Below, one piece after another: positions 1 to 64,000 of a stretch of DNA of 64,000 bases (the stretch's first letter is position 1; every line of letters begins with the position of its first letter). The stretch covers positions 1 to 64,000 of the forward strand of contig CAXHJY010000287.1 of assembly GCA_964016885.1 (NCBI GenBank), in the 5' to 3' direction. Both the position numbers and the translations under genes were made by a program. The notes under the pieces were generated by a model that saw only the letters and a list, made by a program, of their open reading frames with translations, was not told where the DNA came from and ran no database searches. The DNA comes from Eledone cirrhosa. Taxonomy: Eukaryota.

Positions 1-15665: not shown

Positions 15666-17864
15666 TGTCTAAATTTGTTTCTAATAATTATGATAAACAA
15701 AAATGTTATCTCTATTATTTTTCTACTCATCATATTTAGAAACGTATGCATTCACACAGACACATATATGTTGATAGACTTGTAGCTATCTTGGAACATA
15801 CAACAAAGGCAGCAGCAACAAGAAAAGCGACAGTAATTTTTATGCGATGATTTTTAGGCTGAATTTATTCAAAGATCCGTTTATTCTACGTTCAAATCCG
15901 ACACTGTGCGTCTTTGCCTCTCATCATTCCACAGTCGATACATACCTTATAAACATAGTGTGACTGGCTGTCAGATTAATTATGATGTAATGTATTTGAA
16001 ATCAAATGTCACTGAATTTTACTTGCATTTTACACTGAATTCATCATATAAACTTTAAGTTTCATTCAACCCAATGTCCATTGGATCACGTGCCTGAAAT
16101 GTACCTAGCTTCACACATTGACAATTTTCTTTTTGTGGAAACCGTGAGTTGTATTGTTTAACCATCGTTGTGCGTATTTTGAGAATGGTGTAATTATTGC
16201 TTTTATTTGATCGAATATCCAGAGAATACTTTCCTGATTGATTGTTGCGTTTGCTGATTTAAACCTCGTGTTAAATGTGTTAAAGATGGTATGATATGTG
16301 GTAGTATGTACATGTGGAATTCAGGATGATGGTACGAATAAAGCTCATATATTATCATTAATCTTTAAGACGAAAATAACATTTATAATTTACAGTTCAT
16401 CAGCGACGCTTATTTCCTCTTTATCTTACTAGATAAATTATATTTATGATTTTTCGACAGTTAAACTTTAATTTATTGCCCAAGAAATGCAATCTCACCT
16501 TCGATATTTTCAGTAAACATTATTTACCATATTTTATGAGTGGCATAACATTTGAGGCAAATTTGAATCCTTCTAAATATTCGATGTAGATAAGATTTGC
16601 AATTCAACTCCCTTATTATATTTTATGTTATTTGCCAAGAGAATTATGTTGCACCTATAAATTTTGCAGGCGTTTCGATGCTACGGAAGAAGCCTCAGTG
16701 GTGGCAGAGAAGGAATGAGGAAAATGTATGGTAAAGAGATAGTTTGGAGTGTGTTGGTATTTTCTGCTAATCAGCTTCATGACCTACGTGCTGATGCCGA
16801 CTATATCTCTAACTGTAGCATCATAATCGTATCAGATGTTGCGGTGGCATATATTACTTGAAATGTCTATACCGACAGCAGCTACTCTGTTTGTGAAATG
16901 CCCTTATAAAAAATATGAATATCGTAAGTTTGATTTTACCCCAACCTCTCCCCCACTTTTAAAATATACCTAAACATTCTATGGTAACAAAACCAATAGA
17001 AAAACAGAACGCGTTTGTCCACAGTAATCAATGCATAGGGGAAAAAATGGCATAATAGCCAATGTTGTGTAGCTAATGACTGTTACATTTCATACCACAC
17101 ACTAAACACTGAAAACAGTTTATAAGAGTGAAATTCGATCCTCCCGTATTGACTTCCTGAATAAAAGTTCTTAAATGCATCAGAGCTCTGTTTTCAGGCG
17201 ACGCGATTGTTAGATTGATGAAGTAATGATTGGAAGCGCATTATGTGTTATTCTTTTTCATTGTGAGAGTTAGAAACTATAAGGTAGAAACGCTGATGTC
17301 TTGTGGAGTTCATAATGGTCCTATTTGAAAGTCAACACCATTCTCTACTGCAAATAACATGGTGAAACGTTTGTGTGACTGCGACGTTTAAAGACATCGT
17401 TTGCTTTGCACTTCTTTCGGATGTTGCTTCTAACAAAAGTTATTGTTATTTTGCCAAGGATTATGCTTAATAGAGTAGAAATACTCCAACGGGGGTTACA
17501 CGTACATCTGATAATCTATGTCTACATCATATACTGCATATACTTTTTAAAGATAGTAGAGCGTGGCTACAGATTTATGTGACATGGCTAACAAATGCCG
17601 TTGTCACGTATGACCTCTAACGTTGAATCACCTACATTCCTCAGTACATATTCATTTATTGCGCGCATACTGATTAATGATGATATGGCGAGTCCCCGCA
17701 GTCATTCTTTGGAAGCAATATTGAATTGATGCTCAAAGGAAGACTGAAACATTTCAGTAAAATATGCATCTATAAAAACGAAATCAGTCACCATTCGTAG
17801 TTGTTCAGGATAGAACAGATATGATGAATATTTACAAACTTGAGTGATCCTCATTTAACACAAT

Positions 17865-17998
17865 TCAAATCCTGCCGAGTTTTTCTTTGCTTTTCATCCT
17901 TACGGGTCGATAAAATAAAGTACCAGTTACGCACTTGGTTCGATTTAAGCGACTTTTCCCTCCCCCAAAATTGCTGGCCTTTTGCCTATTGTAGAAAT
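17865..17998 (+). mobile_element. SINE family 1
   Basis: ttcaaatcctgccgag..ttcatccttacgggtcgataaaataaagtaccagt..ttgctggcctt..gtagaaa. Confidence 0.85.
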
Positions 17999-19030
17999 TG
18001 TTATTATTGTTAATCTTATTATCAGCCACATCATCACCAGCATAGACTTCACCATCATATGGATAATTTATTCTCTCATTCCCGGTGATATTTTGTTATT
18101 GAGATTGTAAATCACACGATTTTTTATCAATATAAGCACTTTTTTTCAATTTTTACCACATAATTCTTATTCTCTTTTCTTTAATCGTTTTCACCCCATT
18201 ACACAAAACATACGCCGATAAGTTCACACACAGATATACACATACACACATATGCACGTCCGTATGTGTGTATATAATATTGGTGATGTACCGAAATATT
18301 ATATTCACAGAAACACACGCTCATACACACTAAAAAAAAAAAGTATATATATATGTACACACACACACACACACACACGTGCATACGTATATGTATGAGT
18401 AAAGGTATATGTGTGTGAGTATAGTGCATATATATATTACCATCAAGATACCATTTTTTTTTTAGTTTTCCACTTTTTCTACTTTTCTGTTTTTAACTTG
18501 TCTGACTTTTTCATATCATTAATCTTTCGAGTATTGTTTACAGTGTTGATAACATTTCATTCCTGCTGGGAGAATATTAAAATAAATATAAGAAATAAAT
18601 CTGTCTGAAGGCGTTAAAAGTTCAGCACATAAGTACGAAGGAAAGAAAACGGGCTAGTATAAATAAATTAGAGGATCCTTTCTCGCGATTTTTTTGTCTT
18701 TATCTTTTTATTATAAATTGAAAAGCTACTCATAAACATGAGAAATATAGTAGATCAGGGGGTTTATGTTTGCGATTGTTTATACAGGTTTGTGTATATG
18801 TGTATTGGCTTGCTCATATGTTTGTGAGAGTGTGTATATACTGTGTGGGCGTGTGGGTTTATTGCGTGTTCGAATATGAAGAACATTACATATATGCTGA
18901 CGCAATCATAGCTATATGGGCAATAATTTCACTTCATGAAAACTTGGTTTCCATTTCTATCGCACTTCACAATATTTTGCCAATAACATGTAAGTTCGAC
19001 AGAATCAAACTTTGCTCGGGCCCTCGAATA

Positions 19031-19086
<56 letters not shown>

Positions 19087-19748
19087 AATGTCTTTCAAAG
19101 AGCTATAGCTGGAATATTTACTGTAGGATAGTGAGTTTACGATGTGTTGCACAAGTATAAAACAAGTCAGCATCTTCGACATCGGTTTTCAGAGCTGGTC
19201 TTCCTCAAACATGTTTTAACTGCCATCGTATATTTATATATATTATTTTATTTTTTAACTGGTTTCAATCATCAGACTGAACTTATATTGTTTCACGGTC
19301 TTGAAGGGATTTACTTATTTATATCAATACTAGAGTATACTTTTTATCGAAAAATTATATTTGTATTGGGTTAGCCACCCATGAATATGCGAGACAAAGC
19401 ATAGCGGTACGTATATATATTGCATTTGTCTATATCACTTTGCGCATGTGAGTCGGGGTGGTTATGTATGTGTTTGTGAGGGTGCATGTGGAGGTGGAGT
19501 TGTATGCGTGTGACTATGCTAGAGGCCGCTTGCGTTTATAATTAACATGGAAGTAATTTAGGTCACTTATATATATATATATATGAATTTGGATTTAATG
19601 CTCTGAAATAGCGATATATATGTGAAGACAAACATAGAATATTCGAAAATATTCTGTATGTTTATAATAAACATTTTGAAGACCTAATCGCTATAGAATA
19701 GAATACGTCACGTATTACAATTTGAGATTCTCGATAAAAGCAAGGGAA

Positions 19749-19791
19749 GTAACCAACGCGTTTCATTCTTATTAGAAATCATCAGGATTAC
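19749..19791 (-). ncRNA. Type I hammerhead (family B), GUU triplet
   Basis: Reverse complement: gtaatc CTGATGA tttctaataagaat GAAA cgcg TT ggttac. Confidence 0.78.
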
Positions 19792-20060
19792 ATATCCAGT
19801 GCTTTTATCGAGAATGACACAGCTAGAGACTTATAGAATACTTAGCTGTGTACAGGAACTGGTTTGAAAGAGCGGTTGCCGGTCCGGCAGAAATTAGAAT
19901 TTGGATTTAATGCTCTGAAATAGCGATATATATGTGAAGACAAACATAGAATATTCGAAAATATTCTGTATGTTTATAATAAACATTTTGAAGACCTAAT
20001 CGCTATAGAATAGAATACGTCACGTATTACAATTTGAGATTCTCGATAAAAGCAAGGGAA

Positions 20061-20103
20061 GTAACCTACGCGTTTCATTCTTATTAGAAATCATCAGGAT
20101 TAC
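20061..20103 (-). ncRNA. Type I hammerhead (family B)
   Basis: Reverse complement: gtaatc CTGATGA tttctaataagaat GAAA cgcg TA ggttac. Confidence 0.8.
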
Positions 20104-20433
20104 ATATCCAGTGCTTTTATCGAGAATGACACAGCTAGAGACTTATAGAATACTTAGCTGTGTACAGGAACTGGTTTGAAAGAGCGGTTGCCGGTCCGGC
20201 GGAAATTAGAATTTGGATTTAATGCTCTGAAATAGCGATATATATGTGAAGACGAACAGAATATTTTCGAATATTCTATGTTTGTCTTCACATATATATC
20301 GCTATTTCAGAGCATTAAATCCAAATTCTAATTTCTGCCGGACCGGCAACCGCTCTTTCAAACCAGTTCCTGTACACAGCTAAGTTTTCTATAAGTCTCT
20401 AGCTGTGTCATTCTCGATAAAAGCACTGGATAT

Positions 20434-20476
20434 GTAATCCTGATGATTTCTAATAAGAATGAAACGCGTAGGTTAC
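20434..20476 (+). ncRNA. Type I hammerhead (family B, inverted copy)
   Basis: gtaatcCTGATGAtttctaataagaatGAAAcgcgTAggttac. Confidence 0.8.
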
Positions 20477-20598
20477 TTCCCTTGCTTTTATCGAGAATCT
20501 CAAATTGTAATACGTGACGTATTCTATTCTATAGCGATTAGGTCTTCAAAATGTTTATTATAAACATACAGAATATTTTCGAATATTCTATGTTTGTC

Positions 20599-20644
<46 letters not shown>

Positions 20645-20844
20645 GTGTGTGTTGTGTATGTGTGTGTGTGTGTGTGTGCGTTACCGTTCAATAAATACAA
20701 ACTGATATTTCAGTAGAATCTACACCAGTTAGGCATCGATACGTTGGCCCCAAACTTTGGAAAATACATTTCCCACCAATGCAAAAGTCCAATGATATGG
20801 AAGTCTATGATTCACACCAACACACATTAATACAGATAGATACA

Positions 20845-21481
20845 TTTCTTTATTAGCCACAAGGGCACAAAAGAATGGGACAAATACAAATGGGGAGTTT
20901 ACATACAGGTATATGAAAATAAAACTATTAATAAAATAACAAATAACAATTGAAATCCCCAATAAGGGTGAGGTGTTACAGAGGGGTTGTACACACCCCG
21001 AAAAAATGTACAACCCTCATCTCCAGGAGCACCAAGAGTTAGTACTCTCTTCTTTTGTTCCTCTTTTTCCTCAACCTACAGGCTTATATAGCGAGAAGGC
21101 CCAACCACTCGGGCCATCTTTGCCACATTCACCCACCTTTTATAAAATGTGCTGGGGTACAGCACCTCTCTCTCTATCCTGATTCTTCTTCCAAAATGAT
21201 ATTTGAAAAAACGAATCAGTTGCTCGCCGGAGAGTAAAGGTGTCTGATCTCAGCTCTTTTAACCTCATTCACCATATAATATTTTCCACCATAGACATAA
21301 CACATAGGAAAACCGCCTCTCCCTCGTTTTTGAAGGAAGGTGGCGGTTTGATCATGACAATGGACTCTGTGGTCAACTGGATTGGTCGCACCCGCGACAA
21401 TAGTCGTTCTGTATAGCCCTACAGGTCGGTAACACCCGGGCAGTGTACAAATGCGTGTGCGGCGGTTTCCTCCTCGCGCAC
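20845..21481 (-). mobile_element. L1/Tx1-like LINE 3' fragment (C-terminal zinc-knuckle region and 3' UTR)
   Basis: Minus translation EEETAAHAFVHCPGVTDL*GY...VENIIW*MR fits the ETxxHxFxxCxxxxxxW...IWxxR pattern; AATAAA at the 3' end. Confidence 0.72.
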
Positions 21482-21922
21482 ATAGATAGATAGATATTTA
21501 TTTACGTGTGTGATGTTGTGTGTGAGTATATATAATTTGTATAAGATGACGTAAGAGGATGTCAGAGAAGGATTAGAGGAGAAGTTAGATAAATATTGGC
21601 AAAGTGCAGTCGAAAGAACGAAAGGGCATATCGGTTAGAGACTAGGAGAAAGAGGAAGAATGTGAAAGAAACGAGAAATAGTAAAATTGACGCATTGCTT
21701 TTGTGTGTCAGTTTGTGAGATAGAGAGATTGGAGTGTGAGAAAATTTGATGGAACAATTATTTATTCAAATATATATGTTCCAACGTCTATTTACGCTTT
21801 AAGTAATTTATTAAGTGTTGTGTGGCCAGGATCTAAAGGGAAAGCAGTCTTTCTGAACACGAAACGAGAGAAAAGGAATATTCAATTAATAAAATTTGCT
21901 AAAAGTATTGGCAATGGATTAC

Positions 21923-21959
<37 letters not shown>

Positions 21960-22141
21960 TATCTGTTTGTCATAATTTCGAATACATTTTTTTTGACAGG
22001 CCTCCTTCCTGGTGGCAATGTTGTAAAAGAAAAGAAATTGTCATCCCTTCAATCGCAAGAATGTTTTGCAAATTTTGATGTATATATGTGTATATGCATG
22101 TAGAAATGTATGTATGTATATATGTATGTATGTATATATAT

Positions 22142-22750
22142 GTCAGGTCACCAGTTGGTGCTACTGGTAACATGTATCCCAGTACAACCTGTCTCATGGT
22201 CGGGTCGTTGGCGACTAAACTGGCAACCCCACCAAGGTTTCTTGGTGAGGAGGGTGACTTTGGACATCCTGCAGGACTAAAAACAAAACCTGTCAAAGGG
22301 CAAGGGAGCTCTTAAGACTCAATAGCCATCCAAAATCACCGGGAGAGATGACCCCTTAGCCTTTGTCAAGGCAGAATTCTAGGAGAAGGAAAACTCTGAT
22401 ATAACACCTGCAACCCTGATGGTATCCAATGATGTTGACTTGTTCTTCTTTTTGGTAAATATCATCTTGGTTAAGAGAGTGGGACTGGCTTTGTGCAGTG
22501 CCTTTGCTCACTATAAAAGCTTCACAGCACAGGCATTGCTTTATATCTGGAGATCTCTCTGCACTTGTCATCACATGGTATCATGGGCCCTGCACTATGT
22601 GTCAATAATGGTCACAAGTGTAGTCTTTGTACCAGAGTTTTCAAGTCGCTGGCTGGACTAAAAAGTCACACTCGTTCAGCGCATCGGTAGGGGTTCTCCT
22701 ACATGGATATAAAGTAGTGGCCGTACTCGAAAACGAGTTGGCAGCCACCA
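22142..22750 (+). mobile_element. ~610-bp bipartite RTE-derived non-autonomous element, copy 1 (full length)
   Basis: 5' part resembles an RTE 5' UTR (ggagaaggaaaactctga); 3' part encodes [25 protein letters not shown] (C2H2-type terminus); ends in a TA/TATG array. Confidence 0.72.
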
Positions 22751-22914
22751 TGTATATATATATATGTGTATGTATGTATATATATATATGTATATGTATG
22801 TATATATATCTATGTATATGTATGTATATATATATATGTATGTATATATGTATGTATATATGTATGTATATATGTATGTATATATGTGTATCTATATATG
22901 TATATGTATATATG

Positions 22915-22977
<63 letters not shown>

Positions 22978-23567
22978 GTATATATATATATGTATATATA
23001 TATATGTATATATATATATGTATATATATATGTATATATGTATATATATATATGTATATATATATATGTATATATATATATGTATATATATATGTGTATA
23101 TATATATGTGTATATATATATGTATATATATATGTATATATATATATGTATATATATATGTATATATATATATGTATATATATATGTATATATATATATG
23201 TATATATATATGTATATATATATATGTGTATATATATATGTATATATATATATGTATATATATATATGTATATATATATATGTATATATATATATGTATA
23301 TATATATGTATATATATAAATGTATATATATATGTATATATATATATGTATATATATATATGTATATATGTATATATATATATGTATATATATATGTATA
23401 TATATAAATGTATATATATATGTATATATATATATGTATATATATATATGTATATATATATATGTATATATATATGTATATATATATATGTATATATATA
23501 TATGTATATATATATGTATATATATATATGTATATATATATATGTATATATATATGTATATGTATAT

Positions 23568-23613
<46 letters not shown>

Positions 23614-23649
23614 GTATATATATATGTATATGTATATATATATATGTAT

Positions 23650-23699
<50 letters not shown>

Positions 23700-23706
23700 G
23701 TATATG

Positions 23707-23753
<47 letters not shown>

Positions 23754-23798
23754 GTACATATATATATATGTATATATATATATGTATATATATATATG

Positions 23799-23829
<31 letters not shown>

Positions 23830-23844
23830 GTATATATATATATG

Positions 23845-23891
<47 letters not shown>

Positions 23892-23958
23892 GTATATGTA
23901 TATATATATATGTATATATATATATATGTATATATATATATGTGTATATATATATATG

Positions 23959-23989
<31 letters not shown>

Positions 23990-24020
23990 GTATATATATA
24001 TATGTGTATATATATATATG

Positions 24021-24067
<47 letters not shown>

Positions 24068-24068
24068 G

Positions 24069-24119
<51 letters not shown>

Positions 24120-24120
24120 G

Positions 24121-24269
<149 letters not shown>

Positions 24270-24297
24270 GTATATATGTATATGTATATATATATAT

Positions 24298-24756
24298 AAC
24301 TTTGAATAACTTTGAAATGTTTTGGCCAGTATTGGCCCAGGCCATGTCTAACTTAATAGCACCACCTGGCGAAGTCTTTCAATTCAGGATTTGGGCACCA
24401 TGGCCCATTCGAGAAGAGAATTACTGTTTGCGGAGACATATCCGGATGTGGGTGGTTTGTCCGGGATTACTTCGAGGAATTTGTCCAAAGACTTCTTGAA
24501 TTTTGTGTGGTCAGTTTCTGTTTTGACGTGTCCTGGTGTGATGTTGAAGAGAGCAGGGCCGATTGAGGTGAAATAATTGTGCCGTATTGTTGTTATGAGT
24601 TGCGATTTAGATTTTTGAATGGGACGGATAGCACGGGGCCCAAGCCTTGGGTGTATCTTGAAGGCGATGCCAACATCATTTGGGCAGTGATGATGGAACA
24701 TTTTCCACATCATGCAGATAATATAACACTCACGGCGACGTTGGAGTGAGTAAAGT
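24298..24756 (-). mobile_element. CR1-group LINE 3' fragment
   Basis: Minus translation [18 protein letters not shown]...GPALFN...[16 protein letters not shown]...NSL; short repeated tail ttcaaagtta. Confidence 0.8.
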
Positions 24757-24777
24757 ATATATGTATATATATATATG

Positions 24778-24824
<47 letters not shown>

Positions 24825-24935
24825 GTATATATATATGTATATATATATGTATATATATATATATGTATATATATATATGTATATATATATATATGTATAT
24901 ATATATGTATATATATATATATGTATATATATATG

Positions 24936-24966
<31 letters not shown>

Positions 24967-25009
24967 GTATATATATATATGTATATATATATATATGTAT
25001 ATATATATG

Positions 25010-25042
<33 letters not shown>

Positions 25043-25055
25043 GTATATATATATG

Positions 25056-25086
<31 letters not shown>

Positions 25087-25365
25087 GTATATATATATGT
25101 ATATATATATGTATATATATATGTATATATATGTATATATATATATATGTATATAAATATGTATATATATATATATGTATATATATATGTATATATATAT
25201 ATGTATATATATATATATGTATATATATATATGTATATATTTATATAAATATGTATATATATATATATGTATATATATATATGTATATATTTATATATGT
25301 ATATATATATATATGTATATATATATGTATGTATATGTATATATATATATATGTATATATATATG

Positions 25366-25412
<47 letters not shown>

Positions 25413-25539
25413 GTATATATATATGTATATATATATATGTATATATATATATGTATATATATATATGTATGTATATGTATATATGTATATATATATATAT
25501 GTATATATGTATATATATGTATATATATGTATATATATG

Positions 25540-25602
<63 letters not shown>

Positions 25603-25671
25603 GTATATAATTATATATGTATATATATATATGTATATATATATATGTATATATATGTATATATATATATG

Positions 25672-25734
<63 letters not shown>

Positions 25735-25789
25735 GTATATATATGTATATGTATATGTATATGTATATATATATGTATATATATATATG

Positions 25790-25851
<62 letters not shown>

Positions 25852-25869
25852 TATATATATATATATGTG

Positions 25870-25929
<60 letters not shown>

Positions 25930-25947
25930 TATATATATATATATGTG

Positions 25948-25978
<31 letters not shown>

Positions 25979-25989
25979 GTATATATATG

Positions 25990-26035
<46 letters not shown>

Positions 26036-26189
26036 TATATATATATATATGTGTATATATATATATGTGTATATATATATATATTTATATATATATATGT
26101 ATATATATATATATGTATATATATATGTGTATATATATATATGTGTATATATATATATGTGTATATATATATATGTATATATATATATT

Positions 26190-26250
<61 letters not shown>

Positions 26251-26335
26251 GTATATATATGTATATATATGTATATATATATATATGTATATATATGTAT
26301 ATGTATATATATATATATGTATATATATGTATATG

Positions 26336-26382
<47 letters not shown>

Positions 26383-26539
26383 GTATATATATATGTATAT
26401 ATATATGTATATATATATATATGTATATATATATGTGTATATATATATATGTATGTATATATATATGTGTATATATATATATGTATATATATATGTGTAT
26501 ATATATATATGTATATATATATATATGTATATATATATG

Positions 26540-26572
<33 letters not shown>

Positions 26573-26585
26573 GTATATATATATG

Positions 26586-26622
<37 letters not shown>

Positions 26623-26857
26623 GTATATATATATGTGTATATATATATATGTATATATATATGTGTATATATATATATGTATATATATATATATGTATAT
26701 ATATATGTATATATGTATATATATATATGTATATATGTATATATATATATGTATGTATATATATATATATATGTATATATATGTATATGTATATATGTAT
26801 ATATATGTATATATATGTATATATATGTATATATATGTATATATATGTATATATGTG

Positions 26858-26888
<31 letters not shown>

Positions 26889-27223
26889 GTATATATGTGT
26901 ATATATATATATATGTGTATATATATATATATATGTATATATATGTATATATATATATATGTATATATGTGTATATATATATATATATGTATATATGTGT
27001 ATATATATATATGTATATATATATATGTATATATGTGTATATATATATATGTATATATATATATGTATATATGTGTATATATATATATGTATATATATGT
27101 GTATATATATATATGTATATATATGTATATATGTGTATATATATATGTATATATGTGTATATATATATGTATATATATATATATGTATATGTATATATAT
27201 AAGTATATATGTATATATATATG

Positions 27224-27256
<33 letters not shown>

Positions 27257-27279
27257 GTATGTATGTATGTATATATATG

Positions 27280-27342
<63 letters not shown>

Positions 27343-27362
27343 GTATATATATATATGTATGT

Positions 27363-27495
<133 letters not shown>

Positions 27496-27499
27496 TATG

Positions 27500-27530
<31 letters not shown>

Positions 27531-27573
27531 GTATATGTATGTATGTATATGTATGTATATGTATGTATGTATG

Positions 27574-27635
<62 letters not shown>

Positions 27636-27639
27636 TATG

Positions 27640-27686
<47 letters not shown>

Positions 27687-27717
27687 GTATATGTATATAT
27701 ATGTATGTATGTATATG

Positions 27718-27790
<73 letters not shown>

Positions 27791-27791
27791 G

Positions 27792-27824
<33 letters not shown>

Positions 27825-28086
27825 GTATATGTATGTATGTATATATATGTATGTATGTATATGTATGTATATATATGTATGTATGTATATGTATGTATAT
27901 ATATATATATGTATGTATATGTATGTATGTATATATATGTATGTATGTATATGTGTATGTATGTATATATGTATGTATATATGTATGTATATATGTTTGT
28001 ATATATGTATATATATATATGTATATATATATATGTATATATATATGTATGTATATATGGATGTATGTATATATATGTATATATGG

Positions 28087-28172
<86 letters not shown>

Positions 28173-28193
28173 GTATATATATATATATGTATG

Positions 28194-28340
<147 letters not shown>

Positions 28341-28775
28341 GTATATATATGTATGTATGTATATATATGTATGTATGTATATATATATATGTATGTATAT
28401 ATATATATGTATGTATATATATATATGTATGTATGTATATATATGTATGTATATGTATGTATATATATGTATGTATATGTATGTATATATATGTATGTAT
28501 ATGTATATATATATGTATATGTATATATATATATATGTATGTATATGTATATATATATGTATATATATGTATATATATATGTATGTATATGTATATGTAT
28601 ATATATATGTATGTATATGTATATGTATATGTATATATATGTATATATATATATATGTATGTATATGTATATGTATATGTATATATATATGTATGTATAT
28701 GTATATATATATATATGTATGTATATGTATATATATATGTATATATATATGTATGTGTATATATATATATGTATG

Positions 28776-28809
<34 letters not shown>

Positions 28810-28829
28810 TGTATGTATGTATGTATATA

Positions 28830-29237
28830 CGGAAGAGATGACCCCTTAGCCTTTGTCAAGGCAGAATTCTAGGAGAAGGAAAACTCTGATATAACACCTG
28901 CAGCCCTGATGGTATCCAATGATGTTGACTCGTTCTTCTTTTTGGTAAATATCATCTTGGTTAAGAGAGTGGGATTGGCTTTGTGCAGTGCCTTTGCTCA
29001 CTATAAAAGCTTCACGGCACAGGCATTGCTTTATATCTGGAGATCTCTCTGCACTTGTCGTCACCTGGTACCATGGGCCCTGCACTGTGTCAATAATTGT
29101 CATAAGTGTAGTGTTTGTACCAGAGTTTTCAAGTCGCTGGCTGGACTTAAAATCACACTCGTTCAGCGCATCGGTAGGGGTTCTCCTACATGGATATAAA
29201 GTAGTGTCCGTACTCGAAAACGAGTTGGCAGCCACCA
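28830..29237 (+). mobile_element. RTE-derived element, copy 2 (5'-truncated)
   Basis: Matches 22340-22750. Confidence 0.8.
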
Positions 29238-29513
29238 TGTATATATATATATATGTATGTATGTATATATATATGTATGTATATATGTATGTATGTATAT
29301 ATGTATGTATGTATATATGTATGTATGTATATGTATGTATATGTATGTATATATGTATGTATATATATATATATGTATGTATATATATATGTATGTATAT
29401 ATATATGTATGTATATATATATGTATGTATATATATATCTATGTATATATATATATGTATGTATATATATATGTATGTATATATATATATGTATGTATAT
29501 ATATATATGTATC

Positions 29514-29552
<39 letters not shown>

Positions 29553-29557
29553 GCATG

Positions 29558-29654
<97 letters not shown>

Positions 29655-29659
29655 GCATG

Positions 29660-29696
<37 letters not shown>

Positions 29697-29719
29697 CTAT
29701 GTATATATATGTATGCATG

Positions 29720-29750
<31 letters not shown>

Positions 29751-29931
29751 GTATATATGTATGTATGTATATATATGTATGTATGTATATATGTATGTAT
29801 GTATATATGTATGTATGTATGTATATATATATGTATGTATATATGTATGTATATGTATGTATATGTATATATGTATATATGTATATATGTATGTATATGT
29901 ATATATATGTATATGTATATATATATATATG

Positions 29932-29967
<36 letters not shown>

Positions 29968-30013
29968 TGTATGTATGTATGTATGTATGTATGTATGTAT
30001 GTATATATGTATG

Positions 30014-30045
<32 letters not shown>

Positions 30046-30058
30046 TGTATATATATAT

Positions 30059-30667
30059 GTCAGGTCACCAGTTGGTGCTACTGGTAACATGTATTCGAGT
30101 ACAACCTGTCCCATGGTCGGGTCGTTGGTGACTAAACTGGCAACCCCACCAAGGTTTCTTGGTGAGGAGGGTGACTTTGGACATCCTGCAGGACTAAAAA
30201 CAAAACCTGTCAAAAGGCAAAGGAGCTCTTAAGAGTCAATGGCCATCCAAAATCACCGGGAGAGATGACCCCTTAGCCTTTGTCAAGGCAGAATTCTAGG
30301 AGAAGGAAAACTCTGATATAACACCTGCAACCCTGATGGTATCCAATGATGTTGACTTGTTCTTCTTTTTGGTAAATATCATCTTGGTTAAGAGAGTGGG
30401 ACTGGCTTTGTGCAGTGCCTTTGCTCACTATAAAAGCTTCACGGCACAGGCATTGCTTTATATCTGGAGATCTCTCTGCATTTGTCGTCACATGGTACCA
30501 TGGGCCCAGCACTATGTGTCAATAATTGTCACAAGTGTAGTGTTTGTACCAGAGCTTTCAAGTCGCTGGCTGGACTAAAAAGTCACACTCGTTCAGCGCA
30601 TCAGTAGGGGTTCTCCTACATGGATATAAAGTAGTGGCCGTACTCGAAAACGAGTTGGCAGCCACCA
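30059..30667 (+). mobile_element. RTE-derived element, copy 3 (full length)
   Basis: Matches 22142-22750. Confidence 0.8.
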
Positions 30668-30715
30668 TGTATATATATATGTATGTATATATATATATAT
30701 GTATGTATGTATATA

Positions 30716-30748
<33 letters not shown>

Positions 30749-30845
30749 ATATGTATGTGTATGTATGTATGTATATATGTATGTATATATATATATATGT
30801 ATGTATGTATGTATGTATATATATATGTATGTGTATGTATGTATG

Positions 30846-30878
<33 letters not shown>

Positions 30879-31057
30879 GTATGTATATATATGTATGTAT
30901 GTATGTATGTATATACATACATATACATACATACATATATATACATACATACATATACATACATATATATATATATACATACATATACATACATACATAC
31001 ATATACATACATACATATACATATATATACATACATACATATATACATACATGTATG

Positions 31058-31091
<34 letters not shown>

Positions 31092-31337
31092 TGTATATAT
31101 GTATGTATGTATGTATATATGTATGTATATATATATATGTATGTATGTATATATGTATGTATATATGTATGTATGTATATATGTATGTATGTATATATAT
31201 ATGTATGTATATATATATGTATGTATATATATATGTATGTATATATATATGTATGTATATATATATGTATGTATATATATATGTATGTATATATATATGT
31301 ATGTATATATATATGTATGTATATATATATGTATGTA

Positions 31338-31373
<36 letters not shown>

Positions 31374-31489
31374 TATATGTATGTATGTATATATATATGT
31401 ATGTATGTATATATATATGTATGTATATGTATGTATATGTATATGTATGTATGTATATATATATATATGTATGTATATATATATGTATG

Positions 31490-31520
<31 letters not shown>

Positions 31521-31768
31521 GTATATATATATATGTATGTATATATATATGTATGTATATATATATGTATGTATATATATATGTATGTATATATGTATGT
31601 ATGTATGTATATATATGTATGTATGTATATATATGTATGTATATGTATGTATGTATGTATGTATATATATATGTATGTATGTATATATATGTATGTATAT
31701 GTATGTATGTATGTATATATATATGTATGTATATGTATGTATGTATGTATATATATATGTATGTATGT

Positions 31769-32133
31769 AAGGAAAACTCTGATATAACACCTGCAACCCT
31801 GATGGTATCCAATGATGTTGACTTGTTCTTCTTTTTGGTAAATATCATCTTGGTTAAGAGAGTGGGACTGGCTTTGTGCAGTGCCTTTGCTCACTATAAA
31901 AGCTTCACGGCACAGGCATTGCTTTATATCTGGAGATCTCTCTGCACTTGTCGTCACATGGTACCATGGGCCCAGCACTATGTGTCAGTAATTGTCACAA
32001 GTGTAGTGTTTGTACCAGAGTTTTCAAGTCGCTGGCTGGACTAAAAAGTCACACTCGTTCAGCGCATCGGTAGGGGTTCTCCTACATGGATATAAAGTAG
32101 TGGCCGTACTCGAAAACGAGTTGGCAGCCACCA
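31769..32133 (+). mobile_element. RTE-derived element, copy 4 (5'-truncated)
   Basis: Starts at aaggaaaactctg; same 3' end as the other copies. Confidence 0.8.
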
Positions 32134-32265
32134 TATATATATATATATATATGTACATTATGAAGAGAGAAGAAACATTTAGATATAATTAGTAATAAAA
32201 TGTATCATACCTAAACTGTTCCTAAATTCCTCGACTATATGTATATATATGTATGTATGTATGTA

Positions 32266-32310
<45 letters not shown>

Positions 32311-32363
32311 GTATATATGTATATATATATATGTATGTGTGTATATGTGTATGTATGTATATG

Positions 32364-32414
<51 letters not shown>

Positions 32415-32421
32415 GTATATG

Positions 32422-32467
<46 letters not shown>

Positions 32468-33112
32468 TGTGTATATATGTATGTGTATATGTGTGTATGT
32501 GTGTATGTATGTGTATGTATATGTATATATATGTATGTACGTATATATGTGTATGTGTGTGTGTATGTATATATATGTGTATATATATGTGTATATATGT
32601 ATATATGTGTGTATATATGTATGTATGTGTATATATATATATGTATATGTATGTGTATATATATGTATGTATGTATATATGTATGTATGTATATATGTAT
32701 ATATATATATATGTATATATGTATATATATATATATGTATGTATTTATATATGTATATATATATATGTGTATATATATATATATGTATGTGTGTATATGT
32801 ATGTATGTATATATGTATGTATATATATATGTGTGTATATGTGTGTGTATGTATGTGTATATGTATGTATATATATATGTATGTATATATATATGGATGT
32901 ATATATATATGTATATGTATATATATATGTATGTATATGTATATATATATATATATGTGTGTATGTATATATGTATGTATATATATATGTGTGTATATAT
33001 ATATGTGTGTATATATATATGTATGTATATATATGTATATATATATATACATATATGTATATATATATACTTATATATATGCATATATGTAGATATATAT
33101 ACATATATTTAT

Positions 33113-33750
33113 GTCAGGTCACCAGTTGGTGCTACTGGTAACATGTATCCCAGTACAACCTGTCTCATGGTCGGGTCGTTGGCGACTAAACTGGCAACCC
33201 CACCAAGGTTTCTTGGTGAGGAGGGTGACTTTGGACATCCTGCAGGACTAAAAACAAAACCTGTCAAAGGGCAAAGGAGCTCTTAAGAGTCAATGGCCAT
33301 CCAAAATCACCGGGAGAGATGACCCCTTTAGCCTTAGTCAAGGCAGAATTCTAGGAGAAGGAAAACTCTGATATAACACCTGCAACCCTGATGGTATCCA
33401 ATGATGTTGACTTGTTCTTCTTTTTGGTAAATAGCATCTTGGTTAAGAGAGTGGGACTGGCTTTGTGCAGTGCCTTTGCTCACTATAAAAGCTTCACGGC
33501 ACAGGCATTGCTTTATATCTGGAGATCTCTCTGCACTTGTCCTCACATGGGCCCAGCACTATGTGTCAATAATTGTCCTACCATGGGCCTAGCACTATGT
33601 GTCAATGATTGTCACAGGTGTAGTGTTTGTACCAGAGGTTTCAAGTCGCTGGCTGGACTAAAAAGTCACACTCGTTCAGCGCTTCGGTAGGGGTTATCAT
33701 ACATGGATGTAAAGTAGTAGCCGTACTCGAAAACGAGTTGGCAGCCACCA
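33113..33750 (+). mobile_element. RTE-derived element, copy 5 (full length, internal ~35-bp duplication)
   Basis: catgggcc.agcactatgtgtcaat.attgtc occurs twice at 33547-33613. Confidence 0.8.
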
Positions 33751-33776
33751 TGTATGTATGTATGTATGTATGTATG

Positions 33777-33810
<34 letters not shown>

Positions 33811-33838
33811 TGTATGTATGTATATATATATGTATGTA

Positions 33839-33871
<33 letters not shown>

Positions 33872-33936
33872 ATATATATGTATGTATATATATATGTATG
33901 TATATATATATGTATGTATGTATATATATATGTATG

Positions 33937-33983
<47 letters not shown>

Positions 33984-34902
33984 GTATATATATATGTATG
34001 TATATATATATGTATGTATATATATATGTATGTATATATATATGTATGTATATATATATGTATGTATATATATATGTATGTATATATATATATGTATGTA
34101 TGTATATATATGTATGTATGTATATATATATATGTATGTATGTATATATATATATGTATGTATGTATATATATATATAAGTATGTATATATATATGTATA
34201 TATGTATATATATATATGTATATATGTATATGTATGTATATATGTATATGTATATGTATGTATATGTATATGTATATGTATGTATATGTATGTATATATA
34301 TATGTATGTATATATATATATATGTATGTATATGTATATATATGTATATATATATATATGTATGTATATGTATATATATGTATATGTATATATATATATG
34401 TATATGTATATATATATGTATATGTATATGTATATATATATGTATATGTATACATACATATACATACATATATATGTATATATATATGTATATATATATG
34501 TGTATATATATATGTATATATATATGTATGTATATATATATATGTATGTATATGTATATGTATGTATATATATATATATGTATATATATATGTATATATA
34601 TGTATATATATGTATATATGTATATATATGTATATATATGTATATATATATATGTATATATATGTATATATATATATGTATATATATGTATATATATATA
34701 TGTATATATATGTATATATATGTATATATGTATATGTATATATGTATATATATATATGTATATATATATATGTATATATATATATGTATATATATATATG
34801 TATATATATTTGTATATATATATATGTATATATATATATGTATATATATTTGTATATATATATATGTATATATATGTATATATATTTGTATATATATATA
34901 TG

Positions 34903-35089
<187 letters not shown>

Positions 35090-35140
35090 GTATATATATA
35101 TGTATATATATATGTATGTATATATATGTATATATATATG

Positions 35141-35173
<33 letters not shown>

Positions 35174-35861
35174 GTATATATATATGTATATATATATGTA
35201 TATATATATGTATATATATATATGTATATATGTATGTATATGTATGTGTGTATGTATGTGTATGTATGTGTATGTATGTATGTATATATATATGATTTCA
35301 GAAAGAGAGAGATATATAAGGAACACCGAATGAAAGAAGAGTTGAGCTGGCTGGCTAAGACTTTGTACATACATATACGTGTGAGAGAGCATAGAATGGG
35401 AAGACATTTCATAATTTGCAGGAGAAATAACACGTGTTAGTAGAAAGACAGTAATTGAAGTACTAAACTGAATGGAAGACATGTATAGTGGATTTGTGTA
35501 AGAAGTACGGCTACATTGAAACCGATAATCTGATATATAATAGAAATTCTGTAGGAAGCAATATCACTTGGGACTGTGGAATAATTGAGATGTACAAATG
35601 GATGTCGTTGTATACACAATGGTATTTATAGAAATCCCAAGTGGAAATGAGATTAAGCCTCATGTAATTGACCAAAGGTACAGGATTTATGGCTTCATCT
35701 TTTATTAGGCTGGGCACACATACTGTCACGCCATTCAGATTTTATATCTGTAGTTAGATAATTCTCAAAGTATCATCTGTGAAAATAAAAATAAAATGAA
35801 AATAAATGAAAAATCTGTTCAATTTTTCCCATGAATAACAAAAGACGGATTACTATAATGA

Positions 35862-36066
35862 TTTCTACTATAGGCACAAGACCAGTAATTTGGTGAAAGT
35901 CGATTATATCGACCCAAGTACGTTACTGGTGCTTTATTTTATCGACTGCATAAGGATGAAAGGCAAAGTTAACCTCGGCAGGATTATAACACATACCGTA
36001 AAGGGACTTAACTCTATGCTGCATAGCATGGTGTCAGACTCTCTACCGATACTGCCAATCCACCGA
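35862..36066 (-). mobile_element. SINE family 1; a further 3' fragment lies at 36140-36202
   Basis: Full body ending ctctaccgatactgccaat.caccg. Confidence 0.85.
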
Positions 36067-37685
36067 CCTACGACGGATTACTATAATAGTAATAGTTTTG
36101 TCTCTTAAAGTAACAATAATCCAATACATATTCAAATAATTGTTTCTACTTTAGGCACAAGGCCAGCAATTTTCCAGTACATTACTGGTACTTTATTTTA
36201 TCATATTCAAAAATGTCTTGAAATTGGTACTTTTATATATTTTTCCAAGGTTCCAGCAATGTATTGCTCATCATTCTTGCCTTGTTTACCTCATTCAAAA
36301 CATACACTCAACTTTACTTAGGAAATTTTCTTTTTTAGTTTTCCTCTGTTTTTTTTTCATTCGCAAAGAATTTATATCTACTAATATATTTGTGTTTTCA
36401 TTGATAATTTCGTTTTTATTGGACCTACATCAGAATATTGCAGACATCTGATAGTCATTTATCATAACTATATTGTAGGAGTGCTAATAGAGCTATGGTA
36501 TCTTGCAGGCGTTAAATTCAGACCTTTCTATTAACAATTGCAGTCAGATACCGTGGATATTTACTCTATCGACAAAGTTTCTATGGAAAGATATCCCATC
36601 GCTCTACTTTGATGAAATCTAGTTGTGCGCGTATTCAAACCAGTGAGCCCTCATCCATGAACTGGCGTAGCAAACGATGGCCTGAATCAAGTCCGTGCAT
36701 TTACCGCACATGGAAGTCTCTGCCTAGGCCAACATAATACCATAAGTGGAGATAGCAGACTCACAGAATATCCATGTAACAACGACATATGCAACGAATT
36801 ATGTTATAGACAACCAGCTACGAAGTTCTTTTTCGTATCAGTGCAAATGATAAAGTGGAGAATAACATGGTCAACAGTACAAAAAAGGAGATTTATTTAC
36901 AGTCTAACAATTGTTTCACGGATAGTTGTCTAAAAATTGCTAAACACTGTAAATAGTGCCACTCAATTTAAAATACATGTTGGCCCCTTCATATCTTCAG
37001 AAACTGTCAAAAAATATAAATATATGTGTAGCCGGCATATTTACAAATTCAAATTACAACATCAAAAATAATATTAATAATAAAATATAGAGAGAAAAAA
37101 AGGAAGGGGGATAGATATAGTAAAGAGAGAAAAGAAGGGAAGAAGAAAGAAGGGAAAAGAAAAAGAGATAGAGAAAGAAGAAATGATTACAGCTAAAAGT
37201 AACATGTATAGCATATGAGAGAAAAACACAAGTAGAAATAGGATAGAGAGAAGAAGGTAGATGGGCAAATAGATGAATAAACGTTAATGCATGAATAAAT
37301 GTAAGTCAAAATAAAGATAGATATATAGAAATATATAAGGAAATAAATGAAAAAATATATACAAAATTGATAGATAAATAAATAATAAATAAATAAATAA
37401 ATTACATCTAATGTAATATAAAATGGTATAATATGTGAAAAGTGAAGATGAAAATAAATAAATATATATGTAAAAGACGTAAAAAAGTACGAAGAATATT
37501 TAAACATAAGATTATTAAGAATAGTTTTTGCTAATTCTTAAATATATGGATAGATATTAAGTTGAAAATATGAGAATGTTGAATACAATTATGTATACAA
37601 TATATAACAGTTTTACAAATAAGCTTTGACGTACCCTATAAAATGCAACCACTGTTTTTGGAAGTCATCCGGATAGTCCGTTGTA

Positions 37686-37746
37686 TTTTGTCTGATGAAG
37701 GCATACCATAATTTAATTTGGTATCCCTGAAATATGTATAATGAAA
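37686..37746 (+). ncRNA. Type I hammerhead motif (family C)
   Basis: ttttgt CTGATGA aggcatacca..tggtatccct GAAA tatgta TA atgaaa taaa; runs into (TA)n at 37788. Confidence 0.72.
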
Positions 37747-37787
37747 TAAATATGGTTATATAAATATAGTTTCCATTTATTAATATC

Positions 37788-37834
<47 letters not shown>

Positions 37835-37889
37835 TATATACACACATATACATACACACATATATATATATATACACACATATATATAT

Positions 37890-37922
<33 letters not shown>

Positions 37923-37953
37923 AATATATATATATACACATATATATATACAC

Positions 37954-38038
<85 letters not shown>

Positions 38039-38091
38039 CACTTATATAAATATACATATATATATATATATACGCATACACATATATAAAT

Positions 38092-38146
<55 letters not shown>

Positions 38147-38284
38147 TAAATACATATATATATATATATATATAAATATATACATATATAAATACACATA
38201 TATATAAATACACACATATATATATATATACATATACATATATACACACACATATCTCTCTCTCTCTCTCTCTCTCTCTAGATA

Positions 38285-38315
<31 letters not shown>

Positions 38316-38646
38316 GTGTGTATATATATATATAAATATATATATGTGTATATATGTATGTGTGTGTGTATATATATGTGTATATATGTGTGTGTATATA
38401 TATGTGTATGTGTGTGTGTGTATATATACATATATATATATATATATGTGTATATATGTGTGTGTGTATATATATATATAAATATATATATGTGAATATA
38501 TGTGTGTGTGTATATATACATATATATATATATATATGTGTATATATGTGTGTGTGTATATATATATATAAATATATATATGTGAATATATGTGTGTGTG
38601 TATATATATATATATAAATATATATATGTGTATATATGTGTGTGTG

Positions 38647-38678
<32 letters not shown>

Positions 38679-38700
38679 CATGTCTGTATGTATCTATGTA
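37788..38700. repeat. Mixed (TA)/(CA) then (TA)/(TG) microsatellite with a (CT)n core
   Basis: Directly visible. Confidence 0.92.
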
Positions 38701-38832
38701 TATAAAAGGTAACCAGAAATAAAGACATCGGTACAGTATATGGATGAACTATATTAGGTTCACGCTTGAAATTGCGAGAAGGGGCTCTTAACATTTCGGA
38801 CACAAGTCCTTTAGAAGAAGAAAGTCTGTATG

Positions 38833-38875
<43 letters not shown>

Positions 38876-38999
38876 ATATGTGTGTATATGTTCGTGTATA
38901 TGTGTGTATATGTAAATATGTGTGTGCGTATATGTATGTATGTATAAATGTAAGTTTATATATATATGCATTTGTGCCTATATATATTTATATATATAT

Positions 39000-39273
39000 G
39001 TATATATATACCATCTATCTTTATATATATGTACATATACCATCTATCTTTATATATATGTATATATAAAATCTATCTTTATATATATGTATATATAAAA
39101 TCTATCTTTATATATATGTATATATACCATGTATGTATATATATATATGTATATGTATATATACCATGTATGTATATATGTATATATATATATATACGAT
39201 CTGTCTTTATATATATAATCATCTGTCTTTATATATATATATATGTGTATATATATATATATATACCATCTGT

Positions 39274-39312
<39 letters not shown>

Positions 39313-39363
39313 CATCTGTCTTTATATATATATATATCTATATATATCTATATACCATCTGCC

Positions 39364-39417
<54 letters not shown>

Positions 39418-39842
39418 ATCTGTCTATATATATATATATATATATATACCATCTGTCTATATATATATATATATATATATACCATCTGTCTATATATATA
39501 TATATATATATACCATCTGTCTATATATATATATATATACCATCTGTCTATATATATATATATATACCATCTGTCTATATATATATATATATACCATCTG
39601 TCTATATATATATATATATATACCATCTGTCTATATATATATATATATATACCATCTGTCTATATATATATATATATATATATACCATCTGTCTATATAT
39701 ATATATATATACCATCTGTCTATATATATATATATACCATCTGTCTATATATATATATATACCATCTGTCTTTATATATATATGTACCATCTGTCTTTAT
39801 ATATATATGTACCATCTATCTTTATATATGTATATATATATA
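39000..39842. repeat. Minisatellite of CCATCTGTC plus a variable (TA)n spacer
   Basis: About 20 fixed 9-mers separated by TA runs of differing length. Confidence 0.92.
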
Positions 39843-40650
39843 GGGAGAGAGAGATAGGTAGAAAAAACGATTGAAAATGAGAGATTGAAAGAAGTTGACA
39901 TTGAGAGAAAGACAGATATATATTTTTCTGCTTTAAAATAATTTTTAGATGGAATATTATTGAATACAGCAAAAATAGACAGGTTTTGTTGATTGGGTCA
40001 ATAAGTTTGCAACTAAAGACTACGATATAGAAATGAAGTATATCATATATCTATAACATAAAAAAAAAACCATATAAATAGCTACATAACAAAACTGTCT
40101 GCTGAGGAATACAAAAAGTGTAGAATGTTTAATGCTTAAAATAGTTAAGTTTACTATTCTTCAAATTCATCAATGTAGCCAGATATAGAATGGTTTGAAG
40201 AGATGGATGAGTTTTCCTCTACTTTTAAAAATTACACAAAATAGAAATATTGAAATCAATGTCTATTGAATAAATACATCAATACTTTAGAGATGAAAAT
40301 AATCAAAGCATTCCCACATTGATTAAAATTATATTCTATGTAAATTTCTCAGATTTAGTAAATATCAAAATACAGCCAGTTTGTGTTTGTTGGATGAATT
40401 TATGGAGGATAAGTAAACAACAGATTAAAATAAAATAAAATAGACAGAAAAATGAACGATAAAATTGCAACGAAACAAAGAGAAAGAAACAGTAAAATCA
40501 GGCATATTTCCAAAATATGATTCAGTTACTGGACATAATTGTGTGAGATTTTAAAATGTATATATGCATATATATATATATATATGTGTGTGTGTGTCTG
40601 TGTATATACGTGTGTATATGTATATATATATAAGTATATATCAGTATATA

Positions 40651-41273
40651 TGTCAGTGTTTAACAAACGAGCAACGGTGGTTGCTAGACACTACGGCTTA
40701 ATACGGGATGTTTGTTTACAAACACACCGAGCATTATAATAAATGTTCGGTGAATCCATACGTGCATATATATATGTGTGCATGTATGTATATATATATA
40801 TATATACATACTACTGTACGTCGGTATACATATATGTATGTACGTGTACATACTTATATGTAAGTAACAGCCGTACTAAGAGTGGGAAATGAAATATCGT
40901 TTCATTTTTTCCGTTTATCGTTTTCGGTGCACCCGGCCGATTAACCCACTCGATATGCAAATTGGGCTACTCAGCCGTTAATATGCATAAGGTAAGTATA
41001 TACGTTCAACAATCTGGCAGGAAGGTATACGTTGCTGACGATAGCTAACAAGCTTGAAACTAGTACAGCGTTCCTTTGTCAGTGTTGAACAAACGAGCAA
41101 CGGTGGTTGCTAGACACTACGGCTTAATACGGGATGTTTGTTTACAAACACACCGAGCATTATAATAAATGTTCGGTGAATCCATACGTGCATATATATA
41201 TATGTGTGCATGTATGTATATATATACATACTACTGTACGTCGGTATACATATATGTATGTACGTGTACATAC
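40651..41273 (+). mobile_element. 426-bp HHR-bearing unit in partial tandem (family F)
   Basis: ~200-bp direct repeats at 40651 and 41077, with the HHR immediately before the second. Confidence 0.75.
41030..41070 (+). ncRNA. Minimal type I hammerhead (family F)
   Basis: cgttg CTGACGA t-agct aaca agct-t GAAA ctag TA cagcg. Confidence 0.82.
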
Positions 41274-41311
<38 letters not shown>

Positions 41312-41365
41312 GTGTATGTATGTCTGTGTGTGTGTGTATATATATATGTGTGTGTGTGCATATAT

Positions 41366-41396
<31 letters not shown>

Positions 41397-41623
41397 TGTG
41401 GGTGTGTGTGTATATATATTGTGTGTGTGTGTGTGTATATATATATTGTGTGTGTGTGTGTATATATATTGTGTGTGTGTGTGTATATATATTGTGTGTG
41501 TGTGTGTATATATATTGTGTGTGTGTGTATATATATATATACACGTGTATATATATATATATATATATACATATATGGAGTGTATATACACGTGTATATA
41601 TATATATATATATATACATATAT

Positions 41624-42037
41624 GGAGGAAGTTATATCCAACTAGCCCACTCGGGTCCTTCTCTACGCAGACAGCTATCCAAAAGACACTCCACCAGACA
41701 TGACAACCGCTGCAGGCTAGCCAACTGCCCCATCAACGACACAGACTTATACCACCAGGCTTACGTCGTATACAGACTAGAGTGCGACAAATGCAGCAAC
41801 TTCTACGTAGGTAGCACGACCAGACCACTCCACATAAGAATAAAAGAGCACCTCAATACTAACGCTTCCTCATTTAAGAAACACATAGTTAATTGCAAAA
41901 ACACCGACAAAACCATAACAGTTAGGATAGAAACTAAGGAAAGAAATCTCGGCAATCTTAGAATTAAGGAAATTATAGACAAAACACAACCACCAATCAA
42001 TAATAGACTAGAACTCAACACCCAATTTATAACTTGA
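41624..42037 (+). pseudogene. Penelope-like GIY-YIG endonuclease C-terminus (5'-truncated element extending to ~42592)
   Basis: VVYRLECDKCSNFYVGSTTRPLHIRIKEHL..HIVNC..LRIKE..QPPIN; no RT domain or start codon. Confidence 0.9.
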
Positions 42038-42213
42038 TATAGCATCTAGCCCCATATTGAAGAGCCCCCGCCCACACACACGCCAACACGCGCACACACA
42101 CACACACGCTTCCACCTCGACTTATTCTCTCTCACACACACACATACACACACAAAGACCAGTTCTAACACGAGATAACATCTATCACCTACATTTACGT
42201 ATAGACATATCTT

Positions 42214-42256
<43 letters not shown>

Positions 42257-42440
42257 ACACCTCACACATTCTCCCACACACTTAAACAGGCATGTACAAA
42301 AAACCCTTTTAAAGGGAGACTACTCTTTATCCACCTAACCTTAACTCTTTGACATTAGAGATAGAACAGATACTCTATACCATTTCATGTCAACATGACT
42401 TGGCAAGCTATTTAGAACACTGGTTTAACCGCTTTACTTC

Positions 42441-42495
42441 CCTCCGAAGAAGAGATATTATCTCAAATATTAAGGACATTTAAAAAGATCTAAGG
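42441..42495 (+). ncRNA. Degenerate HHR in the 3' pLTR of the above element
   Basis: cct CCGAAGA ... TAAA a agatct a agg; both core segments are mutated, but the position is as expected. Confidence 0.35.
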
Positions 42496-42589
42496 TAACT
42501 GACTAATTGTCAACAATATCTTTTGTATTTGCATTCTTTATTCTATGTCCATACCTGCATTGTGTTGGCTTTATTATACATATACAAAC

Positions 42590-43500
<911 letters not shown>

Positions 43501-43647
43501 TATTTTCCGTTGTGTTGTAATATAAATATTACACACAGTAGATTATCAGCTCACGTAGAGTTTGCTCGACGGTTCCAGTTGTAGTTCCAAAAGTAATCCG
43601 GAGAAAAATAGAAAGATTTGAATGGATACAGTTTAGTTGAAAGGAAT

Positions 43648-43764
43648 TTATTGACACGTGTTTCTATAACAGTTACATAACCTAAAACAGCTATCTACAA
43701 ACTTTTAGTTATGCAGACATTCAATATTTCAATGTTATTATTTACTGTCATTTCATCAGAATAA
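43648..43764 (-). ncRNA. Type I hammerhead with long stem II (family H)
   Basis: Reverse complement: ttatt CTGATGA a-atgacagt..gcataactaaaa..ttttaggttatgt-aactgttat-a GAAA cacgtg TC aataaa. Confidence 0.78.
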
Positions 43765-44328
43765 TATTACTGAGGACCTATTTAGTTTTTATAGAGAATA
43801 TTAGGAGGGAGGGGTGAAGTTGTTAGAAGAATAGTTGAAGGAGTGGTTTTTCGATAGCAGTGAGAATTCTTGGTGGCAGTGAGTAATTAGATTCCCATCT
43901 GTTGTTTTGACATTTTTTATGGAATATATTATTGGTTATTTTTCTAAATCTATAGAAGGATTAGAGATAGTAAAGATATGCGTGGTTGGTTTTGTGTTTG
44001 CACTTAACATTCAGACTTAAATTTTTCTTTCAAGTGTACGTATTCTTTCACCCACGCATTCACACACAAATATATTTGCACACCTCTACAAAATACATAT
44101 ACTCACAATTCACATATTCATACTTACATATATATACACATGCATACACATATATATACACACATGTATTCATGTACATACATACGCGCTCATGTGTATA
44201 CATATTCATACTCAACTTATCTTTATATATACACACGTATAGACACACACATATATACATACATACTCTAGTCCATGTGTACACACATACACATACATAC
44301 ACATCCATATACACATACATACATACAC

Positions 44329-46318
<1,990 letters not shown>

Positions 46319-46689
46319 ACATCTATACATATATAATAATAACAATGATACTACTTATAGTTATGTATATAATATAAACAACTATAAACAGGAAAGATCA
46401 GTAATTTCTATATTTATACAATGCTATTAATTTATATATTTAATTATAAATGTATATATAATTTATTATTACATATTACATTAAATGTCTCTACATATTA
46501 TATATCCATTACTGTATATAATATAAGTAATCTATAGTAGTTATATTAAAAGGCGGTAACTTTTTGTTTATTTCTAATAGTTATTGTAGAGTATAAAGTT
46601 AGAGATAAATAGGAGTTGCGTAGAGGAAATCCTAGAGGTGAATTTTTAATGGTGGTGAGGAATTCAAATCTGACAGTGTTATATACTAT

Positions 46690-47530
46690 CAGCTAGGTTT
46701 AATGTTCTGGCACGAGTGTCGGTAGTGGTGCTGGCGTGAGGAAAGTATCTCTGATTTTCTATTTAGGAGGTCTAGTTTCGAAAGGATTATAGACGGGTCT
46801 CTAGAAGACAGAGTTTACACAATTTATTCGGTGGTTTATACGATGTGGCCCTACCTACTACTTCCCATTGAAGTGTATATGGTATATCCTAGATTTCAGA
46901 GAGTGTATGTAGCTAGATATAGAAGTGGAGTTGGCTAGATTGTGTTTTTTGAAAGAGTGGAGGTGCGAGTGTATCTCGTCTTGAAGCAGTACAAAGTAGA
47001 GCCAATATATGTTTTAGAAGGGTTGTTTGCGTTAACCGTGCATGAGTAAATGATGTCTTTGATTGAGCAATCATTACCTAAGGCGCAAGTTCAATTAGTT
47101 CTACAGTTACATTTATTATGGATGTTTGCTTGCCGGTTACTATGTTATGTAGCTGTCTGGTTGCCAAGGATAGCATTAGGGTAATGATGGTTGTCATTCC
47201 TATTGTTATTGATTCCATTAGTGTTATTACCATTATTACTATTACTACTAGGATTTACAGGTACTAAGTTTACCTCCTGTCGTGTTTTAATTAGTTGGAA
47301 ATAATTATTAATCTTCCTTTTTATTACTACTAGCTATATGGTACGCGATATTAGGTGTGGTAGGGTAATAGATTTAATGGTATTTTTATTAAGATTATGG
47401 TATTTATGGCCGGATGGGAAGTTATTTTTCCAGGATTGAGAAGAAAGCCTTAGGTAAGTTGGTAGAGACGTTTAGATTGAAAGGGGAATTGAAGAATGTA
47501 TTAGTTCTTCTATTTTTGTTTTTTGTAATG
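46690..47530 (-). pseudogene. PLE RT thumb/linker and GIY-YIG endonuclease, frameshifted
   Basis: Manual translation: FFNSPFNLNVSTN..KCNCRTN*TCALGNDCSIKDIIYSCTV..KTYIGST..FKTRY/HSFK..NSTSISSYI/LQWEVV..CKLCLLE/LLNRKSEI. Confidence 0.88.
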
Positions 47531-47852
47531 TTTTTTTAGGTATTTGTATTCCTGTTTATATTATTATTGTGGTGGTTACTTTGGTGCGAGTTAAGTTTGA
47601 TATTAGTCACCGTATAAGAGATAGTGGCTAGTACTTTTATTATTTTTCCTCGTGGCTATATTGTGAGAAATAATGTTGTAACTATGTGATTTTATAGGTA
47701 GGAATTCAATCCCATTGTTATGTCCTGGTGTGTATTTTATGTGATACATTTGCCATAAGTATTTATTTATTTATATATGCCTAATACCTTTGCTTGTTTC
47801 CTTCGCATATATATGCATATATGTGTATGCACACACATATATATATATATAA

Positions 47853-47911
<59 letters not shown>

Positions 47912-48190
47912 CTTAGACACACATACACACACACACACATACATATATCGATTAACTTTCGTCAAATCGGACCGAGGAAACAATGTTTCCATTGGTCTTT
48001 CCAATTGCTAATACTATCTTCACAACTTCAGGTAGAAGGAGTAACGTGAAATAAAGTGTCTTGCTCAAGGACATAACACATCTGCAATATTTCTGCTTTC
48101 ACTAGCGGTCAGTTCACGTGTGGGTCACTTTAACGGCCATAATTCATACGAGCTGGTAGTTGGCATTATATTTGCAGGCTGTGGGACTTA

Positions 48191-48270
48191 GCTATCTGAT
48201 GAACTTTACTTTTCCATTAGAAATTCACTGAATTTCTAATCTTTTGTAAAGCGAAACCGACGGTAATATC
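48191..48270 (+). ncRNA. Type I hammerhead motif (family J)
   Basis: tat CTGATGA a-ctttac..attagaaattc act gaatttctaat..gtaaag-c GAAA ccgacgg TA ata. Confidence 0.72.
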
Positions 48271-48458
48271 ATTATGAACAGGTAGATATTTAAATCATTT
48301 TTAAATTTATTTAAAGAATTGTTTAATGTTTTGTTTTTTTTTCGGCTCTTCTCAATTTGTATAGTTCTGGTATCTCAAATTAGTACCTTAGAACGACAAT
48401 TATATTATAGACACCCTATATATCTCTATACACTTGGTACTCACAGAGATATTTACCT

Positions 48459-48522
<64 letters not shown>

Positions 48523-48681
48523 GTTTGGGTGTATGTATGGAGAAATGTATCATTTGGTTGTTAAAATGTTTAATAATTATTTACTGTATATCTATATGTC
48601 TAGAAATATTCTGTTTTATGCCTTCATTGGGGGAAGAGAAAACTCATGGTTGTTGAAAAAAATAAACGCTATAGTAATTCT

Positions 48682-48790
48682 GTTTCTACTTGTGGCTTGT
48701 AGTTTGCAATTTTAAGAGAAAGAAATCTTGATTGAATCGACCCCTTATATTGTCGATCCTGTAAGGACTTAAACTTCGGATGTAATGGTT
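48682..48790 (-). mobile_element. SINE family 1, degraded
   Basis: tttctact..tcgacccc..tcgatcctgtaagga. Confidence 0.5.
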
Positions 48791-49103
48791 CGTGATTCTA
48801 GCAATAGTTCCGTTCACTGCAGTTTCTTGATGCAACTTAATACGTAGTTGTATTAATGATGATGATTAAGCTGAGGATGGTGACGGTGATGGCATAATTG
48901 ATTCAATGGTGTGGGGGGGGGGGGTTAAAGGGGCTGCCGTTGTTGTTGATATTGTTTTGTGTTGCTCTTTGTGCATGTGTGGGTGGCCGGTGTTGTGGTG
49001 TAGGATATATTGTTAATGAAGATGATGACAACTATGATGATGATGGTGATTATAATAAATAAGAAATGGGTTTACATTACTTCAGTATTCCGTATATTCT
49101 AAC

Positions 49104-49146
<43 letters not shown>

Positions 49147-50130
49147 CTTTTTTTCTATATAAAATTCCAAGATTGTGAGATTTTTACTGAGAACTGTAAT
49201 CGAACCAGAATTTTCTACATTGGTCAAACAGTTTCATATAACAGAATTCGTCTTATATGGTAATGTATTGCACGTTATTTTTCGTGTTTATATTATTATT
49301 TTTAAAAAGAACACACCGCAGAATACCAACAACAAACTAAACTAAAGATAAATGAAATACATAAACAACTGACACGGAGTTGGCTTAGAAATGTATTCTA
49401 TGAATAAAAAGAAAAAAAATCATTGATAGAATGAGGTATGAAAGAATATAAAGGAATTTATTGAAAAAGGCTCTATGGTAAATTATAAAAAAGAGGAAGT
49501 TTAGGAGAAATTAAGGACAAATAAAAACGAAAGCGGAGAATGATGATAACAAGAGAAGTAACAACAGCAGATTCAATGCCCGTAAAAGATAAGTTAGGCA
49601 TGATGAAAAAGCGCTATTGTGGGTATTTGCCAACAAACATTATTTCTTTTAACTTAATCTGTATGTCATTGTTACAAAAGGAAAAAAACGGCTAATAGAC
49701 AATTCTTAAACAACTGTAGCCCAGTTGCAGTTCATGAAAAGTTGGTCATTCTTACTGGTGGCAGCTTACAATTGATTGGACACAGAAGAATCGTCTTCGA
49801 AAGAAGCAAATCTTTAGAATATCAGAAAAGGTCATCGGTTGCCATTTTAAAAGTATTCAACTATCCCTAAACAATGAGGATGTTATGTTTGGAGTTTACA
49901 GAAGCTATAAACGATACCAAAGACGCTGTCTTATACGATTTTCGAGCGTTCTTCTGCGACAAGGCGATATACATGTAAATAGCTAATTACCTATGCTAAT
50001 ACACGACGACAAAACACGATATATCTTCTTATATCTTATCACCATTCATCCTCTCTACTTCGCTCTCCCGGTAATGTTTTTTCTTTTTTTCTATACATCT
50101 CTCACTCTATATATGTAGGTATTTGTTTGT

Positions 50131-50139
50131 ATGTATGTG

Positions 50140-50172
<33 letters not shown>

Positions 50173-53100
50173 GTATATATATGTATATACATATATACAT
50201 ATATAGATACATATATATATATACATATATATATGTACATATATATATATATTATATATTATATATATAATATATTATATATATTATATATTATATATAT
50301 AATATATTATATATATAATATATTATATATATAATATATTATATATATAATATATTATATATATATATATTATATATATATATTATATATATATATATAT
50401 ATATTATATTATATATATTATATATATATATATATATTATACATATATATTATATATATATATTATACATATATATTATATATATATATTATACATATAT
50501 ATTATATATATATATTATACATATATATTATATATATATATTATACATATATATTATATATATATATTATACATATATATTATATATATATATTATACAT
50601 ATATATTATATATATATATTATACATATATATTATATATATATATTATACATATATATTATATATATATATTATACATATATATTATATACATATATTAT
50701 ACATATATATTATATACATATATTATACATATATATTATATATATATATTATACATATATATTATATATATTATATTATATATATATATTATATATATAT
50801 ATTATATATATTATATTATATATTTATATATATATATTATATATATATTATATATTATATATATATATTATATATATATATTATATATATATATTATATA
50901 TATATATTATATATATATTATATATATATATTATATATATATTATATATATATATATATTATATATATATTATATATATATATTTATATTTTATATATAT
51001 ATTATATATATATTATATATATATTATATTATATATATATATTATATATATATATTAAATATATATATTAAATATATATATTATATATATATATTATATA
51101 TATTATATATATATTATATATATATTATATATATACATATTATATATATATATTATATATATTATATATATATTATATATATATTATACATATATATTAT
51201 ATATATTATACATATATATTATATATATATATTATATATATATATTATATATATTATATATATATATTATATATATATATTATATACATATTATATATAT
51301 TATATATATATATTATATATATATTATATATATATTATATATATATAATATATATATTGTACATATATATTATATATATTATATATATATATTATTTATA
51401 TATATTATATTATATATATTATATTATATATATTATATTATATATATTATATTATATTATATATATTATATTATATATATATATTATATATATTATATAT
51501 AATATATATTATATATATATATTATATATATTCTATTATATATATTATATATAATATATATATATATTATATATATAATATATATATATATTATATATAT
51601 AATATATATTATATATAGTATATATATATTTATTATATATTATATATATTATATATATATATATATTATATATATTATATATATATTATATATATTATTA
51701 TATATATATTATATATATATATATATTATATATATGTTATATATATTATATATTACATATATATATATATATTATATATATATTATATATATTATATATT
51801 ACATATATATATATATATTATATATATATTATATATATTATATATTACATATATATATATATATTATATATTATATATATATTATATATATTATATATAT
51901 TTTATATATTATATATATTATTTATATATATTATATATATTATATATATTTTATATATTATATATATTTTATATATTATATATATTATATATATTTTATA
52001 TATTATATATATTTTATATATTATATATTATATATATTTTATATATTATATATATTTTATATATTATATATTATATATATATTATATATATTTTATATTA
52101 TATATAATATATATAATATATATAATATATATAATATATATAATATATATAAAATATAAATTATATATATAATATATATAATATATATAATATATATAAT
52201 ATATATAATATATATAAAATATAAATTATATATATAATATATATAATATATATAATATATATAATATATATAAAATATAAATTATATATATTATATAAAA
52301 TATATATAATATATATAATATATAAATTATATATATAATATATATATTATATATATAATATATATATTGTATATAATATATAAAATATATATATTATATT
52401 ATATATATTACATATATTATATATATTATATATATTATATTATATATATTATATTATATATATTATATTATATTATATATATTATATTATATATATATAT
52501 TATATATATATATAATATATATTATATATATTATATATAATATATATTATATATATATATTATATATATTCTATTATATATATTATATATAATATATATA
52601 TATATTATATATATAATATATATTATATATAGTATATATATATATTATATATTATATATATTATATATATATTATATTATATATTATATATATTATATAT
52701 ATATTATATATTATATATTATATATATTATATATATATTATATATATTATTATATATATTATATATATTATATATATTATATATATATATATTATATATA
52801 TTATATATATATTATATATATTATTATATATATATTATACATATATATATAATATATATATATTATATATATATTATATATATTATATATATATATTTAT
52901 ATTATATATATATATTATATATATATTATATATATATATTTATATTATATATATATATTATATATATATATTAAATATATATATTATATATATATATTAA
53001 ATATATATATTATATATATATATTATATATATATTATATATATTATATATTACATATATATATATATATTATATATTATATATATATTATATATATTATA

Positions 53101-53760
53101 TATATTATATATATTATTTATATATATTATATATATTATATATATTTTATATATTATATATATTTTATATATTATATATATTTTATATATATATATATTT
53201 TATATATTATATATTATATATATAATATATATATTATATATATTTTATATATTATATATATTTTATATATTATATATATTTTATATATATATATATTTTA
53301 TATATTATATATTATATATATAATATATATATTATATATATTTTATATATATATATATTTTATATATTATATATTATATATATAATATATATATTATATA
53401 TATTTTATATATTTTATATATATAATATTTATATTTTATATATAATATTTATATTTTATATATTATATATATTATATATATTTTATATATTTTATATATT
53501 ATATATAATATATATAATATATATAATATATATAATATATATAACTTATATATATAATATATATAATATAAAATATATATAATATATATAATATATATAA
53601 TATATAAAATATATATAATATATATAATATATAAATTATATATATAATATATATATTATATAAAATATATATATTATATTATATATATTTTATATATTAT
53701 ATATATTATATATAATTTATATATTATATATATTATATATATTATATATATATATTATAA
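50131..53760. repeat. (TA)n/TATTA low-complexity array
   Basis: Directly visible. Confidence 0.96.
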
Positions 53761-53881
53761 TTATTATTTCGATCGAGTAAAGTTAAGTTTATTTGATTTG
53801 GGATATTTCAAATATCAAATTTACATAACCTTTACAAATCAACTGTTTATCTCGATGGTTAGTGCAGTTAGTCGATATCTG

Positions 53882-53980
53882 AAACATATGGAGTTCAATG
53901 ATTCTTTACGGGCACCGGTCATTTATGGATGGAAAATAAATGACCGGTGCCCCTAAAGAATCATTGGACTCCATACGTTT
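53882..53980. repeat. 45-bp-arm hairpin, MITE-like
   Basis: aaacatatggagttcaatgattctttacgggcaccggtcatttat / ataaatgaccggtgcccctaaagaatcattggactccatacgttt. Confidence 0.85.
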
Positions 53981-55497
53981 TACGCAATTTTCTAAAGAGC
54001 TATATAAATGTATCGGCTGTATTTACAGCTAATTTCGCGTTTTGGTTTCTCACATTGTGTGCGTGTTTATGCGCTTGGGTGTGTACACACATATTTGAAG
54101 TTAAATATTTTTTTGGATTTCGCCAACAATCATCGGATAGCGTCGTTTATCGCCCAGATACTTGACACATTCAGCCATATTGGAAAAATGATTCAGTTTG
54201 ATGGTACTCGAACTCGGGGACCAGATGAATAGGAAGGTTTACTTCCCATCATTGTCATTTATTGTCAACATCGCTTCCTTCGGTCACCCGCTCCAACTTA
54301 TATCATTGCTGATGCCCACCTCCTTCAGAACCTGGCAACACGTAGTCTTCAACTGTACGAAACATCTCCGTCATCAAATTAATTGTAAACTGATTGAGGG
54401 CGTGCTTTATCCTGTTTATAGGCTATTTCTCAGTCACCTCAGTTCTACGAGAAGGAAGCCAGCACTACTACTCCGAATTAGTACATCAGTCTTCTGCTGT
54501 GGGCATATTTTGCTGCCCACATGATGCGTCATTATGATGAGACGGCCCAGTGTACTTTACGTTCCATGAAAATGTTCTACAACGATACAGACCACTGCCA
54601 CTCTTTCATTCTACAACATTTCCACGCTCATCCCAAACTAATATTTCTCATTGAATATGACAACAATGGAGTTGGTGAGAACGTTAATGACACTGACACA
54701 TTTATGTAACGATGAATGAGGATTAGGAAGCTGATGTTTATCGTATTAATTGAGACTGAAATTCTGCCATAGCCCTAGTCATGGAGCCTTAGTTAATAGA
54801 TATGTAGGCTTTACGTATGTCAAAGAATTAGATGATGCCCATAATGTTATCGAATATCTATCGATAATGTTTTAGTGTGTATTAAATTATACGTCATTTC
54901 CAGCTAGGCAAACATACATTGTTTTTGCAGTTGTTGTATCTGGTCTCAATATCAACTTCGTTTGGGGAGAAGAAATTCTCTCTGTGACTCTTTCTTACGA
55001 AATACGTATGTTGCCAGGGAAAATCATTCACACCCAAATTATATATATTTCTTTCAAAGTGTGAATGAACATTTGCTTTCTTTTTAAGGTGGGTGTAAGC
55101 CTGTGGTTCGTAGCTGTTAATTATTTAGATGTCGAAGTAGGGCGCACCAATATATTTTAATAAAGTATCCACATCCCTCGGGGCTGAAAACTCCAAACCA
55201 TTGGTTCTGCTTTGGCACACACAACATTTAGAATATTTCCACACTTAAATTCATTTAGAAATATCCAAACCTGTGGTTGTGATAATAAACACGTTTTAAC
55301 AAAGCAATAAACTGAAAATATGTGTAATAACAGAACAGCAACAATAATGGGGATAATAGCAAATGCATAAAATCAAGAAGACGAAGGAGATAACAAAGAC
55401 GATGACGAAGAAGGAAACTTCATAGACGAAGAAAACAATGAAGAATGAGATGACACCGACGAAGACAAAGATGCTGATGATGATGATAAAGAACATG

Positions 55498-55870
55498 ATG
55501 ATGAATGCAAAAATACTGTTTTCTTTATTTTCAAGTACCTGTCTTTTTTATTTTTGAAATACACTGCAAATATTACTTCGATATTCTGTTATTATATGTA
55601 TATATATGGTTTATCATTCAACTCTTATATTTGTTACAACGAAAAGCCACATAAATTTATAAAGTAATACATCCTACGCATGATGATGTTCTTATACTGG
55701 AATTTTATTTAAAATACTTTGTAACTCCTTTATTGCTGCAATGACATATACCTTCGGAGGAAAAGCACCACATTCACTATAATATCTGAAAGAAAGCAAT
55801 ATCAAATACGAGATTGATACTATGAATATGCAATATTTTCGCGTTGCCCTGGTAACTTATCTCTGGGCAT
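55498..55870 (+). repeat. Diverged ~370-bp direct repeat; partner at 58408-58770
   Basis: Collinear anchors gatgaatgcaaaaa, tattttcaagt, caaatattactt, ctacgcatgat, atactatgaatatg, acttatctctg.gcat. Confidence 0.8.
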
Positions 55871-56089
55871 CAAAGGATATAACAATAAAAACACAATCAA
55901 GAAAATCTGTCTAAAAGAGTTGTAGATTACGTTATGACATATATTCCCATATACTGGATAAAATGTTGTACATTTTGAAGGAAATCGGAGGGTGATATGT
56001 CTATAAAAAGAGGTTTCAACTGTTTATCTCAGCGTAATGACATGTTCTGGGGACTGAGCAATATTTATTATAGTTCCTTCTTTCTTACA

Positions 56090-56532
56090 CTTTCTGTTTG
56101 CCTCTCTCTCACTCTCTCAATCTCTCTCACTCTCTCTCACTATTTCTATATCTCACTCTTTCTCTCATCCACTCTTTCTCTCACTCACTCGTTCTCTCTC
56201 TCACTCTTTCTCTCACTCACTCTTTCTCTCACTCACTCTTTCTCTCACTCACTCCTTCTCTCACTCTCTCTCTCTCTCACTCTCTCTCACTCTCTCTCTC
56301 ACAATCTCACTCTCACAATCTCACTCTCTCGTACTCTCTCACTTTTACTCCCCCCCCCCCCGCTCTCGCTATCTCGTACTCACTCTCTCGCTATCTGGCT
56401 CTCTCTCGCTCTCTCACTCTTTCTCTCACCCACTCTTTCTCTCACTCGTTCTCTCTCTCACTCTCACTCTCGCTCACCCTTTCTCTCTCTCTCACTCTCT
56501 CCCACTCTCTCTCACTCTTTCTATCTCTCACC
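56090..56532. repeat. (CT)n/CTCA microsatellite
   Basis: Directly visible. Confidence 0.93.
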
Positions 56533-56834
56533 GTGATGTTTGCCTAGCTGCTACAATGTGAAACCCAAGCAGATATCACGTGGCTAAGAAAGGAACATTT
56601 TACTGCAGAATCAAGAGTAAACAATAAAGGACCCTATAAAATGTACATACATGGAAAAAAGAGTAACATGCAAAAGTAGATTACCTCGACATGTATAGAC
56701 CTGTTTATTTCACTATAGCTTAGTACTTGCACGTACATAAACATAAATATTAACAGACACATGTACACAAGCGTTTTTTATATATACATATGTGTAAATG
56801 TGGCTGTTTATGTATGTATGTATATGTGTTTATG

Positions 56835-56875
<41 letters not shown>

Positions 56876-57068
56876 ATGTGTTTATGTATGTGTGTATATA
56901 TATATGTATGTGTGTATATATATGTGTATGTATATATATATATATATATATACGTATGTATGTGTGTATGTATATGTATGTAAGTACGTATACATATATA
57001 TATGCATGTATGTGTTTGTATTTACATGCATGTATGTGTATATATATATATGCATGTATGTGTGTGCG

Positions 57069-57108
<40 letters not shown>

Positions 57109-57639
57109 CGCAAAAATTTAGATAATATATTATTACGTTATTTATATACGTATATGAATGTGTATCGATTTAATATTCATGAGCTGCTTTTTTTCTGCTG
57201 AGAAATTTGAAAGGTTTCTATACATTTATGATTTGTCAAAACCCAATGCATCTTACTTTCTTTATTCAGAATGTTCTGATATCTATATGGCCTTTTGTTT
57301 CAGTTTTTCTCCATCGGCATTATGCTGTACATTCTAGTGTTCGTATATGCATGTGATATTTTATTATTCCATTAGTATCAATTCCTACATATGCTACAAA
57401 ATAAGAAATCGTATCATTGTATTTTTTTGTTAGGTTGATTCCTTTTATTTAACCATATTTTTAATCCTACTTATCGATATATTTATTATTATTAATATCA
57501 TCAAGTTTGATGTGATGTTTGATTCGATAGAGCGTTGGAGAATATGCATTTCGATATAGTTTTGGCTTTACTTTTAAAACCCAATCGGATCAGTATTGCG
57601 TCTATGAAATTATGTACGAAGAGGATGCAATGAGGAGGT

Positions 57640-58250
57640 ATAGTATTTTTGTCTGCAATCATTCGTTGTACTGTCTATTTGCATATATCCTTCTGTCGAT
57701 TTGGACAGAACAGTTCCATAGGACTGAGATATGCCATTTTTCAGGTAATACAGGTGGTTTGAGTTCCCAACAGCTTTTATAGTGTGGCGGGTCCAGGTTC
57801 TTCCAAATTGCACAGTGGATATTCTGTGCAGCTCTAGCATGCCTGTTGTGAAATAATGAGGGCGAAAGAATGCTACAGATTGAGACAATTTGATCAATGT
57901 ATTCAGGTTATTATTTACATATTCCAAGGGCGGTGAATTGGCAGTATCGGTAGAGGGTTGGATGCCATGCTTTCCAGCATAGTTACGTCCCTTTACGTTC
58001 TGAGTTCAAATCCCGCCGAGGTTAACTTTGCCTTTCATCCTTACGGGGGTCGATAAAATAAATTACCAGTAATATACTGCGTAATTGCTGGCCTTGTGAC
58101 AAAAGTAGAAACAATTATTTACATATTCCATAACTCGGGCTATTGTCGTTCTTTAAGACGTTAGCATGATAGTTTCTGCTAGGAAGGCATTGATCTATGG
58201 CTGATATGATAAACCATTTTGTTTCCGATTATAAGACACTGATGGTTATT
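57640..58250 (-). mobile_element. R4/Dong-like (RLE-type) non-LTR retrotransposon fragment, interrupted by a SINE
   Basis: With the SINE removed: SETKWFIISAIDQCLPSRNYHANVLKN..ICK**PEYIDQIVSICSILSPSLFHNRHARAAQNIH..VLWNCSVQIDRRIYANR. Confidence 0.8.
57927..58113 (+). mobile_element. Full-length tRNA-derived SINE family 1 with 17-bp TSD
   Basis: A-box-like tggcagtatcgg and B-box gagttcaaatcc; attatttacatattcca at 57910-57926 and 58114-58130. Confidence 0.92.
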
Positions 58251-60373
58251 TTTAGTTCTCTCTTTGTATTTACCACGGATAGGTTTTCCTATCTATTTGC
58301 TGGTAAGATTCTTTAAATCTGAAATCTGCATATTTAATCAGTGTTTAGATTTTAAAAAATGGAACAAAGTCAAGCAGAATATGGTGAGAAGTAGGGAGAG
58401 GATGACGGTGATGAATGCAAAAAATGTATTTTTTTCATATTTTCAAGTTCCTGTCATATTTTAATTCAAATCTTGAACAAATATTACTTTGATATTACTA
58501 TCATTATATATATTTTCATGTAGTATTTTATTAGTTCCAACAAACTCACAGCAATTTATAAAGTGATATTTTCTACGCATGATTACGTTTTATCCCCTCA
58601 TTTTATTTAAACATATTTAAGTCCTTTATTGACGCAATGTCTTATAGCCTAGGAGGAAAAGTTCTACAAAGAAATTGGCTATAATATATAAAGGAATTCA
58701 ATATCAAAACCGAGATCAATACTATGAATATGTAATATTTTCGTTGCTCTGGTTACTTATCTCTGAGCATTTTTTTGTCAGTGTTGAACTGTCTGTACTT
58801 GTTTTGAATTTATCTAATTATGTGTGTTATTTATGTGGAATGTATATAAATGTTTTAGTGTTTTAAAACAGGTTTTAGTATCTATTCATTTTGTACATAA
58901 CTTTTGAATCAAAGTGTGGCAATTTTCAAAGACAATTCAAATTGTATGATTCCAAACCGTTTTGTCTGAATTTGTATCATGCATTCTATTCATTGTCAAC
59001 AAATACCGAACGTTTTTATCAAGTATACAGATTTCAGCATCTCGCTAGTTAATGACATTGAAACTATAAGATACGGTATGTAGGCATAAATCATTAATAG
59101 CTCCCGTTTGGCTTTGATTTGAATCGATACACATTCATAACAAACATTGTTATTGATATTTTCCCTCATCATTGAGTGTTTAATTCCGCGATCATAATAT
59201 TTGTAGCCCTCCTCTGGATCTAAAGCCTTTATGAAAATTTGTTAATCCAGTTCAAAGCTAAATGCTTTTGTCAACTTCTCTCTGATAAAGGTAACTTATG
59301 TGCATTTATAAAGGCCAAATTCGACTCCAATGCCATTATTAAATCGTTTCATATCTCATAAAAATACATTGTTTTATCCTAGTTATTTTTGTAAAGAGCT
59401 TTAAATCTTCTTTACTGAAAGTTGAGCTATAGTTTTATCATGAATTGTACAGCCATATGTTTCACTGAGTAATCTCGATAAAGATATCAGAGCTAGACAA
59501 AATGCGAGTGTGATTGTGTGATTGTTTTTTTTTTTGAGAGTGACACTCTGACACACATGAGATTTCAACATCTTTTGCTTTCGGGGTTTACGTGTTGTTA
59601 TTCAAAATTAGATTATTTTTCTATGATCCCTGAATTAAAGATGTGGGAACAGTACTCAATAGAAGGCAGATATGTGTATCGATAAAGATGAACCATTTGG
59701 TTTCGTTCGGAGTACATTCATTCAAAGCATTACTAATGACACATTGAATATATAATCATGGATATAGAGTGCTCAAAACTATTATTCGCAATATTGACGG
59801 CAGTGAAACAATGAAACCGACTGACAATATGCTAAAAAATAAAAACGATGAGAAGGAAAATAATTGCAGTATTCAAACTAAGAGTATATTTTACCTCTCA
59901 TAAAGCAATTAATAGTTTATATTTGCGCTTTGGTTCTAAAAAGATAGAGCTAAGGTAGGTCAGTAACCCCAAACAGTAGCAATCAATAAACAATTTTAGA
60001 AAATTAAAGAGTAGTGCAACCAGCATAACACTATATCGCAGATCTACAAATAAACTATAATTTACTACGTCTTTGGCTTTATGCTGCATACTACAAGTAA
60101 TTTATTTTTTCAAAATTAAATTGTCTGAGAATTTAGACAAAAATATAACCAGTATCACAACGCTTTTATCTCAACTAATAACTGAGACAAAGTTCAAATT
60201 GTAATTTGCTAAGAATACAGTGTCTAGTGATTATAATATTTTTTTACGGTTATAAATTATTATCATAAATCTGTATAATCAACCAGAGAATCTATTTTCG
60301 CAAATATATTTTTATATATGTAGACCTAATACACACAGTTTATTTACACACACATACACACACACGTAGACCA

Positions 60374-60490
<117 letters not shown>

Positions 60491-61009
60491 ATATACATGC
60501 ATGCACACGCACACATACGTGTATGTGTGTGTGCGTGTCTGTTTGGATATACGTGTGTCTGGGTGTTACAGTATTGGCGAGCGGATTTGAATTAAGTTCA
60601 GCTACATGAAATGTTTCATCATTTTATATAGTTAACAAAATTATTTGAAGTTGTTTTGCAATCAATTATTAAAGCAGGTAACACAATGGCTGATTGTAAG
60701 GTGGAAGTATTTTTAGATATGCAATCACGTGTTCATATTGTGCTATCATATGATTATTAAAACAGCTGTGTTCCTGAGGACGTGATATAATTCAACTTGC
60801 TCTAGTTATAATTCTACATTGTTGAAACGAAATCTCAGGCCCCAAGTCTCTTGAGTTGTCCATTTATGTCTAAGCTGAAATGGTGAAAATACAATGGCTA
60901 GAAGGTCTGGACAGAAGATACTGAATGTTTATGATCAGGTATATCTTTTTCGACATTATCTACCAATTCGACTGTAGGCTTACTATTACATATAAACAAT
61001 ACATCTGAA

Positions 61010-61328
61010 GGTGCGCGGCTTTGTTGTTAGGGTATTCAGCTCACAATCGTAAGATCATGAGTTCGACTCCCGGTGGCGCGTAGTGTCCTTGAGCAAGACA
61101 CTTTATTTCCCGTCCTTCCAATCTCTTCAACTGGCAAACATGAGTTGTAGCTGTAGTGCAGAGGAACTGCCTTTTCACAAACTATGTCACACTGCGTCTT
61201 CTTGATAACTCCGTAAATTATACGCCTGTTTGTGAAATGCTGAGCCACTTGCACATTAATTTCCCGAGCAGGCTGTTCCGTTGATTGGGTCAACAGGAAC
61301 ACACATCGTCGTAACTGACGGAGTGTCC
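61010..61328 (+). mobile_element. tRNA-derived SINE family 3
   Basis: B-box gagttcgactcc, then tgtccttgagcaagacacttt; reverse fragment at 48044-48077. Confidence 0.8.
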
Positions 61329-61852
61329 CCATAACATTCATACTTTATATATTTTCAAAAGCTATATTTAACAAAATAATATTTTTCAGAGGGGGTTTAA
61401 TACATAGAAAACTACATCAGCGTGTCACATATAGGCAGGACCTCTGAGGATATGTATTGACTCAACTGTATGTGTGGATTCCCAAGCCCATGTTTAAGTG
61501 TTTATATTGAAATGTAGCGTTTCTATAAAATTACTTGAATCTATTTATTGCATTGAAAAACATATTGCCAAACACATTCACCGAAATATTATACATGGTT
61601 CACTATACACACAACAATCACATAAAAGACAGAGACACAAACACACACAGACATGCATATATATATATATACGTGTGTGTGTGTGTGTGTATATATATAT
61701 ATTATTTAAATGACAGATTAAAGTTTTAGCAAAGAATCGCTGCTTTCACCCTTAACGGGATCTTCTGAAACTAACAAAGTCAATTTGTAAACGCAGAAGT
61801 AAATATTTCAAAAAACGTTGCAACCGGAGGAAGACGATACTTTGGTTCGTGG

Positions 61853-62114
61853 GAACGTTCCCTGGCAAAGAACCGAAAAAAAGCGAATATAATACGTCAT
61901 TATTTAGAGCGGTGAAAAACAATTACACGCAAAGACAGAACCACGTTTATGGTATAAAAGAGGTCGTAGACTAATGTTCTCTTAGGTGGTTCATAGAGAC
62001 GTTCTCTGGTAATGAACGGAAAAAACGAAGATAATACGTCATATGTGGAGCGTGGAGAACAATTGCACGCAAAGACAAAACCCCGTAAATGGTATAACTG
62101 AAGTCGTAGACTAA
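61853..62114. repeat. Two diverged ~120-bp tandem copies
   Basis: ataatacgtcat, aacaatt.cacgcaaagaca, atggtataa and gtcgtagactaa each occur twice. Confidence 0.8.
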
Positions 62115-62322
62115 AATTCTAACTAGGAGACCGAATGATTCTCCGCTTCAGAGTTAAGAATAAAGTAAATAAAATAGAATACATAGGTAATAGAAATTAA
62201 ATAAATACATACACGCATGCAAATACGTACATACACAAGCATACGCGAAAACACTTGCCATAGGTATACACAACCACGCACATAAATATGTGTGTTTGTG
62301 TGTGCTTGTATACAAATAAATA

Positions 62323-63289
62323 ATTAAACTAGACATGAAAAATGCGCAAGCTCAAAAGTGCCACAGAATGTTATAATAAACCTTCAAAAGTGTGGGACTA
62401 GAGTTGTTGCTAAAAAATATTGTAATCATTATATATCGTACATTCTGTGGCATCCTTTATAAAAATAGCTTAAACCAACGAAGCCTTTATTTTTACGCTA
62501 TTTCACTTAGTTAATTCTTAGAGTGTAACATATAAAAATATGATTTACAACTATAAAATAAATTAATTAATATAATAACAGAGCTGCGGAGCTGAAATTT
62601 AGGAAATAATGGAGTATCGGATCCTGAGTTGGAGCCAGTCAATTTTTGACCGACTCCGCAGCCCTGTATAATACATTTCATATTAAAGTTATTAATAAAC
62701 CTATTTTACACTTCATGCAAATTACCACGAGATATTGATATTAGATATAAGATACAGCGCAATATCTACAGCTGTAAAAGTACGAAAGCGAAGTAATAAT
62801 AAGTGGCTTAAGGTAATTCCAATATGAAAGTTTGTAGTGATAAAAATTTGATAATGCAATACGATTGTTAATATTATAGTTCTATGAAAATGTAACAATA
62901 GATAACTAAATTATTTTACTATTAGTATATTTAAGAAATTATCATTATAGATTTGATCGTTCATATAAGCATCATATTAAGTTTCAACACAATTATTTTG
63001 TTACTATGAGTATATGATAATAATATTACGTAATTATTTATAGCTGTTATTACATTAAACATAGATGTATTTATTTTTATATGTTACACTCTAAGAATTA
63101 ACTAAGTGAAATAGCGTAAAAATAAAGGCTTCGTTGGTTTAAGCTATTTTTATAAAGGATGCCACAGAATGTACGATATATAATGATTACAATATTTTTT
63201 AGCAACAACTCTAGTCCCACACTTTTGAAGGTTTATTATAACATTCTGTGGCACTTTTGAGCTTGCGCATTTTTCATGTCTAGTTTAAT
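62323..63289. mobile_element. Fold-back/MITE-like element with ~218-bp inverted repeats
   Basis: 62323-62540 is the reverse complement of 63072-63289, apparently without mismatch. Confidence 0.85.
62579..62666. mobile_element. 88-bp hAT-like MITE nested in the above
   Basis: Ends cagagctgcggag / ctccgcagccctg; 8-bp flanks tataataa / tataatac. Confidence 0.65.
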
Positions 63290-63844
63290 ATTTTTTTAAG
63301 GCAACGCTTGTAATAACTCTAGTTAAACAGGATATATATTAATAATAAATTATCGTTGTAATGTAATTAGATTATGTAATTGTTATTATAAATTATCTTA
63401 TAAATATTAGTGTAAGATGTATAAAAATATTTTCAGACTTTTAATATAAACAACTACAAAAAACAATCAATATTAAATCAATATATTATACATAATAGAA
63501 AACATAAAATATACAATACAAAAACAAAATATTTACATACAATTGCAACAATTATCAGTGTATATACATTTTCTTTATATTCCCTGAGCAAATTAATAAG
63601 ATTTGTTTTTATTGTACATAATTTGATGACTTGTTGGAGTGTATTAAAAGATAGCAACAATTTGTGATTAAATTGTTATCTTAAGCAACTCACTTTTTAA
63701 TAGTTGTTGGCTGAGCGAAATTGTAAAAGCCTATGAGCAAATATAAAAAAAAATACACAAACAACATTTCCTTGTGTTATTACAACATTAGATAAAATAA
63801 TTGAGCAATGTCGTTATATTTTGCTCTTATTGCACATTAATAGT

Positions 63845-64000
63845 GTTTCTATTTTTCGGCACAAATCCATTACGGCAGTCCATTACTGGTACTTTATTTT
63901 ATCGAATTAGTAAGTATGAAAGTCGAAGTTAACCTCGGCAGGATTTGAACTTAGAATGCAAAGGACCATAACAATACTGCAAAGCATGGTGTCTGACGCT
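63845..64000 (-). mobile_element. SINE family 1, runs off the window end
   Basis: Same body and ggatttgaac B-box. Confidence 0.85.

Follow-up and report, generated by a model that had tools for sequence, protein, structure and literature searches.

The array at positions 19585-20602 raises the question of what kind of element its repeated unit represents, and how tandem and inverted copies of it came to lie side by side. The answer bears on two wider issues, namely which enzyme moves animal retrozymes and whether their arrays arise at insertion or grow later, both of which have so far been argued from co-occurrence and phylogeny. In the following, the window means the whole stretch of 64,000 nucleotides from Eledone cirrhosa that was analysed.

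Structure of the array and its sister locus

The locus consists of tandem 312-bp units and a head-to-head inverted arm, embedded in (TA)n. This architecture had been proposed in an earlier note made from the letters alone, and it is confirmed, with 2.16 and 1.11 units lying between (TA)8 and (TA)20. The following parts were read in the sequence:

19569-19584, no strand assigned: left target (TA)8
19585-20258, minus strand: long arm of 2.16 tandem 312-bp units, 674 nt, unit phase 312 to 49
19585-19622, minus strand: 38-nt tail of the Penelope-like element (PLE) type, ending with the 8-nt AU tract 19614-19621 (tail as defined in passages of PMC8557442 and PMC11167929)
19727-19815, minus strand: hammerhead domain of copy 1, with a 16-bp closing stem (19727-19742 with 19800-19815)
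19749-19791, minus strand: type I hammerhead of copy 1, with a private GUU cleavage triplet (19755)
20061-20103, minus strand: type I hammerhead of copy 2 (GUA)
20254-20277, no strand assigned: head-to-head junction with a 3-nt overlap (20256-20258), a mismatch at 20254 and an 8-bp hairpin (20258-20277)
20256-20602, plus strand: inverted arm of 1.11 units, 347 nt, phase 72 to 38
20434-20476, plus strand: type I hammerhead of the inverted arm, predicted cleavage after 20470
20603-20642, no strand assigned: right target (TA)20

In the long arm the ribozyme sense is the minus strand, so that the RNA 3' side points toward the left flank, and in the inverted arm the RNA 3' side points toward the right flank, with the outer end at phase 38 adjoining the AU tract. 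The 38-nt tail is present at the outer end of the long arm and missing at that of the inverted arm. The left flank also holds a short dispersed repeat (19229-19288) with many loose ends in two public sequencing runs (X1 and X7, see below).

The 310/312-bp unit occurs at only two places in the window, the second being:

4432-5445, no strand assigned: sister insertion of a 310-bp unit, 94.9% identical to the unit at 19585-20602

The sister contains 2.37 units (4432-5167), four templated bases and an inverted 0.88 unit (5172-5445), and its junction is a perfect 25-nt palindrome (5166-5190) that includes the four templated bases and a 2-nt microhomology. Its tail is 33-41 nt. The coordinates of the arms (4432-5167/5172-5445 against 19585-20258/20256-20602) bear out the statement that the inversion breakpoint differs between the two loci. 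Retrozyme insertions that have a target-site duplication show one of more than 4 bp; at both loci such a duplication is unreadable, the flanking (TA)n masking any copy.

Comparison of the copies shows no differences in 1010 nt within the sister and four single-copy differences in 1021 nt within 19585-20602, against 14 substitutions and a 2-nt indel per unit between the loci (within versus between, Fisher p 7e-10), just as the earlier note had it: near-identical copies inside a locus and divergence between loci. The base at the cleavage site of copy 1 carries a private change (19755, GUA to GUU) that is nearly absent from four public runs, and the inverted arm 20256-20602 has its own private change at 20386. 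The flanks of the two loci are unrelated (GC 0.00/0.00 against 0.36/0.33) and not common to both, which upholds the view that these are independent insertions and no DNA-level duplication. The notion of one template variant per array also stood up, each locus type matching a separate variant set in the public runs, and the sequences support a derivation of the two loci from distinct template variants.

Insertion ends and junctions

Both loci have the ribozyme on the minus strand in the long arm and on the plus strand in the inverted arm, so the RNA 3' sides point outward and the junction is head to head. The start of the long arm lies 5 nt ahead of phase 1 in the sister and 1 nt ahead of it in 19585-20602, and the inverted arms end at phases 29-37 and 38, respectively, beside the 8-nt AU tract. 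It is clear from these positions that the outer ends are fixed at two sites 33-41 nt apart that are common to both loci and that the inner breakpoints differ; only one end of each insertion carries the stretch between the two outer-end sites (33-41 and 38 nt). At the inner side each inverted arm terminates with the 3' end of a hairpin in the unit, at phase 302 in the sister and phase 72 in 19585-20602, and the junction palindromes have 12-bp and 8-bp arms, respectively. Since all four arms cross the cleavage site, the left arms twice, and none ends there, the cleaved linear monomer was, to judge from these arms, not the template. The window is rich in TA microsatellites, and TA-like sequence lies on both sides of 13% of the points in it, so the location of both loci in (TA)n has a p of about 0.02.

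According to the part of PMC8557442 consulted, PLE insertions combine a partial tandem with an inverted copy truncated at its 5' end; one end bears a 30-40-bp tail, and the target is biased toward (TA)n. Palindromes at head-to-head PLE junctions are described in passages of PMC3846280. Both insertions analyzed here carry these published marks, i.e. partial tandem, inverted truncated copy, tail, junction palindrome and (TA)n target. According to sections of PMC11167929, purified PLE protein cuts and extends both strands of AT-rich DNA, two internal start sites delimit the tail, and ribozyme cleavage is not required.

The hammerhead and the fold of the unit RNA

Each unit contains CUGAUGA and GAAAC cores, a helix I of 6 bp and a helix II of 4 bp with a tetraloop, and a 2-bp helix III enclosing a palindromic 2-nt loop, and a further 16-bp stem closes the domain. 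The hammerhead core is intact in all six copies of the two loci, one of them with GUU, and the domain with its closing stem has a z of about -7 (measured on the equivalent stretch in the inverted arm). The 6-nt palindrome of helix III self-pairs at -7.5 kcal/mol, and the palindromic helix III pairs best between two copies. This layout is that of the canonical metazoan type I hammerhead, for which the portion of PMC4209133 consulted states a requirement for a dimer. Predicted free folding of the motif from 19585-20602 shifts helix I onto the core, and the 2-bp helix III together with the U-U at the base of helix II suggests that a monomer would have weak activity. Eight of nine Xenopus retrozyme dimers are reported, in parts of preprint 10.64898/2026.07.22.740005, to show no cleavage in vitro.

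At the gathering score Rfam gave no match in the 64-kb window, and the only hammerhead matches were weak ones to Hammerhead_HH9 (20 bits against a gathering score of 52). Rfam matches to miRNA families at the junction were rejected, as they reflect the long inverted repeat.

The unit has a GC content of 34-35%, and its predicted fold is branched, with 60-62% of the bases paired and z values of -4.2 to -5.7 against 100 dinucleotide shuffles; the antisense strand folds too. No case for coding or rolling-circle translation was found in the unit, where the longest stop-free frame is 59 codons, and neither a Pfam match in the three unit frames scanned, nor an RT or nuclease ORF inside the element, nor a tRNA module in the unit was detected. 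A viroid-like replicating circle was also considered and rejected: the other strand has no hammerhead core, the Rfam list for the locus holds no other ribozyme family, and the fold is not rod-like.

Base changes in the ribozyme

The earlier note had described two stem I changes (G-U to A-U and U-A to U-G) that keep the pairing, a change in loop II and a U-U at the base of stem II. All are present in the sequence as described. The U-U had been taken as a derived change, and here the direction is probably the reverse: because U-U makes up 87% of the summed contig depth in X1 and over 99% in X7, and is found in an unrelated 426-bp family (see below) as well, it is probably the normal state and the A-U of the sister the variant. 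The two helix I states of 19585-20602 are a minority in X1 (14% and 8%).

From the stem changes it had further been concluded that the RNA structure is under selection, a conclusion that fails at these two loci, where the pair-keeping changes are all one-sided. Both changes in stem I are transitions on one side of the pair that pass through G-U, no change is compensatory, and 4 of the 14 between-locus substitutions fall inside the 43-nt ribozyme. Contigs of the four public runs show 27 variable unit positions, one of which (19755) is private to copy 1. Not one of the other 26 falls in the 17 core positions (1.6 expected) or in the core plus helix II strands, and three fall in helix I (1.2 expected), all three pairing with the window partner. 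None of the selection tests was significant (stem I p 0.98, core p 0.17, closing stem p 0.16, core plus stem II p 0.07).

Real covariation appears only between families, the partner being:

41029-41071, plus strand: hammerhead of the unrelated 426-bp family, helix lengths as in the unit

When the 41029 family is compared with the unit, 7 of 13 pairs change on both sides across four aligned motifs (0 of 500 shuffles; 0-1 in slid registers), a count in which all seven two-sided changes come from one outside sequence and the structure was assigned by us from the motif. BLAST found no similarity of the unit to this family, or to the element at 11096-12124 described below, at E under 0.1. The 426-bp family (40651-41282) comprises about 1.5 copies with a 94% identical overlap, has a CUGACGA core and no inverted arm, and ends in (TA)n.

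A hint of selection may lie in X7, where a change at 19736 (15%) breaks the pair with the window partner and the loose-end consensus from the opposite stem strand (31 contigs, agreement 0.70) shows a change matching it. Judged by eye, this consensus is complementary to the loose end at 19741 (27 contigs), the match including two wobbles that can pair on the ribozyme strand alone. Both sets are unphased, and template switching could equally give this pattern.

The unit in public sequencing runs

Of 27 sampled words, 37-81% recur in each of twenty runs, which fall under 18 organism codes, are of unrecorded or guessed kind and include none listed as RNA; the evidence used here rests on four of them (X1, X4, X7 and X13). 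Among the best 20 of 192 loose ends in X1, a set that leaves out 19559-19598 so that the second start site is uncounted, at least nine contigs have (TA)n running straight into the unit at 19614, where the inverted arms have their start site. Five contigs show a variant of the tandem junction. The AU-tract start thus recurs outside the window. One X1 contig spans the left junction of 19585-20602 with no differences.

The summed depth in X1 is 1.2e5-6.7e5 for the unit and 2.85 for the flank, and in X7 it is 3e4-1.2e6 for the unit, values that are not copy numbers and are read as "very abundant" only. X7 contains an abundant and diverged family without the flank of 19585-20602. Single contigs of this run have skips of 62-94 nt that remove part or all of the hammerhead (joints 19694-19757, 19700-19764 and 19743-19838), and one contig has an opposite-strand joint at the 19658-19674 hairpin, starting at 19667.

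In both X4 and X13 the unit appears as a single closed contig of unit length, free of flanking sequence: in X4 it has 342 letters (312+30), depth 18.5 and the helix I states of 19585-20602, and in X13 it has 340 letters (310+30), depth 34 and the ribozyme of the sister. The two contigs come from two other organism codes, and their variants are a minority in the host-like run. One may ask whether the unit also lives as a free circle outside the host lineage, passing between species and written into genomes by a rolling-circle PLE RT. We regard this as very improbable, and carry-over between libraries or diet as a far more likely explanation of the two contigs; if it were true, the free unit-length circle would be a retrozyme circle that moves between species and is written into genomes by a PLE RT.

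PLE traces and other repeats in the window

A Pfam scan covering 134 of the 174 complexity-filtered frames of at least 50 codons gave one match to a PLE-type domain:

41624-42037, plus strand: C-terminal GIY-YIG fragment of a PLE-type ORF, a separate insertion

At 23.6 bits the match lies above the Pfam cut-off of 22.6 (1 of 134 frames), and the fragment shows 65% identity over 133 residues to a longer protein, the upstream part of which looks like what we take to be a PLE RT thumb. The one relative with a name comes from Octopus bimaculoides (64% identity), which makes a cephalopod host likely. The stretch appears to be the end of a 5'-truncated PLE-type ORF, with a GIY-YIG domain and a Cys-rich linker, lying directly after TA/TG repeats. 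By its sequence, this remnant indicates that the PLE enzyme class has been present in the genome, not that it moved the unit. It shows no link to the unit, no autonomous PLE sharing the unit was found among 20 of the 192 loose ends, and tblastn with three GIY-YIG relatives (queries without the RT core) found no further PLE piece in the window.

Several other repeats were observed. An older head-to-head inverted pair at 11096-12124 (arms 11096-11447 and 11771-12124, 89.5% identical, 324-nt spacer) has (TA)n at its right end and a long-helix-II hammerhead core in each arm, facing outward, and looks like inverted PLE pseudo-LTRs. Hammerhead-like cores with an AT-palindromic helix III occur in short inserts inside TA tracts at 3191 (plus), 6723 (minus) and 37692 (plus), of which those at 6723 and 37692 look related; core matches at 48196 and 43759 may be chance. 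Inverted repeats of 227 bp at 62314-62540 and 63072-63297 (99% identical, 530 bp apart) contain no hammerhead core and are MITE- or foldback-like. A dispersed SINE-like family with 77-95% identity is found at 8084-8218, 12562-12750, 15129-15331, 17864-18004, 35917-36202, 57927-58126 and 63844-64000, the copy at 15129-15330 being a 202-bp palindrome. The region 22078-35293 consists of large segmental repeats (1.2-2.6 kb, 83-89%) of microsatellite and unique sequence, and 22517-22687 gives a weak C2H2 finger match below the cut-off.

How the arrays may have been written

Our best explanation, to which we assign a probability of roughly 0.75, is that the unit is a non-autonomous element of the animal non-LTR retrozyme kind that would have been integrated in trans by a PLE protein. 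The arms, outer ends, tail and palindromes are read in the sequence of two fully read loci, with the inversion junctions taken from the assembly; for the enzyme, the order of steps and the form of the template we infer the following. The GIY-YIG nuclease of a PLE would cut both strands of (TA)n, and from each cut 3' end a cDNA would be started, at one or the other of two sites inside the RNA. The RT would run past the cleavage site, for up to 2.4 units, on a more-than-unit RNA that may be a circle or, slightly less probably, an uncleaved multimer or chain of jumps. The two cDNAs would have the same sense and so could not anneal directly. Instead, the shorter one may fold back at a hairpin, self-extend by a few bases and make a complementary end, which would anneal to the other cDNA, in register at 19585-20602 and by the 2-nt microhomology in the sister, and yield the palindromic head-to-head junction. 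The whole array would be written at insertion, in which case the copies inside one locus would be identical.

The earlier note had suggested rolling-circle-like reverse transcription from repeated copying of one template. The part of this idea that stands is RT past more than one unit, read from the repeated crossing of the cleavage site; the circular template does not follow, since the same DNA would result from template jumps or from an uncleaved multimer, and we put the odds that a PLE enzyme copied a circle in rolling-circle fashion within the host at somewhat under even.

With the same element and enzyme, the inverted arm might instead come from self-priming of the antisense transcript at a palindrome, as in a PLE model set out in the consulted part of PMC3846280. 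Both junctions do lie at unit hairpins, as does the start of the single opposite-strand joint in X7, and of the two strands the antisense one has the more stable fold. We nevertheless consider this route unlikely. In both loci and in the nine X1 contigs the inverted arm has its outer end at a constant position beside the AU tract, as would be expected from a second priming site; both target strands undergo extension in vitro (parts of PMC11167929); and copying by fold-back alone could not turn a 347-nt arm into one of 674 nt.

Local amplification at the DNA level, by unequal crossover or fold-back after insertion of a monomer or a solo PLE terminal repeat, has been suggested for vertebrate retrozymes in portions of preprint 10.64898/2026.07.22.740005. 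Duplication would also give near-identical copies, and the hairpins would favour DNA fold-back, but the partial arrays (2.16 and 2.37 units) end at arbitrary phases, the two unrelated loci share outer ends and not inner breakpoints, and the inverted arm ends in a different flank with no mirror of the left one. Such an origin therefore appears improbable to us.

Twin priming of the L1 type produces a head-to-head geometry with the 3' sides outward, the geometry seen at both loci, and could in principle have inverted a SINE-like LINE passenger. This is hardly credible here, as the element has no poly(A) or simple-repeat tail of its own, the arms have a full unit of sequence in common, and a 33-41-nt tail is described, in the excerpts consulted, as particular to PLEs. 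That the inverted arm is a long-read fold-back or assembly artefact, of the chimeric sort that palindromes cause at junctions known from the assembly only, is just as hard to credit, as the arm does not mirror the left side but leads into a different flank, has the private change at 20386, and ends in a junction type that recurs in independent contigs.

Comparison with known systems

The earlier note had named neither the retrozyme family nor the PLE signature, both of which were found here in the sequence. Animal non-LTR retrozymes, as described in parts of PMC7229834 and 10.64898/2026.07.22.740005, likewise have a unit of 150-450 bp, a GC content under 50%, non-coding tandem copies in short arrays, one type I hammerhead per unit, self-paired RNA and PLEs in the same genome, and by these features of its sequence the element is an animal non-LTR retrozyme. 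For the retrozymes of coral, mussel and axolotl the sources, as far as consulted, show circular RNA and cleavage, whereas 19585-20602 is known from sequence alone. Their main texts, in the portions consulted, do not use "inverted" for insertions (one reference title only), and the preprint has neither "tail" nor "junction", in contrast to the inverted arm and tail present here. In the open literature consulted in part we found no published account of tail, inverted arm and junction palindrome on retrozyme insertions, nor of an octopus hammerhead repeat; subscription journals and the supplements of PMC7229834 (including figure S9) and of the preprint may differ.

Newt and axolotl satellite-2 hammerhead repeats (about 330-350 bp), compared by partial description only, are alike in unit size, in a short helix III that works as a dimer and in very high abundance. 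Pattern scans found 25 metagenome and 10 viral loci that share the ribozyme core pattern, none of the 35 resembling the unit at E 0.1. Seven of the metagenome contigs (L001, L003, L005, L013, L014, L015 and L021) have the same core and a palindromic helix III centring inverted repeats of 270-390 nt that are unlike the unit, and are possibly rod-like retrozyme or MITE-like families of other hosts.

PLEs with a C-terminal GIY-YIG (Penelope/Poseidon, Neptune, Nematis, Hydra) and pseudo-LTRs share with the two insertions the partial tandem, the inverted 5'-truncated copy, the 30-40-bp tail, the junction palindrome, the (TA)n target and a hammerhead that lies 5' of the start sites on the RNA. They differ in having an RT/nuclease ORF, which is absent here, the unit as a whole being the size of a terminal repeat. 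Their minimal hammerheads have a longer helix II, whereas the unit has the canonical 4-bp helix II (sections of PMC4209133).

A dependence of retrozymes on PLEs has already been proposed (parts of 10.64898/2026.07.22.740005), PLEs have been called a "strong candidate" for moving them (passages of PMC7229834), and more-than-unit copying from circles is in print (excerpts of PMC4209133); the same preprint, in the portions consulted, leans to local amplification. Collectively, the unit is real and belongs to a known kind of element, not a new class, and its anatomy is useful for the question of mechanism. Very young and abundant copies with PLE insertion marks make direct tests possible, both of the moving enzyme and of whether arrays arise at insertion, and the anatomy, as read in the sequence, points to Penelope enzymes as the mover.
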